This document shows positions 1 through 64,000 of a stretch of 64,000 nucleotides of DNA, piece after piece. Source of the DNA: an uncultured Candidatus Bathyarchaeia archaeon (GTDB taxonomy: Archaea; Thermoproteota; Bathyarchaeia; Hecatellales; Hecatellaceae). How positions within the stretch are numbered: position 1 is the stretch's first letter; each line of letters starts with the position of its first letter. The notes under the pieces are model-generated. The model was not told the origin of the DNA, made no database searches, and saw only the letters and a list, made by a program, of their open reading frames with translations. Where the stretch lies: positions 919 to 64,918 of the forward strand of contig CAZMUQ010000002.1 in the NCBI GenBank assembly GCA_964569845.1. Direction: 5' to 3'. The position numbers and the translations under genes are program-made.

Positions 1-729
1 AGATATTGAGGATACTGCAACAATTAAACCCCAACCTGTGAAAGATACTGAGCCAGCATACCTTACAGCATAAAGCACAGCATAATAGTAAAGCATAGAA
101 ACAGCAAAAAGCAAAACAAAGCTTCTCAATAAAACAAGCCACCTAACCAGGAAACTTAAACCCAAAAAATCTTTAAATATACCTGTATAAGCCTTAAACA
201 ACATTTTAACATCAAAACCTTTAATCCTACTAATAGTTTCAGTAAGAAAAAGCCATCTAACCAAAGCTATTAAAACCATGATAACCCCGCTAAAAATAAA
301 ACCAAACCTTAAACCAAGAACACCATAAGAATCTCTTAAAAAACCTCCTAAAACTGGTGCAACAGTATAGGGTAAATGGTCAGCAATAAGAGCCAAAGTA
401 AATATGTTTACCAACCTATTTGAGGCTGTAGAATCCATTATCATAGCATTAAATGCTGGAAAATAGAAATACGAGATACCTTCACAAACTGCAGCCAAAA
501 TAAAGCTTGGAAAATCCTCAGCTAAAGCATACATAAGCTGAGAAAAACCCAGCAAAAAAGTTCCAACATATATTGGCTTCTTCCTACCAACACTATCAGC
601 TAAAAATCCACCCAAAACAATGAAAAACATACAGGTAAGACTTCTAATAGAGGAGACAATTCCAGCTACAACAACACAACCAGTTATACTGTAAATATAC
701 TCTGAAAGAAAAGGATAAGCAACACCCAT
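1..729 (-). CDS. MFS transporter, partial (C-terminus beyond window start)
   Basis: Reverse-strand translation from ATG at 729 gives MGVAYPFLSEYIYS...GGFLADSVGRKKPIYVG, which is MFS motif A (G-x-LaD-r-x-G-R-K), plus multiple hydrophobic TM segments. No stop before coordinate 1. An upstream in-frame TTG near 780 may be the true start. Not in the ORF track because it is partial. Confidence 0.6.
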   Translation of the reverse strand, partial: MGVAYPFLSEYIYSITGCVVVAGIVSSIRSLTCMFFIVLGGFLADSVGRKKPIYVGTFLLGFSQLMYALAEDFPSFILAAVCEGISYFYFPAFNAMIMDSTASNRLVNIFTLALIADHLPYTVAPVLGGFLRDSYGVLGLRFGFIFSGVIMVLIALVRWLFLTETISRIKGFDVKMLFKAYTGIFKDFLGLSFLVRWLVLLRSFVLLFAVSMLYYYAVLYAVRYAGSVSFTGWGLIVAVSSIS

Positions 730-879
730 AGACAAACTTAAAAAAGCACAACTAACAAGCAAAACCTTAACATTTGAATGAAAACTCTGAAACAACAAAA
801 TCCACCAAATATGCTAAGCAACTTAATTTAACCAAAGATTTCTAAGCATACTAGGTAACTTGAGTTTAGATTCTACTCT

Positions 880-1578
880 TTACATAAATCCTTCATCTTC
901 AGCTTTATACCTTTTAAGAAACTGCACCATAAATTTATGCCGCTTCTCAGCTATCCTCTTCCCGGTTTTTGTTTGCATAAGATCTTTCAACCATAAAAGT
1001 TTTGAGAAAAAATGGTAGATAGGTGTTGGATCTAACCCTTTAACATTCTTTTTAAGTTTTACAGGTTTTTCAGGATTCCATTCAACCCTACCAATTCTGT
1101 GTGCACCATAATATCCTGCTGTTGCAAATACTCTTGCTATACCTCTAGCACCCATAGCATCCAAAAAATCTGCATCCCTAACAACTTTAGCCTCTAAAGT
1201 TTTAGGTAAAACTCCTTTCTCATGCATTGTAAATGATGCAGAAATAATTGCTTCCTTAACCTGCTTAATTTCATCCAGGCTAAAACCTATCCTTTTAAGA
1301 AAAATTTCAGCCTCTTTAGCAGAATCCCTAGTTGTATAGCTAAACTTGCTGCTCCTACCTCCAGGATTAACATCATGAAAATATGCTGCTGGAACAACTA
1401 TCCTTAAATTTGCACCTTCAATTTTCCCAATTCTTTTAGCAAGCCTAACTACGCATTCAACATGCTCAAAATTGTGAGCTAAATCTAAACTTTTCATCCT
1501 TTTCTCAACAAAACTTCTAATCAAATTTTCCTCTCTCTTAGTAAGCTCCTCCATAATTCTTCCCACAAACATAAACAA
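880..1578 (-). CDS. HD-domain metal-dependent phosphohydrolase
   Basis: 232 aa with H..H...D signature (AHNFEHVECV...AAYFHDV...DADFLD) typical of the HD superfamily. Confidence 0.55.
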   Translation of the reverse strand: MFMFVGRIMEELTKREENLIRSFVEKRMKSLDLAHNFEHVECVVRLAKRIGKIEGANLRIVVPAAYFHDVNPGGRSSKFSYTTRDSAKEAEIFLKRIGFSLDEIKQVKEAIISASFTMHEKGVLPKTLEAKVVRDADFLDAMGARGIARVFATAGYYGAHRIGRVEWNPEKPVKLKKNVKGLDPTPIYHFFSKLLWLKDLMQTKTGKRIAEKRHKFMVQFLKRYKAEDEGFM

Positions 1579-1594
1579 TATTTAAATTAAAATT

Positions 1595-2380
1595 TTAGCC
1601 ACCAGCACATTTTAAAAATGCTTTCCAAAGCATAGGTAAAACTTCTGCAGCTTTCCCTCTTATAGATACAGTTACATAAGGTGTTAGCATTGTAGGATTA
1701 GGGTTTATTTCTAAAACTTTTGCTCCAGCTTTAGCTGCTATTAAAGGCATTTGAGATGCTGGTGAAACTACACCTGAAGTTCCTACAACCAAGAATAATT
1801 CTGCATATCTACTTGCAGTTAAAGCTGATGCTAAAATGTTAGGATCTATTGGTTCTCCAAACTGAACCACATGTGGACGTAAAGCTAAATTACATATACT
1901 GCAAACTGGTGGTAAAATTTTTAATGGTGTTTCAGGTAAATCAAAAATCCTTCCACATTTTAAGCATCTACCCTTCCACATACTTCCATGAAGCTCCAAA
2001 ACTCTTTTACTTCCAGCTCTAACATGTAAACCATCAACATTTTGAGTTATTAAGCAAAAATCTTCAAAAAACTTCTCCATTTCTGCAATAGTATAATGTG
2101 CAGCATTAGGTTTACATTGGCTTACAAGTTTTCTTCTCCACTCATAAAACTCCCATGTTTCTCTAGTATTCCATGGAGGTCCAGCTTTACTTGCAAGCCT
2201 TCTCGCTTCAGGAATCTCCCACATAGAACCCTTACCCCTAAAAACTGGTACACCACTTTCAGCAGAAACACCTGCACCAGTAAGTATAACAACCTTTAAC
2301 TTTGGAGATATAGCTAACTCTAACCCTTTAACCAACTTTACAATTCTAGAAAAATCTCCATCAAACTCGTACTCCAACAT
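1595..2380 (-). CDS. cobB: NAD-dependent protein deacylase (Sir2 family)
   Basis: GAGVSAESGVPVFRG Rossmann motif, QNVDGLH, and Cys4 zinc site CLKCGR...CSIC. Confidence 0.85.
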   Translation of the reverse strand: MLEYEFDGDFSRIVKLVKGLELAISPKLKVVILTGAGVSAESGVPVFRGKGSMWEIPEARRLASKAGPPWNTRETWEFYEWRRKLVSQCKPNAAHYTIAEMEKFFEDFCLITQNVDGLHVRAGSKRVLELHGSMWKGRCLKCGRIFDLPETPLKILPPVCSICNLALRPHVVQFGEPIDPNILASALTASRYAELFLVVGTSGVVSPASQMPLIAAKAGAKVLEINPNPTMLTPYVTVSIRGKAAEVLPMLWKAFLKCAGG

Positions 2381-2483
2381 TACTTAACCATCAAAAGTAA
2401 AAATTTCCATTTAAAAAAGTTTTGCTAAAATTTTAAAACTTCTAAATTGTTTATGAATTTTTAGTGGAGGAGGTGGCTTAACA

Positions 2484-3059
2484 ATGGCTAAAGTGCTGGT
2501 TTTTCTTGCTTCAGGTTTTGAGGAAATAGAATTCTCCTCCATTGTTGATATTTTAAGAAGAGCTGGTGTTGAGGTTGTTGTAGCGGGCTTAGAACCTAAT
2601 CTAGTTGAAGGTGCCCATGGAGTTAAGGTTGCACCTGATGTAAACATTGAAAATGTTGACGTCAAGGATTTTGATGCAATTATATGTCCTGGAGGTTATC
2701 CTGGATTTGAGAATCTAAGAAAAAATCAAAAGGTTCTTGAACTTGTAAAACAAGCTTTCGAGTCGGATAAGGTTGTAGCAGCAATCTGTGGAGCACCAAC
2801 AGTTCTCTCAGATGCAGGAGTTCTAAAAGGTAAAGCATGCACAATCTATCCAGGATTAGAAGAAGAACTTTCAAAAGGCGGGGGGAAACCAAGAAAGAAA
2901 GGATTAGTTGTAGTTGATGGAAAAATTGTTACAAGCAAAGGTCCAGCAACAGCGATACCTTTCGCACTAAAATTAGCAGAAATACTCGCTGGAGAAGATA
3001 CTGCTAAAAGAGTTGAAAAGGAAATTTTAGCAGATTTAGCATTGAAAAAATCAAAATAA
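2484..3059 (+). CDS. DJ-1/PfpI family protein
   Basis: 191 aa with VLVFLASGFEEIE and nucleophile elbow AICGAP. Confidence 0.8.
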   Translation: MAKVLVFLASGFEEIEFSSIVDILRRAGVEVVVAGLEPNLVEGAHGVKVAPDVNIENVDVKDFDAIICPGGYPGFENLRKNQKVLELVKQAFESDKVVAAICGAPTVLSDAGVLKGKACTIYPGLEEELSKGGGKPRKKGLVVVDGKIVTSKGPATAIPFALKLAEILAGEDTAKRVEKEILADLALKKSK

Positions 3060-3082
3060 TATTTTGTTAAACTTTTCTCTTT

Positions 3083-3547
3083 TTGTTTGAAGTAGCTAAA
3101 ACCAAAAAGTATATTTTTGTGCTTATGCACATTTCTCTTGAAAAACCTAGCAATTTTCAGGTGATTAAAATAGTCCACACAAAAACTTTAACACATCAAG
3201 AATGTATCCACTTCAGCAATGGGGTTTGTACATTCTACAATATCCCTGTAGACCCAAATCAACCAGCATGCCCAAACTTTACACCTAAAACTGCAGCTTC
3301 AATAACTCCAATACCAGCAATACCTTTCAAAAAAGTAGGATTAGGATACGGTAGTGTACCCTATAGAAGGTATGGTTGGGGAAGGGGGCTAAGATACAGA
3401 ATGGGATGGTATCAACCTACACACATACTCCAAAAATTTACTCAAGATAGAAGCCAAGAAATTTTAATGCTGGAAAGATGGGTAGAAATTTTGCAGCAAA
3501 AATTAAATCAAATTAGGGAAAAAATAAGGCAAATACGAAGGTTTTAG
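3083..3547 (+). CDS. hypothetical protein with Gly/Arg/Tyr-rich segment and C-terminal coiled coil
   Basis: 154 aa ORF in the gap between DJ-1 and the Nuo fusion. Contains GYGSVPYRRYGWGRGLRYRMGWY followed by a heptad-like tail. No recognisable family. Start uncertain. Confidence 0.3.
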   Translation: MFEVAKTKKYIFVLMHISLEKPSNFQVIKIVHTKTLTHQECIHFSNGVCTFYNIPVDPNQPACPNFTPKTAASITPIPAIPFKKVGLGYGSVPYRRYGWGRGLRYRMGWYQPTHILQKFTQDRSQEILMLERWVEILQQKLNQIREKIRQIRRF

Positions 3548-3557
3548 TTAGAGAAAA

Positions 3558-5552
3558 CTATCTATCGTGGTCTGCTGGACAATTATCCATACTCCAATAG
3601 ATTACTGGAATATCAGCTAGCTTATGTCCTTCCAAAATTTTTGGCATAGCAACCAGTATATTATCAAATGTGGGCCCTCTAATCTTAACTCTATAAGGCT
3701 TATTTTCTCCATTACTTACCAGATGGAAGCATAATTCTCCTCTTGCACTTTCAACACAATGGATAGCTTCACCTTTAGGAATGGGTGAAAAAGGTGAAAG
3801 CATAAAACCTTTCCTTGATGTTTTTTCAACCAACTTTCCTTCAGGTATCTTTTCAACAAGATTTTCCACCATGTAAAGACTTTCTTCAATTTCTTTTCTT
3901 CTACATAACATTCTAGCATAAGCATCCCCATCATCCAAAGTTATAACATTAAAATCTAATTCATCATAAGCCTCATAAGGCATAGTTCTTCTTAAATCAA
4001 GGTTAATTCCTGAAGCTCTTGCATTTGGTCCAGTTACATCCAAATCTATAGCAGTATCCTTAGATATTTTCCCTACATCTTTTGTCCTAGCTTTAAAAAG
4101 CGGGTTATCATAGCATAAATCATCATAAAATTCAAGCCTTTTCAACATGTATTTTACTGTCTCCTTAACATCATCCTTAAAATTTGAGGGGACATCTCTT
4201 CTAACCCCTCCAGGAATATTGTAAACATGATATATTCTACCCCCTGTCAACTTTTCTAGCAACAAAAGAGTTTTCTCCCTATCACCCCATGCAATCCTTG
4301 TTACAGTGTCAAAACCTACAGATGCACCTAAAAGACCCAAATTTATTAGATGACTTTGTATTCTACTTAGCTCAGCTTGAATCATTCTAAGATACTTTGC
4401 TCTTTTAGGTATATCAACATCAGCCAACTTTTCAACAGCTTCTATATACCCCAACTCATAACTTGCACCATCAAGCACACATACACGCTGAACAATCATA
4501 ATATTCTGCCACCAAGTTCTATACTCCATAAGTTTCTCAAATCCTCTATGAAGATAACCAGGATTAGGTCTAGCACTCTTAATATTTTCTCCTTCAAGCT
4601 TAAAGTAAACATCAAAATTACCTGAAGCAGGATGCTGCGGCCCAAAAGGTATTGAATATTCTTCAGGATCTTTTACTTCCTCCTCGTAAGGTGGAAGATT
4701 AAGAAGACCATTTTCCTTGTTTACCTCTTCCTCCTTCCCCATATATCCACTTTGAATAGCATGCATAGCTAAAACAACAGCTAAACCAATTGGTTCAGGT
4801 CTAGGAGGACAGCCAGCAACCATTATATCTACAGGAATATACTTTTCAAGGTTTTTTATTGTATTATAACTATCCCAGTAAGTTCCACCATTAAGTGGGC
4901 AACATCCTAAAGTCACCACAAATTTTGGACGTGGCATCTGCTCATATATGCGGATTATTCTTCTAAGAGTTTTTACAGTTACATATCCACCTATAAGTAG
5001 TACATCTGAATGTCTAGGTGAACCTTTAGCTAGCATACCAAACCTTTCCATATCAAATCCACTACTAACCCATGGAATAGCCTCTATAAAGCAGCAACCA
5101 GTAAAGTAGTTGTTAACCCATAAACTCCAAGATAAAGCCCAATTCCGGATTCCCTTAATTTTTGGTGGGGTAGGGTGTTCAAGCTTTGGAGGTTCAGAAA
5201 GCTTCTCTGGCGAGTAAACTAAGTTATCCCTGTTAAAAACTACTAAGAATGGGAAGTTTGAAAATTTAAGTGCTTCACGAGGACAAATATCAACACATAA
5301 TCCACAAAAACAACATTTGCTGTAATCTATCTGGGGATAGAAAGCCTTTTTCCCCTTTCTCTCCACTTCAACCATGGTAATAGCCAAGTTTGGGCATATT
5401 TTTTCACATAAACCACAACCAACACACTTATCCATATCAAGTATATGTCTTCCTCTGAAAACATCAGTAAGAGGAGCTTCGGGTGGAAAATTAAAGGTTA
5501 TAGGTTTACCAGTTAACATTTTAAACTCAGCATTTAAAAGACCCATAAACAA
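3558..5552 (-). CDS. fused NuoI-like ferredoxin / NuoB-like / NuoD-like subunit (complex I / Mbx-type Q-module)
   Basis: 664 aa. The N-terminus carries two 4Fe-4S motifs (CVGCGLCEKICP, CCFCGLCVDICP). The middle has NuoB cluster-N2 ligands (GCCFIE, LGCCPLNGG, GCPPRPE). The C-terminal half is NuoD/[NiFe] large-subunit-like (FGPQHPASG, RVCVLDGASY, C-terminal DNCPADHDR). Confidence 0.8.
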   Translation of the reverse strand: MFMGLLNAEFKMLTGKPITFNFPPEAPLTDVFRGRHILDMDKCVGCGLCEKICPNLAITMVEVERKGKKAFYPQIDYSKCCFCGLCVDICPREALKFSNFPFLVVFNRDNLVYSPEKLSEPPKLEHPTPPKIKGIRNWALSWSLWVNNYFTGCCFIEAIPWVSSGFDMERFGMLAKGSPRHSDVLLIGGYVTVKTLRRIIRIYEQMPRPKFVVTLGCCPLNGGTYWDSYNTIKNLEKYIPVDIMVAGCPPRPEPIGLAVVLAMHAIQSGYMGKEEEVNKENGLLNLPPYEEEVKDPEEYSIPFGPQHPASGNFDVYFKLEGENIKSARPNPGYLHRGFEKLMEYRTWWQNIMIVQRVCVLDGASYELGYIEAVEKLADVDIPKRAKYLRMIQAELSRIQSHLINLGLLGASVGFDTVTRIAWGDREKTLLLLEKLTGGRIYHVYNIPGGVRRDVPSNFKDDVKETVKYMLKRLEFYDDLCYDNPLFKARTKDVGKISKDTAIDLDVTGPNARASGINLDLRRTMPYEAYDELDFNVITLDDGDAYARMLCRRKEIEESLYMVENLVEKIPEGKLVEKTSRKGFMLSPFSPIPKGEAIHCVESARGELCFHLVSNGENKPYRVKIRGPTFDNILVAMPKILEGHKLADIPVIYWSMDNCPADHDR

Positions 5553-5556
5553 TCAC

Positions 5557-6141
5557 CTACCATTTTTTACCATAAACTTTTTCCACATATTCCCTTGAAT
5601 TAAAATCCTTCCTAAATGGTGGAATATCCCTCCACGCTTCAAGAAGCAGGGGTTTTAATATTAAATTTCCTTCAAAAACTATGCCAAATAATTCCCATGT
5701 TTCTCTCTCATGCATAGCACTATTTTCCCATAAATCAGATAAGCTTTGAATTTTTGGCTCCTTTCTTGGAATTTCTGTACTAACTTTAGCATACAGGTTT
5801 TCTGAGGGATTATAGAGTAAGAAGTATACCTCAAATTTTCCTCTTTCTAGCCAGTCAATAGCTGAAACTGTAAGAAGTCTTTTGAAACCTCTAGCCTTCA
5901 AATTTTTAGCAACCGTATAGTAATGGATGTCCGGAATTTTTATGAATAAAAACTTGTCTTGAAATGTATATTCAGCATTAAACTTTGATTTTAAATCTTT
6001 CAAAATGTCAATACTATTATTCAGTATTACTCCCTCCCGCTCAGTAATATTAAAAAGACAATAATTGCATATGCACAAAATTAAATAAAAGCTTTTCCAA
6101 CAAACAACAGTAAAAACACAAAATTCAAAATCAAAGAACAT
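5557..6141 (-). CDS. NuoC-like (30 kDa) subunit
   Basis: LLTVSAIDWLERGKFEVYFLLYNP...ERETWELFGIVFEGN matches NuoC. The first ~30 residues of the track ORF (Cys/Phe-rich) look like read-through of upstream DNA. The true start is probably an internal TTG near 6000. Confidence 0.75.
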   Translation of the reverse strand: MFFDFEFCVFTVVCWKSFYLILCICNYCLFNITEREGVILNNSIDILKDLKSKFNAEYTFQDKFLFIKIPDIHYYTVAKNLKARGFKRLLTVSAIDWLERGKFEVYFLLYNPSENLYAKVSTEIPRKEPKIQSLSDLWENSAMHERETWELFGIVFEGNLILKPLLLEAWRDIPPFRKDFNSREYVEKVYGKKW

Positions 6142-6372
6142 CTAAATTGGGTAAGCACCACAAATTCTACAGTATTTTGAGTTTTTTGCTATTCCACCAC
6201 ATTTTGGGCATGGTTTTTCTTCCCCTTTAGGGGGAGGTATCTTACCCACAATTCTAAGGTATAATTTTAGATAGTATGCTTGCTCTTGACTACCTAATTT
6301 TACAAGATTTGACAATTCATCAAATTCTTCCGGCTTTACCTTAAAAATTTCACTTAAACTTAATACTTCCAC
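6142..6372 (-). CDS. small zinc-ribbon protein (possibly the third fragment of the disrupted upstream gene)
   Basis: 76 aa ending CPKCGG...YCRICG. GTG start overlaps the previous ORF by 23 nt in the +1 frame. Confidence 0.35.
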   Translation of the reverse strand: MEVLSLSEIFKVKPEEFDELSNLVKLGSQEQAYYLKLYLRIVGKIPPPKGEEKPCPKCGGIAKNSKYCRICGAYPI

Positions 6373-7095
6373 TTCCAGCTTCTATAGGATATTTACTTCT
6401 CCATATGACTTCAGTAGGTAAGAAATTTTTAAAAGCTTCACGCAGAATCCATTTCCCATACTTTGTACCATTCCTATCTACTACCTTAAATTCAGCAGGG
6501 ATTTCTAAGGCAAGCTTAACTATTTTTTCATCTAAAAATGGTTGAAAAACCTTCAACCCCAAACTTTCACCAAGAAGCTTAGAAGCAAAAAACCAGTGTT
6601 TCACGATATTCTTTATCCAATTATCTATCTCATAAGGCTCAAGATTAAATAGAAATGGGTAACCAGCAAACAATTCATCTCCACCATCCCCAGTAATTAC
6701 AGAGTTTAACCCTAACATTTTCACCTCCTTCATAGCTATGTAAATTGAAATATCGTTTCTAATTTCTACAGGGTCAAAGCTTTTAACAATCCTAATTACA
6801 TGTTTCGCTACTTCCTCCGCTTCTCCCACACTAAAAAATTTAATATGTGAATAGGAAACTTAAAATATTCAGCAACAAGCTTAGCATAATAAACATCTGA
6901 AGCTTCACTTCCAGTAAACCCTACAGTTACTGAGTGAGGCTTAAAATAGCGGCTAACCAAGTATGCTAAGATAGATGTGTCAAGACCTCCGGAAAGTAGA
7001 ATAGCATCAGCATTATAATCTTTAATAACTTCGCCAAAAACTTTTAAGATCCTATCTTTAAGTAAGTATTTTTTAGACATAAGCTTCCTCCGCAT
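6350..7095 (-). pseudogene. asparagine synthetase-like PP-loop amidotransferase domain, split into two overlapping ORFs and lacking the N-terminal glutaminase domain
   Basis: ORF 6808..7095 carries the PP-loop LLSGGLDTSILAYL. ORF 6350..6829 carries GDGGDELFAGY (AsnB synthase-domain motif). Both belong to one domain but are in different frames, with a +1 shift at a T6 run near 6825. No glutamine-amidotransferase N-domain is present upstream. Confidence 0.5.
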
Positions 7096-7366
7096 GTAAA
7101 CCTTATGTCAAGCCTTACCTTTTCTTCTTTCACTCTGACTTTTAAACCTACTAATACATCTGCAACCTCTCCTTTTCTCCTCACCAGTTCTGCTTGGTTA
7201 AGTGTTGTAAAGTAGACGTTGTAAAAGTGGAAAATAAAGTAAAAAGGTAAATTTAACTTTTAACATTAATTCAAAGTTTTATGAAAAAATGAGCATTTGA
7301 GCAAAATATGGAAAAAATTTTTGTGTCTTTAACTCTCTTAATAGGTAGAATATGGAGTGAGGTTTC

Positions 7367-8164
7367 TTGAGTTTAACAAAGAATTCTCTTCAACTTGACT
7401 TTTCACTAGTTAAACAGAAAATTATCAAGTTTATTTTAAGACATGTTAAGAAAGCAGAAGCTGAAGGAGTTGTAATTGGGCTTAGTGGTGGTGTTGATTC
7501 TTCCACAGTAGCAAGTTTATGTGTTTCAGCTTTAGGTGCTGACAAAGTTTTAGGTTTAATTATGCCTTCAACCACAACAAGTCAGGAGGATATTAATGAT
7601 GCTAAACTTATAGCTGAAAATCTTGGAATTAAATATGAAGTTATAAATATATCACCTATCGAAGAAAAATTCTTAGCTTCATGTAGCCATCAAGATTTAT
7701 CTAACAAGGTTGCTATTGGTAACATTAAACCAAGAATTCGAATGACAATTTTATACTATCATGCAAACCTCCTTAACAGACTTGTTGTTGGCACTGGAAA
7801 CAAAACAGAAATTTTAGTTGGCTACTACACTAAGTATGGAGATGGCGGTGTGGATATTCTACCTTTAGGAGGTTTATATAAAACTCAGGTTAGATGGTTA
7901 GCAGAATACTTAAATGTTCCTAATCACATAATCTGGAAGACGCCAACAGCAGGCTTATGGGCTGGTCAAACAGATGAAGAAGAGCTAGGAATAAAATATG
8001 ACCTATTAGATTTAATTCTCTACGGTTTAATAGACCTAAGAATGAAACCCCAAGAAGTGGCCGAAAATATAGGAATACAAATCGAAACCGTCAATAGAGT
8101 TTTAAAGATGATAAAAAGCAGTGAGCATAAAAGAAAACTGATACCTGTTGCTAATATTAAGTAA
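7367..8164 (+). CDS. nadE: NH3-dependent NAD+ synthetase
   Basis: 265 aa with PP-loop VVIGLSGGVDSSTVASLC and overall NadE-like sequence. Confidence 0.85.
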   Translation: MSLTKNSLQLDFSLVKQKIIKFILRHVKKAEAEGVVIGLSGGVDSSTVASLCVSALGADKVLGLIMPSTTTSQEDINDAKLIAENLGIKYEVINISPIEEKFLASCSHQDLSNKVAIGNIKPRIRMTILYYHANLLNRLVVGTGNKTEILVGYYTKYGDGGVDILPLGGLYKTQVRWLAEYLNVPNHIIWKTPTAGLWAGQTDEEELGIKYDLLDLILYGLIDLRMKPQEVAENIGIQIETVNRVLKMIKSSEHKRKLIPVANIK

Positions 8165-8213
8165 ACATAAACTAATAATATGATGAAACAATGAATACCA
8201 AGAATCTTAAAAA

Positions 8214-8459
8214 TTAATCTGTTCTTCCCCTATTTTTTAAGTATTCTGTATAAAGGTCCTGCTTTTGGATGTTGTACTGTTTGCACATACTATTCTTTAG
8301 CTTCCCCTTAGTTGGACATTCCCGTTTTTGAGGGTAAAGCCAACAGTAAAATTCTCCATCTTTGTCCGGTTGATAGAGAATACAATAATCACTAGACCCA
8401 GCTTTCTCAGTTTTTGTTTTATAAAAAACCTTTTGAAGAAAATTTATAACCCTTGTCAA
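8214..8459 (-). CDS. hypothetical small Cys-containing protein
   Basis: 81 aa with 5 Cys. No recognisable family. Confidence 0.3.
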   Translation of the reverse strand: MTRVINFLQKVFYKTKTEKAGSSDYCILYQPDKDGEFYCWLYPQKRECPTKGKLKNSMCKQYNIQKQDLYTEYLKNRGRTD

Positions 8460-8777
8460 GAAATCCTCCCCGGAAAAACGAAATTATGGTTAAATTGTAA
8501 ACATATATAAACATTTTTGTTTAAAAATGTACATTACCAAAAATCCCAACAAAAACAGTATGGTGTGTTCGGTTCCCCGCCTAATAGAGGTTCTAGTTAC
8601 TAGTAGCTTTACTAGTAGGACGGTTGAAACAGTAACAGAAAACCGTAACCAAGCTTCCCATGTAAACCTGGAAAACCTGAAACTAAGCTTAAAACAGGGA
8701 AACAACCAAAATTTAAGCTCCAACCTTGAAAACAGGGAAAAAACGGGGATTATAAGGCGTTTCACCCCTTATATAGC

Positions 8778-8851
8778 GGGTCCGGTGGGATTTGAACCCA
8801 CGACCAACAGCTTAGGAGGCTGCCGCGCTATCCTGGCTGCGCTACGGACCC
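8778..8851 (-). tRNA. tRNA-Arg (anticodon CCU)
   Basis: Reverse complement folds into a cloverleaf: acceptor GGGUCCG/CGGACCC, D-stem GCGC/GCGC, anticodon stem GCAGC/GCUGU with loop CUCCUAA, T-arm GUGGG-UUCAAAU-CCCAC. 74 nt, no encoded CCA. Confidence 0.85.
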
Positions 8852-8908
8852 TTTTTTTAGCTCTATGTGATTTATCTTGGCCTGTTAAATTTAAGTTTTA
8901 AGTCTTTT

Positions 8909-10117
8909 TTAACTTATGTTCAGGTTGTATTTTTTGGCTATCTCTATGAAGCTTTCAGCAACATGTTTTACTTCATCCCAAGTTAAGCCGTAAACGTTAA
9001 GTTTAAAGTGTTTTGTTAAACCTGGCTGAATGCCTACTATACCTTTATCTTTTAACTCCTCATACAAGAAGAAGCCCTTACGCTTATGAGTTTTTGAAAC
9101 CTTGTAGAAGCCTTCAGATTCAACATGAATTAATGTATGCTGCTTAGGTTTAACACCTAACTGTTTTGTTCCCTCTATTTTTTCAAGCTCTTCTACAAGG
9201 TATCTAGCTTTCTTAACTTCCTCTTCCCAGTTTTTTACTCTTTCAACTACATAGGGAAAGGATGCTATAAGAGTTATTAAAGGAGCACCCATAACAGTGC
9301 AGCCTAGAAGTGCAACCTCCTTAACAGGAAAACGTCTACCACTCCAATCTCCAATAATCCTAGATTTAACAAGAACTTTTTCAGCTATCTCCTTAGACAT
9401 TGCAAGAATACCTGTTGGTGCACTTGCAGCCCAACTTTTATGGCCACTACTAACCAGAATATCAACATTTAAGCTTTTCCCGTTTATAGGCATAACTCCC
9501 GCAGTATATGCAGCATTAAGAATTAAAGGAATATCATATTCATGGCAGATTTTAGCTACACTTCTTGCATCATTAAGATTACCATAAAAACTGTCAACAT
9601 GCGTTAATAAAGCAGCAATAGGAAGTTTTCCTGCTTCTTTTTTAACCTCCTCAATTTTTTGAGCATATCTTTCAGGTTCAACTCTAAACTCCGGATAACC
9701 TGAATTTGGTACCTCTTTAACCTTTAAACCTGCAGCTTCAGCTGCAAGATAAGTTGAATAATGGGCTAGACTATCAACAACAATATAATCTCCAGGTTTA
9801 CCAAGCATTTGGAAAACAATAAATTTGGCTTCTCTACATCTAGTTACAACGCGTAAAATATCCATCCCAAGAAATTCTGCAGCATCTAAAATAAAATCAT
9901 AGATTGGTGGACGTTTAATAAGGTCTAATCTTGGAGTTTTAGGAGGACACCAATCACAAACCGAATATCCATCACCAAACTCAACTAAAGCTTTACGTGC
10001 AGCTTCAGTAAGAATACCTCCTCTTTGAATAGGATTAAGATTTATGTAACCCTTAACTTCTCTACGAAGATTTAAGTATTTTTCAAGCTTCTTATCCAAA
10101 ACCAAAAATTTCACCAA
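8909..10117 (-). CDS. O-phosphoseryl-tRNA(Cys) sulfurtransferase-like PLP enzyme (SepCysS-like)
   Basis: 402 aa with N-terminal CDWC Cys pair, PLP lysine motif SSGHKS, and a third conserved Cys about 50 aa downstream (LLGCTV). Confidence 0.65.
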   Translation of the reverse strand: MVKFLVLDKKLEKYLNLRREVKGYINLNPIQRGGILTEAARKALVEFGDGYSVCDWCPPKTPRLDLIKRPPIYDFILDAAEFLGMDILRVVTRCREAKFIVFQMLGKPGDYIVVDSLAHYSTYLAAEAAGLKVKEVPNSGYPEFRVEPERYAQKIEEVKKEAGKLPIAALLTHVDSFYGNLNDARSVAKICHEYDIPLILNAAYTAGVMPINGKSLNVDILVSSGHKSWAASAPTGILAMSKEIAEKVLVKSRIIGDWSGRRFPVKEVALLGCTVMGAPLITLIASFPYVVERVKNWEEEVKKARYLVEELEKIEGTKQLGVKPKQHTLIHVESEGFYKVSKTHKRKGFFLYEELKDKGIVGIQPGLTKHFKLNVYGLTWDEVKHVAESFIEIAKKYNLNIS

Positions 10118-10207
10118 AAAGGTTTTACAGTTTAAGAAACTTAAACATTTAATCCGAAAAATTTTAAGTTTATTTTAAGGAATATACTAAAGGAAGAAAT
10201 TATCTAC

Positions 10208-11002
10208 CTAGCTTTTAAGTTTCCCTAAAATTAATTCTGCAACCTTTTTACCAGATAAAAACATTCCACCAAAAATTGGACCCATCCTATAAGCTCCATA
10301 TACAGCAGTTGCAGCCATACCTGCAACATAAAGTCCAGGTAAAACTTCAGATGTGTATTCTACAACCTTTTTTTCACCTTCTTCACTCCACATAGACCTT
10401 TCACCAACAATTCCACCAGTTAAGGTTGGAAGCTTTAATTCTGGAAATTTTCTTGTAACTACTCTAACAACACTAGCTTCATGACCTGTTGCATCAACAA
10501 TAGCTTTACACTTAACAGCAATAGGATCCACATGCAAACCTGCTCTTCCAACAGCAGACCAATTTACAACAGCACCACATACACTCAATACACCCTCAAT
10601 GTTTCTTACAATAACATCCTCAACTTCAATACCAACAAAAATTTTAGCTCCAGCATCTATTGCAGAAGTAGCACACTTTGAAACAGCTTCAACAGAATCT
10701 GCAACATAATATCCCTCAGAAGATTTTTCTAAGCGGACCTTAATTTCATCAAGAATAAGTTTTGCTTCCTCCTGGACAACAAGTTTTGGAAAAAGAAAAC
10801 CTCCACCCCACATACCTCCACCAACATAAAGCTCCTTCTCAAAGATGATAGTGTTTAATCCTCCTTTTGCAAGATACCTTGCAGCAGTAACCCCAGCAGG
10901 ACCTGCTCCAACAATTATAACATCAGTTTCAACCTTACTTGCAAAGTCCTCCATAAAACCTTTAACAATAGTTTTAGTTATTGATGCCTCATCTATCTTC
11001 AT
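10208..11002 (-). CDS. thi4: thiazole biosynthesis protein Thi4
   Basis: 264 aa with FAD fold VIIVGAGPAGVTAARYLAKGG and GGGMWGGG motif typical of archaeal Thi4. Confidence 0.85.
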   Translation of the reverse strand: MKIDEASITKTIVKGFMEDFASKVETDVIIVGAGPAGVTAARYLAKGGLNTIIFEKELYVGGGMWGGGFLFPKLVVQEEAKLILDEIKVRLEKSSEGYYVADSVEAVSKCATSAIDAGAKIFVGIEVEDVIVRNIEGVLSVCGAVVNWSAVGRAGLHVDPIAVKCKAIVDATGHEASVVRVVTRKFPELKLPTLTGGIVGERSMWSEEGEKKVVEYTSEVLPGLYVAGMAATAVYGAYRMGPIFGGMFLSGKKVAELILGKLKS

Positions 11003-11063
11003 ACATAATCACGAAATAATAAATTGAGTAAAAATATTCTTAAGTTTTTAGTTTCCCAAAAAT

Positions 11064-12329
11064 TTAATCTTTAAACCTTTTACGGTCTACAAATGTTTTA
11101 ATAATGAACTCCTTAAGATTTAGGGGGTTTCTAACATGGGTTACTGTTGCATTTCCATTTAACCTAGCCATTTTCTCACATATCATCTTTAACTCAACCC
11201 TATAATCTAGCATTATAATGTTTAGTCGAATATCAAACTTACCAGCCATATAAGCAGCTCTGTAAGCACTTTCTTCGGGAGTTTGATTTCGAATATAAGA
11301 GGCTGTAGGTTCACCATCAGTTATAAGGAAAATATTTCGGTTACCATCCTCCCTCATAAGAAGATTAACTGAAAAATCTAAAGCTTGACCTATATCCGTG
11401 TAACCATAGGGTTTGAGCTTAACAATTTCTCCAGGAAGGAGCATTTGAGGTTTATGGTTATAAGCTACAACAAAAAGCCTATCATCTTTATATTCTGTTT
11501 GTAAAAGCTCCTTTAAAGCTAAGGCAGCCATAATACCTCCTCTAAACTTTACCCCACGCATAGAATACGATGAATCAATTAAAATTACATTTGACGATTT
11601 TGCAGAATGGATAGGAATTCTAGCTTTAAGATCATCGCCTGAAATTTCAAGATTTTTTGGATCTCTTCTTGCAGTATTTATTAGGCTTTCCTGAATATCT
11701 ATCATATCGTAGGTGTGCTGATATTCATCATAATCACATAAAACATGTGATGGATAAATTCCTATGCCTGAATCTTTAACTTCATGAATACCGAAACCTT
11801 GTTTTCTGAGATTTAAAAAAGCTTCCTCCAAAACCTTTCTAGCGATAATTTTTTCACTTTTCTCTGTAAATTCAGGATAAACAAAAAGTAGTTGAGGATA
11901 CATTCTATAGGTATAAACCTTAACATTAACTAAATCTTCCTTAGCTAATTCTTCTGTTACTTGTCCAGGAAAATTTTGAAGTAATGCTTCAGGCGAAATT
12001 TCTGAGGGTTTAATTTCCCCTTTCCTAATTTTTTCAATAAGCTCATTCCATGCTTCCTTATTTTTTAGGTATTCCATTATTTGCTGACTATCAATACCAA
12101 ACCAACGCATATACCTCTCCAATCTTTGCTTGTTCCGTTCTTCTTCACTTTCAATATAATCAAGATACATCTGAATTAGCTGTTCATCTTGTAAATCTTT
12201 AAGATATTTTTCACGACTTACCATATCAAGATTAAAAAGATTGTATACAAGCTGATCCGTGAATTCCTTACCAAAAATAGAAGTTAATCCTTCATCTTTT
12301 TCTTTACAAAGTTTACATTCCGGTTTCAT
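11064..12329 (-). CDS. von Willebrand factor A domain protein (ChlD-like partner of the AAA+ ATPase)
   Basis: 421 aa with C-terminal vWA/MIDAS-like VILIDSSYSM...ITDGEPT. Start overlaps the upstream ATPase gene by 17 nt. Confidence 0.75.
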   Translation of the reverse strand: MKPECKLCKEKDEGLTSIFGKEFTDQLVYNLFNLDMVSREKYLKDLQDEQLIQMYLDYIESEEERNKQRLERYMRWFGIDSQQIMEYLKNKEAWNELIEKIRKGEIKPSEISPEALLQNFPGQVTEELAKEDLVNVKVYTYRMYPQLLFVYPEFTEKSEKIIARKVLEEAFLNLRKQGFGIHEVKDSGIGIYPSHVLCDYDEYQHTYDMIDIQESLINTARRDPKNLEISGDDLKARIPIHSAKSSNVILIDSSYSMRGVKFRGGIMAALALKELLQTEYKDDRLFVVAYNHKPQMLLPGEIVKLKPYGYTDIGQALDFSVNLLMREDGNRNIFLITDGEPTASYIRNQTPEESAYRAAYMAGKFDIRLNIIMLDYRVELKMICEKMARLNGNATVTHVRNPLNLKEFIIKTFVDRKRFKD

Positions 12330-13872
12330 TTTTAATCATCTGATTCACACTTTTAGGTTCATGCAAAATATAACCTTCCTTATCTTTTGTAATGTATTCT
12401 GGAATACATAAACTCATAGACATTAAGATTACATCAATAGCTGAAAGGAAATATTCGTCATCCACTTCAATATTACCGCCATCCAATTCAAGAAGCTTTG
12501 AAACATAAAAATTGATGCACTCCTCACTTCTTAGTTCATGAACTATCTCAAGATTTATAGGTAGATATTTATCAGAATCTCCGGCAGGTTTTGAATGTCT
12601 TCTTAAAGCTTCATAAAAATCATCAAAACCTTCTTGTGGAAGCTTATTGTAAACTTCCTCGCATGTGTGTTTTAAGGCTTTCTCAAAAAGCTTCTCTATT
12701 ATTTCATCCTTTCTACCTTCATCAATCCCATATTCAACTTCAATTCTACCTCGAAGAGCAAGCTTTACAATTTCTAAAGATTCACCATAATCAAGGAAAA
12801 GGGGAACTTTTCTACCCATCATTATAGCTTTAGATTGAAGATGGTCATAAAGCTTAATAGTAGCTCTACATGAAGGTTCAGATTCTATTCTTCTTGCAAG
12901 TTCACATTTATCCTTATCCCTTGCATACCTAACAGTTCTAGCTAAAACTTTTAAATGCCAACTAGGAATAGAAGCTTTTTCCCTACGCCACTTAACATAG
13001 TACATATTTCTTAAGCCAATCTCAATTTCCTCTTCAAGAGTTTCAGGAGGCCCAATACTAACTTCTTCCATCCTATCCAGCAAAGGCTCCTTAATCGGGT
13101 TTGTTCCACGGTAATTAGCAGGGTTTGTTGCTGCAAGCTCAATAGTGTTAATCTTAAATGGGATGATATCGCCTTCAACAGTTGTTATTTGATGTTCTTC
13201 AAAAAGTTCATGTAGTAATGTTTGAAGTGAGGATGGTAAGGCTCCAAGCTCATCAAAGTATCCTACACCTCTATTAGCCTTTAAAGCTCTTCCAGGAATG
13301 AAAACTTCAGGATGGTCAAGATCATAACCTTCCCTAATCTTCTGGATTGAAACACCACCTACCAGCTGCCTTGTAGTTAACATGGGATCTCCGGGAATCC
13401 TAACCCATATCCTTGGAATCCATGTAAGCTCAACAACATTATCTTCAAGAAGTTTTCTTTTACATGAAAAACAGGATGGGTAGGTTGGATCATCGTATAT
13501 TTTACATCCCTTAACTGCTAAAAGTTTTGAAGGTAAAAGTTCAGCAATTGCCTTAGAAAAAGTAGTTTTCCCATAACCCTTCTTACCTTTAAATAGTATC
13601 GGAGAGCCTGAAAGTAAGGCATTCTTTACAAGTTCCTTCTCCTTTTTCTTTCCAACAATACTTGGAAATGGATCTAAACCTTTTTTTTCACATTCAAGAA
13701 TTTTTTCTGTTACATATTCAACTGGTGATTTTGAATGATAACGATTGTATGGTTCACTCCAAATATCAATTTCCTTAGAATCTAATACAAAGCGTGGAGC
13801 ATTAGCTTGAGTTATCTTAACATCCTCGTAAATTAAATCTTCTAGCTCTTTGCGATTAATTTTTGAAGGCAA
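12313..13872 (-). CDS. AAA+ ATPase, Mg-chelatase ChlI / MoxR-like
   Basis: 519 aa with Walker A GKKGYGKTT, Walker B GVGYFDEL, and a Cys-rich insert CKIYDDPTYPSCFSCKRK. Confidence 0.7.
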   Translation of the reverse strand: MPSKINRKELEDLIYEDVKITQANAPRFVLDSKEIDIWSEPYNRYHSKSPVEYVTEKILECEKKGLDPFPSIVGKKKEKELVKNALLSGSPILFKGKKGYGKTTFSKAIAELLPSKLLAVKGCKIYDDPTYPSCFSCKRKLLEDNVVELTWIPRIWVRIPGDPMLTTRQLVGGVSIQKIREGYDLDHPEVFIPGRALKANRGVGYFDELGALPSSLQTLLHELFEEHQITTVEGDIIPFKINTIELAATNPANYRGTNPIKEPLLDRMEEVSIGPPETLEEEIEIGLRNMYYVKWRREKASIPSWHLKVLARTVRYARDKDKCELARRIESEPSCRATIKLYDHLQSKAIMMGRKVPLFLDYGESLEIVKLALRGRIEVEYGIDEGRKDEIIEKLFEKALKHTCEEVYNKLPQEGFDDFYEALRRHSKPAGDSDKYLPINLEIVHELRSEECINFYVSKLLELDGGNIEVDDEYFLSAIDVILMSMSLCIPEYITKDKEGYILHEPKSVNQMIKNETGM

Positions 13873-13941
13873 GATTCTCCAAATCTTTATTATCCAAGTA
13901 CTACTTAAACTTTAACTTAAGCTTAAAAATATGATAGAAAA

Positions 13942-15117
13942 TTAATTTTCACTACTGTAACGTTTTATCTGTAAATCTTCACCCATTTCTTTTGCAAACT
14001 CTAAAAGAAGATTTTTCTGTCTTTCTGTAAGGTTTACTGGCGTTTTAACCACAACCTTTACAAGCTCATCTCCCCTACCATAACCATAAACATCTGGTAA
14101 ACCTTTACCTTTTAACCTAAAAACTGTTCCAGTTTGCGTTCCAGGTGGAATCTTAAGCTTCTCTTTACCATCTAATGTTGGAACTTCAATTTCTGCTCCA
14201 AGAGTAGCCCAAGTGAAGCTTATAGGCGCTTCGTAGATTATATCGTTTCCATCCCTAACAAAGATTGGATGGGGTTTAACATTTATAATGATGTATAAAT
14301 CTCCAGGAGGACCCCCATTAAATCCAGGCTCACCTTCACCAGCTAACCTTAGACGGTAACCTGTATCAACTCCAGCAGGAATCTTTACACTAATCTTTTT
14401 TAAACGTTGAACTCTACCTGAACCTCTACATTCAAGACATGGACTTTCGATTATTTTACCCTTGCCACCGCAAAGGTCACAAGTAAAAACTTGAATAAAA
14501 CGTGTAAAACCTGAAACCTTTGCAAATTGAATTTGACCCTTACCCTTACATCTTGGACATATTTTAGGTTTTGTTCCAGGCTTAATTCCTGATCCCTTAC
14601 ACACATTACAGACCTCGAGTTTGGGTACTTCTAATGTAGTTTTAAATCCTGTTGCAGCCTGTTCAAGAGTTATTTCAAGCTCATATACTAAATCCCTACC
14701 TCTTCTACCATAAGCTTCCTCTTTACGTCTTCTTTTACCAAAAAATATTTCAAATATTCTATCAAATTCACTAAAACCGAAACCTAAATCCCTGAATATA
14801 TCTTCAAAATCAATACCACTAAACAAATCTTCAGTTGTATATTTACCCTCAATCCCAGCGTGTCCATACATATCATAAAGTCTTCTTTTTTCATCATCTG
14901 AAAGAACAGCATAAGCTTCGGATATTTCTTTAAATTTTTCAGCAGCATCAGGAGACTTATTTCTATCAGGATGATACTGCATAGCAAGCCTTCTATAAGC
15001 TGCCTTAATCTCCTCTTTTGTTGCGTTCCTAGAAACACCTAAAATTTCGTAGTAATCTTTATGGGGGTTCACGGAGCCTATTTTCACCCCCACTAAAACA
15101 GGAAAATGAGCTTCCAA
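13942..15117 (-). CDS. dnaJ: chaperone DnaJ
   Basis: J-domain KDYYEILGV...YHPDRN, G/F region, and four CxxCxGxG zinc-finger repeats. Confidence 0.9.
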
Positions 15118-15171
15118 ATAAGCTTTAAGAAGGCTAGGAACTATATAATTTAGTAATTTTGGCGTATTAAA

Positions 15172-15489
15172 ATGAGAAACGGTAAAAGTAAAATTTTAAC
15201 TCTTAGGATTGAAGGAAGAAATGTTTGTGTTGAAACTGTTGCAAAAAGAACTTACTGGGATCTTGTTCTCCGCTACATGGAAAATGTCAGATTAGGCTTG
15301 GAGGATAAAAAATTAGAAGAAGAAATTAATTTATTAAAAAGATTCCTGGAAGAAGAAGATATAGCCAAGATTAGAAGCATGGTTGAAGAGCTTATGGAAA
15401 ATGGCGAAAAAGTTGTAAATGTTATTCTAGGTGAAGATAAAAGTGGAAAATTGTGGTTTAAGGTCACTAAAGCTTCAAATAAAAAATAA
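15172..15489 (+). CDS. hypothetical protein
   Basis: 105 aa charged/helical ORF with no recognisable motif. Confidence 0.35.
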
Positions 15490-15541
15490 AGCTTGAATAG
15501 TATTATTTAAAAATTAAAAAGTAAAAAAAAGATTCTCTAGT

Positions 15542-16123
15542 ATGTACGCAGTTTTCAGGGTGGTTAAACTGTTAAGTAGAGAAGAGGCATTAAATATTTT
15601 GAGTAGAAACATAAAAAGAAAAAACATTTTTAACCATTCCTTGGCTGTTGAAGCTATTATGAGAAGTCTAGCTAAATATCTTGGAGAAAATGTTGAAATT
15701 TGGGGATTAGCAGGATTACTTCATGATATAGATTTTGAGGAAACTGAAGGCAATCCCTCACAGCATGGTTTAATTGCTGAAAAAATTTTAGGAGATAATG
15801 TCTCCAGCGAGATTATTAGAGCAATAAAAGCTCACAACTTTGAAAATACTAACATTAACCCTGAAACAAAGATGGAAAAAGCTTTAATTGCAGCAGATGC
15901 AATCTCAGGTTTACTTGTTGCATGTGCACTTGTTATGCCTTCAAAAAAACTTGCTGAGGTTAAAGTTGAAACTGTAGCTAAAAAATTTAAGCAAAAAGAT
16001 TTTGCAAGAAATGTTAAAAGGGATAGAATTCTTCTTTGCGAAGAAATAGGAATACCAAAGGAAAAATTTTTTGAAATATGCTTAGAGGGCTTAAAAAGGA
16101 TAGGTGAAGAAATAGGATTATGA
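15542..16123 (+). CDS. HD/HDIG-domain phosphohydrolase
   Basis: NHSLAVEAIMRSLA...LAGLLHDIDF... HD motifs. Confidence 0.6.
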   Translation: MYAVFRVVKLLSREEALNILSRNIKRKNIFNHSLAVEAIMRSLAKYLGENVEIWGLAGLLHDIDFEETEGNPSQHGLIAEKILGDNVSSEIIRAIKAHNFENTNINPETKMEKALIAADAISGLLVACALVMPSKKLAEVKVETVAKKFKQKDFARNVKRDRILLCEEIGIPKEKFFEICLEGLKRIGEEIGL

Positions 16124-16145
16124 AGAACTAAAACTAAACTTACTT

Positions 16146-16451
16146 TTATTCCTCTTCTTTGAGAAATCTTATAAGCTTATCAGTAGGAATTGCAGGCATA
16201 CTAAGCGTATGAACAGTACCCCTAAAACCAAGTTCTATAGAAAGCTTTGCTATAGACCTTTCATCAGGAGCTTCAACAATGTTTACAAAGTCAAAAGGCC
16301 CCAAAACAGCGTATTGAGCTAAAATTTTGATACCCATTGCTTCAATTTCCTTGTTTACTTCTAATATTCTCTCAGGGTTAACTTTCATGGTTTCCTTACC
16401 TTTTTCCGTTAAAGTTGTTAAAATAATATAAGTTGGCAATATCAGCACCAA
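16146..16451 (-). CDS. GYD-domain protein
   Basis: 101 aa with YAVLGPFDFVNIVEAPD matching the GYD family core. Confidence 0.55.
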   Translation of the reverse strand: MVLILPTYIILTTLTEKGKETMKVNPERILEVNKEIEAMGIKILAQYAVLGPFDFVNIVEAPDERSIAKLSIELGFRGTVHTLSMPAIPTDKLIRFLKEEE

Positions 16452-16497
16452 AATAAGAATTTAACTTTAAAAATATTTATACCTTCCAATAAGTGTT

Positions 16498-17538
16498 TTA
16501 AAACATTTTTTTACCCTTCTTTAAAATCTCAGTAAAGGATAATCCAAGCCAAGATAACCCAAGTAATCCAAGGAATAATGAAGTTAACAACATAATTACA
16601 TGATTTGCAACACCAAGTGCAAGAACAATATCAGTTTCAGATAAACCTACACATAAGAAAACTAAAAGCCAAAATGTTTCATAGGTACCAGTATAGCCAG
16701 GTGGAGCGGGAAGAATAAGTATAAGCGTAACTAACCCGTAAATGAGTATCATCAGTAATATGGGAAGTGTAAATCTGAACGCCATAAAAAGGGAAAAAAG
16801 TGCAAAAAAGTTTATTATCCAAACTATTAATGTTGATATTATAACCATTAATGTTGTTCTTAGATTATAGGTTAAACTTTTAGCACCACATATAATTGAG
16901 CTAAACCACTGTAAAATTTTAACTTTAAGCTTATTAGTAGCTGGCAAAAAACTAGAAATCTTTTTTAGGATACTTAGAATTTTTCCCTCCCAGCGTATAC
17001 TAAAGATAAGTAGTATTAACACTAGACTTGCAATTATTCCAGTTAAAACTAATCCGCTTGAAACCCATAAGGGTAATCTTACCTGTATAGGTAGAAGTAT
17101 AAGTGTTATAGCAACTAATCCAGCAACAAAAATGAGGTCTAAAATTCTTTCAACAATAACTGAGGATAAACATCCAAGAAAATCTAGTCCTTCCTTTCCA
17201 CTAAGAAGAGCAGCTCTTAAAGGTTCACCTACCCTAACAGGGATAACAACATTAAACATGTAACCTGCAACACTAACCCAAAAAATTGTGGGAAACTTTA
17301 TAGGATTTTTTATTGGAGTAAGTAAAATTCTCCAGCGCCAAGCCCTGACAGGGTAAACAATAAATCCCAGAAGTATAGATAAAACTAGCCAAGAAATTTC
17401 AACAGTAGAAAAAATTGATAAAAGTCTTTCAAAGCCTACCCACCAAAGTAAGCTAAAAAATAGGCTGATACCTAAAGTAGAGAGAAAAAGAAGCCTCCAC
17501 TTCTCATATACTCTGAGTTTTGACGTGAAGCTCTTCAA
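16498..17538 (-). CDS. integral membrane protein, UPF0104 / flippase-like (LPG-synthase TM domain) family
   Basis: 346 aa with about 8 TM segments and VRAWRWRILL motif. Confidence 0.55.
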   Translation of the reverse strand: MKSFTSKLRVYEKWRLLFLSTLGISLFFSLLWWVGFERLLSIFSTVEISWLVLSILLGFIVYPVRAWRWRILLTPIKNPIKFPTIFWVSVAGYMFNVVIPVRVGEPLRAALLSGKEGLDFLGCLSSVIVERILDLIFVAGLVAITLILLPIQVRLPLWVSSGLVLTGIIASLVLILLIFSIRWEGKILSILKKISSFLPATNKLKVKILQWFSSIICGAKSLTYNLRTTLMVIISTLIVWIINFFALFSLFMAFRFTLPILLMILIYGLVTLILILPAPPGYTGTYETFWLLVFLCVGLSETDIVLALGVANHVIMLLTSLFLGLLGLSWLGLSFTEILKKGKKMF

Positions 17539-17590
17539 TAGAGCATCAAATTAACATATTCTAGTAGGTTAAGTATTTATGGATAACCAT

Positions 17591-19849
17591 TTAATCACAT
17601 TCAGAATAGCCACAATTTGAAAGGCATTTCTTGCAACCTTCAATTCTTATAAGGGGGCTTCCACACTCAGGACATGCACCATTAACAATTGAATAAAAAG
17701 TCATTCCAGCAGAATCATTAATTTTTTCTCCCGTATCAGGTAGTAATCCTTTCTCCTTTAGATATAGCTCTAAGGCTTTACCTATAGCATCAGGACATGA
17801 TAAAACCTTGTTTTTTCCGATACCAATCTGCCTATCGCATGATATTCCCTTATAATGTTTAACAATTTCCTTTGGATCAATACCGCATCTTAAAATCAAA
17901 GAAGCAGACCTTCCAAGACCTTCAGTTTGGGCTGAAGCACATCCGCCAGCTTTTCCAAGCCTAGCAAAAATCTCAAATGGTAAGCCGTTTTCATCTTCAT
18001 TAATAGTTACATAAAGGGAACCACATCCTGTTTGAATTTCGTATGTAACTCCATGTAACCTTTTTGGACGCTTCCTAGGCTTGATAAACTCAGGTTTTTC
18101 AGGCTTCCTTTGTGGCCCTGTTTCTAAGACTTGAGATTCTCTACACTTATCTCTATAAACTGTTATTCCTTTGCATTTAAGTTTCCATGCAAGCATGTAC
18201 ACTTTTTTAACGTCTTCAATTGTTGCTTCATGCGGCAGATTTACGGTTTTTGAAACAGCATTGTCAGTATATTTTTGGAATGCAGCCTGCATTCTAACAT
18301 GCCACTCAGGAGAAACATCAAAAGCAGTAACAAAAATTCTTTTGATATGGCCTGGAATTTCCTCTATTTCCCTTAGCGACCCTTTCTCAGCTATTTTTTC
18401 CATCAACTCCTTACTATAGAAACCTTCCCTTTTAGCAAATTCCTCAAAAAGGCTGTTAACCTCAACAAGTTTTTCACCTTCCAAGACATTACGTACATAA
18501 CATAAAGCAAAAATAGGTTCAATGCCACTGGAGCATCCAGCTATAATAGATATTGTTCCAGTTGGAGCTATAGTTGTAGTGGTAGCATTTCTTAATTTAC
18601 GTACACCATCCCATTTACTACCCCTCCAATTAGGGAAAACACCCCTTTCTTCAGCCAATATTTCAGAAGCTATTTTTGATTCCTCCTGAATAAAACCCAT
18701 AACTTTTTCAGCTAACTGTAATGCCTCCTCAGAATCGTAAGGAATACCAAGTTTAATTAGCATATCAGCCCAACCCATAACACCTAAACCAATTTTTCTG
18801 TTTCCTTTTGTCATCTGCTCAATTTGTGGAAGAGGATACCTATTCACATCAATAACATTATCAAGAAAATGCACAGCTAACCTAACAACTCTGCGAAGCT
18901 TTTCCCAATCTATTCTTCCATCTGTAGCCATTTTTGCAAGATTTATTGAGCCTAAATTGCATGATTCATATGGAAGTAGCGGCTGCTCACCACAAGGATT
19001 AGTACTCTCAATACTTCCTAGGTGAGGAGTAGGATTATCTTGGTTAATTCTATCAAGAAAAATTAAGCCAGGATCACCTATTTTCCATGCTGTTTCAACA
19101 ATAAGGTCAAAAACTTTTCTTGCATTAAGCATACCCACACATTCATTATTTCTAGGATTAATTAACGGATAATCTTCACCTTTCTCAACAGCCTCCATAA
19201 ATTTATCATCAACAGCAACAGAAATGTTAAAATTGTTTAACCGCTTACCATTAACCTTGCAAGTTATAAACTCTAGGATATCCGGATGATAAACACTTAA
19301 AATACCCATATTAGCTCCACGTCTTGTCCCACCTTGCTTAATGGCTTCTGTTGCAGCATCATAAACCATCATAAAGGATACAGGCCCGCTTGAAACTCCT
19401 TTAGTTGATTTTACAACATCTCCTTTAGGTCTAAGCTTTGAAAATGAGAAACCTGTCCCCCCGCCAGATTTATGAATTAAAGCTGCATGTTTAATAGTTT
19501 CAAAGATGCTGTCAATCGAGTCTTCAACTGGAAGAACAAAGCATGCTGAAAGTTGCCCAAGTTCTCTTCCAGCATTCATCAAAGTTGGAGAGTTAGGCAA
19601 AAACTCAAGATTAGCCATGAGATGATAAAAATCTTCAACAATCTTCTCAATTTCATCATTTGTTTTTCCATAAAGTTTATCGGCTGAAGCCACACCTAAA
19701 GCAACCCTTAAGAACATTTGCTGAGGAGATTCAACAATACGTCCATTCTCATCTTTTTTTAAATACCTTTTTTCCAAAACTTTTAGGGCATTAGGAGTTA
19801 AATTAATCTTCTCTGTTAGTAGATGATGAAAAACTTTCATCTTAATCAA
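17591..19849 (-). CDS. nrdJ: adenosylcobalamin-dependent ribonucleotide reductase (class II)
   Basis: 752 aa with LSACFVLPVEDS, active-site NPCGEQPLLPYESCNLGSINL and Cys-rich C-terminal tail. Confidence 0.85.
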   Translation of the reverse strand: MIKMKVFHHLLTEKINLTPNALKVLEKRYLKKDENGRIVESPQQMFLRVALGVASADKLYGKTNDEIEKIVEDFYHLMANLEFLPNSPTLMNAGRELGQLSACFVLPVEDSIDSIFETIKHAALIHKSGGGTGFSFSKLRPKGDVVKSTKGVSSGPVSFMMVYDAATEAIKQGGTRRGANMGILSVYHPDILEFITCKVNGKRLNNFNISVAVDDKFMEAVEKGEDYPLINPRNNECVGMLNARKVFDLIVETAWKIGDPGLIFLDRINQDNPTPHLGSIESTNPCGEQPLLPYESCNLGSINLAKMATDGRIDWEKLRRVVRLAVHFLDNVIDVNRYPLPQIEQMTKGNRKIGLGVMGWADMLIKLGIPYDSEEALQLAEKVMGFIQEESKIASEILAEERGVFPNWRGSKWDGVRKLRNATTTTIAPTGTISIIAGCSSGIEPIFALCYVRNVLEGEKLVEVNSLFEEFAKREGFYSKELMEKIAEKGSLREIEEIPGHIKRIFVTAFDVSPEWHVRMQAAFQKYTDNAVSKTVNLPHEATIEDVKKVYMLAWKLKCKGITVYRDKCRESQVLETGPQRKPEKPEFIKPRKRPKRLHGVTYEIQTGCGSLYVTINEDENGLPFEIFARLGKAGGCASAQTEGLGRSASLILRCGIDPKEIVKHYKGISCDRQIGIGKNKVLSCPDAIGKALELYLKEKGLLPDTGEKINDSAGMTFYSIVNGACPECGSPLIRIEGCKKCLSNCGYSECD

Positions 19850-20001
19850 GCCTTTAAAAGCTAGATAATGATAGGTATATTAACTCTCCCGTGGATGTAA
19901 GAATAAGTTTATACTCAATATTTAATCTTTTCTACAAAAATGTATAAAAAAATGTAGTTGAATTCTCCTAACTCTGCAGGTTTAAGATAAAATGGGTTAT
20001 T

Positions 20002-22290
20002 TTAAAACTTCTTTATCACATTTTTACGGCCCTTGTGAGACCACCACTCCATTGGAAGGTACGTTGCGGATTCTCTTGCATAATTAACTATGCTTGTTAA
20101 GCCGCAAATTGGACATTTCTGTTTAAACCCTTTAAATGTTTTTTTACAGTAGCCACAATATGAAATAACATAATCATAAACATAAAAGCCAACATTATAT
20201 CCTCCGCAAATCTCCTTAGTTTTCTTAAGAAGTTCTTCACTTGAATACTCGCCTATAAGGGGGATTCTAAGCAAATGCCCTCCATTAAAAATTGAATGAA
20301 ATTTTTCTTCTAATCTTAGCCTATCATCTAAGGATATTTCTACGTTATCAGGGATTACAGAATTAAATGTATAATATGGATTTTCAGCATCCCCTTGAAC
20401 ATTAACCTCAGAAAAACCATAAAGTTTAACATCTTGTTCAGCCATTTTTTGAGATGCTTCAGCATCTGAAACCTGAGAAATGTAGATTCTCAGGTTAAGT
20501 TTTTTAGATACTGCATTAACCTTGTTAATTAAATGCTCTACAAGTTCTAATGCAAAATTTTGAGGCATAAGATCCTCATATATATCATACCCAAGATGAA
20601 ATTTGATAGCTTCAGCTAAGCCTACAACGCTAATTAAACCAAAAAAGTTGTCTAACCTACCGTATGTTTCACCATCAACTACACTTGAAAAATTTGGAAG
20701 GATATTCTCCTTAAACCTTTTATCAATCTCTCTCATTTTAACATTTAAAACTTCACCTGTAAGTTCAACAACCCTTTCAATACCATCAAAAAACTTATTA
20801 TCATCTCTTCTTGCTTCATAAGCTATCCGTGGGAGGTTTATTGAAATATTATTAAGGCAACAGACCCTTAAAGTATCAATTTCCCAATCCATTTTCCAAT
20901 CCACATTAACTTTTTCACCATTTGCAAGATAACTCGAAAATTCATCTTGTTCTCTAACAAGGTTAGCTACATAGAGCAAGCCATAATCAGCAGCAATTTT
21001 ATGAGCTTTTTCTAAAACATCATCATATTTAGCTCCTAAGCAACCAGGTCTAATTTTTAGGATAAGGTGGGGATTAAATAAGGGCTTTTTTTCACATATC
21101 TCAAGGAAAACCTCAAGAAGAAGATTTAAAATTTTTTGTGCTTCATCTTCATAATCACCATAAGTAAGTTGCGGAGAGCCTTCAAGGCCAATTATTGGTA
21201 AATTTTTAAGATGCTGAGGAACTGTTACCTCTAAGCCTAAGCTTACTCCGCTGAAAGATTTTAAGCCGATATTGCTTAATTCTAGAAGTAAAATTTTTAA
21301 AGTCTTCTTAATATCCTCTACTGGTTTTTTGGTAGCATAAGGTGAAAGAAAAATATTAAAATAATCAACCCCTTGCTCTCCTGAAACTTCATACTCAAAA
21401 AATCTTAACATACTCGTTGTTATGTTAATCGCTTCAGCAAAAGTTTTTGGCTGGGTGAATAGTAATGGCTTGTATGGATTTAAAAAATCTAAAGCTTTAA
21501 ACTTTCCTGAGAAAAATACTCTTAAATCATGGTAAACAGTAGAGGGAGTTAAAATCCATGAATTTGAATTTGATATGTGAATTTGACCAGAAAGATGAGC
21601 ATCTGCAACATTTCTCGGTAAGCTGTTAAGAAGCATATATTCAGTTATAACTCTATCTCCTGCTTTCAATCTCACAAAATTTGCACCCAGAAGTTTTTTA
21701 GAAACATCCTCAATTGTTCTTTTTACATCATAAGGCGGCATACCAAGCCTCGTTAACCTATGCCTATATTCCTCAAGATCGCTTTCTAGAAGTATAGCAT
21801 TTACAAACTCCCTAATTAGCGGAGCTGTAAGATACTTTACTGGTAACTTAAAAAGTCTCTCCTCAACTTCTAAGGAAACTTTCTCAGCAACATCTTGAGA
21901 TAAACCAGCCTCCTCAACAAGAACAGAAGCTATTTTATTTCTATCAAATTCCTCTACAGTATATCTAGAAGTCCTAACAAGCATTCTACCAGATTTTTTA
22001 AGAGCATACTCCTCAAGATCCTTCGAAAATCTAACAATCATTAAGCCTAAATCAGTTATTTTATACTTTTTAATAGATTTTTCAAAAGTAATTAGGCCTG
22101 CCTTTATAAGGTTTTTAAGATGATAGACGAATTTTCCAGCATCTTTTGTAGGTTCAAAATTTAACATCTCCATTATTTCGCTATAGGTTAAGGGACCTTT
22201 CATAGCAATAAGTTTTAAAGTTTGGATTCTTGTTGGTGCCGAAACAGCATCAAAAATTTCTGCACTTACTCTTGTCTTCTTCTTTGACAT
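20002..22290 (-). CDS. RNR-family paralog with N-terminal winged-helix and ATP-cone domains (NrdD-like or inactivated RNR homolog)
   Basis: 762 aa. Residues 1-100 are ArsR-like wHTH. Residues ~100-190 form an ATP-cone (RYTVEEFDRNKIASVLVEEAG). The body contains RVCCLNNISINL, resembling the C-N-L-G-S-I-N-L finger loop of RNRs. The C-terminus has CGYC...CPIC. No NPCGE motif was seen. Confidence 0.5.
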   Translation of the reverse strand: MSKKKTRVSAEIFDAVSAPTRIQTLKLIAMKGPLTYSEIMEMLNFEPTKDAGKFVYHLKNLIKAGLITFEKSIKKYKITDLGLMIVRFSKDLEEYALKKSGRMLVRTSRYTVEEFDRNKIASVLVEEAGLSQDVAEKVSLEVEERLFKLPVKYLTAPLIREFVNAILLESDLEEYRHRLTRLGMPPYDVKRTIEDVSKKLLGANFVRLKAGDRVITEYMLLNSLPRNVADAHLSGQIHISNSNSWILTPSTVYHDLRVFFSGKFKALDFLNPYKPLLFTQPKTFAEAINITTSMLRFFEYEVSGEQGVDYFNIFLSPYATKKPVEDIKKTLKILLLELSNIGLKSFSGVSLGLEVTVPQHLKNLPIIGLEGSPQLTYGDYEDEAQKILNLLLEVFLEICEKKPLFNPHLILKIRPGCLGAKYDDVLEKAHKIAADYGLLYVANLVREQDEFSSYLANGEKVNVDWKMDWEIDTLRVCCLNNISINLPRIAYEARRDDNKFFDGIERVVELTGEVLNVKMREIDKRFKENILPNFSSVVDGETYGRLDNFFGLISVVGLAEAIKFHLGYDIYEDLMPQNFALELVEHLINKVNAVSKKLNLRIYISQVSDAEASQKMAEQDVKLYGFSEVNVQGDAENPYYTFNSVIPDNVEISLDDRLRLEEKFHSIFNGGHLLRIPLIGEYSSEELLKKTKEICGGYNVGFYVYDYVISYCGYCKKTFKGFKQKCPICGLTSIVNYARESATYLPMEWWSHKGRKNVIKKF

Positions 22291-22417
22291 GGCTTCGCCC
22301 CTTTAAATGGTTTTAAGCTACTTCTAATGCTTAAGCTTAACTGTAACCTTAAAGTAGTTCTAGATTGAATTTAAATATAAGTTTAGTTTATGGTTAAGTT
22401 AACAGGGGAAGTTAAAA

Positions 22418-22663
22418 TTGACTATAGCATTTGTCTTAATAAATGTTCAACCTGGAAGTGAAGAAAAGGTTATAGAGAAGTTAAAAAGTTTTGATAAGGT
22501 TAAAGAAGTTTATGGGCTTTACGGTATTTATGATATTATGGCTAAAATTGAAGCAAGCTCCTTGGAAGAAATAAAAGAAACAGTAGATTTTAGAATAAGA
22601 AAACTTGAAAATGTAAGATCCTCAATAACTATGATAGTTATTGAAAAATATCTTACAAGCTAA
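22418..22663 (+). CDS. stand-alone RAM (Lrp/AsnC C-terminal, ACT-like) domain protein
   Basis: 81 aa beta-alpha-beta-beta-alpha-beta pattern (AFVLINVQPG...YGIYDIMAKIEA), paralogous to the three other RAM genes in the window. Confidence 0.55.
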   Translation: MTIAFVLINVQPGSEEKVIEKLKSFDKVKEVYGLYGIYDIMAKIEASSLEEIKETVDFRIRKLENVRSSITMIVIEKYLTS

Positions 22664-22674
22664 ACGGGATAAAA

Positions 22675-22923
22675 TTGATAACAACTTTTTTCCTTATAAC
22701 CGTTAAAGCTGGAACAGACCAGGAAATAATAAGGAAACTTAAGAGTTATAAGGAAATAAGCGTTAAAGAGGTCTACGAAATCTATGGAGCATTTGACATT
22801 CTAGCTAGAATTGAAGCTGAAAGCGAGGATAAAATTTCAAAAGTTAGATTAAATTTAGAAGAAGATAAAGATGTTTGGTCTATTCAGGTTGTTAAGGTTT
22901 CCTTTGAATGGAAAAAAGCTTAA
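22675..22923 (+). CDS. stand-alone RAM domain protein (tandem paralog)
   Basis: 82 aa (FFLITVKAGT...YGAFDILARIEA), 12 nt downstream of the previous RAM gene. Confidence 0.55.
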   Translation: MITTFFLITVKAGTDQEIIRKLKSYKEISVKEVYEIYGAFDILARIEAESEDKISKVRLNLEEDKDVWSIQVVKVSFEWKKA

Positions 22924-23474
22924 CTTGAAGTTAAAAGCTTCATTAAATGCTTCTCATCAATTTCAGCCCTTGTTCTCCAACCAATCCTAAGCACATTATT
23001 TTCGTCTTCTCTAAGATAACCTAGCCTTGTAAACCTTTCCAAATTTAATCTTACCTTCCAAACAGGAAATTTCTCAGCTAAAAATTTTTCAACTTCGCTT
23101 TTTGATACTTCCCCACCTTTTGAATTAAGATAAACTATTGTTGCAGCTAAAATTGCTAAATCATCAACCCTCCAACCAGATACATCAGGCCAATCTTCAA
23201 ACTCACCTTCTTCAAATGTTAAAAGAACCCAATCTTCATCAGAAATTTCATTTAGGCTTTTTTTAAAACCATCACCGGAAAAAACTTTAACCTTTAACCC
23301 TAGCTTTTTAAGCTCATCATTCAAAATCATTAAAAGTTTAGTATAATCTTCTCCAAAAGCCCTTTTTAACTCTGAGCTTTTAACACCAGGAATTTTGTGT
23401 CTTTGAAGTAAAAGCATTCTAACAAGTTTTTTTAAACTATATTTGTAAAAATCTTTAACTCTTTTCTTACTCAA
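22920..23474 (-). CDS. ScpB-like (kite) protein, tentative
   Basis: 184 aa. The C-terminal half (LAILAATIVYLNSKGGEVSKSEVEKFL...LERFTRLGYL) resembles the second winged helix of ScpB. Last gene of the SMC-like operon, with 1-nt spacing. Confidence 0.4.
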   Translation of the reverse strand: MSKKRVKDFYKYSLKKLVRMLLLQRHKIPGVKSSELKRAFGEDYTKLLMILNDELKKLGLKVKVFSGDGFKKSLNEISDEDWVLLTFEEGEFEDWPDVSGWRVDDLAILAATIVYLNSKGGEVSKSEVEKFLAEKFPVWKVRLNLERFTRLGYLREDENNVLRIGWRTRAEIDEKHLMKLLTSS

Positions 23475-23475
23475 C

Positions 23476-24267
23476 TTAAACAGCCTTCCTTAAAGCTATC
23501 CATTTTTCATAACTTATAGGTATTATAAAGGAGGAAATTTTACCACTTTTTTTAGGTTCACTTTTTGGAATTAGGAAAATTTCATTTTTTAATGGGTCTG
23601 TAATAAGTTCAGCGTAACCATAGCTGATGAGAAAACTTGTTAAATATGCTTTAACAATAAATTCCTCGTAAATATTGGAGTGTATAAAATTCCAATAGGA
23701 AATTTTACCGTTCTTAGCTTTATTCTTAAGAAGCTCCCATAAATCTTTTAAAATTTTTTCAAACTCCCTCTTGAGTATAAGTTTTTGATTTTCTACCTCC
23801 TTCCACGACATAACTTCTATCTGAGGTGTATCCTGAAGATTAAGCTTTTTCATTTTAAGTTTTTGAGGAGCAAGATTCTTCCAATATTTTAAAGCTTCCT
23901 CCAACTTCTTAATAGGGAGAGCTTTAATAGTAGCGATAGGATTCCAAGATTCTAGAAGGATCTCAGCTAATTTTTTTGTTTTAATGCTACGTATCTTTGA
24001 TTTAACAGTTTCAAGGTCAAGATAAGGTTTAGATTTATGCTTTATCCATTCTTCTTGAAGCTTAACAACTTTTGACAAACTATTTATCGCTTCAGCATCT
24101 AAACAATAATCTTCAAAAGATTTATACTTATTAAGCAAACCTCTAAGGGTTTCCAGTATTTCGCAAACTTCAACCTCAAATGGATCCAGAATTTTTTCAT
24201 CAACTGTTTTACATAAGCTAATAACTCTTAAGAGAAATTCCCTGCTGTTTTCGCCTTTTTTACCCAA
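23476..24267 (-). CDS. kleisin (ScpA)-like protein, tentative
   Basis: 263 aa. N-terminal helix KILDPFEVEVCEILETL resembles the ScpA neck-binding helix. C-terminal AYLTSFLISYGYAELI...EIFLIP resembles the ScpA winged helix. Confidence 0.45.
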   Translation of the reverse strand: MGKKGENSREFLLRVISLCKTVDEKILDPFEVEVCEILETLRGLLNKYKSFEDYCLDAEAINSLSKVVKLQEEWIKHKSKPYLDLETVKSKIRSIKTKKLAEILLESWNPIATIKALPIKKLEEALKYWKNLAPQKLKMKKLNLQDTPQIEVMSWKEVENQKLILKREFEKILKDLWELLKNKAKNGKISYWNFIHSNIYEEFIVKAYLTSFLISYGYAELITDPLKNEIFLIPKSEPKKSGKISSFIIPISYEKWIALRKAV

Positions 24268-24276
24268 TTTTAAACC

Positions 24277-26235
24277 TCAAACCAGAAGTTTAACATTTGA
24301 TTTTCCGCTAATATTCTGAACAATAATTATATTTGCGTCTTTATCAAAAATTGGCAAAAGTCCTGGTGTTATTACAATATACTGCATATTTTTCTGCGAT
24401 TTTACTGTCGAAACTACAAGCTTGGAGATTATTTCACGATTCCGCGGATCCATGTGAACTTCAAATTCATCAACTGCCCTTATTGGAGATTTAACATGTT
24501 TTTGAAGTGAAAGAAGAAAAGCCATAACAGCTGTACTTCTTTCTCCACCACTTTGAGTGTATGCATCTAAAACTTTTGGAGAATAACCAGAGAAGCCTAT
24601 ACTTATTTCTAGCCCTGCAGATTCTATATCCTCATCATTTACAAGCTTTATGCTACCATTAGCACCTATACTTTGAAGGGTTGTATTGAAGCTTTTATTT
24701 AGATCTTCAAGAAAATTGGTTATGATAGTTTTCCATGTTTGCTTTCTAACTTCAACTTCAGCTAACATTCTACGCTTATTCTCAGCAACAATTATAGACT
24801 TCTCCTTAAGCTCCTCAAAAACCTTAAAATATTTTTCAAACATCATCTCAGCTTCATCTGAAACATCCCTTAGAGATTCAAGCTGTAAATTTATAATTCT
24901 TAAATCTTCATTTACCTCTTGTGGACTACGCTTTGTTTCAATTTTTAGCTCCAAACTATCAGCTTTAATAAAGTATTGTTGAAACTCTTTTTCAAGCCGG
25001 GAAACATCTAAGCCTATTTTTCCAATATCCTTTTCTAAAATATTCTTTTGAAAATCTAAGGTGGCTTCCCTAATTTTATGGTCTAAAATTTCTTCTTGAA
25101 GGAGTTCTATTTCTTCATCTAATCTATTAATCTCTTGTACTAGTTTATCTTTAAACTTTTTAACCTCATCAAGTTTACCGACAATATTCTTGTATTTAGC
25201 TTCAAACTCTAAAAGCAACTTTTTAGGAAGTTTTACAGAATTTTCTGAATCTTTATTTTTATGTTTGTTTAGAAGCTCTCTAAATTCTAAATAAGCTTCT
25301 ATCCGACCTTTTTCTTTTTCCAATTCTAGAATTTTATAGAAAATCTCTTTTCTTTCATCTTTAAGTTTAATTACATCAATATTCATATTTTCAATTTTAT
25401 CCTTAATCTTTTTAATGCTATCCTTAATTCTTTCTACTTCGTTTTTCTTATCCCTAAAAGAATCCTTTAATCTTTCGAGTTCATTTTTAAGCTTAAAAAC
25501 ATGAGACCATGCAAGCTCAGCATTTAAATAATTTTTTCTCTCAAGAAATTCTCTCTTCTTAACAAGTCTTTCATATTGCTCTTTCCAATATTTTAGAGTT
25601 TGTTCAGCATTTGATAGAAGCCTTAAAACTTCAGATTCTTCACTTAAAATCTTGTTAAGTCTTTCTTGAGCTTCTAAAACTCTTTGTCGATATGCTTGAA
25701 AGCCAACAGCCTCTTCAACCATCATAAGCTTCTTATTTGGAGGTATGAAGCTAAACTCTTCAATCATGTTTTGATGCATGATTATAAGCATATTGTTTGG
25801 GTTTATTCCTAAATTTGAGAAAATTTTTACAATCTCAGCCTTATTTACCTCATGGTAATCAACTTCATACCAGTAAAGACCATCCTTTCTAAGAATTTTT
25901 GAAACTAAGAATAAATCTGAGCTACATCCTTTTATTGGTCGTTTACCATTAACTTTAGAGTTATCAAAAACAAGCGTTATTCTTGCCTGTTTCTCACCCC
26001 AGCGTATTAAATCACTTAGCTTTTTAGATCTTTCAGTATAAGTTTGACCTAAAACTACGGATAAAGCTATAAGTAAAGAAGATTTACCTGAACCATTAGG
26101 ACCGCATACTATGTTTAATCCTGGTTTAAGAGGGATACGTGCATACTCGTAACTCATGAAGTTTTCTAAGATAATCTCCTTTAGCAAGGGTTTTCTAGAA
26201 ACTTCCTCTAAGACACTTTTGTCTTCTACTTTCAT
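24277..26235 (-). CDS. SMC-like ABC ATPase, short hinge-less (RecN/Sph/ClsN-like architecture)
   Basis: 652 aa with Walker A GPNGSGKSSLLIAL, about 330 aa continuous coiled coil with no hinge or CxxC hook, signature SGGERST, and Walker B AVDEFEVHMD. Confidence 0.75.
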   Translation of the reverse strand: MKVEDKSVLEEVSRKPLLKEIILENFMSYEYARIPLKPGLNIVCGPNGSGKSSLLIALSVVLGQTYTERSKKLSDLIRWGEKQARITLVFDNSKVNGKRPIKGCSSDLFLVSKILRKDGLYWYEVDYHEVNKAEIVKIFSNLGINPNNMLIIMHQNMIEEFSFIPPNKKLMMVEEAVGFQAYRQRVLEAQERLNKILSEESEVLRLLSNAEQTLKYWKEQYERLVKKREFLERKNYLNAELAWSHVFKLKNELERLKDSFRDKKNEVERIKDSIKKIKDKIENMNIDVIKLKDERKEIFYKILELEKEKGRIEAYLEFRELLNKHKNKDSENSVKLPKKLLLEFEAKYKNIVGKLDEVKKFKDKLVQEINRLDEEIELLQEEILDHKIREATLDFQKNILEKDIGKIGLDVSRLEKEFQQYFIKADSLELKIETKRSPQEVNEDLRIINLQLESLRDVSDEAEMMFEKYFKVFEELKEKSIIVAENKRRMLAEVEVRKQTWKTIITNFLEDLNKSFNTTLQSIGANGSIKLVNDEDIESAGLEISIGFSGYSPKVLDAYTQSGGERSTAVMAFLLSLQKHVKSPIRAVDEFEVHMDPRNREIISKLVVSTVKSQKNMQYIVITPGLLPIFDKDANIIIVQNISGKSNVKLLV

Positions 26236-26364
26236 TCTTAAGTTTCCACCATACCTGCACCATGGTTAGGCTAAAATAAGAGTTAAGCCTTTTTTAAAGG
26301 TTTAGTTTAATTGTTAATGCTAAGCTTACATCCATGTCAACATAAAACTGTAATAAAAACACTG

Positions 26365-27168
26365 TTAACTCTCAAAAGTTTTAAGATTTTCTAATGCAAA
26401 CTTAAACATCTCACCTTTATAGATGTATTGTAAAAGCTTGTCCTTAAGAATTCTTACTGAATATTCATCAATATTAAACTTAAAGTTATACTTTACATCA
26501 ATCAAAATTAGATTTTCAGGCGATGCTGGCGGAATTATAGTCTTAACACCTATATCCTTATCTAGGAAATTCTCAATACTGCTTAAGCTTAACTCTCCTT
26601 TACTACCCATTAACATTAAGGTTACAAGTCTACGTATTAAGCTTCTAGTGAAACTTCTAGATTTAAATATCAAAAAAAGGATGTCATCTTTAACTTTAAC
26701 ATCAATACTTTTCAACTTTTTAGGAAAAATCTTACCATAAGCATCAACATACCATCCAAAAGAAACTTTCCTTTCAAGGATTTTAGCTAAGGTTAGTAAG
26801 TCTTTAAGGTTTTCCCCATTATACCTTAAAATATAAGCATACGTTCTTTCCTTAGCATCTCTTCTAGGATTAAAGTTTAAGTTTACTTCAGCCCAAGCCC
26901 AAGCATATACTTCATAAGGTAAGAAATTATTCAATCTTTTAAGAGTAAAAACTTTTTCAGTATTAAAAGCTATCACTTGCCCTAAAGCACTAACTCCTCT
27001 ATCAGTTCTTGAAGCTGCCTGAAAGGAAGCTGCCTTAAGATCATCCACAAGTCGAGATTTTAATAGTGCGGAGAGAAGTTCTCCTGCAACAGTCCTTTTA
27101 TCTTTTTGAAGCTGAAAACCATGAAAATTTGAACCATTATAGTATACTTTTACAGCATAACGTTTCAT
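26365..27168 (-). CDS. truA: tRNA pseudouridine(38-40) synthase
   Basis: 267 aa with YNGSNFHGFQ and catalytic RTDRGVSA motif. Confidence 0.8.
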   Translation of the reverse strand: MKRYAVKVYYNGSNFHGFQLQKDKRTVAGELLSALLKSRLVDDLKAASFQAASRTDRGVSALGQVIAFNTEKVFTLKRLNNFLPYEVYAWAWAEVNLNFNPRRDAKERTYAYILRYNGENLKDLLTLAKILERKVSFGWYVDAYGKIFPKKLKSIDVKVKDDILFLIFKSRSFTRSLIRRLVTLMLMGSKGELSLSSIENFLDKDIGVKTIIPPASPENLILIDVKYNFKFNIDEYSVRILKDKLLQYIYKGEMFKFALENLKTFES

Positions 27169-27170
27169 TA

Positions 27171-27713
27171 TTACTCTTTAGCATGTTTTACTATATGTGG
27201 GGCTTCAGGAATTATAAGTTTTTTAACAGCCAACTTAACAGCATCAGGTGAACCAGGTAAACAAAAAATAACCTTACCATCCACGACACCAGCTGTAGCT
27301 CTTGTTAAAATTGCAGCTGAACCTATTTTTTCATAGCTAAGCTTTCTTAAAATTTCTCCGAATCCAGGAAGTTTCTTTTGTAAAAGTTTTTCAACAACTT
27401 CAACAGATACGTCATTTCTTGTAATGCCTGTTCCCCCTGTAAGAAGAAGAACATCAGCATCCTTATGCTTTAAGTACTTGAGTATTGTTCTCTTAATCAC
27501 TTTAGAGTTATCAGGTATAAGTTGCCTATCTAAAATTTTGTATCCTGCTTTCTTTAGAAGAAATGTAATAATATCCCCAGACAAATCTTTAACTTCTTTT
27601 CCGCTAGATTTAAGCATATATTTTGAGGTGCTAACAGTAATGATTACAAAATTTAGCTTTTTAGGTGAAAGTTTCCTATGTATAATGTAACTTTTAACCA
27701 TAAACTCAACCAT
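27171..27713 (-). CDS. molybdenum cofactor biosynthesis protein MoaB/MogA-type
   Basis: 180 aa with LLTGGTGITRNDV MoCF-biosynthesis domain motif. Confidence 0.75.
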   Translation of the reverse strand: MVEFMVKSYIIHRKLSPKKLNFVIITVSTSKYMLKSSGKEVKDLSGDIITFLLKKAGYKILDRQLIPDNSKVIKRTILKYLKHKDADVLLLTGGTGITRNDVSVEVVEKLLQKKLPGFGEILRKLSYEKIGSAAILTRATAGVVDGKVIFCLPGSPDAVKLAVKKLIIPEAPHIVKHAKE

Positions 27714-27723
27714 TAATATTTAT

Positions 27724-28029
27724 CTATTTCAAAGTTAAAAGTAGATGCATTAATGAAACCCCGATAACAATTAATGTTGAACCTACCGTTAAAAGTAATG
27801 TTGTATATCTTGTAGAAGATGATTTACTAGCTCTACTAATCATAAGAAAACCCAAAAAACCTATTAGAAGAAGAATCATTGAGAAAATGCTTTCAACCAT
27901 TGTTTGGGCGCTTAAATCACCTGGAACAAAAAATAGTAACCTATTTCCACCAAGAACTATAACAGGCGGAGGAAAACGAAAAATATCATATATTCCTCCA
28001 CCAATAAGAAATATTGCTAATCCAATCAT
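27724..28029 (-). CDS. small membrane protein
   Basis: 101 aa with three predicted TM helices. Confidence 0.4.
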   Translation of the reverse strand: MIGLAIFLIGGGIYDIFRFPPPVIVLGGNRLLFFVPGDLSAQTMVESIFSMILLLIGFLGFLMISRASKSSSTRYTTLLLTVGSTLIVIGVSLMHLLLTLK

Positions 28030-28099
28030 GAGGAAAAGAAAGGCATATGATAGTTTTTCAGGGTAGCCTTTTTCAACAACAGGTTTACCGAATTTTCTT

Positions 28100-28324
28100 C
28101 TAAACTTTTCTTTTTTCCTCTTTTTTGAGAAGATAAGCTACAACCTCCTTAACCCAAATTCCCGTACTAGGGTTTTTTTCTATTTCACTAAGAAACTCTT
28201 TCCACCCTATTTTCATAGCTTTCTTCCAATAGTTAAAAGTTTTCCTAAGGTTTTGGTAAGAAAGCATATGCCTATAACAAAAATCATTAGAAGATTCCCT
28301 ACCACAAATAACACATCTTCCCAT
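28100..28324 (-). CDS. small Cys/His-containing hypothetical protein
   Basis: 74 aa with N-terminal CVICG...CYRH. Confidence 0.35.
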   Translation of the reverse strand: MGRCVICGRESSNDFCYRHMLSYQNLRKTFNYWKKAMKIGWKEFLSEIEKNPSTGIWVKEVVAYLLKKEEKRKV

Positions 28325-28343
28325 AAATTTACACCAGCTAAAA

Positions 28344-30458
28344 TTAGGTAGAATTATTCTGATTTATATTAGATCTTGATGGACACTCAGGATTAACACA
28401 TGTATTAAATGTTCGGCCTCCCAGTGGTTTAACAATAATTATAGGCCAACCACAAATATTGCAGGTTTTTTCAGTTGTTTGAACACCAGCTTTTTGAGGA
28501 AGAGGTAAAGCCATATTACACTTTCCAGTAAAGAAGTTTGAGCATCCTATAAATCTTTTAAATGTTTTCCTAGACCTCAAAATTATAAGCTTTCCATCCT
28601 CACATTTTGGACACTTACCGACAAGTCTTTTTCTTAAAAACTCCTCTTTTATTGCTTCTGAAAGTTTAACCCCTACCTCATCTTCAACAGATTTTAGCTT
28701 AGTAAGAATAGGTCTCAACTGCTCAACAGCATCAATTAAAACAATTTTTCTTTTCTCTAATCCCTTCTCAATCTTCCCCATTTTTTCTTCTAATCTCCTA
28801 GTTAAATTAACAGATATAATCTCTGGACAATATTGACTTAAAGTTTCAATCATTGAGAAGCCAAGCTCGGTTGCAACCATTCTTTCTCCTACAACATATC
28901 CTCTCTCATAAAGAGTTTCAATAACCTCAGCTCTGGTAGTTTTAGTTCCGATATTATTTTCCTCCATAACCTTTAGTAAACTTGCAGGATTATAACGGGG
29001 AGGAGGTTCAGTATACTTTGTAACATATTCAACATTCTCTAAGAAAACTTTATCTCCAACTTTTAAAGGTGGAAGAATCGTTTCCTCAAATTCAACGTAG
29101 GGTTCATAAAATTTAATCCATCCATCATAAACAATTCTTCCACCATAAAGATAGAACCTATAGCCATTACAATCTATTAAAACTTTAGTGCTTAACCTAA
29201 TAGCAGGTTTACCGAAAGTTGCAAGAAAACGCCTTACAATTAAGTCATAGATTTTTGCTTCATCACTTTTAAGTTCCTTTTCAGGTATACTACCTGTTGG
29301 ATAAATAGCTGGATGTGCTGGGTCTACTTTTTTACCTTCTCTAGGTTTTAGCTCTTCTTCCCTTATAAGCTGTAAAGCTAATTTTCTGTACTCATTATTT
29401 TTGGATATTTCACTTAAAATTTCCTTGTAATTTATTGTTGGAGGCAATTTTTGACTTGATGTTCGAGGATAGGAGATTAATGCATCAAGATACAATCTTT
29501 CAGCAATACTCAATGTTTTGCTTGGACTATAACCAAAAAATCTATAAGCTTCTCTTTGAAGCGACCCTAAGTCAAAGGGTTCTGGAGGGTTTCTTTTAAC
29601 AGTTTTCTCTTCTATTCTTATAATTTTGCCTGGTTTTCCTAAACAATTTTTAACAATCTTTATAGCAGTATCCTTGCAATCTATTTTTTCTTCAGAAAAC
29701 CTTAATTCATAATTTTTATCACCAATTTTTGCGTAAGCCTTAATCTCCCAGTATGGTTTTGGCACAAAACTTCTAATTTCAATTTCTCTTTCCACAATAA
29801 ACTTTAATGTTGGGCCTTGAACTCTACCAATGCTTAGGACATTATATTTACCATTTTGTTTGTTTGCAGATAAGGTTAATACCCGTGAAAGATTTACTCC
29901 ATAAAGCCAATCTACTTCATGCCTAGTTCTACCAGCTTCTACAAGCTCAAAATCTAAATGGTGAAGAAGATTTTTGTAAGCATTATTTAACTCCTCATTA
30001 GTTAAAGTTGAAAATTTCATTCTTTTAGCTTCTTTCTCTTTACCGTTACAAGCATACTTTAAAATCATATAACCTATTAAGCTACCCTCAATATCATAAT
30101 CTGTTGCATTAATAAATTCTACAGCATCTTTACTTAAACTTTTAAAAAGTTCAATAACTCTCCTTGTTTTTTTGGCTCCTCTTTCACTTACATACCTTGG
30201 AGCCCATTTAAACGTGAAAACAGGATAGTAATTTCTTCCACCCCTCATTTGAGTAACAGTGTAAACATGCCCTAAAGTTGGAGCTACAACAATTTTTTTT
30301 CCATCCTTCTTAAGCTCAAAATATGGGATTTTAAACTTAACCATTCTTTTAAAATTTGGATTTAAAGCTCTAGCAATACGTTCGGCAGCATCTGGTTTTT
30401 CAGCAACTATTAATGTATATCCTCTTCTAGATTTCAATACTCCCAATTCACCTAACAA
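28344..30458 (-). CDS. topA: DNA topoisomerase I (type IA) with C-terminal zinc ribbons
   Basis: 704 aa with Toprim start TLIVAEKPDAA and type IA core. C-terminus carries CPKCEDGK...CSNF...C and a second CNICG...C finger. Confidence 0.85.
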   Translation of the reverse strand: MLGELGVLKSRRGYTLIVAEKPDAAERIARALNPNFKRMVKFKIPYFELKKDGKKIVVAPTLGHVYTVTQMRGGRNYYPVFTFKWAPRYVSERGAKKTRRVIELFKSLSKDAVEFINATDYDIEGSLIGYMILKYACNGKEKEAKRMKFSTLTNEELNNAYKNLLHHLDFELVEAGRTRHEVDWLYGVNLSRVLTLSANKQNGKYNVLSIGRVQGPTLKFIVEREIEIRSFVPKPYWEIKAYAKIGDKNYELRFSEEKIDCKDTAIKIVKNCLGKPGKIIRIEEKTVKRNPPEPFDLGSLQREAYRFFGYSPSKTLSIAERLYLDALISYPRTSSQKLPPTINYKEILSEISKNNEYRKLALQLIREEELKPREGKKVDPAHPAIYPTGSIPEKELKSDEAKIYDLIVRRFLATFGKPAIRLSTKVLIDCNGYRFYLYGGRIVYDGWIKFYEPYVEFEETILPPLKVGDKVFLENVEYVTKYTEPPPRYNPASLLKVMEENNIGTKTTRAEVIETLYERGYVVGERMVATELGFSMIETLSQYCPEIISVNLTRRLEEKMGKIEKGLEKRKIVLIDAVEQLRPILTKLKSVEDEVGVKLSEAIKEEFLRKRLVGKCPKCEDGKLIILRSRKTFKRFIGCSNFFTGKCNMALPLPQKAGVQTTEKTCNICGWPIIIVKPLGGRTFNTCVNPECPSRSNINQNNST

Positions 30459-30639
30459 CCAGGTATCTTAGCATTTTTTACGCCGCAAAAGTACGTCAAC
30501 AATAACCCTGTAAAGTTTAATTGTTAAATTTAAAAAGTTTATTTGAAAAATTCCTCTAAAAAGAAGGTTTAAAAATAGTAAAGTTTTAAAGGGTTTAAAA
30601 TATTAATACCACAAAAAAGAGAAGCCTGAGGGGGCGCTT

Positions 30640-30810
30640 ATGCCTCAAATAGTAGTTTGTAAAGGATGTGGATACGAGTTTTACAGAGGTATAGAACTTA
30701 AACCACCAGAAGAAATAATTGAGCGTAACGGGGGAGTTTGTCCAAAGTGCGGCAAAAAACTTTTGTTTAAAATTGAGGATGTTGAAATCATTCCAATAGA
30801 AGAAAAATAG
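30640..30810 (+). CDS. small zinc-ribbon protein (56 aa)
   Basis: Not in the ORF track (below 60 aa). Translates to MPQIVVCKGCGYEF...CPKCGKKLLFKIEDVE, preceded by a GAGGGGG SD-like motif. Confidence 0.45.
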   Translation: MPQIVVCKGCGYEFYRGIELKPPEEIIERNGGVCPKCGKKLLFKIEDVEIIPIEEK

Positions 30811-30813
30811 AAG

Positions 30814-33800
30814 TTAAGCTTTTTCTAGCAAAATTTTTACTTTTTCATCTTCAATATCCCAATCTTTAAGGTAAGCACCTTCTCTTTGCTTAACATCATC
30901 TATTTTTACAATATCTAATTGTTTAACCCTAAGCTCCGTTTTAATATAACTCTCCATGGATTTTAAAAGTTCCATTGATTCAACACTTTCACATCCTATT
31001 AAAGCATTAACATAATCTTCAACATTTAGACCCATCTCCTTCCTCATTAACTGAGCTCTTCTAACAACATCTTTAGCAAAAGCTTCAGCAATAATTTCAG
31101 GTGTCTTTGTTACATCCACAAATACAGAACCATACACAAAGCTTTCTTTAGATATATAGTCTGGAATGATTTCTAAGATGTTGAAATCTTCCCTCTTAAG
31201 AAGAATATTTTTATCATCAATTTTAACTTCAAAGGATCCTTTCTCTAAAATTGTTCTTACCAAGTCATCTTTACTTATTTCATTAACCTTTCTAAGAATT
31301 TCTGGAGTTAATTCCTTAAATTTTGCACCTAAACTTGGTTTTGGTTTAATATCAATCTGTAGAAACTTTGGCTTTTCTTCAACTCCTAATACTGTAACCT
31401 TTTTTGCATTAACCTGGTTTAGGAGAACATCCGTTTGTCTAAGTAAAGCTTCTCTTACATTATCGTTTGCAGGAGAAACAATAACTTCTCTTACAGGCCA
31501 TCTAAGTTTAAACTTCTTCCTTTGTCTTGCAGTTGAAATTGCTTTAATGGTTTCTCTACAGATTTTAAAGTCTTCTTCAAGTCTTTTATCTAGAAGTGCT
31601 TCATTAAACTTAGGCCAATCATGCATATGGATACTTTCTAAACTGTTTTCAGCTAGAAATCTATAAAGTGCTTCTGAAATATAAGGAGTAAAGGGACTTA
31701 AAAGTTTTAAACTATCCATTAAAACATTATAAAGAGCTACGTAGGCTGCAAATTTATCAATCTCTTCAGCTTCAATCCATGTTCTTCGCCTAATTATCCT
31801 AATATAAAATCTGCTTACATCATCAATTAAGAAATCAAAAAGTTCTCTTAAAGCTTTATTTAATTGCAAAGTTTCAAGGTAGGTGGTAACGTTCTTTATT
31901 ACATTTTGGAGACGTGAAAGAAGCCATCTATCTTCAGCTCTAAAATCCTTTGCAACTTTTTCTATAGGCCAATCAGAAGGTTTAAAATTATCAAGAATCA
32001 TGTAGGTTGTTGCGAACGTGAAAACATTCCAAATTATACTTAACATACGCTTTATTTGATTTAATTCTTCAGGGTCAAAAGCTAAAGTTGCTTCTGGGGA
32101 TGATTTCCATATTAGATATGCTCTTAAAATATCTGCGCCATAAACTTGTAGTGCATCCTCCACCCATACAACATTTCCACGCGATTTAGACATTTTTTGG
32201 CCGTATTTATCAACAACATGTCCCTGACATAAAACTTTAAGGTAGGGAGTTTTGCCGTAAAGAACCACTGCTGTGGAAAGTAAAGAATAAAACCATCCTC
32301 TTGTTTGGTCTACAGCTTCAGTTATGAAATCATAGGGATATAGTTTTTTAAACAAATCTTCATTTTTTAAAGCATTTACACTTGCACTATGAGCAACCCC
32401 CGAATCAAGCCAACAATCAACAACAAAAGGTACACGGAACATATCCCCGCCACACTTATCACACCTGAGAATAACATCATCAATCCATGGACGATGTAGT
32501 TCTAAGCGGTCCGGAAGTTTTTTAGCTAAACTTTTAAGTTCATTAATTGTGCCAGGAACCGCCAGCGCCCCGCAATTTTTACATCTCCAAATATTTAATG
32601 GGCTACCCCAAATTCTTGCCCTAGAAATACACCAATCTTCAGCATTAGCTAACCACTCACCGAACCTATTTTCCCCAGCCCAACGTGGAATCCACAAAAC
32701 TTTCTTATTTTCCTCTAAAAGTTTTTCTCTTAGACTTGAAACTTTAAGAAACCATTGTTTGTCAACCCTATAAAGTAACGGGGTTTCACATCTCCAACAT
32801 AGAGGATACTCATGTTCGATTTTACCTTCATAAACAAGTAAACCTTTAACTTTTAAGTCTTCAATAATTTTGCTATCTGCATCTTTAAAATAAAGTCCAG
32901 CATACTTACCCCCCATATCTGTAAATTGTCCAGCTTGATCTACTGGACAAAAAATTTGAATACCATATTCTAAGCCTATTTCAAAATCCTCCGGCCCGTG
33001 AGCTGGAGCTGTATGAACACAACCAGTACCTTCCTCTAAGCTTACATGTAAACCACATAATATTGAGTGGTCAAAGTACCCAGAATGTTTTTTATGTTCT
33101 GGAACTTCATCCATTAATGGATGAATATACTTTAAACCTTTAAGTTCGATTCCCCTAACCGTTTCAATAATTGTAAAGTCTTTAATTTTAAGCTCATTCA
33201 TAACTTTTTCAACAAGATTTTTAGCTAAAATCCACTTTTCATTACCAACTAAAACTTTAGCATAGTCTGCATCAGGATGAACAGTTACAGCTTCATTTCC
33301 TGGCAAGGTCCAAGGTGTTGTTGTCCAGATTAGTATGTATTCATCTTGCTTTTCCTTAAGTTGAAATTTTACGTATATTGAAGGATCTAAAACAGTTGTA
33401 TAACCTAAACTTACCTCATGGCCTGAAAGAGAAGTTTCACATCTTGGACATGTTGGAACAACTTTTAAATCTTCTTTGAGTAATCCTTTACCATATGCGT
33501 TTTTAATAAACCACCAAACAAATTCTATGTACTCATCATCCATAGTTTTATACGCATTATCATAATCAAGCCAAATGGCAAGCCGCTCAGATACTCTTCT
33601 CCAGTGGTCTATATAGTACTTAACCAATTTTTTGCACTCTTCAACAAAAACATCTAAACCCACCCTTTCAATATCGCGTTTAGATTTTAGCTTAAGTTTC
33701 TTTTCAACCTCGATTTCAACAGGTAATCCTTGGCAATCCCATCCTGCTTTACGCCAAACATTAAAACCACACATAGATTTAAACCTTAAAATGATGTCTT

Positions 33801-33990
33801 TCATTGTTCTGCCTCTAGCATGTCCAATATGCATAAAACCATTAGCTGTTGGAGGTCCCTCTAAAAACCTAAAATAAGGTGCATCTTTCCTTAAACTATA
33901 AACTTTCTCTATGATTCTGTTCTCTAACCAAAATCTTTGTACTTCTTCCTCAACTTTTAAAGGCTTATATGGTTCCTTTATCTCCCTCAA
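30814..33990 (-). CDS. ileS: isoleucine--tRNA ligase
   Basis: 1058 aa with HIGH motif PPTANGFMHIGHA, KMSKS, and editing domain. Confidence 0.9.
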   Translation of the reverse strand: MREIKEPYKPLKVEEEVQRFWLENRIIEKVYSLRKDAPYFRFLEGPPTANGFMHIGHARGRTMKDIILRFKSMCGFNVWRKAGWDCQGLPVEIEVEKKLKLKSKRDIERVGLDVFVEECKKLVKYYIDHWRRVSERLAIWLDYDNAYKTMDDEYIEFVWWFIKNAYGKGLLKEDLKVVPTCPRCETSLSGHEVSLGYTTVLDPSIYVKFQLKEKQDEYILIWTTTPWTLPGNEAVTVHPDADYAKVLVGNEKWILAKNLVEKVMNELKIKDFTIIETVRGIELKGLKYIHPLMDEVPEHKKHSGYFDHSILCGLHVSLEEGTGCVHTAPAHGPEDFEIGLEYGIQIFCPVDQAGQFTDMGGKYAGLYFKDADSKIIEDLKVKGLLVYEGKIEHEYPLCWRCETPLLYRVDKQWFLKVSSLREKLLEENKKVLWIPRWAGENRFGEWLANAEDWCISRARIWGSPLNIWRCKNCGALAVPGTINELKSLAKKLPDRLELHRPWIDDVILRCDKCGGDMFRVPFVVDCWLDSGVAHSASVNALKNEDLFKKLYPYDFITEAVDQTRGWFYSLLSTAVVLYGKTPYLKVLCQGHVVDKYGQKMSKSRGNVVWVEDALQVYGADILRAYLIWKSSPEATLAFDPEELNQIKRMLSIIWNVFTFATTYMILDNFKPSDWPIEKVAKDFRAEDRWLLSRLQNVIKNVTTYLETLQLNKALRELFDFLIDDVSRFYIRIIRRRTWIEAEEIDKFAAYVALYNVLMDSLKLLSPFTPYISEALYRFLAENSLESIHMHDWPKFNEALLDKRLEEDFKICRETIKAISTARQRKKFKLRWPVREVIVSPANDNVREALLRQTDVLLNQVNAKKVTVLGVEEKPKFLQIDIKPKPSLGAKFKELTPEILRKVNEISKDDLVRTILEKGSFEVKIDDKNILLKREDFNILEIIPDYISKESFVYGSVFVDVTKTPEIIAEAFAKDVVRRAQLMRKEMGLNVEDYVNALIGCESVESMELLKSMESYIKTELRVKQLDIVKIDDVKQREGAYLKDWDIEDEKVKILLEKA

Positions 33991-34085
33991 ATTAGTACAA
34001 CCTCATTTTTAACCGCTAGTTAAACCCTTGTTTAAAATATTTAGGGAAACCTTTATAATTTACGTTAAAAGCTAAAAAAGCTAAT

Positions 34086-34412
34086 CTACTCAGGAGTTAC
34101 TACTAAAAGCCTATTTTCAGCTAGCATAGTTGCAATTTTTCTTCTAGCATTTTCTAAACATCTCCAAACAGTTCCTCTTGAAACTCTCATTCTTTGAGCA
34201 GCCTGCTCCTGAGTAAGCTCCTCATAAAAAACTAGTCTAAATGCTTCAAATTCATCATAACTCATGAAAATAGGGTTATCAAGCCCTATTGGGTTGCCAT
34301 CCAGATTTAGAGGTGCAAACCTTATTAATCTTGGTTCTACGCTTAAGAATCTTGGTTTCATAGGTCTACCTGGACCATGCCAGCGTCTGCCCCAACGCCA
34401 CATAAGCACCAC
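34086..34412 (-). CDS. DUF134/UPF0251-type DNA-binding protein
   Basis: 108 aa with sigma-70 region-4-like helix-turn-helix (LTQEQAAQRMRVSRGTVWRCLENARRKI). This family commonly neighbours Mrp/NBP35 in archaea. Confidence 0.5.
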   Translation of the reverse strand: MVLMWRWGRRWHGPGRPMKPRFLSVEPRLIRFAPLNLDGNPIGLDNPIFMSYDEFEAFRLVFYEELTQEQAAQRMRVSRGTVWRCLENARRKIATMLAENRLLVVTPE

Positions 34413-34571
34413 CTTCTAGCGGATTACCTAATAAAGTAGGTTATTAAAGCTTAAAAGCTTTAAACTTAAAGAAGTTTCTGCGGTTAAAAAGTGCAAATGC
34501 ACAAAATATAAGTTTTTACTTTAACTTCCAATACTATGTAAGAGTAAGCAACATTTATTGAGGCGTGAAAA

Positions 34572-35414
34572 TTGAAAACCAACATGAAAACAGAGTTTAA
34601 AGAACAACTAGAAAAAATTGAGGAAAGAATGAAGAATATCAAATATAAGGTTGCTATTCTAAGCGGTAAGGGAGGTGTAGGCAAAAGTACAATAACAGCT
34701 AATCTTGCAGTTGCCCTAGCAAGTAGAGGTAGACCAAACCTTATCGGGGTTTTAGATGCAGACATAACTGGACCAAGTATACCTAAAATCCTTGGAGTTA
34801 GGGGTGGACATTTAAATGCAGGACCAGCCGGAATTTTTCCAGTTTTTGGGCCTTTGGGAATAAAAGTTGTTTCTATGGACTTTTTACTTCCAAGCGATGA
34901 GACACCAGTTATTTGGCGTGGACCATTAAAATCTGTTGCTATTAGACAATTTTTAAGTGATGTTGTTTGGGGGGAACTTGAATATCTGCTTATAGACCTC
35001 CCCCCAGGAACTGGTGATGAAGCATTAAGCATAATGCAGTTTATACCTAAGGTAAGCGGAGTTATTATTATTACAATTCCCTCAGAAGTTTCCCAACTTG
35101 TAGTTAAAAAAGCTGTAACCTTCACACATGAACTTAAAGCACCAATAGTAGGAATTATAGAAAACATGAGCGGCTTTGTATGCCCAAACTGCGGATCTAT
35201 AATAAACATTTTTAAAGTTGGAGGTGGTGAAAAAATTGCTGAAGAACTTAAGGTACCATTTCTTGGAAAAATACCTTTAGACCCAAGAATATGCGAAACT
35301 TCTGATGATGGAATACCATTTATAGTTAAACATCCAAATACTCCTGCTTCAAAATCTTTTATGGATATTGTTGAAAAAATTGAGAATTTTTTCAAAAATA
35401 AGGAAGAGGAATAA
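34572..35414 (+). CDS. apbC: Mrp/NBP35 family Fe-S cluster carrier ATPase
   Basis: 280 aa with deviant Walker A ILSGKGGVGKST and C-terminal CPNCG. Confidence 0.85.
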   Translation: MKTNMKTEFKEQLEKIEERMKNIKYKVAILSGKGGVGKSTITANLAVALASRGRPNLIGVLDADITGPSIPKILGVRGGHLNAGPAGIFPVFGPLGIKVVSMDFLLPSDETPVIWRGPLKSVAIRQFLSDVVWGELEYLLIDLPPGTGDEALSIMQFIPKVSGVIIITIPSEVSQLVVKKAVTFTHELKAPIVGIIENMSGFVCPNCGSIINIFKVGGGEKIAEELKVPFLGKIPLDPRICETSDDGIPFIVKHPNTPASKSFMDIVEKIENFFKNKEEE

Positions 35415-35451
35415 ACAAATAGATAAATATCTCAAATACTTCTTATTTATT

Positions 35452-35512
35452 GCATGATGAAGTCGTCCCAGCCTGATCCCATATGAAATGAAGAACACGC
35501 GACGAACTGAAT
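35452..35512 (+). ncRNA. candidate box C/D sRNA
   Basis: Intergenic between the convergent Mrp and Pop5 genes. C box AUGAUGA (35454-35460), 12-nt guide, D' CUGA (35473-35476), C'-like AUGAAGA (35488-35494), 12-nt guide, D box CUGA (35507-35510). Confidence 0.5.
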
Positions 35513-35551
35513 AATAAAATTAATTTTTTAATACTACTCCAAGTTTTGATG

Positions 35552-35902
35552 TTAAATATCCTTTCTAAAGACCTTCTCCTTAAACTCTTTTAATGTTTTT
35601 AATGTTCCTGAAATTCTTAATGTGTAGATTGATGTTTTCTTACCGTTAATTTCTCTGATGAATGTTAAAGATGCTCTTAGATTGTTTACAAATTTATGGT
35701 TGCATCTAATTATTCCTGTTGAGGTTTGATTATCATAACCTAAGAATACTAAACCTGCTTCGCCCACCCCTGTTAAACCGAAAAGTATTTGAAAAGAGTT
35801 TAGTATAGCCCTTTTAACAGCATCCTCCTCAATATTACTTCCCTCTGAAATCAACTTAAAAAGTACGTAACGTTTTCTGTAAAATTTAACCATGCTGACC
35901 AA
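35552..35902 (-). CDS. RNase P protein component Pop5 (Rpp14-like)
   Basis: 116 aa. RKRYVLFKL start and GIIRCNHK motif match archaeal Pop5. Confidence 0.55.
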   Translation of the reverse strand: MVSMVKFYRKRYVLFKLISEGSNIEEDAVKRAILNSFQILFGLTGVGEAGLVFLGYDNQTSTGIIRCNHKFVNNLRASLTFIREINGKKTSIYTLRISGTLKTLKEFKEKVFRKDI

Positions 35903-35981
35903 CTAAATTAGGCTTTTTTAAGCAATGCTTTCCTGGAAAAACAAAAATACTGATTAAGCATATATAGGTTTTTGCTGAAAC

Positions 35982-38000
35982 TTGGAGGTTAAAAGTTTAG
36001 GGATGTTCAAAAAGCTGAGCCTAAGGAGTATTTTAAGCCTCGTATGCCTGATTATAATATGCTTCATAGCATTTGCTGTAAGAATCTTACCACTAAAATG
36101 GGGTGCATATTTAAGCGAATTTGACTCTTTCTGGCATTGGTATGTTGCGGACCACATCATTAAAAACGGAACCAGCTGGATTTTCAGTAACAGCTGGATT
36201 GATAATAGAACATGGTTTCCTTGGGGGAGGCCAGTAGCCTCAACAACACCTATGGGCTTACCACTTACAGCAGCAACATTCTACATTTTTATTCAAAGTT
36301 TAGGTTTGAATGTTTCGTTAATGGATGTTACAATTTATTTTCCACCTTTTATGGCTATGCTTACAGTTTTGGCATTATATTTCTTTGGTAAAGAATTTGG
36401 TGGACAAGAAACAGGGCTTCTTGCAGCCCTTTTCTTAGCCTTAAATTCAGCTTACATTAGTAGAACAAGTCTAGGTTTTTTTAAGCATGAAAGTGTAGGG
36501 GTTTTTGCAATAGTTTTATGTTCTCTTTTCTTCGTAAAAGCAATTAATCCGCATAATACCTTAAAAAGATGCTTACTTTATTCAATACTTTCAGGTTTAT
36601 TTTTAACTTATCTAACAATTTCATGGGGAGCTTTTTACTACATGTTTGGTTTAATTCCACTATACCTTATAATTGCAATTATTGTTAGAAGAGAATCTTC
36701 TAGGTTAACACTAGCTTACCTTTTAACTATGGGAATCGGTATACTGTTATCCCTACCATTTCCAAGACCAGGTTTAGCAACTATAACAACCTTTGGAATT
36801 ATCCCTGTTCTTGGTGGTTTTGCTGTTTTAACAGTTCATGAAGCAGTGAAACACATCAACTTTAGATATTCCGCTGGATTTTTACCCAGAATTTTTATTG
36901 TTATTTTAGCCATTATTATTTCAGCAACCTTATATTTTTCTGGAGCAGTAGCCCCAATCACAGGGAAGTTTTTAGCCGTTGTTAATCCGCAATTTAGAGC
37001 TGAATCACCTATCATTGAATCAGTTGCAGAGCATCAGATGAATACTTGGGCAACCTTTTATAACAGCTTTGGAATTATCCTTTTCCTCCTACCTTTAGGC
37101 CTATATTTTGCATTTAAGCGTGGAGACTATAAGGCTTTATATTTAATACTTTTTGGTTTAACTTCACTTTATGCTGCAGCCTCATTTATTAGGCTTAACC
37201 TTATTCTTGCACCAGCAGCATGCCTACTTGCAGCTTATGGTATCATTGAAACATTAAAACCTATTGTTGAAAGAGTTAAACTTGGAAAAATTTCAACTAA
37301 GAAGAAGATTTTAGCCACTATAGATTTAAGAGTTTTGATATTTATTGTGATCATCTTTACTGCAACTCTAATACCGACATTTTATAGGGCTATTGAGTAT
37401 GCTTATACACCCGTCACTATAGCATCAGCATCCGTTCCTATTAGGGAGTACCGTGAGGATTGGTTTGATGCTTTACACTGGATTGATAAAAATATACCTA
37501 AGGGAGCGCCGGTTATATGTTGGTGGGATTATGGTTATTGGGTTGCAATCTATGGGAATAGTACAAGTGTTGCTGATAATGCAACATTAAACACAACACA
37601 AATAGCACATATCGGTCAAATTTTACTCTCAAATGAAACTAGAGCATTAAACCTTTCAAAGAAATATTTTAACTCAACATACATTTTAGTATTTATAACA
37701 ACAGCTAAGTGGTTAAACTCCCATCAACCTCTTGGTTTTGGAGATGAAGGTAAGTGGGGTTGGATGGCAAGAATAGCTAATAAAGTTCACCCTGAAATTA
37801 GCATTGAAAGTGTTGATAAAGATGCAAATGGGCTTCCAGATTGGGATACCTTGCTTGGGAAGCTTATTCTTTATGCTTGTGGTAGAAATGTTACTCTAAC
37901 AAAGTTTAACATTATATATGTTTCTCCATCCCATCAATACGTTGTGAATAATGAACCTAAAATCACAACTCAAGTTATAATAGTTAAAGGTACGGATTAG
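35982..38000 (+). CDS. aglB: archaeal oligosaccharyltransferase AglB (STT3 family)
   Basis: 672 aa polytopic membrane protein with the hallmark WWDYGYW motif (ICWWDYGYWVAIYG). Confidence 0.85.
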   Translation: MEVKSLGMFKKLSLRSILSLVCLIIICFIAFAVRILPLKWGAYLSEFDSFWHWYVADHIIKNGTSWIFSNSWIDNRTWFPWGRPVASTTPMGLPLTAATFYIFIQSLGLNVSLMDVTIYFPPFMAMLTVLALYFFGKEFGGQETGLLAALFLALNSAYISRTSLGFFKHESVGVFAIVLCSLFFVKAINPHNTLKRCLLYSILSGLFLTYLTISWGAFYYMFGLIPLYLIIAIIVRRESSRLTLAYLLTMGIGILLSLPFPRPGLATITTFGIIPVLGGFAVLTVHEAVKHINFRYSAGFLPRIFIVILAIIISATLYFSGAVAPITGKFLAVVNPQFRAESPIIESVAEHQMNTWATFYNSFGIILFLLPLGLYFAFKRGDYKALYLILFGLTSLYAAASFIRLNLILAPAACLLAAYGIIETLKPIVERVKLGKISTKKKILATIDLRVLIFIVIIFTATLIPTFYRAIEYAYTPVTIASASVPIREYREDWFDALHWIDKNIPKGAPVICWWDYGYWVAIYGNSTSVADNATLNTTQIAHIGQILLSNETRALNLSKKYFNSTYILVFITTAKWLNSHQPLGFGDEGKWGWMARIANKVHPEISIESVDKDANGLPDWDTLLGKLILYACGRNVTLTKFNIIYVSPSHQYVVNNEPKITTQVIIVKGTD

Positions 38001-38179
38001 CTTTGCATTCTATTTTTTGCAAGTTCTTTCATCATTCTTCTGTATTTAGCATATCTATCATCAGGTGAAAATTTTGGAGGTACTGGAATGTAAACTTCGC
38101 CACCACACTTTGGACAAGAAGCTTGATTTAAAGTATATTCACCACAACTTTTACACTTTCTTAGTAATATTGGAGACAA
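37997..38179 (-). CDS. nop10: H/ACA ribonucleoprotein Nop10
   Basis: 60 aa with CKSCGEYTL...CPKCGG zinc ribbon and PPKFSPDDRYAKYR tail characteristic of Nop10. Confidence 0.85.
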   Translation of the reverse strand: MSPILLRKCKSCGEYTLNQASCPKCGGEVYIPVPPKFSPDDRYAKYRRMMKELAKNRMQS

Positions 38180-38202
38180 AAAATATCAACCAGACTAGAA
38201 GC

Positions 38203-39012
38203 TTATCTTTTAAACTCGCCTTCACCACCAACATTCTTAATTTCCTTTAGAGCGTAAGAAACAACTTCATTTAAAACTTTTTCAGCATCTTTATAATTTT
38301 TCGCTGTAACTTCAACAACATATTTAGGCGCACCAACAGTATAAATATCAACTTTTGCTTTTCTAAACCTTCTAGCAGACTTACTTTCTATTAGAATTTT
38401 CTTTATAATCTCAACACCATCAGGAGCTGTTGTTGTTAACTTTAAGATACCTTTAATGCTTACTACTTGAGGTTTAATTTTTTGTTTTGCAACATCATAA
38501 ATTGCTTTAATCCACTCTTTTGGCAACTTAAGTTTTTCAGCAAGCTCCTCACCTTTTTCAACTAGTTCTTCAAGCCCCTCATATAAACCTCCAAGCTTAT
38601 CTTCAAAAATAGGTGTAACCTCATCAACAAGTTTTCTTGGGTCAAGATTAACTTTTTGAGCTGCAGTTTCAAGAATCGATAAAGCTCTTTTTCTTCGTTT
38701 CCATTCAGCCATTTTTTCTTGTTTTTCTCTTTTACTAACTCTTCTAAGAGATAAATCTACATGTCCCTTCTCTTTATCAACTCTTAAAACCTTTAAAACA
38801 AGTTTTTGACCCTCTCTAACGTGGTCATAAATGTTTTTTACCCATCCCGAAGATACCTCTGAAATATGGAGTAATCCTTCAATACCGTAATATTCATCTA
38901 GTTTTACATATGCACCATAATCAGCAATATTTGAAACTGTTGCAATAACAAGTTCACCAACTTCTGGAAAGTTGTCATTTGATGAATCTTTCACTAGAAC
39001 ACCCCTATACAA
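38203..39012 (-). CDS. translation initiation factor 2 alpha subunit (aIF2-alpha)
   Basis: 269 aa with N-terminal S1 domain (GELVIATVSNIADYGAYVKLDEYYGIEGLLHISEVS). Confidence 0.85.
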   Translation of the reverse strand: MYRGVLVKDSSNDNFPEVGELVIATVSNIADYGAYVKLDEYYGIEGLLHISEVSSGWVKNIYDHVREGQKLVLKVLRVDKEKGHVDLSLRRVSKREKQEKMAEWKRRKRALSILETAAQKVNLDPRKLVDEVTPIFEDKLGGLYEGLEELVEKGEELAEKLKLPKEWIKAIYDVAKQKIKPQVVSIKGILKLTTTAPDGVEIIKKILIESKSARRFRKAKVDIYTVGAPKYVVEVTAKNYKDAEKVLNEVVSYALKEIKNVGGEGEFKR

Positions 39013-39059
39013 GCTTGATAACAGTTAATTTTTGGCAAAGGTAAAGGAAAAACTCAAAA

Positions 39060-39260
39060 TTAACTTAGCTCCTCTACAACTTCTCCCTTAATTAATGCTT
39101 TTCCACCAGTAGGTTCAACCAAAACTTCTCCACAAACTTTACATGGGACACGCATACTTGCCATATTAAATACTATTTGCTCATTTCCACATTCAGGACA
39201 CTTTACTCTTAAAAATTTACTTCTTGGTCGAGGAATTAACTCTCTTAATCTGCTAACCAT
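39060..39260 (-). CDS. rps27e: 30S ribosomal protein S27e
   Basis: 66 aa with C4 zinc finger CPECG...CKVCG. Confidence 0.9.
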
Positions 39261-39278
39261 AATAATAAACCCCGCCTT

Positions 39279-39569
39279 TTAAGACTTTATTGTAGCTTTT
39301 CTAAGTCTAATTCCTTTTTTATGGGAAATGTAGCCGCATTCCTTACATCTGAGCTTCATCGTGGCTTTCTTTGTTGTTTTAGCTGTTCTTTTAAGTTCAG
39401 GATATTTTTGTCCTCCATAACCATGCTTATCCCACTCATGGTGTCTTGCTCCAGCTGCAAGAGCTCTATCTCTACCCTTCCTGTAGAGACTAACCATATG
39501 AATAGTATGAGTTTTGCAGCGTGGACAGTAAGTTCTTATACTTTTTGGGAAGTTTATCCTCCACACCAC
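39279..39569 (-). CDS. rpl44e: 50S ribosomal protein L44e
   Basis: 96 aa with CPRC...CKECG zinc ribbon and basic composition. Confidence 0.9.
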   Translation of the reverse strand: MVWRINFPKSIRTYCPRCKTHTIHMVSLYRKGRDRALAAGARHHEWDKHGYGGQKYPELKRTAKTTKKATMKLRCKECGYISHKKGIRLRKATIKS

Positions 39570-39641
39570 CCTTAGATTTCCTTCTTAACTAAGAAAATTT
39601 TACTTTTATTTATCTTTTTCAGCTAAAAATGTTTAAATTTC

Positions 39642-39830
39642 ATGAAGATTAAAACTTTAACGGTGTACTTCTTGGCTGAGATTAAGGTAGAATATCAGTG
39701 TATCCGATGCAATAAAAAGTTTACCTATGATGAATTAAGCATGATGCCCGAGCTTAAATGTCCAAAATGTGGATATAGGATACTTAAAAAGATAAGACCA
39801 CCAGTAGTTAAGCATATTAAAGCTAGGTAA
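39642..39830 (+). CDS. rpoP: DNA-directed RNA polymerase subunit P (RpoP/Rpc10)
   Basis: VEYQCIRCNKKF...CPKCGYRILKKIRP zinc ribbon typical of RpoP. The track ATG at 39642 gives 62 aa. An internal TTG at 39672 (MAEIKVEYQC...) would give a more typical ~52 aa. Confidence 0.7.
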   Translation: MKIKTLTVYFLAEIKVEYQCIRCNKKFTYDELSMMPELKCPKCGYRILKKIRPPVVKHIKAR

Positions 39831-41451
39831 ACTCTCTACTAACAATATTTTTTAAGCCCTCAATAAAGTGGTTAAAAGAATCCTTAGAATAAGGCTTTTT
39901 AATAACATCAATACTAACTAAACCTCTTTTTTCTTTAATTATTCTGCTAAGCAACCTATCACTTAGAAGTTTGGGATCTCTGTAAATCACTATTAACTTG
40001 TAAGGTTTACCCTCAATATACCTAATGATGCTTTTAGCAACCTCGATTTTTACTTCACCTTTAAATGGTTTACCAACTTCAAATTGGGATAACGGATAAA
40101 CATCATCAATTTCTAGTGGAACAACCCCGAAAGGAGCCGTGTAAAAACATATATGAAAGTCTTTAAGGTTGAAGTCTGCATCCTCTAAAAATTTACAAAT
40201 AAGCTTAAATTCCCTAGATTTATGAAAAGGTTTAGTAGAAGGTGGAGGTAAAAGGAGAAGGATTTCTGCTTCCTCAGGTTTACCATAATTTTCTACTAAC
40301 TTCTCCCTGTAAGAAATGATTTCAGGTCTTTTAACACTAATGTTATCAAAAATAAATACTCCTCGCTCCTTAAACAGAGGAGTATCTTTCAGAAAAAGTT
40401 TGGAGAATTTAGCAATTAAGCTAAATGCCTTAAACAGGCTTGGATGAGCTCTTGCTCTTAGCTCTAAAAGCTCCCAAAGTTTGCCATCAATTATATGCTG
40501 CTTAATACGCTGAATTTCAGACCAGCAAACATAAAGATTATGTCTCATTAAAAGATACGTTCTTTCACTTTTTTCTTTTTCTTTTAGGTCTTTTGGAGTT
40601 AAATTTCTACAAACAGGACAATCACAAGGGAAATATTCCAAATTTTTGAGCCTTATTGTTCCTGTTTCTGTGAGGTATCTCTCATCTTTAGCATAAAGAG
40701 CATAAGATGCGGAATCAAACATATCGCAGCCAAGAGCAACAGCAAAAGAAAACATAAAAGGATGACCAGCTCCGAAAAGATGTAAAGGCTTATTTGGTGG
40801 GAGATTTAGCTTTGCAGTTAAAATCATCTTTACAAGGAAATCAAAAAAATACCTTTCCATAACTTCCGTAGGGCTCCCAATAGCATAAATATCAAATGGA
40901 ATCTTGCTTAATTCTCTTGCAGAAAAGGAGATAAGATCTAGATAGTTTCCACCTTGAATAGGTCCAACCCAAAGAGTGATATGTTTATTTTTAAGGTAAT
41001 TTTGGATTTCCCTAGCCCTTTTTAATGTTTCATTTACTGTCCATTCAGCATAATTTTTTGAAACACCCCATCCTGTTGGAACATCAAGGATTACACCTAT
41101 ATCTGAGCCTATTTTTTCCTGAAAATCAAAAATTTCTAATGGTTTAACATCTACATATCCGTATCTTAAAATTTGGTATCCGCCAGAATCAGTCATTATA
41201 ACACCGCTAAATCCTAAAAAATTGTGGATACCGCTTTTTATAACATCTGTTTCAAAGTATTTTTTTAAAATGTAAGCATTTGTCATTAAAGCTTTAAATT
41301 TAAATTCATCAAAAATTTCTTTAGGTTGAATTTCAATTTTTTTAGGGTTAATAACGGGGAGTAAAAGTGGAGTTTCAATAACTCCACTTTTAGTTTTAAT
41401 TTTACCTATTCTTCCAAGTAAGTCTTTATTTTTAACCTCAAAACACATCAA
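39823..41451 (-). CDS. tgtA: archaeosine tRNA-guanine transglycosylase
   Basis: 542 aa with N-terminal FEVKNKDLLGRIGKIKT...ETPLLLPV and TGT zinc motif CDCPVCRN. Confidence 0.8.
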   Translation of the reverse strand: MMCFEVKNKDLLGRIGKIKTKSGVIETPLLLPVINPKKIEIQPKEIFDEFKFKALMTNAYILKKYFETDVIKSGIHNFLGFSGVIMTDSGGYQILRYGYVDVKPLEIFDFQEKIGSDIGVILDVPTGWGVSKNYAEWTVNETLKRAREIQNYLKNKHITLWVGPIQGGNYLDLISFSARELSKIPFDIYAIGSPTEVMERYFFDFLVKMILTAKLNLPPNKPLHLFGAGHPFMFSFAVALGCDMFDSASYALYAKDERYLTETGTIRLKNLEYFPCDCPVCRNLTPKDLKEKEKSERTYLLMRHNLYVCWSEIQRIKQHIIDGKLWELLELRARAHPSLFKAFSLIAKFSKLFLKDTPLFKERGVFIFDNISVKRPEIISYREKLVENYGKPEEAEILLLLPPPSTKPFHKSREFKLICKFLEDADFNLKDFHICFYTAPFGVVPLEIDDVYPLSQFEVGKPFKGEVKIEVAKSIIRYIEGKPYKLIVIYRDPKLLSDRLLSRIIKEKRGLVSIDVIKKPYSKDSFNHFIEGLKNIVSREFT

Positions 41452-41544
41452 CTAACCCTTATAAAGGAAGCATTCTAAAAACATTAATAACATATAATAA
41501 GCTTTTGCCTTAAGATTTTTAAACTATTAACCTTTACCTTAGGA

Positions 41545-41970
41545 TTATCCTGATGTTTCTCTTATAAATTCTTCATAAACCTTTTTAACTCTTTCAACAG
41601 CTGGACCTGAACCTTCAATTACACCATCTTTTGTAACTCTGATTTTATCCATTACGAGGATAACTCCTGCATCCTCGTAAACTTTTACAAGCCTAGGAAA
41701 TACTTTCTCTAATCTTTCTGCAAGACCTTTAAGATTAAATGGTTTCTCAGTTACAAAAAATTGCGCAACTGTTCTCCCGTTTATAAACATTTTTGGAATG
41801 TCTCCACCATCTTCGCTTTTTACATCAGCTAGGCATAGGCTTAATGTTGTGGGCTCAAAGCCTACAAGTATACCGTCGTACTTTTTGTTTGAAGTTGTTA
41901 CTACCACAACATGCTTATCTAATGCTGTTGAAACTTCCTCAAAAAATCTTCTTGCGGCAATATTTGACAA
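41545..41970 (-). CDS. Sm-like (LSm) protein with C-terminal extension
   Basis: 141 aa. Sm1-like VVVTTSNKKYDGILVGFEPTTLSLCLADV and Sm2-like MFINGRTVAQF, followed by a ~70 aa extra domain. Confidence 0.5.
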   Translation of the reverse strand: MSNIAARRFFEEVSTALDKHVVVVTTSNKKYDGILVGFEPTTLSLCLADVKSEDGGDIPKMFINGRTVAQFFVTEKPFNLKGLAERLEKVFPRLVKVYEDAGVILVMDKIRVTKDGVIEGSGPAVERVKKVYEEFIRETSG

Positions 41971-42050
41971 TTACATCACCTATCCCAATTAATGTTAATC
42001 TTAAGGATATTTAACCTTATACTTAACCTTATACTTTAGCAATAGGAAGA

Positions 42051-42251
42051 TTATGCTTCACTAAATTTTAAACTTTTAATCTTTTCTTTAGCTTCATCTA
42101 TTGTTGAAGCCAAAGCTAGGATTTTAACTTTAGTCAAATTATTTTTTAAACCACAAAAAACACAACGCTTATTTTTTTGTCCTACTTTAGCCATGTTTAT
42201 CTTTCCACAGGAAGAGCATCTAAACATCATGTAACCTCTACACTTAGACAT
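42051..42251 (-). CDS. small zinc-ribbon protein
   Basis: 66 aa with CSSCGK...CVFCG. Confidence 0.4.
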   Translation of the reverse strand: MSKCRGYMMFRCSSCGKINMAKVGQKNKRCVFCGLKNNLTKVKILALASTIDEAKEKIKSLKFSEA

Positions 42252-42820
42252 ATTTTTAACACCTCTTCAAGTTTTCCTTCGCTTTCAAGTTTAGCAAGCC
42301 AATTAAACATGCCGGATTCAGGTTTCTTTTCTCCATGAATAACAGATAAAATTTCCCTAGTAACATATTCAATACTCTTACCTGTAGTATCAATTTCATG
42401 AACTCTATTGGTCCCATACACCTCTAAAGCCTCATATAAGCAAAAATCTAAGATTTCAGCTAAAACATTCTCACAAACTTTTTTTCTTGAAAAACCCTTA
42501 TTTGTAAGTCTTTTAATAAGCTCAAAAGGTTCACACCGTAAGACAAAGATTAAAGGATTAAATCTTTCTGGAATTTTAACAACAAAATGTGAATCAAAAA
42601 TAAAATTTTCTTGAGATTCTGCTAAAAATTTTTCTAAATATTTTGAAAGGGAATCAACATCCACAATATATGAACTTAACTCTTCATCGAAACCTAAAAT
42701 AAAACCTTTCTCAATCGAAAAATTACCTAAGTTTATAACTTTCCAATTAATAATTTTTGAAACTTCAAAAGCTATAGTTGTTTTACCTGCACCTGGACAG
42801 CCTGTAATATAGAGTATCAT
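42227..42820 (-). CDS. Fap7/adenylate-kinase-6-like nucleoside kinase
   Basis: 197 aa with P-loop ILYITGCPGAGKTT. Size and motif fit the archaeal Fap7 family. Confidence 0.6.
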   Translation of the reverse strand: MILYITGCPGAGKTTIAFEVSKIINWKVINLGNFSIEKGFILGFDEELSSYIVDVDSLSKYLEKFLAESQENFIFDSHFVVKIPERFNPLIFVLRCEPFELIKRLTNKGFSRKKVCENVLAEILDFCLYEALEVYGTNRVHEIDTTGKSIEYVTREILSVIHGEKKPESGMFNWLAKLESEGKLEEVLKICLSVEVT

Positions 42821-42885
42821 AGTTAATCATTTTCCTCACATAAATTTATCTATAAAGAGCTTAACCTAACTTTATATAGTTTAAA

Positions 42886-43368
42886 TTAACCTTTTCTTAG
42901 CCTACCCTCTCTATCTATTTCCTTGGCACGGATTCTTGTTGATGATATCGGCTTCCCATTTTCAGCTTTAACCTTTTCTATTAGGACTATCTCAAGCCGC
43001 TTTAAACCATTTATCTCCCTAATCCTGTTAATCTCCTCAGCTATGTAGACAGTTTCATTACTAACCATTATTGCATCTAAATCTTTAACAATATGAGCTA
43101 TACCAAATCTGTTATCTATGGGAACTATTTGAAACCTACCAATAAAACCTCTCTCAGATAAAAATTCTTCTAGAACCTTCTTCCTATACTCGTAAGGATT
43201 TACTTCATGTTTCTTTAGAGATTTTACAAGAGAGTCTGTTGAAAGCCCTATTAAAACTTTCTCACTTAAGTTAAAAGCTTCTAGAAGAGTTTTTTCATGC
43301 CCCTTATGTAAAATGTCAAATGTTCCACCAAGGGCGAGTTTTTTAAACTTAAATTTACCTTCAGCCAT
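42886..43368 (-). CDS. cytidylyl/adenylyltransferase (archaeal phosphopantetheine adenylyltransferase-like)
   Basis: 160 aa with GGTFDILHKGH nucleotidyltransferase motif. Confidence 0.6.
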   Translation of the reverse strand: MAEGKFKFKKLALGGTFDILHKGHEKTLLEAFNLSEKVLIGLSTDSLVKSLKKHEVNPYEYRKKVLEEFLSERGFIGRFQIVPIDNRFGIAHIVKDLDAIMVSNETVYIAEEINRIREINGLKRLEIVLIEKVKAENGKPISSTRIRAKEIDREGRLRKG

Positions 43369-43479
43369 GAATAATTACCACTATAATTAGGTATTAGTAA
43401 ACCAAAATTATAACTTTAAATGATTAAACTTTCTAATTTTAAACTAGAATTTATCTTTAAGTTTTAGAAGGTTTAAATT

Positions 43480-44382
43480 ATGCTTACTGAAGAGGAAGTT
43501 GAAAAGCTTAGGAAAGCAGGGGAGATAGCTTCAAAGGTTAGAGGATGGGTTGAGGGATTTATTAAAGAGGGTATGAAAATCATTGATATTTGTGAAGCTG
43601 TGGAATCTAAAATTTTAAGTTTAGGTGGAAAACCAGCTTTCCCGTGTAATGTTGATGTTAATGAGGTTGCAGCACACTATACTTCACCACCAAACGATGT
43701 AGAAGTTATTCCTACAGCATCTATAGTTAAAGTTGATATCGGAGTTCATGTTGATGGATATATAGCCGATACGGCAACAACCATATGCTTTAACCCCGAA
43801 TACCTAAGTTTAAGAGAAGCTACAATTCGTGCTTTAGAAGAAGCCCTAAAAATTGTTAATACTGGAGTTAAGGTTTCTAGTCTGGGTAAAGTTATTGAAG
43901 AAACAATTAAAAGATATGGAGTTCAACCTATCAGAAATTTGACAGGACATGAAATGTCAAGATACACTATCCATGCTGGAATTCATATACCGAATGTTGG
44001 CCTAATGAATGGCAGCAAAATAGAAGAGGGAAAAGTTTATGCTATTGAACCATTCTCAACAACCATAGAAGGTTATGGTGAAGTTGAAAATGGACCAAGT
44101 GGGTACATCTACAGAATTTTAAAAGATAAACCTCCAAAAGGAGGTGAGGAAAAAATTCTCTTTAACGTTTTAAGGGAAAAGTTTCGTAGCTTACCTTTTG
44201 CTTTACGCTGGGCTTTAAAAGTTTCCCCTGTTAAGGATTTCCACAGAGTATTTAATAGTCTTCTCCGATCAAGGCATATCTATGCTTATCCAGTATTAGT
44301 TGAAAGGAAGAGGCAACCAGTAGCCCAATCAGAGCATACATTTATAATCTATAAGGGTAAGGTTGAAGTTACGACAATTTAG
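43480..44382 (+). CDS. map: methionine aminopeptidase (type 2, archaeal)
   Basis: 300 aa. Pita-bread fold and conserved metal-ligand positions (D..D..H..E..E pattern). Confidence 0.85.
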   Translation: MLTEEEVEKLRKAGEIASKVRGWVEGFIKEGMKIIDICEAVESKILSLGGKPAFPCNVDVNEVAAHYTSPPNDVEVIPTASIVKVDIGVHVDGYIADTATTICFNPEYLSLREATIRALEEALKIVNTGVKVSSLGKVIEETIKRYGVQPIRNLTGHEMSRYTIHAGIHIPNVGLMNGSKIEEGKVYAIEPFSTTIEGYGEVENGPSGYIYRILKDKPPKGGEEKILFNVLREKFRSLPFALRWALKVSPVKDFHRVFNSLLRSRHIYAYPVLVERKRQPVAQSEHTFIIYKGKVEVTTI

Positions 44383-44774
44383 AATATTGAAGATTCTTTT
44401 GACTCTTTTTTAGCAGGCTCTTCCACATATATTGCTTCAATCTGGAAAGGCCCCCCACAATTTGGGCAAGAACCAATAACTTTAGGTATATAATCTCCAA
44501 TTTGGAAATTTCTAACACTTTTAAAAGCACATTTCGTACATTGAATAAGAGTTAGAACTTTTTGTGAAGGTTTAGGTTGGGTTCTTGTTAATGCTCTTAT
44601 AAGCATTGTGAAAAGTACTAAGAATAGGAAAATACTTAGCAAAGTTAGAATGTAATCATATTGGTTTATGGGAATAGAAGAAAATTCCAAGAAAATATAT
44701 AAAAAGATTAGGAATATCATTAGCAAGAAAATTCGGAAAAGCCCCTTCAAAAAATTCTTTTTTTCCTTATTCAA
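44379..44774 (-). CDS. membrane-anchored zinc-ribbon protein
   Basis: 131 aa with two TM helices then CTKC...CPNCG. Confidence 0.4.
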   Translation of the reverse strand: MNKEKKNFLKGLFRIFLLMIFLIFLYIFLEFSSIPINQYDYILTLLSIFLFLVLFTMLIRALTRTQPKPSQKVLTLIQCTKCAFKSVRNFQIGDYIPKVIGSCPNCGGPFQIEAIYVEEPAKKESKESSIF

Positions 44775-44789
44775 TTTTTCACCATTTGT

Positions 44790-45953
44790 TTAGGCTATAC
44801 CTATAGTATTTCCTATTCCTGCAATTATTACAATATCTCCCTCTTTAGTATTTTCACTAATTATGCGCTTTATTCTTTCTAGGGCTTTTTCAACACCTTC
44901 ATAAATCTCCTTTTTCATAGGGGAAATAGCCTCTCTTAAAGACTCCTTTATGACAACAGCAAACAATGGAATCTTATACTTATTTGCAACTTCCTCAATC
45001 TTAAACCTTTCAACACCAATACCACCAATAGCAGCTCCAATACCCTCAGCAACATCACCAGTTTTCTCACCTTCAAATTTTAATGCAGCATCAACCATTA
45101 TGATGAGTGAAGGTTTACTTGAATCTGAGGATTTAAGATTTTCTATTAAAGTTGTAATAGCGTCACCAGGTTTACCCACATTTCCACCTGGACCTTCAGC
45201 CTTTAACACATAAACTTTCCTGCTATCAATACTTGTTTCGGCGAAAACCATATCCTTCTCAATCTTTTTCCACTCTCTGCCACGAACAAGTTTGTTTGCA
45301 ACTAAGGCACCGGCACCATCACCTATAGGTTGACCCTTAGAAAAAGCTTGGATAGCTCCTTCAAAAGCCGAAGCTTGCTCTAAAATTATAGGCATAATCA
45401 TTTGAAGCTGAGCCAATAAAAGATAGGATTTTGTACGCTTACTTAAAATATAATAATGCCTAATATACCGGTAAACAAAGTTTAGGTCCATCGCTGCTTC
45501 AAGAAGATTTTCTAAATTATTTATTGTTGATTCATCAGCATTAGGTGCAAGCCTACGAACCTCATCCTTCATGCTTAAATCACGTACATTTAATAAATGG
45601 TCAAGTTTCCAAACAATTCCAGCAGGGTCTAGGTTTACAGGTTCAATAAAAAATCTTTCTAAAAATTGGTCTATTCTTGAGGTTGGATCAACCTCAGGTT
45701 TACCGAGCTCCTTAACGGTTGATATTGAAATTTCCCTGGCTTTATCTCTAAGAGCTTTAAGTTTATAAAGAGACCTTTCAATATCTCTGGCCCATAAAGC
45801 CATTTGTAATCTTTGACCATAAAAGATGTAAGCAAATATGAAAACCAAAAAAAATACTTGAATAATCCAAGTAAGTATATTTGATTGTTCACCAAATAAC
45901 CCTGAAAGCAGAGGCATCTCAACCAACACCATCTGAAATTGTCCATTACACAA
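44790..45953 (-). CDS. membrane-anchored hypothetical protein (DUF1512-like)
   Basis: 387 aa with N-terminal TM helix then a soluble domain. Family assignment is from recall only. Confidence 0.35.
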   Translation of the reverse strand: MCNGQFQMVLVEMPLLSGLFGEQSNILTWIIQVFFLVFIFAYIFYGQRLQMALWARDIERSLYKLKALRDKAREISISTVKELGKPEVDPTSRIDQFLERFFIEPVNLDPAGIVWKLDHLLNVRDLSMKDEVRRLAPNADESTINNLENLLEAAMDLNFVYRYIRHYYILSKRTKSYLLLAQLQMIMPIILEQASAFEGAIQAFSKGQPIGDGAGALVANKLVRGREWKKIEKDMVFAETSIDSRKVYVLKAEGPGGNVGKPGDAITTLIENLKSSDSSKPSLIIMVDAALKFEGEKTGDVAEGIGAAIGGIGVERFKIEEVANKYKIPLFAVVIKESLREAISPMKKEIYEGVEKALERIKRIISENTKEGDIVIIAGIGNTIGIA

Positions 45954-46034
45954 ACAACAAAAGAAGGATTCGGGTAAATAAAGCTTTATTTGGAATAGAG
46001 AAAACTTTATCTTAATCTTTAACCTAAAAAGTAT

Positions 46035-46159
46035 GGGCTCACGGCCATAGTCCTCAGGGTAAGACCCGGTCCCATCAGAACCCGGAAGTGAATCCTGAGG
46101 ACGCCGTTCGTTGTACTACTCTCCGAAAGGGGGTGGGAAGCGGCGGTGCCGTGAGCCCA
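46035..46159 (+). rRNA. 5S ribosomal RNA
   Basis: GGGCUCACGGCCAUAG...ACCCGGUCCCAUCAGAACCCGGAAGU...GUACUACUCUCCGAAAGGGGGUGGGAA...GCCGUGAGCCC. Terminal helix I pairs, loop C/helix III consensus is present, about 55% GC against a ~33% background. Followed by a T-rich run (46162-46170). Confidence 0.8.
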
Positions 46160-46230
46160 TGTTTTACTCTTGGGATGTAGGTTGGTCATTTTAGCTTTTT
46201 GGCTTACATTACTATCTACCGGGATTTCTC

Positions 46231-47022
46231 TTGCGTGATGATGAAGTCTTTAGTCAAAAGGTTATTTATGACAAACAGTATGGAAATGCTGAAGATACTT
46301 TTAAGGTTACTTTTTGGGAAATATCTGCAGTAAAAATGATTATTGATGGTGTTAAACCTTCTAAAAAAAGTGTAATTTTAGATGTTGGTTGTGGTTTAGG
46401 GAGGATACTCACGTTAATTTCTCTTTTAGCAAGTTGCTATTGTATTGGTATTGACTTGTCTTTTAAAGGAATTAAGGTTGCAAAAAATTATGCTAAAAAA
46501 ATTAAAGCTGGAAAATTCTGTGATTTTATTGTTGCTGATGTAAGATTTTTACCTTTTAAACCATTATGTTTTGATACAGTATTATGTCACCACGTACTTG
46601 AACATATACCTAATGATAGAAGAACGCTGGAGAAAGTTGTTAATAAGTTAAAGAATGAGGGGAAAATTTTTATTGCTACACCAAACACACATAAACGAGT
46701 TTTACCTTTTATTCAGTTTTACTACAGACGTAGTGATAAGCTTTATGGTCATCTAAGACGATACAAGGTTGAAATACTAACTAAGTATCTTAAAGAACTT
46801 AACCTAAAAGTCTTAGATTGTGGATATTATGATGGTTTACTAAAAAATATTGTTTTGAGTTTGCCAGGTATGAGCGGGTATAAGACCCACAACTTAAGAA
46901 ATTTAAGCACCATCGGAAAGTTAAATATGATTTTTTGGTTTATTGCCGAGAAGATTGAGAAAAAATTTAGGTATTTACCAATAGCAGCAAACTTATATGT
47001 TATTGCAGAGAAAAACTTTTAG
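46231..47022 (+). CDS. class I SAM-dependent methyltransferase
   Basis: 263 aa with motif I VILDVGCGLGR. Confidence 0.7.
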   Translation: MRDDEVFSQKVIYDKQYGNAEDTFKVTFWEISAVKMIIDGVKPSKKSVILDVGCGLGRILTLISLLASCYCIGIDLSFKGIKVAKNYAKKIKAGKFCDFIVADVRFLPFKPLCFDTVLCHHVLEHIPNDRRTLEKVVNKLKNEGKIFIATPNTHKRVLPFIQFYYRRSDKLYGHLRRYKVEILTKYLKELNLKVLDCGYYDGLLKNIVLSLPGMSGYKTHNLRNLSTIGKLNMIFWFIAEKIEKKFRYLPIAANLYVIAEKNF

Positions 47023-47025
47023 ATT

Positions 47026-47625
47026 TTAAGCTAAAGCAATACCCATATGGTAAAGCTGAATCGTAGAGTCTAAAAGTATCTTCAAATTGTTATTTACCGC
47101 CCTAAAGCAAAAGTCACAATCTTCACCTCTACTAAGGAAAGGATTAAAAAGCCCTATCTTTTTAAAAACCTCCCTTTTAATCATCGTACAACCCATACCA
47201 ACATGTTTTACGTATCTTACGCTACAATCAGGATCTTTCCAGCCATAATCACCATAAAATATGCTTGCAATATTACATACTTTCATGTGATTAAGCAAAC
47301 GTTTCAGACATTCTCTAGTAAGTAAAACATCACTATCGACAAAAAATATATACCTGCCATGACTTCTTAAGACACAAAGGTTTCTGGCTTCAGATATATT
47401 TGTTTTACGCTTAATTATTTTTATACCCCAATACTTCCCTAGGTTTTCTTCCCTAAATTTTTTGAGAATATCTAAAGTTTCATCAGTACTTCCACCATCA
47501 ACAAAAACAACTTCCAATTTACTCTTATCATAATCTAAGCTTTTAATTGTATCAAGTACAAGTTTAACTGTTAACCCGCAATTTAAAGTCGGCATACATA
47601 TACTTACGGTTGGTTTTTTAACCAT
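47026..47625 (-). CDS. family 2 glycosyltransferase
   Basis: 199 aa with VSICMPTLNCG...VDGGSTDET GT-A fold motifs. Confidence 0.7.
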   Translation of the reverse strand: MVKKPTVSICMPTLNCGLTVKLVLDTIKSLDYDKSKLEVVFVDGGSTDETLDILKKFREENLGKYWGIKIIKRKTNISEARNLCVLRSHGRYIFFVDSDVLLTRECLKRLLNHMKVCNIASIFYGDYGWKDPDCSVRYVKHVGMGCTMIKREVFKKIGLFNPFLSRGEDCDFCFRAVNNNLKILLDSTIQLYHMGIALA

Positions 47626-47649
47626 AAAAAACCCCAGAATAAGGGGGAA

Positions 47650-48564
47650 TTAGGAAACCATAAAAGTTGGGTTATCGTCTGTGACGATTTCTTCCTCTTC
47701 CTCAAGCTTTTTTCTTAAATGTTTAGGTAAACTAAAAATAGATTGATGTGTTTTTCCATCATAAAACTTTAAGTCTTTAATACCTCTTAACTCAAGCTTC
47801 TTATCAATTTCATCCACTGTTAAAAATTCAGGACTAAACTTTTTTGAACCTAAAACAAATCCCCAAGGAGATGAATAAGATGCAACTTCAACTCTATATG
47901 CACTAGTTAAAGGAAAAACTACGCTTACAGTTTTATATATTCTTGAAAAACAGCTTAGGCTGTGAAAAATAGAGGTTGCTTGGGTAACCATTAAACCTTC
48001 ACTACCTAGTTTCTCATTAACTACAGTATAAAACTCCTTTGTGTAAAGAAGATAGGAGGGGCCCCCCTCTAGAGGATCTGTTACATCAATAATGATTACA
48101 TCATAAGTATTGTTAGGTTGATTTGTAAGAAAACTTCTACCATCCCCAAAAATAAGCTTAACTCTTTTATCCTCAAACGAATCTCCACATATTTCTCTTA
48201 AGTATTTTTTTGATACTTCTATAACATCTTTATCAAGGTCAACCATTACTACGGAGGAAACAGTGTTATGTTTTAAAACTTCCCTTAAGATACCCCCTTC
48301 ACCACCACCAATAATAAGTATATTTGAGGGGTTTGGGTGGGTTAGTAATGCAGGGTGGACAATAGCTTCATGGTAAATCCATTCATCCATGAGTGAAGAT
48401 TGAAGCTTACCATCAAGAATTAAACATTTACCGTAATCATAAGTATCAATAACTTCAACCTTCTGATAAGGAGTTTCACCTGAAAAAATTAACTTTCTAA
48501 TTTTATATTGAAGAAGAGCTGTTTCCGTTAAATTTTCGGAGTACCAAACACCACCACTTTTCAA
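47650..48564 (-). CDS. speE: polyamine aminopropyltransferase (spermidine synthase)
   Basis: 304 aa with VLIIGGGEGG...VVMVDLD motifs. Confidence 0.85.
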   Translation of the reverse strand: MKSGGVWYSENLTETALLQYKIRKLIFSGETPYQKVEVIDTYDYGKCLILDGKLQSSLMDEWIYHEAIVHPALLTHPNPSNILIIGGGEGGILREVLKHNTVSSVVMVDLDKDVIEVSKKYLREICGDSFEDKRVKLIFGDGRSFLTNQPNNTYDVIIIDVTDPLEGGPSYLLYTKEFYTVVNEKLGSEGLMVTQATSIFHSLSCFSRIYKTVSVVFPLTSAYRVEVASYSSPWGFVLGSKKFSPEFLTVDEIDKKLELRGIKDLKFYDGKTHQSIFSLPKHLRKKLEEEEEIVTDDNPTFMVS

Positions 48565-48932
48565 CTAAGAACCTCCTCAACAATTTTTGGTTTATGGAAA
48601 GCTCCTCTTTTAAGTTCTAAAACTCTAACTCTTTTAGGCTTAATTTCTTCAACAATTCTTTTATAAGCCTTCCACGGATCCATTTTAGATCCGCAGGTAA
48701 AAATATCGATTGCAACATAACCTTTTTCAGGCCATGTATGAATTGATAGGTGAGATTCGGCAATTAAGATAACTCCAGTTACACCATAAGGATGAAACTT
48801 GTAAAAGAATTTCCATATTATTCTTCCTCCAGCTTCGTTTAAACCCTTAACTAAAACACTTTCCAAAAATTTTTCATCATTAATAACATCGAAATCACAA
48901 TTAAAAAATTCGACAATTAAATGTCTACCCAC
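48561..48932 (-). CDS. speH: S-adenosylmethionine decarboxylase proenzyme (pyruvoyl-dependent, archaeal type)
   Basis: 123 aa with self-processing site ESHLSIHTWPE. Overlaps speE by 4 nt, consistent with an operon. Confidence 0.85.
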   Translation of the reverse strand: MGRHLIVEFFNCDFDVINDEKFLESVLVKGLNEAGGRIIWKFFYKFHPYGVTGVILIAESHLSIHTWPEKGYVAIDIFTCGSKMDPWKAYKRIVEEIKPKRVRVLELKRGAFHKPKIVEEVLS

Positions 48933-49024
48933 GTAGCCTATTTTACTCTCACCTCCATAAATTTTTGATCTTACACTAAGAAAAATATTATCTGAAGTCT
49001 TTGCTTTAAAATTTTCTCAAAAAT

Positions 49025-49115
49025 TGGTGGGCCGGGCAGGACTCGAACCTGCGACCCTCCGCGCTTCCTGAAAAATTTGTCAGGCGGAGATCCTAACCAT
49101 CTAGACGACCGGCCC
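49025..49115 (-). tRNA. tRNA-Val (anticodon GAC) with 14-nt intron at canonical 37/38 position and encoded CCA
   Basis: Reverse complement reads GGGCCGGUCGUCUAGAUGGUUAGGAUC UCCGC CUGACA[AAUUUUUCAGGAAG]C GCGGA GGGUC GCAGGUUCGAGUCCUGC CCGGCCC A CCA. The CUGA/UCAG helix between loop and intron is consistent with a bulge-helix-bulge splice motif. Confidence 0.75.
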
Positions 49116-49161
49116 ACACTATTCAAGATTTTTAACTATGAAGGTTCTTATAACCTTTTGT

Positions 49162-50490
49162 TTAGGTTAGGTAAGGTAAAACCCAGAAAATTAATGTTAA
49201 GATGTAGCATACAACTAAGGATATAGCTACAAAGGGTATACTATAACTGAAAAATGTTTTTAATGGAATTTTGCCTTCCTCCTTTTCACAAATGTTTAAA
49301 GCAACATATAGAGCAGGTGCGCCTGCAATAGTTGCATTACTTCCAAGCGTTCCAGCCCAAACTAAAGCCCAATAATAAGGCCATGGTTCAATTCCATGGT
49401 GAAATGTCAAATCCTTTATGATGTAGAGAAATGTTAAAATATATGCATCATGTTCAACAATGCTACAAACTGCAGCAGTAAACCAGTATAACACCGTAAC
49501 ACCTACCAGTACATTTTTACCAAGCCAAGGAAAAAGAAAATCAGCAAACATCTTAATTATACCAACATGTTTAATTCCACCAACCATAGAAAAAAGCAGA
49601 ATATAGAAAAATATTGCTCTCCAATCAAGCTCAGCAAGTATTTTCTCAAAGCTTGGCTTATTAATTCTTCCAGCTAAGATTTCAAGAATTAAAGACAAGA
49701 TCACAGCACCAGAAATTGCAATAAAACCAAGAGCTACATTCAGAACCTGCCTAAGAGACATAGCAAAAACTGTAACAATAAACATTAAACATACAATAGA
49801 TGCAAAACGTTTATCCTTAATATTAGCACTTTCATCTTCAAATTTTGAAAAAACAAATTTGCCTGAAAACATCCTTTTAAATCTTAACCAAAAAAATAAA
49901 ATAACTGCAATAAGGGTAATTAGAAGTAAAGGAAAAGATGAAGGCCTACCAAATTGCCATATGAACTCTAAAAATTCTATTCCACTTACACTATGTAACA
50001 TTTGAGGTGGAAGATCTCCTAAAAGCAAAGCAGTACCCATAAAATTTGCACATAATGCAATAAACAGAATAAAAGGTACAGGATTTAGGTTCAATCTTCT
50101 TGTTACATGCAAAATAAGAGGAGACATCATTAAAACAACAACAACATTATCAACAAACATAGAGACAAGAGCTGAAAAAACTCCAAGCATAACTATAAAT
50201 GTTGCAGGATTTCCACCGGAAATTTTTAAAGATTTTATAGCAAGCATCTCCGGTATACCTGACTTGCTAAAATATCCTGCAATAATCCATATACCAATAA
50301 GAATACAGATAACATTCCAATCAACAAACATAAAAGCTTGAACCTCATTCATAACCCCAAAAATAATCATTAAAATAACGCCAAAAAAAGCTACTACAGT
50401 TCTGTCAATAATACCTGAAATAATGATAGCTATTGTTACAAAAAATATTATGACAGCATATATCTGAGTAGCGTCAAGCCCAACCATCAC
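49162..50490 (-). CDS. anion permease (ArsB/NhaD/CitT-like ion transporter superfamily)
   Basis: 442 aa with about 12 TM segments and two internal hydrophobic repeats. Confidence 0.55.
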   Translation of the reverse strand: MMVGLDATQIYAVIIFFVTIAIIISGIIDRTVVAFFGVILMIIFGVMNEVQAFMFVDWNVICILIGIWIIAGYFSKSGIPEMLAIKSLKISGGNPATFIVMLGVFSALVSMFVDNVVVVLMMSPLILHVTRRLNLNPVPFILFIALCANFMGTALLLGDLPPQMLHSVSGIEFLEFIWQFGRPSSFPLLLITLIAVILFFWLRFKRMFSGKFVFSKFEDESANIKDKRFASIVCLMFIVTVFAMSLRQVLNVALGFIAISGAVILSLILEILAGRINKPSFEKILAELDWRAIFFYILLFSMVGGIKHVGIIKMFADFLFPWLGKNVLVGVTVLYWFTAAVCSIVEHDAYILTFLYIIKDLTFHHGIEPWPYYWALVWAGTLGSNATIAGAPALYVALNICEKEEGKIPLKTFFSYSIPFVAISLVVCYILTLIFWVLPYLT

Positions 50491-50584
50491 AGCATCAACC
50501 TAAAAATTGGATAGGAAAAATCTTATAGAAATCCGTAAGGGTAAATTAAAGAGATAAATTTTTCTAACCGCTAGCTTTCTCGTT

Positions 50585-51436
50585 TTAGAAAGTTACTGAT
50601 AAACCACTTTTTAGTAATAGAAATCTTTTTCCAAATGTTTCAGCAAAAAGCTTCATAGCCTCAAACCCTGTACAATGACATGGTGCAACAACTTCAGGGT
50701 TAAACTTTTTAAACTCATTTAAGGTCTGTTCTAACCTTTCTTTTGATGCTCCCTCAAGATGAAAACCACCAATAACTCCATAAACCTTGCTAATTCCAGT
50801 GATTTTTTGTGCATACTTAACTGTATTTACTATTCCAGCATGAGCACAACCAGAAATTATAAGTAATCCTTTATCATCAAGCTTTAAAATTAAAGCTTGA
50901 TCATCAGGTACAATATCCTCCTTGAGTATTCCATCTTTTATGGTCCAGAATCCCTTAACATCCTCAAAACCTGTAGTTCTTTCAATTTCGCCAGTGACAA
51001 CAACATCATCAGTTATCCATACAGGATTTTTTGCTAAAATAAGCCTACCACCAGCTTCCTCAATTTCCGAGGGCTTAAAAGGTATACCTATATACCTGAA
51101 TCTAAAAGCAAACTTTAAGTTAAAAGATTCTGGATGAGCTATAATAGGAACATTTTTTTTCCCTATTCTTTTTAAAGCTGCTATAAGCCCGCCAGTGTGA
51201 TCATAATGGCCATGAGATAAAACTATAGTTTCAACCTTTCCCATATCCAACTTTAAAACATCAAGGTTATAAGAAAAAACATCAGGTGAAGGCCCTGTAT
51301 CCATCAGTAAATTAAGCTTATCATGTTCCCGCTCAATCTCTAAAAGTAATGAAAGCCCATGCTTACCTAAAAGTTCTATGTAGGGTATCCCTGTCAAATT
51401 TTCAACAATACATGTTAATTTAACACTTTTAACCAA
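50585..51436 (-). CDS. MBL-fold metallo-hydrolase
   Basis: 283 aa with LSHGHYDHTGG metal-binding motif. Confidence 0.7.
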   Translation of the reverse strand: MVKSVKLTCIVENLTGIPYIELLGKHGLSLLLEIEREHDKLNLLMDTGPSPDVFSYNLDVLKLDMGKVETIVLSHGHYDHTGGLIAALKRIGKKNVPIIAHPESFNLKFAFRFRYIGIPFKPSEIEEAGGRLILAKNPVWITDDVVVTGEIERTTGFEDVKGFWTIKDGILKEDIVPDDQALILKLDDKGLLIISGCAHAGIVNTVKYAQKITGISKVYGVIGGFHLEGASKERLEQTLNEFKKFNPEVVAPCHCTGFEAMKLFAETFGKRFLLLKSGLSVTF

Positions 51437-51448
51437 GAAAATACACCT

Positions 51449-52078
51449 CTAAATCCTGAAAGTTTGACCATACTTTTTAAACCAATTATAATATAGCTTA
51501 GTAGCTATATTAATCTGATTAGGATACTTTCTTAACCACCTATCTAAAATTTCGTTATAACTCCTAGCTTCACCTAGATCTTTTAAAAGTTCTAAAACTG
51601 TTTCTTCTGCTTCAGCAGAAAATTTGCAGCAAACTTCTAGAACTAAACTAAGCTTAAAATGGTAGATGGAAAGAAGATGCGGAGATATAGATCCTATCAA
51701 AACTCCATTTTTAATTTCAACTAATGGGGGGACATTTTTCTTAGCAAGTCTTTGCGGATCTGTGAGAACATTGTAAGCAGATTTCCTATAACAATGTAAC
51801 TCGACGTAGATATCAGGGTTATATTTTTGAATTAACTTTAAAAGACGCTTACCTTCTAAGGTTTTATAATAGGCTTCTTTAAGCGTACTTATGTACTTAC
51901 TTCTATTGCTATGAGTAATTTTTGGGATAATAATGATTTTACCATAGGCGTTCGTCATACCATTCATAATAAACTTTTTAAGTATAGGCTTAGTAACCTT
52001 CCATTCTTTTCCATGTAAACCTCCCACAAAAAGTTTAGTTAAATCAGGATACCTTGACCGGAGAACATAAATCTCCAT
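51449..52078 (-). CDS. hypothetical protein
   Basis: 209 aa with no clear motif (GGLHGKEW only). Confidence 0.35.
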   Translation of the reverse strand: MEIYVLRSRYPDLTKLFVGGLHGKEWKVTKPILKKFIMNGMTNAYGKIIIIPKITHSNRSKYISTLKEAYYKTLEGKRLLKLIQKYNPDIYVELHCYRKSAYNVLTDPQRLAKKNVPPLVEIKNGVLIGSISPHLLSIYHFKLSLVLEVCCKFSAEAEETVLELLKDLGEARSYNEILDRWLRKYPNQINIATKLYYNWFKKYGQTFRI

Positions 52079-52146
52079 TTTTTATCTCACAAAGAAATTA
52101 AAGAAAAAAGAAAAATTAAGATTTTAGGATTAAAACGTACAGCAAA

Positions 52147-53304
52147 CTAAATTTCAGATAAACTATTAGCGCTAAATCTTCTTTTAATTTTTGAACGCCT
52201 TTTTAATGCAAGCTTTTTGATTCTATTAGAAATTAAGTCATAAATTGAGGGGAGGTCCCAGCCAGATTCTGAGAATTTAAAAAACTTTTTTGGTGTTCTT
52301 ATTGTTACATTAACTTCGTATCTCCTTCTTTCTCCACCAATTCTTGTTGTTTTAATTACTGATGAAGCTTCTTCAATATAAGGGAAGACTTTTTTAATCA
52401 TATTTATAGCTCTAACAAATTTTGCTTTTGCAGCTTCAGCTTCAAATGCATTATCAGGTAAACCGATAATATACACTGGAACTTCTGGTTCTCCAGCTTT
52501 GGTAATTAAACTTAAGACATTATGAAAACTTATTATCCCTTGAACCTCATCCCAGAGAGTTATAATAGCGTAATCTTTTTCCTGAGTTAACATTGCATTT
52601 ACTATGGGGCGAAGTTCATCATTAACATTAAACATCAAAACATTTGTTTCAGCTAAGTCTTTTACAGGGAAATTCATCTTTTTTAAACCCTCAAACCCTC
52701 TTGCACCTAACTTAGGACCCTCAGAAGGAATAACTGTAGAAGCTAAGTTTATCGATGTTAATACCCCGTGAAAGGCTTTATTAACTGATGAAATTACAGG
52801 TAAGTAATCAACTTCATTTTTAATTATTAAATTCTTAGCTTTAGCCGCTGAATCATTTTCATAAATTACTGGAAGATTTCGACTCATAACATCATCAGCA
52901 TTATAATCTAGAATAGTTTTTTTAAGATTCATAACCTGTGAAACAACTGTTGAAACATTCACAACACCAATAAGTTTTTCATCTTCAAAAACAGGTAAAC
53001 TATGAAGCCTATGTTTTAACATTAATTCAATAGCATTGTAAATTTTTGTTTCAGAAGTAACTGTTGGCATTAATATAGCAGTTGACAACACTTTTGCTTC
53101 AGGATTTAAAGTTGATAAAACATTTTTAGCAGTTACACCATAAACTTTCCCATTAATAACCGTGAAAACTTCATAAACATTATAAGTTCTGAAAAGGCTT
53201 ACCACTTTAGAAATGAGTGTAGATGGTGAAACTGTAATAGGATTCGTTTGGATTCTACCAACCTCAGAATTTAAGAAGCTTTCCAAAAAGAAAAAACACC
53301 CCAA
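52147..53304 (-). CDS. CBS-domain protein (multiple CBS pairs)
   Basis: 385 aa with four CBS-like repeats (e.g. GVVNVSTVV, ISFHNVLSL). Confidence 0.6.
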   Translation of the reverse strand: MGCFFFLESFLNSEVGRIQTNPITVSPSTLISKVVSLFRTYNVYEVFTVINGKVYGVTAKNVLSTLNPEAKVLSTAILMPTVTSETKIYNAIELMLKHRLHSLPVFEDEKLIGVVNVSTVVSQVMNLKKTILDYNADDVMSRNLPVIYENDSAAKAKNLIIKNEVDYLPVISSVNKAFHGVLTSINLASTVIPSEGPKLGARGFEGLKKMNFPVKDLAETNVLMFNVNDELRPIVNAMLTQEKDYAIITLWDEVQGIISFHNVLSLITKAGEPEVPVYIIGLPDNAFEAEAAKAKFVRAINMIKKVFPYIEEASSVIKTTRIGGERRRYEVNVTIRTPKKFFKFSESGWDLPSIYDLISNRIKKLALKRRSKIKRRFSANSLSEI

Positions 53305-53500
53305 ATTATAGATGGAAGGTTGAATTAGAGCCCTAACAATGGAATATGCTTACTAAAATAAAAACATAAGCCTTAACTTTTAACGCACCCTTCATCTCTG
53401 CAATGGTTCATCAGTTTTCAGGCCGTCCATCGCTAATCATCAGGGTTTTACGTAAGTTAAGGCTTCTAAAATTTTAGAAGCTTAAGATAATAGATAAGTT

Positions 53501-54436
53501 TTGATGTTAAAGAGCCTAAAGATAATTATTCCAGCAGATAAGATAAAAGGCTCATTAAATCTTGAACTTACAATGGAAAGTAAACAGTTCACAAATTCAA
53601 ATTGGAAAAAAGTAGGTAAGAGTTATAGGAAAGCTCTTAAAGTTGATAATAAATCAATTGTAGGTTTAGAAGTTAAACAGCATGGTTCTACTGATGAACC
53701 CCAACTACATGTTAACGTATTTTATGTAGATAAAAAGCCAGAAAATCTTGATGATTTTATTATGAAGAAAATTTTTTATGAGTTTGGTTTAAGCTACAAT
53801 TTAGATGATGTTTATAATGAGCTTAAAGATGATCCTGTAGCAAAAAATCTTATAACTGAGTATAAGGGGCTTAGACTTATAAGATATTTTGATGTTGAAG
53901 AATGTTTAATAACATACCAGCTTTCGGCAAATACCTTAATAAGTAGGCTTGAACAGATGCTTGAAGCCTTAAAGCAAAAACTTGGATTAAGCTTTAAATT
54001 TAAAGATGGCTTAATCCTAAACAGTTTTCCAACCTTAGAGCAGATTTTAGGTTTAAGTTTGAAAAAACTTTATAGTTGTAAGCTAGGGTATAAAGCTAAA
54101 TTCCTCCTAGAACTTGCAAAAAAGTATAGTAGAGAAAAAATTGACTGGAAAATGTTGGAGAAATTAAACATTAGGGAAGCCAGAAGAAGACTTATGATGT
54201 TTCCAGGTGTTGGTTTAAAAGTTGCTGATGCTGTTTTGCTTTATGGCTTGGGTAGAACTGAAACATTTCCAATAGATATTTGGGTTAGGCGAGCAATTGT
54301 GAACCTTTATGGGTTAAGCAAGGAGCTAAGCTATATTAAGCTACAAAACTTTATTTTAGAAAAATTTGGGAAATATTCAGGATACCTTACACCCTACTTT
54401 TTTTATCACTCAAGAAGGATGTTTAAACATCAATAA
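53501..54436 (+). CDS. HhH-GPD DNA glycosylase (8-oxoguanine glycosylase Ogg-like)
   Basis: 311 aa with MMFPGVGLKVADAVLLYGLGRTETFPIDIWVRRA helix-hairpin-helix/GPD motif with catalytic Lys and Asp. Confidence 0.7.
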   Translation: MMLKSLKIIIPADKIKGSLNLELTMESKQFTNSNWKKVGKSYRKALKVDNKSIVGLEVKQHGSTDEPQLHVNVFYVDKKPENLDDFIMKKIFYEFGLSYNLDDVYNELKDDPVAKNLITEYKGLRLIRYFDVEECLITYQLSANTLISRLEQMLEALKQKLGLSFKFKDGLILNSFPTLEQILGLSLKKLYSCKLGYKAKFLLELAKKYSREKIDWKMLEKLNIREARRRLMMFPGVGLKVADAVLLYGLGRTETFPIDIWVRRAIVNLYGLSKELSYIKLQNFILEKFGKYSGYLTPYFFYHSRRMFKHQ

Positions 54437-54445
54437 GATTTTACT

Positions 54446-55237
54446 TTAGATTAACTCTTCAGGAATTTTATTTGGCTTATAAGCTATTTTAGGTTTAATT
54501 CCAGATTTCCTCAACCTTTCAACAACATGGGGATATAGAAACACGTATTCTTCTTCAACTTCTTCTACAAGTTTTTTATCTATATCCATAAGAATCTCCA
54601 ATAAATTTTGAAACTCTCTTTTAGAGCTAAAGGATAACATTACCGCAGGATGACATGAAACACCGTAGTCAAGTAGATTTTTTAATGCTTTAAGTTGGAG
54701 ATTAAATGCTTCAGGTTTAGCCCCGGTTAACATGGAAAATTGTTGGTCATTTACACCTTTAAGGGAAACCCTAACATGAATGCAGCTAAATTTTGAAAGC
54801 TCTTTAGCGTAACTTAGATCGTAACCTATAAGTATTCCATTTGTTTCAAGGATGAAACTATAGTTTGATTGTTCAACAAGTTCAAGTAACTTAAGTAAAT
54901 GCTCTTTTCCTATTGTAGGTTCATTACCACTAATTCTTAAAAGACTATAGTTAAACTTTTTAGCACAAGCATCAAGTTTGCTAAAGATGTACTCAGCACT
55001 GTAAAAATTCCCTACTTTACCTGGATTATCCCTAGGATAATTACTCCAGCAAAAAACACATTTTAGGCAGCATCCGCAACAATGCCGACCAGTTAATGGT
55101 TATCGGCTGTTGCGATGCCACCATACCACCTACCACCACGAGCAACCCGATAATACTTTCTTTCTAAACCTTTACACACAATTTTCTCAAGATCTTCAGC
55201 ACGTTTTACAGGGTCATACAGCTTTTTAAACACCTCC
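54446..55237 (-). pseudogene. radical SAM enzyme (PFL-activase-like), reading frame interrupted
   Basis: In-frame with track ORF 54446..54733 the upstream translation gives CCGCCLKCVFCWSNY (CxxxCxxC cluster motif)...ISGNEP...ETNG. The further N-terminal piece (LEVFKKLYDP...RWYGGIATADNH-stop) lies in another frame. The junction coincides with an imperfect inverted repeat at 55070-55118. No ATG start is present. Confidence 0.5.
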
Positions 55238-55316
55238 AAAAAAACACTAAGTTAAAAGTTAGAACATAAAATTTAATATATGTTGCTATATCTTGCTAGA
55301 AGTAGGAATAAATTAA

Positions 55317-56036
55317 CTAAGTCTTTTCTTTTAATAAACCTAAACGCTTTAACGTTTTTACCGCATCTGAAAGCTGATAATTTTCTGCAACAATCCAACC
55401 ATTATATCCCATTACTTCAAGCTTCTTTAAGAAAATACTCCAGTTTATACTTCCATCATAAGCTGCAAGATGTTCATCCTTCTCCCCATGATTATCATGA
55501 ACATGTATATGTTTAATCCTTGGAAGTTTATCTAAGAACTCTTCAAGATTTCCCGTAATATGTGCATGACCAGTATCAAGGCAAATACCAACATTATCAA
55601 CATTCCCTACAATTTTAACACCATCATTTATGGTAAGAAAAAGCGCAAAGCCTCCAACCATGTTTTCTACAACCATCTGAATACCAAGATTATTAGCTTC
55701 TTTTGCAAGTAAGTTGAGAGATCTTAAATGTGCTTTCCAACCTTCCTCTGGAAAGTAGTAACTAAAAGGTGTAAATCTTCCGGGATGAACAACCCATATG
55801 GAAGCCTCAATTTTGTAAGCCTTTCTGAGGGAGTTTAACATGAACCTTATAAAACGGTTACAAAGGTTTTGGTCAACTTCTGCAAGATTTATGCTTGAAA
55901 AGGGAGCATGTACAGCATACCTAATTCTTCTTGTTGATGAAAGCTCAATAAGGCTTTTTATCAACTTATTATCAAGCTTATGGAAACCTTCATCAATTAT
56001 TTCCCAGTTTTTAATATGTTCACAGTTTTCTATCAC
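55317..56036 (-). CDS. xylose-isomerase-like TIM-barrel protein (sugar phosphate isomerase/epimerase family)
   Basis: 239 aa with metal-ligand pattern VHAPF...HPG...HIHVHDN...E. Confidence 0.55.
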   Translation of the reverse strand: MIENCEHIKNWEIIDEGFHKLDNKLIKSLIELSSTRRIRYAVHAPFSSINLAEVDQNLCNRFIRFMLNSLRKAYKIEASIWVVHPGRFTPFSYYFPEEGWKAHLRSLNLLAKEANNLGIQMVVENMVGGFALFLTINDGVKIVGNVDNVGICLDTGHAHITGNLEEFLDKLPRIKHIHVHDNHGEKDEHLAAYDGSINWSIFLKKLEVMGYNGWIVAENYQLSDAVKTLKRLGLLKEKT

Positions 56037-56114
56037 TTTAACAATGTTTTTATCCTTATCCTTGTAAGATACTAATGTTGAAATTGCAGGTTTTAGAGTC
56101 AGTTTGACATCACC

Positions 56115-57299
56115 CTACTTTTTTAAGTGAATTTCTACAATATCACCATCCATTAAAACATGACTTGAGCCCACTTTTTCTCCATCATACTTAGCTGATA
56201 AACCCCAAACCTTAGCATAACTAAATTTTTCGTAAAGTTCACTATGAATTTCTCTTGCCACGTCAAGAACTGTTGAACCTTTTCTTACAATTATAGGTTT
56301 ATCGCTTTTTTCTTTTTTACCAGGAGGCTTAGTATAAACTCTTATTATTTCAAGAGTTCTAAAAATTTTAGAACCAAGCATATCCAAGCCTTCTCCTGTT
56401 ACACAGGAGGTGGGAAGAATCTTATTTACATCCTTAATTAATACCTTTAAATTCTCTAATTTTTCCTTTGAACCCTCAACATCAATCTTGTTTGCTAATA
56501 CCAGTGTCGGTTTATAAACTACTTCACCAAAAATAGCCTCTTCAACATCATCAATTGAAGCTTCACCGTAAATCTTTACAACAGCATTGTAAATACCATA
56601 ACTGTTAAGTAACTTTTTAATCTCATCATAAGTTGAATCTATAACACGCCCAACAATTTGGATTCCAATATTTACAGGCTTTTTCTCAATAGTAACATAA
56701 GCTTTAGGTTTCTCTATACTTACATTTAGGTTATCAAGCATATGGATAATAAACTCATATTGCCAACAAGCATCCTCCTCAAGATTTAAAACAAAAATTA
56801 ATCCATCAGCATTCCTAGCAAGGCTTGCAACACGTCTATTCCAGCTTTCAGCTTCAAAAGGCTTAAAGCTTGGAGCTTCAACAAGCTGAAAACTTATATC
56901 TTTAAATGGAAGCATACCAGCTACAGGTTCTGTTGTAGTGTAAGGATATGGTGAGATAGCTGGTTTAGCATTTGTAACCTTTGAAATTATACTGCTCTTT
57001 CCAGATTTGGTTAAGCCTAAAAGAAGTAATTGAGCAGCACCGTGTTTTTCAACAAACCATCCCAAGCTAGCCCTACTAATCTTTTTATGCTTTTTCTCCT
57101 CCTCAATTTGAGCTTTAAGCTTAGCAATTTGCTTTTTAATATTCATGCAAAGTTTTTCTGTTCCCTTATGCTTAGGAATCATAGAGTAAAATACCTGTAA
57201 ATTCTCTAACTTCTCCTGAAGACTTCTAGATTGTAAAACTTTCTTATATTGAGCTAAACAATTTGGCGGTAAATTTGCAGGGATAAAAAATCCCCCCAA
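56115..57299 (-). CDS. developmentally regulated GTP-binding protein (DRG/Obg-like) with TGS domain
   Basis: 394 aa with G1 GLTKSGKSS, G3, and C-terminal TGS (VLMDGDIVEI). Confidence 0.8.
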   Translation of the reverse strand: MGGFFIPANLPPNCLAQYKKVLQSRSLQEKLENLQVFYSMIPKHKGTEKLCMNIKKQIAKLKAQIEEEKKHKKISRASLGWFVEKHGAAQLLLLGLTKSGKSSIISKVTNAKPAISPYPYTTTEPVAGMLPFKDISFQLVEAPSFKPFEAESWNRRVASLARNADGLIFVLNLEEDACWQYEFIIHMLDNLNVSIEKPKAYVTIEKKPVNIGIQIVGRVIDSTYDEIKKLLNSYGIYNAVVKIYGEASIDDVEEAIFGEVVYKPTLVLANKIDVEGSKEKLENLKVLIKDVNKILPTSCVTGEGLDMLGSKIFRTLEIIRVYTKPPGKKEKSDKPIIVRKGSTVLDVAREIHSELYEKFSYAKVWGLSAKYDGEKVGSSHVLMDGDIVEIHLKK

Positions 57300-57303
57300 A
57301 TGT

Positions 57304-58623
57304 TTAAACTGTTAACTTTGATGAGTATTCTCCAACAAGATTTAGAAGCATAATCTCCTTAACTTCATCAGGATTTTTTGTTTGTCCAAAAGCCCACATC
57401 ATTTTTACTAAAGCTGTTTCAGGAAGCATATCTCCAAGTGGAATAACACCTAAACTAAGTAAGTCTCTCCCAGTATCGTAAACCGTCATTCTTACATTAC
57501 CCCAAATACATTGAGAAGTCATACCTACAACCATACCAGCTTCAACGGCTTTTCTAATACTTTCAAAACAGCTTTTACTTACATGCCCTAACCCTGTACC
57601 TTCGAAAACTATTCCAAAATACTTTCTCTCAACAAGCCACTCTACAATTTGAGGGTTAAACCCAGGATGAAACTTTAGTAATGCAACCTTTTCCTCAAAA
57701 TTTGGTTTAAGTTTAAGATTTTTATCTAAGCTTCTTACTATGTAATCATCAGTAAGCATCCGAATTTCTCCGTTAGAAACCCTAGCTAAAGGTTTTGCAT
57801 TTATTGATTTAAAGGCATCCCTCCGGCTTGTATGACACTTCCTAACTTTAACACCTCTATGAATAAGAATTGAATCATCTGATATTGATTCATGCATAGC
57901 AACAACAACTTCAGCAAAAGGTGCGTAAGCTGCAACTCTAACTGCACCTATAAGATTTAAAGCTGCATCTGAACTTGGACGATCAGAAGACCTTTGAGAA
58001 CCAACAAGAACAACGGGTACTGGAAGATTTTGAAGAGCAAAACTTAAAGCTGCAGCTGTATAACCCATAGTATCTGTTCCATGAGCAATAACAATGCCAT
58101 CAACATTTTCCTCTAAAATTGTTTTACCAATAGCTTTTGCAATTTCACACCAATGTCTGGGCTCCATATTTTCACTAAAAATGCTAAGTAAAACATCAGT
58201 TCTTATTTCAGCTATACTTGAAAGTTCAGGTACAGCTCTGTAGAGGTCTTCTGTGGTAAGAGATGGATAAACAGCTCCTGTCCTATACTCAACTTTACTA
58301 GCAATAGTTCCACCTGTCCCAATAATTAAAACTGATGGTAAACCTTCCTTCTTTAAAACTTCAACACTAACAGTTTTATCTTGAGGCTTTCTTTCAACCT
58401 CAATTTTTTCAACTTCAACATTACCTTTAACCTTAATTCCAATATTGTATCCATTTGAAAGTTTTAAAATTATGTGACTAGGATTCCCAAGCCCAATTCT
58501 AGGCATAAGCATTCCTTCAAAAATTTCACCATCTCTTATAACCCGAATATTATCCCCAATTTTTACATCAGCCTTCTTTAAGACTTCTAAAGCTAAACCA
58601 GTATACCCATGAAGATTCTCCAT
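57304..58623 (-). CDS. gatD: Glu-tRNA(Gln) amidotransferase subunit D
   Basis: 439 aa. N-terminal GatD-specific domain plus L-asparaginase-type domain (IIGTGGTIAS, HGTDTM). Confidence 0.85.
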   Translation of the reverse strand: MENLHGYTGLALEVLKKADVKIGDNIRVIRDGEIFEGMLMPRIGLGNPSHIILKLSNGYNIGIKVKGNVEVEKIEVERKPQDKTVSVEVLKKEGLPSVLIIGTGGTIASKVEYRTGAVYPSLTTEDLYRAVPELSSIAEIRTDVLLSIFSENMEPRHWCEIAKAIGKTILEENVDGIVIAHGTDTMGYTAAALSFALQNLPVPVVLVGSQRSSDRPSSDAALNLIGAVRVAAYAPFAEVVVAMHESISDDSILIHRGVKVRKCHTSRRDAFKSINAKPLARVSNGEIRMLTDDYIVRSLDKNLKLKPNFEEKVALLKFHPGFNPQIVEWLVERKYFGIVFEGTGLGHVSKSCFESIRKAVEAGMVVGMTSQCIWGNVRMTVYDTGRDLLSLGVIPLGDMLPETALVKMMWAFGQTKNPDEVKEIMLLNLVGEYSSKLTV

Positions 58624-58693
58624 ACCTCTTCCACCATAAACCTATTTTTCCTACTAACTTTTAAGAATACTGTAAAATTTAAAATAAAAACAT

Positions 58694-58956
58694 ATTAGAG
58701 TATAAGCTTTGTAGCATCAACTTTAACTTTCAAAAAACCAAGTTCTTCTAAACCCTTAATTGCAGCCCCAAGCACATCCATAAGCTGAGGTTCTCTTGGT
58801 ACTAAAACCTTCGTATCTAATTTTTCTTCAAGTGCACACATAACCCCCTAGATTTTTTGCCACCCCACCGCAAACTACTATTGGTGTTTTTAATCCTATT
58901 TGACCAACAAGTTTAGTTGTTTCAAGCCTGTTTAAACGGTATTCTTTACTATTCAT
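58694..58956 (-). pseudogene. C-terminal remnant of a BadF/BadG/BcrA/HgdC-type ATPase (CoA-substrate-specific enzyme activase), frameshifted
   Basis: Two frames joined at a C5 run (58844-58848) give ...PIVVCGGVAKNLGG / VMCALEEKLDTKVLVPREPQLMDVLGAAIKGLEE, the characteristic C-terminus of actin-fold activases. The N-terminal ~170 aa are missing. Confidence 0.45.
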
Positions 58957-59012
58957 CCTATCTACCTTCTCCTTAAAGATTCTGTAAATGCTCGAAGTTT
59001 AATCTTACTGTT

Positions 59013-59429
59013 TCAAGGGTTACCTACACCATCAGCTTTAACCTTTTTAACCATATCTACAATATATTTACCCCAGCCTATTTCCCAATCACTTTTAGTT
59101 AAGGTTGGAGGTATTCGCGAAAAATATCTTTCAACAAGTGAGATAATAGGATCTTCATTTAGCTTTACATCATTGTAAATGTATCTTGAGCCAACATAAA
59201 TATCATCAACAACAACCATACCTAAATCTTCTATTATTCTCAAGATATCGCTACATGGAACATGGCACATACAACCGACAAGGATAACTTTTAATCTATC
59301 ACCAACTAAAACTTCTCTACCCATAAGTTCTTCAGGAACTTCCATAGGGAAACAACCAATAACCCTTTTATCTGCATGTTTTTTAAAATCCTGCAACAGT
59401 TTGATAGGGGTCTTCAACAAGCTGGACAA
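59013..59429 (-). pseudogene. N-terminal fragment of a 2-hydroxyacyl-CoA dehydratase (HgdB/BcrB-like) family protein
   Basis: 138 aa with KRVIGCFPMEVPEELMGREVL, matching the N-terminus of the HGD-D family. Proteins of this family are about 380 aa. The ORF stops and is followed directly by the activase remnant. Confidence 0.4.
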
Positions 59430-59612
59430 TTTTACCGATTGTTATAGAAGACATAATAGAAGAACCTCCAACTTAAGGTTAAGACGAACCTATTTATTTA
59501 GCTTTTAAGTATAAAAGTCTAGGTTTCAGCATCATTATCCCTAAGTTTTAATTGACCATAAAACATAAATAAAAAGAAAAGTTTAAGTGGAAATTACTAG
59601 CGGTGTTAAACA

Positions 59613-59855
59613 ATGCCTATAAGAGCTTTTGTCTTAATTACAACTAAACCTGGAACATCTGAAGAAGTTGTTAAAGCTAGAAAAATCAGAGGGGTTAAAT
59701 TAGCAAATTCTACTTTTGGCAGATTTGATGCTGTAGTTGTAGTTGAAGCTAAAAATTTTGAGGAACTTAAAGAAATTGTTTATAAAATGATAGAACAACT
59801 TCCAAACGTTGTTCATACAGAAACTTTAATTTCTCTGTTTTATCCCCCAGAATAA
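59613..59855 (+). CDS. stand-alone RAM (Lrp/AsnC C-terminal) domain protein
   Basis: 80 aa with AFVLITTKPGTSEEVV...GRFDAVVVVEA...LPNVVHTETLISL. Confidence 0.6.
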   Translation: MPIRAFVLITTKPGTSEEVVKARKIRGVKLANSTFGRFDAVVVVEAKNFEELKEIVYKMIEQLPNVVHTETLISLFYPPE

Positions 59856-59874
59856 AGGTTTTTAGGAGTACATA

Positions 59875-60126
59875 TTAAGGTGTTAAACTTATTAAGGTTT
59901 CAGTATGAGTTACATTTGGAAGCTTCTCAATTATCTTATAAGTTAACCTTGTAAGTTCCTCCAAGTTTTCAACTTCAACCACAACTACAGCATCAAAACG
60001 ACCATAAACAGAGTCTATGAGTTTAACACCCTTCAAATTTTTAGTACCTTTTATAGCAGCAACAACTTCTTCAGATGTTCCAGGTTTAGTTGTAATTAAG
60101 ATGTAGGCCCTCAAAAAATCCACCAC
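59875..60126 (-). CDS. stand-alone RAM domain protein (inverted near-duplicate of 59613..59855)
   Basis: 83 aa with AYILITTKPGTSEEVV...GRFDAVVVVEV...LPNVTHTETLISL. Shares a 40-nt identical DNA tract with its neighbour. Confidence 0.6.
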   Translation of the reverse strand: MVDFLRAYILITTKPGTSEEVVAAIKGTKNLKGVKLIDSVYGRFDAVVVVEVENLEELTRLTYKIIEKLPNVTHTETLISLTP

Positions 60127-60381
60127 ACAAGTTTTAAGCTAGCTAGAAAATAAAAATTTTACGCTCTTAGGTTCTGCCTAGTTATAGTTATAAATTAGGT
60201 GTTGTAAATTTCCAGGACCTAAACTGGGCAGAACCGCTCTTAGATGTATTTGCTGAGTAAAGTAAGTATTTCAAAATTATTATTAGGGGAGATTTGATAA
60301 TCGTTAAGAACAGCTTAAGATTGAACTTGTTTTTAGAGTAATTGTTAATTGGGGATAAGTTAAACTTGGTATGTAGGAAAA

Positions 60382-61977
60382 ATGGTTACGGAAGTTGTTT
60401 ACGAGGAAATTATCAAGGATATCCTTCAGCTTGAAAGTATAACTGAGAAGGATATAAACAATATAAAGATTAGGGTATCCAAAAAATACGGGCTTTCAGT
60501 TTTACCGCCAAATTCAGAAATAATTAAAAGATTGCCGCCTGAAAAATCTCAACAGTTAATTAGTTTCCTTAGGAGAAAAAAAGTCCGATCTATTTCCGGT
60601 GTTTTGGTAGTAACTGTAATGGTTAAGCCTTATCAATGTCCGCATACTCCCCGCTGTATTTATTGTCCTGGTGGGGTAGGCTATGGAACACCTTCAGCTT
60701 ACACTGGACGAGAACCTGCATGCTTACGTGCAATCCAAAACAATTATGACCCGTACATGCAAGTTAAAAGTCGTATAAATCAGCTTGAAGCTATCGGTCA
60801 TACCGTTGATAAAGTTGAACTAATAATTTTAGGTGGAAACTTTACTTACTTACCTAAAGATTACCAGGAGTGGTTTATAAAAGAATGCTTAGATGCAATA
60901 ACAAATATTAGGTCTTCGAACATTGAGGAAGCCAAAATTTATGCTGAAACATCAAAAATTAAAAATTCCGGTATAACTGTTGAAACAAGACCAGATATAT
61001 GTAAGGAGGACCAAGTAAACTTCCTTTTAAAGCTTGGTCTTACAAGAATTGAACTCGGGGTTCAAACAGTTTATGATGATGTTTACAATTTTATTCAAAG
61101 AGGCCATACAATTGAGGATGTTGTAGAATCATTTAGAGTTTGTAAGGATGCAGGTTTTGCTATAATAGCTCATTTAATGTTAAACCTTCCAGGCTCAGAT
61201 TTTCAAAGAGACCTTGAAATGTTTAAGATTATTTTTTCTGATGAAAGATTTAAGCCTGACAATATTAAGATTTATCCTACTCTTGTTCTTAAGGGTACAA
61301 AGCTTTATGAACTTTGGGAAAAAGGTGAATATCAGCCATACTCAGATGAGGATATCATTAAGCTTATAATTGAGGCTAAAAAAATGCTTCCAAGATGGGT
61401 TAGAATTCAAAGAATTCAAAGAGATATTCCTGCAAATCTTATCATTGCAGGTGTTAAAAAAAGTAACCTGAGGGAAATTGTACTTAAAAAAATGTGGGAA
61501 GAAGGTTTAAAATGCCCCTGTATTCGTTGCAGAGAAGTAGGACATGTTAAGGCTAAATTTGGTTTAGAACCTAAACCTGAAAATATAAAGTTGAAAGTTG
61601 AAAAATACTATGCATCTGAAGGTGAAGAAATCTTCTTATCTTATGAAGATGTTAAGCAGGATATACTTATCGGACACTTAAGGTTAAGATACCCATCAGA
61701 GAAAGTTTTTAGACCAGAAATTGAGAAAGGCAAATCTCTAATTGTTAGAGAACTCCATGTTTATGGGTCTCTTATACCTGTTGGAGCTAAAAATATTGAA
61801 GGATGGCAACATCGGGGTTATGGTAGACTTCTACTTGAAGAAGCTGAAAAAATTGCTATTGAAGAATATGATGCAAAAAAAATTCTTATTCTTTCAGCAT
61901 TAGGTGTTAAAAGTTATTATGCAAAATTCGGCTATAAAAAGGATGGAGTCTATGTATCTAAAATCTTAAAGCATTAA
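60382..61977 (+). CDS. elp3: Elongator complex protein 3 homolog (tRNA U34 carboxymethylation; radical SAM + GNAT)
   Basis: 531 aa with radical SAM Cys cluster (CPHTPRCIYCPGG) and C-terminal GNAT motif QHRGYGRLLLEEAE. Confidence 0.9.
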   Translation: MVTEVVYEEIIKDILQLESITEKDINNIKIRVSKKYGLSVLPPNSEIIKRLPPEKSQQLISFLRRKKVRSISGVLVVTVMVKPYQCPHTPRCIYCPGGVGYGTPSAYTGREPACLRAIQNNYDPYMQVKSRINQLEAIGHTVDKVELIILGGNFTYLPKDYQEWFIKECLDAITNIRSSNIEEAKIYAETSKIKNSGITVETRPDICKEDQVNFLLKLGLTRIELGVQTVYDDVYNFIQRGHTIEDVVESFRVCKDAGFAIIAHLMLNLPGSDFQRDLEMFKIIFSDERFKPDNIKIYPTLVLKGTKLYELWEKGEYQPYSDEDIIKLIIEAKKMLPRWVRIQRIQRDIPANLIIAGVKKSNLREIVLKKMWEEGLKCPCIRCREVGHVKAKFGLEPKPENIKLKVEKYYASEGEEIFLSYEDVKQDILIGHLRLRYPSEKVFRPEIEKGKSLIVRELHVYGSLIPVGAKNIEGWQHRGYGRLLLEEAEKIAIEEYDAKKILILSALGVKSYYAKFGYKKDGVYVSKILKH

Positions 61978-62044
61978 AAAGTAGACTTCTATTACTCTAA
62001 CTTTCCATTAAAATGGGAATTTTTGGTAGATTTAGTTATAGTTG

Positions 62045-63514
62045 TTATCTATCAAAGTAAAGGTGGAATTCATATGGATGCGGCCTTAGATTTACTTCCT
62101 TATACTCATTAATTTCAAGCTCAACTATTTTATCAATTAAATCCTGAGAAAATATCGGTTTTAAGTATTCTTGGTCACTTTGTAACGATTCAGCAGCTTC
62201 TTTTAAGCTTCCAGGTAGCTCCTTAATTCCTAGCTGTCTCCTTCTTTCAGGTGTAAGTTTGTAGATATCTTCATCTACAGGGTCACCCATATCGATTTTC
62301 TTTTTAACACCATCAAGTCCAGCTGCAAGTATAGCTGCAAAACATAAGTAGGGATTAGATGAGGGGTCAGGAGGTCTAAATTCAAGCCTTTTTTGCTTTG
62401 CAGCTTTAATACCTTTATGATAAACTGGAATTCTTAAACATGCGGACCTATTGCTGCGACTCCAAGCAACATAAACTGGAGCCTCAAATCCTGGAACAAG
62501 CCTCCGGTAGGAGCTTGTTGTTGGTGCAACAATAGCAGCTAGGGAGCATGCATGTTCAAGTAAACCTCCACCAAAATATCTAGCTAGCTGGCTTAATTCA
62601 GCATACTCATCATTTGGATCATAAAAAAGGTTTTTTTCATTTTTCCAGATACTTACATGAACATGCATACCAGAAGCATTATCTATGAAAATTGGTTTAG
62701 GCATAAAAGTTGCAACCATACCATATTTAGAAGCAACATTCCTGATTACGTACTTAAGAGTCATTACATTATCTCCAGTATTTGTTAGGCTATCTCGGTA
62801 AAAGTTTATCTCACTTTGACCAGCAGAGGCTACTTCATGATGGTGAACATCACAAATTATACCAAAAAATTCTGTTAAAATTCTAACACATTCGCATCTA
62901 AATTCCATAAGAGAATCTTGAGGTGGTACAGAAAAATATCCTTCCTTAAACCTAATTGGGTAACCTGTTCCACCATTATTCCAAGCAGCCTCTCTTGATT
63001 CTATTTGATAACTTTGCCCCCTGTAAGCATTCAAAATATCCCAGCTTACTTTATCAAAAACAAAAAATTCAACTTCAGGACCCCAATAAGATACATCGTA
63101 ACCCATTTCCCTTAATACCTGCTCAGCTCTTTGGGCAACTCCTCTTGGATCCCTAGAAAATCTTCCTAGCCCAAATCCCCAGTAAACATCACAAATCATT
63201 CTTGCAGTTTTCAAATTTTCAGACATCCAAGGGATTATTGAAAATGTTGAAGGATCTGGTTTAAGAACCATATCTGACTCATGAATTTCAACATACCCTC
63301 TAATTGAGGAACCATCAAGTTTAGGGATTCCCTCAGTAAAACTATCCTCATCTAAAAATTCGGCTGAGATTGTTGTATGGTTAAGTTTTCCAGGAACATC
63401 GGTAAAATGTAGATCTATAAACTTAACATTCTCCTTCCTAATTAATTCTAAAACTTCTTCAGGCTTTCTTTTTAACGGTTTTATTTTTCCTTCAGCAGTT
63501 CTAATATAGGGCAT
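62045..63514 (-). CDS. glnA: glutamine synthetase
   Basis: 489 aa with GS beta-grasp and catalytic domains (e.g. ASGMHVHVS). Confidence 0.9.
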   Translation of the reverse strand: MPYIRTAEGKIKPLKRKPEEVLELIRKENVKFIDLHFTDVPGKLNHTTISAEFLDEDSFTEGIPKLDGSSIRGYVEIHESDMVLKPDPSTFSIIPWMSENLKTARMICDVYWGFGLGRFSRDPRGVAQRAEQVLREMGYDVSYWGPEVEFFVFDKVSWDILNAYRGQSYQIESREAAWNNGGTGYPIRFKEGYFSVPPQDSLMEFRCECVRILTEFFGIICDVHHHEVASAGQSEINFYRDSLTNTGDNVMTLKYVIRNVASKYGMVATFMPKPIFIDNASGMHVHVSIWKNEKNLFYDPNDEYAELSQLARYFGGGLLEHACSLAAIVAPTTSSYRRLVPGFEAPVYVAWSRSNRSACLRIPVYHKGIKAAKQKRLEFRPPDPSSNPYLCFAAILAAGLDGVKKKIDMGDPVDEDIYKLTPERRRQLGIKELPGSLKEAAESLQSDQEYLKPIFSQDLIDKIVELEINEYKEVNLRPHPYEFHLYFDR

Positions 63515-63580
63515 ACTACTGCACCATATCTTTCAATTAATAATTGGAAGATTAAAAAACTCCGAATATATACTTTTTTG

Positions 63581-63640
63581 TGATTAATCAGAACAATTGC
63601 TCAATTTTAAAATGAAAAACTTTACTATTGTTCAGAACAA
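63581..63640. promoter_or_regulatory. palindromic candidate operator sites in the glnA-guaA divergent intergenic region
   Basis: Perfect palindromes TGATTAATCA (63581-63590) and TTGTTCAGAACAA (63628-63640), with a CAGAACAA half-site at 63589-63596. Confidence 0.3.
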
Positions 63641-63749
63641 GGCGAAACACAGATTAAACCTCCTTAATAATCAATTTTTAGAGATTTAAGAGCAAAAAAG
63701 AAATAAGGAATAATAGTTAAAGTTGAGTAAGTTAAGGTTGAAGTAGAAA

Positions 63750-64000
63750 ATGGTTAAACCAGATGCTATACTTGTTCTCGATTTTGGAGGTCAATACTGT
63801 CATTTAATTAGTAGAAGGGTAAGGGAACAAAATGTTTATTCTGAAATAGTCCACTACGATATAACTTTAAGAGAAATATCAGAGCTAAATAAAAAGGTTA
63901 ACATCAAAGGATTAATTTTATCAGGAGGACCTTCAAGCGTTTATGAGGCGGATGCTCCAAAATTTAACATAGAAATTTTGAATCTTAACATACCTTTACT
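63750..64000 (+). CDS. guaA: GMP synthase, glutamine amidotransferase subunit, partial (continues beyond window end)
   Basis: [34 protein letters not shown] is a class I GATase N-terminus typical of archaeal GuaA subunit A. No stop before 64000. Confidence 0.8.

Follow-up and report, generated by a model that had tools for sequence, protein, structure and literature searches.

To our knowledge, the transcriptional control of dNTP synthesis in archaea is largely unknown. NrdR, the repressor dedicated to ribonucleotide reductase (RNR) genes, is present in bacteria and in only some archaea. It joins a Zn-ribbon to an ATP-cone, and the protein described here resembles it in having an ATP-cone-type domain joined to a DNA-binding domain, in a cone fold that matches NrdR structures, in a genetic tie to RNR genes of different classes, and in an A/T-rich conserved element at RNR core promoters that is comparable to NrdR boxes (PMC9110341). 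A second point of comparison is NrtR (Nudix-like domain plus winged helix), in which an enzyme fold is likewise reused as an effector sensor and fused to a winged helix, and whose gene adjoins the pathway controlled and has been mis-annotated as an enzyme (PMC2330246). The enzyme family in our case differs, being that of the RNR/glycyl-radical barrel. In the literature searched we found no description of such a barrel as a transcription-factor effector domain, nor any of wHTH-NrdD fusions, DUF7347 or Gly-less NrdD.

The gene occupies positions 20002..22290 (-) of the 64-kb window, by which we mean the whole stretch of DNA analysed. The ORF listing gives it an ATG start and a product of 762 aa, with coordinates and length exactly as in the first-pass annotation of this DNA. 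Based on the ORF, Pfam/NCBIfam matches and an AF2 model (pLDDT 88.6), the product consists of a winged helix-turn-helix (wHTH), an ATP-cone-like domain and a catalytically dead NrdD-like body. Comparison of the structure with NrdD barrels, suggested by that annotation as a check, returned only NrdD proteins among the best 36 PDB fold matches (Foldseek, E 1e-24 to 1e-16). We propose that this protein is a pseudoenzyme that regulates the transcription of RNR genes, similar in its working to bacterial NrdR but assembled from other parts, a dead NrdD and an ArsR-type winged helix, and would put the probability of this reading at roughly two in three.

The ArsR-like winged helix that had been predicted at the N-terminus is borne out by Pfam, by confident models and by ArsR/SmtB-type fold matches. 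The domain covers residues 7-99 (21994..22272 (-)); the models, with pLDDT ~90 in this region, show helices H8-15, H19-31 and H36-42, a recognition helix H47-63 and a wing E67-78, followed by a long alpha5-like helix at 80-99, giving an overall H-H-H-H-E-E-H topology. DUF7347, HTH_5 and HTH_20 match at residues 10-87 (DUF7347 3.6e-7), and Foldseek pairs the domain with ArsR (6j05), CadC (1u2w), CzrA (1r1v) and SmtB (8qkf) at TM(target) 0.6-0.7 and rmsd 2-3 A. What is shared with ArsR/SmtB repressors is the wHTH topology and the long C-terminal (dimerisation) helix. The NCBIfam HTH_metalloreg match (6e-6) is under its cutoff, and the match to NF033788 reaches 26 of the 55 bits required. As no Cys and just one His (H57, inside the recognition helix) occur in residues 1-100, there is no metal-sensing site of the alpha3N or alpha5 type, and the effector module would be the cone and RNR barrel rather than a metal site. 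The DNA-binding part is also where the protein departs from NrdR, since an ArsR-type wHTH stands here in place of the N-terminal Zn-ribbon, and the sole Zn-ribbon is the C-terminal one of NrdD.

The claimed ATP-cone is present in divergent form at residues 103-179 (21754..21984 (-)), as judged from Pfam, fold matches and invariant columns. Its Pfam match (residues 103-175) reaches 26.4 bits, just over the cutoff of 25.8, and its fold matches NrdR (9a6n, 7p37 and 9fxk) and the ATP-cone NrdB 5olk. The canonical VxKRDG of the ATP-cone (PF03477) is V105-R-T-S-R109 here, with T in place of K and S in place of R. In the canonical cone the Lys7/Arg8 pair contacts the triphosphate (PMC11226230); because this pair is missing, which again distinguishes the protein from NrdR, binding of ATP or dATP by the cone is uncertain. 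The cone is the best-conserved part of the family, with R106 and S108 invariant and R109 conserved in at least 90%, and by alignment it is of the same type as the N-terminus of adjacent canonical archaeal NrdDs. In the grx/trx-linked NrdDs that are adjacent in loci L005 and L007, the pattern of cone and linker is nearly identical (VRTSK...SAPLIRELV...TRLGLPVSDV). Outside the cone the protein has no sequence homology to NrdR; it carries a dead NrdD barrel of ~560 aa instead, and its family occurs in Thermoproteota archaea.

The gene lies directly upstream of nrdJ (17591..19849 (-)), and both this placement and the identity of the neighbor had been recognized in the first-pass annotation. The nrdJ product is a class II (B12-dependent) RNR with a TSCPD domain (NCBIfam NF006417, 1208 bits, above the cutoff of 961; Pfam), and nrdJ is our proposed target. 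Its true start is probably the ATG at 19840, as the L004 orthologue begins at the matching ATG. A co-oriented RNR gene follows within 1.2 kb or less in 33 of 77 species loci of the family, 27 of these genes being canonical nrdD (intact RxxGY; grx-nrdD) and six nrdJ, while an RNR gene upstream of the regulator gene was found in none of the 77. A Nitrososphaerales family member likewise precedes nrdJ; for a Conexivisphaera member (L168) we looked for an RNR neighbor and found none. An Rfam scan around the gene pair detected no riboswitch and no other RNA element.

A ~17-bp element, ATACAGAATTTTATACA, is common to the RNR promoters and lies 8-9 bp ahead of a BRE/TATA-like stretch. At the nrdJ promoter, PWM and footprint place a candidate operator at 19932..19957 (-). 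It includes CTACATTTTTTTATACA (19941-19957), which lies inside a CTACA-N16-TGTAG palindrome, has a PWM score of 14.9 bits and is the sole conserved block upstream of nrdJ in a phylogenetic footprint of the window with L004, L012, L013 and L014. The TACA-N7-ATAC layout of this site and its position relative to the BRE/TATA-like stretch are those seen at nrdD promoters. The BRE/TATA-like core of nrdJ itself, GAAAAG-ATTAAATATT (19917..19932 (-)), was read from the sequence 8 bp downstream of the candidate operator; its counterpart in related loci is CTAAAAA..TAAATA, and the archaeal consensus suggests that it serves as a promoter. In some genomes the element takes the form of a perfect TATACA-N6-7-TGTATA palindrome, and a conserved block, (A/G)TGT(T/C)AATTT, is found ~14-22 bp upstream of the operator. 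The operator sequence is distinct from that of NrdR and stands upstream of an archaeal-type BRE/TATA-like stretch.

With a PWM trained mostly on nrdD-linked loci, 24 matches at 16 bits or more were found in 771 kb, against 0.8 in shuffles; 20 of these lie in the regulator-to-RNR spacer and four just downstream of the regulator gene. In metagenomes, 67 of 78 exact occurrences of the element stand ahead of grx/nrdD. The element also precedes grx-nrdD in four loci where the regulator gene is not immediately upstream (L093, L103, L108 and L120), and therefore it belongs to the RNR promoter; in L125 and L155 the regulator gene is also missing upstream of the element, and the contig ends before the following gene. 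Across the 64-kb window the PWM is not enriched (6 matches at 10 bits or more versus 4.4 expected), and the nrdJ site scores like three other window sites, two of them in intact coding genes and one in a frameshifted radical-SAM gene. A window-wide regulon was therefore rejected, and so was autoregulation, as neither the window nor the 86 loci showed a convincing operator ahead of the regulator gene, the sole match being in L077 at -59 (15.5 bits). In L005, L034, L054 and L076 the TATA-like stretch is followed by a further palindromic site (TATACAGAAATTTGTATA in L034 and L054, TATACAAAAATTTGTATA in L076), but such sites are subgroup-specific and do not amount to a universal second operator. 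The Nitrososphaerales locus L167 has no clear TACA-N7-ATAC, just a CTACA-N10-TGTAG palindrome over the stop codon that may be a chance occurrence.

These observations could also be read as those of a DNA-binding regulator of other genes, with the RNR adjacency a relic of duplication and the element bound by a different factor. The cone and linker clearly derive from the neighboring archaeal NrdD type, which is consistent with tandem duplication, and the adjacency to nrdD could in part be a relic of such an event. No RNR gene was found within 4 kb in 44 of the 77 species loci, pyrB/pyrI are common among the family's neighbors, and in L034, L054 and L076 the element stands ahead of an 85-aa Cys-rich ORF and not an RNR gene. 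Another factor could bind the element, since it is A/T-rich and lies beside the core promoter. Against this reading stand the linkage to the non-paralogous nrdJ in both Hecatellales-like Bathyarchaeia and Nitrososphaerales, an arrangement that is always upstream and co-oriented, and the fact that every strong element match in 771 kb adjoins the regulator gene. We regard this explanation as unlikely.

It is also improbable, in our view, that the protein acts at the protein level, either as a non-catalytic NrdD-like partner or scaffold of an RNR or redoxin, or as a nucleotide buffer or sensor, with the wHTH serving protein contacts or non-specific DNA tethering. Pseudoenzyme paralogs are often regulators of the active enzymes to which they are related, conservation extends to the barrel and the dimer-forming regions, and the gene is co-located with grx-nrdD, all of which would suit such a role. 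Against it, the arrangement recurs with NrdJ, a class II enzyme that offers no paralogous partner for a heterodimer, and it is exactly the linked promoters that carry a specific conserved DNA element. Moreover, P47, D50, A51, G52, F54, Y56, H57 and L58 of the recognition helix are invariant, as expected if the wHTH reads a specific DNA sequence.

One of the two readings offered by the first-pass annotation was an anaerobic class III RNR to which a DNA-binding domain has been added; if functional, such an enzyme might rely on a radical residue at a displaced position or on some other source of the radical. The NrdD-type ten-stranded alpha/beta barrel covers residues 206-705 (20176..21675 (-)), and the NRDD match (PF13597, E 2.9e-63) is nearly full-length, running over residues 206-751 and profile positions 12-549 of 562; with the NrdD fold, it would favor an enzyme. 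Residues 706-762 (20005..20175 (-)) form the Zn-ribbon and a relic glycyl-radical loop by comparison with family columns. The CGYC...CPIC noted earlier at the C-terminus is this NrdD Zn-ribbon, which is intact, its four cysteines (C712, C715, C726 and C729) being invariant in the family. Besides the homologous barrel and Zn-ribbon, archaeal grx/trx-linked NrdD and the 762-aa protein share the NLPR strand and the YYT and GG motifs. A TPAE-like motif may be kept as 'SDAE'. Residues H254, E301, Q306, N312, D472, N485, D620 and Y640 are invariant as well.

The catalytic positions, with roles in class III RNR as described (PMC11226230), were mapped by profile alignment to PDB NrdDs and by MAFFT, with columns anchored on E. 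coli NrdD, and were checked by alignment with adjacent canonical Bathyarchaeia NrdDs; family counts are over 66 sequences. This mapping, which the first-pass annotation had recommended, shows that each radical-chemistry residue whose position could be located is replaced, the radical Gly, the thiyl Cys and the beta1 Cys among them. The loop 'ARESATY' (739-744, bases 20059-20076) contains no Gly: its 'RESATY' aligns with canonical 'RVCGY/RVTGY', in agreement with the earlier failure to find an RxxGY tail, and places A742/T743 at Ec G681 (Pc G711-Y712). In the family these columns hold A/T/S and then K/R, with Gly at either position in 4 of 66. The thiyl Cys (Ec C384 / Pc C416) is replaced by E459 (codon 20914-20916), 'ANGEKV' aligning to 'PMGCRSF', and the beta1 Cys (Ec C175 / Pc C171) is T251, this column being E/S/T/G and never Cys in the family. 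The 'ENANLQ' flap, whose NxN lies over the substrate, is missing as well, with 'KRTIEDV' in the window and 'tqlik.a' in the family against (E)NAN in the canonical neighbors and E. coli. The finger-loop resemblance that had been proposed for RVCCLNNISINL does not hold: profile and MAFFT alignments both place it on the strand after the loop (canonical GNLGVISLNLPRIA), the real loop position being 'ANGEKV', and its second Cys is C478, which occupies the beta6 Asn/third-Cys position. The NPCGE motif, also sought earlier, is a feature of class I/II RNRs that an NrdD homolog would not be expected to carry.

Some relatives keep part of the machinery, as the finger-loop column reads E17, C14, T12, S5 and L5 (n=66), so that the 'GCR' Cys persists in 14, and a few have Gly in the radical loop. 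Finger-loop Cys and loop Gly are never combined, however, in any of the 66, and degenerate relatives of ~580-720 aa in Nitrososphaerota, Conexivisphaera and Aigarchaeota lack the entire radical tail or even the Zn-ribbon. The 762-aa protein scores 235.6 bits with the NrdD equivalog TIGR02487, under the cutoff of 326.35, and a bona fide NrdD or NrdJ is encoded directly beside it. A CxxxCxxC screen for an NrdG activase found no intact ORF within the 64-kb window. The only radical-SAM gene there (54446-55239 (-), 33 kb away) is frameshifted and generic, with 34.7 bits against the NrdG2 cutoff of 131, and was rejected as NrdG. Judged from these alignments, the protein is not an active NrdD, and we consider a working class III enzyme, ordinary or with an odd N-terminus, very improbable. 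Although catalytic residues have been lost, the idea of a pseudogene in decay, or of an error in annotation or assembly, can be dismissed, as it is already refuted by the conservation pattern, with hundreds of orthologues, a mean column identity of 57% and numerous invariant positions, and is further at odds with the intact 762-aa ORF and confident model.

Intact genes of the family, at 40-87% identity, occur in no fewer than 590 species genomes, for the most part of Bathyarchaeia, and the catalytic losses extend across the family. An orthologue in Conexivisphaera calida is WP_174447857.1, and some relatives are annotated as 'ArsR family transcriptional regulator'. Taken with the invariant recognition helix and cone and the existence of tail-less relatives, this conservation indicates that selection is maintaining a non-catalytic protein. 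The earlier suggestion of an inactivated RNR paralog repurposed as a dNTP-sensing regulator is thus upheld in part: catalytic loss, the wHTH, the RNR linkage and the promoter element all favor it, while DNA binding and (d)NTP sensing are properties that we infer for the protein, and the cone is without its Lys-Arg pair.

Our preferred reading starts from an archaeal class III NrdD and a non-catalytic descendant in which barrel, Zn-ribbon and N-terminal cone persist; this descendant has lost its glycyl radical, catalytic cysteines and substrate flap and has acquired an ArsR-type winged helix at the N-terminus. The analysis itself establishes the domain architecture and folds, the catalytic losses, the family's conservation, the linkage to two classes of RNR gene, and that the promoter element exists and is specific. 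In the mechanism that we infer, which extends to protein binding to the element, direction of regulation and ligand, a dimer of the NrdD or ArsR type would put two winged helices onto the ~17-bp element TACA-N7-ATAC, which stands 8-9 bp ahead of the BRE/TATA-like stretch of the neighboring RNR gene (nrdJ here). Nucleotides at the cone and/or at allosteric or substrate pockets that survive as relics in the barrel would set occupancy or oligomeric state, and RNR expression would then track the (d)NTP pool in the manner of bacterial NrdR.

More broadly, it is plausible, with the balance standing about even, that the protein is the founding member of a so far undescribed archaeal transcription-factor family whose sensor is an entire RNR catalytic subunit. 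Sensing of the (d)NTP pool would fall to the cone and/or to relic specificity and substrate sites in the dead NrdD barrel, and the wHTH would give control over RNR promoters irrespective of class. In Thermoproteota (Bathyarchaeia, Nitrososphaeria, Conexivisphaerales and Aigarchaeota) such a protein would be the functional counterpart of NrdR. We know of no earlier case of an RNR catalytic subunit recycled into the sensor of a transcription factor, and this would be the first if confirmed. Hundreds of database entries for 'anaerobic ribonucleoside-triphosphate reductase' from Bathyarchaeia and Nitrososphaerales are probably not enzymes, and such misnamed entries distort metabolic inference, for example by implying anaerobic dNTP synthesis in organisms that actually depend on B12-dependent NrdJ. 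If confirmed, the system would provide a testable pair of regulator and operator for the RNR genes of a large and ecologically dominant archaeal group, relatives of the ammonia oxidisers included.

The gene at 20002..22290(-) encodes a 762-aa protein with an ATG start, here called the regulator; its immediate downstream neighbor, in the same orientation (17591..19849(-)), is nrdJ, a class II, B12-dependent ribonucleotide reductase (RNR) with a TSCPD domain (NF006417, 1208 bits). Pfam searches place a winged helix at regulator residues 10-87 (DUF7347, E 3.6e-7, with weaker matches to HTH_5 and HTH_20), an ATP-cone at residues 103-175 (26.4 bits vs. a cutoff of 25.8) and an almost full-length NRDD domain at residues 206-751 (E 2.9e-63). 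With 235.6 bits against a cutoff of 326, the protein falls short of the NCBIfam NrdD equivalog TIGR02487. The closest relatives are from Bathyarchaeia/Hecatellales MAGs, and the G+C content of the window is 31-36%. An AlphaFold2 model of the full-length protein, built from 66 family sequences (pLDDT 88.6, pTM 0.77), had only class III RNRs among its 36 best PDB matches in Foldseek (target-normalised TM 0.6-0.75), including those of S. thermophilus (9dca), T. maritima (4coj), P. copri (8p2s) and T4 (1h79). Residues 1-200, modeled separately (pLDDT 82.7), matched one group of ArsR/SmtB repressors (ArsR 6j05, CadC 1u2w, CzrA 1r1v, and SmtB 8qkf; rmsd 2-3 A over 75-95 columns) and a second group of ATP-cone proteins (NrdR 9a6n/7p37/9fxk and NrdB 5olk), bearing out the winged helix-turn-helix (wHTH) and the cone that the first-pass annotation had proposed from sequence. 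Divergent from the regulator gene are tandem 81-82 aa genes at 22418-22663(+) and 22675-22923(+) that encode the Lrp/AsnC ligand-binding (RAM) domain without a DNA-binding domain, an arrangement also seen in the related locus L004.

Catalytic residues were mapped by comparing the family profile to PDB chains, by alignments anchored on E. coli NrdD (NC_000913), and against the canonical NrdDs whose genes adjoin those of family members, with residue roles taken from the study of P. copri NrdD (PMC11226230). The radical glycine (E. coli G681, P. copri G711) is gone from the regulator, which reads RESATY where canonical enzymes have RVCGY, and both candidate glycine columns contain A/T/S and K/R in the 66 family members. 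The finger-loop thiyl cysteine (E. coli C384, P. copri C416) is replaced by E459, and this column is variable across the family (E17, C14, T12, S5, L5); no family member combines a finger-loop cysteine with the loop glycine. The beta1 cysteine (E. coli C175, P. copri C171) is T251 in the regulator and is a cysteine in no family member. Also missing is the NxN flap, which closes over the substrate in NrdD (PMC11226230) and is present as ENANLQ in the adjacent canonical enzymes. The four Zn-ribbon cysteines are invariant in the family, as are the barrel motifs NLPR, YYT, and GG. An earlier reading of RVCCLNNISINL as the RNR finger loop does not hold, as the alignments place it on the following strand, with C478 at the beta6 position that is Asn in formate-type NrdDs and the third Cys in thioredoxin-type NrdDs. 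No NrdG was found in the 64-kb window, and its sole radical-SAM gene (54446-55239(-), Pfam Radical_SAM 1.4e-17) is generic, falling under every NCBIfam equivalog cutoff (ScmF 52/400, MoaA 47/325, NrdG2 34.7/131). This gene has a frameshift near 55095, where the N-terminal part ends in ...YYRVARGGRWYGGIATADNH and a stop and the CxxxCxxC motif resumes in a different frame; it may be a pseudogene or recoded, or the assembly may be wrong here. Judged from these alignments, the regulator is catalytically inactive.

In alignments, the family's cone and linker (VRTSR...YLTAPLIREFVNAIL...YRHKLTRLGLPVYDV) strongly resemble the N-terminus of neighboring canonical archaeal NrdDs, such as those of related loci L007 (VRTSK...FLSAPLIRELV...TRLGLPVSDV) and L005 (VRRSDG...FISGPLIRELV...TRVGAPVYDA). 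The simplest history would be that a grx/trx-linked NrdD (grx, glutaredoxin-like gene) was duplicated and fused to a wHTH, and its chemistry then lost. Fusion of the wHTH to the ATP-cone and the overall architecture are kept across the top 120 clusters, as low as 40% identity. The family is present in at least 590 GTDB species genomes; the titles of the 80 loci listed are Bathyarchaeia-type in 78 cases, with one Thermoproteota archaeon and one uncultured archaeon. The wHTH and cone module as sole query recovered 364 clusters (50% identity, E <= 1e-10), among them a class of ~580-720 aa proteins that retain DUF7347, the ATP-cone and a partial NRDD domain and end right after the Zn-ribbon or lack it. 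These are from Nitrososphaerota/Thaumarchaeota, Nitrososphaerales, the cultured Conexivisphaera calida and Aigarchaeota, and are variously annotated, with names as different as "anaerobic ribonucleoside-triphosphate reductase" and "ArsR family transcriptional regulator". Because the radical domain appears to have been lost stepwise while the cone and the recognition-helix residues P47, D50, A51, G52, F54, Y56, H57, and L58 stay invariant, the sequences argue for a conserved non-catalytic function.

An RNR gene is located downstream of the regulator, within 1.2 kb and on the same strand, in 33 of the 77 species loci with room downstream (27 canonical nrdD and six nrdJ), and upstream in none of the 77; the other 44 have no RNR neighbor. 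The 27 linked nrdD genes have intact SRVTGYY-type motifs, often with grx in front. Adjacency to nrdD could be a relic of duplication; such a relic cannot explain the repeated adjacency to the non-paralogous nrdJ. A Nitrososphaerales member without the radical tail is found 185 bp upstream of an nrdJ (L167:8279-11200) with a ~400-aa insertion between the conserved ...ALIHK and SGGGTGFS that, by its sequence, looks like an intein. Directly past the regulator/RNR pair in L005, L006, L007, L010 and many loci without an RNR gene are pyrB (convergent) and pyrI, suggesting an ancestral nucleotide-metabolism neighborhood of regulator, RNR, and pyrB/pyrI.

The regulator-to-RNR spacers share a motif with the consensus ATACAGAATTTTATACA, positioned 85-100 bp upstream of the next start codon. 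A stretch similar to an archaeal BRE/TATA sequence, CTAAAAA..TAAATA, follows the motif at 8-9 bp. Scanning both strands of 771 kb with a weight matrix (PWM) of this element returned 24 strong matches (>=16 bits) vs. 0.8 in shuffled sequence. Twenty of these are in the regulator-to-RNR spacer, three are directly past a regulator gene where the contig ends, and one (L054) is 60 bp past the regulator stop codon, with an 85-aa Cys-rich ORF at ~280 bp. An exact-pattern scan of public metagenomes for the element plus BRE found 78 sites, 67 of them ahead of grx/nrdD and 53 behind a family gene; two sites are chance matches within bacterial genes, and another two fall in rearranged loci. At L093, L103, L108, and L120 no family gene is immediately upstream of the element, which still stands ahead of grx-nrdD and is therefore part of the RNR promoter. 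L125/L155 likewise have no family gene upstream of the element, but there the contig stops before the next gene. Some loci contain perfect palindromes (TATACA-N6-7-TGTATA) as well as a second site downstream of the TATA-like stretch.

Most grx-nrdD promoters (e.g., L093, L108, L068) also have a conserved block, (A/G)TGT(T/C)AATTT, ~14-22 bp upstream of the element, among them some with no regulator gene upstream. In L034, L054, and L076, which have no adjacent RNR gene, the element, the BRE/TATA-like stretch and a second palindromic site TATACAGAAATTTGTATA precede the 85-aa Cys-rich ORF (MALETHVKSVYS...CEICSVQLKCYG...FGVCETCG), ~280 bp past the regulator stop; this ORF has no match in Pfam and may be a further regulon member. 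Element and promoter are doubled around an insertion in L098 and L142, with the second copy ahead of grx-nrdD; a tRNA-like sequence (GGTCCCGTAGCTTAGCTGGGACAGAGC...) comes after the first copy in L098, and the L142 insertion comprises a 68-aa ORF and a 309-aa antisense gene.

Across the nrdJ-linked lineage to which the window belongs, a single conserved block is present upstream of nrdJ, (A/G)TACATTTTT(C/T)TATA(C/G)TTTTTTGT..AAAA..TAAATA. It shares the TACA-N7-ATAC layout of the element in nrdD-linked loci and still accompanies nrdJ where an antisense gene intervenes between nrdJ and the regulator. The candidate operator in the window, CTACATTTTTTTATACA (19941-19957(-)), is within the palindrome CTACA-N16-TGTAG and is followed by GAAAAG-ATTAAATATT. 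PWM matches are not enriched within the 64-kb window, where the nrdJ site is one of four ~15-bit sites, and no evidence was found for autoregulation of the regulator gene.

Elsewhere in the window, 22920-26235(-) contains an SMC_N/AAA-type 652-aa gene, a 263-aa gene with a weak Nse4_C match and a 184-aa gene, syntenic in L004, which may form an SMC-kleisin-like operon. RNA genes include a 5S rRNA (46037-46157(+)), a tRNA-Arg(CCT) (8776-8851(-)) and an 88-nt tRNA at 49028-49115(-) detected by Rfam (50.5 bits) and not reported by ARAGORN, which may be an intron-containing archaeal tRNA.

From the co-localization of gene and element, we infer that the regulator protein itself binds the element. 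It would dimerize via its ArsR-type helices, the NrdD dimer interface, or both, and bind beside the BRE/TATA-like stretch at RNR promoters, with binding or oligomeric state set by nucleotides on the cone and/or in relic barrel pockets. A site just upstream of the BRE would suit an activator as well as a repressor, and the additional downstream site present in some loci points to repression. A Lys/Arg pair of the cone touches triphosphates in P. copri NrdD (PMC11226230); the ligand is uncertain because the regulator cone has VRTSR and not VxKRDG.

The proposed logic would be like that of NrdR, built from other parts (PMC9110341). No description of this family was found in the literature searched. 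It resembles two known kinds of protein, the cone-bearing transcription factor dedicated to RNR genes, as in NrdR, and the enzyme-derived transcription factor, and the chance that it merits treatment as a separate, new family is substantial.
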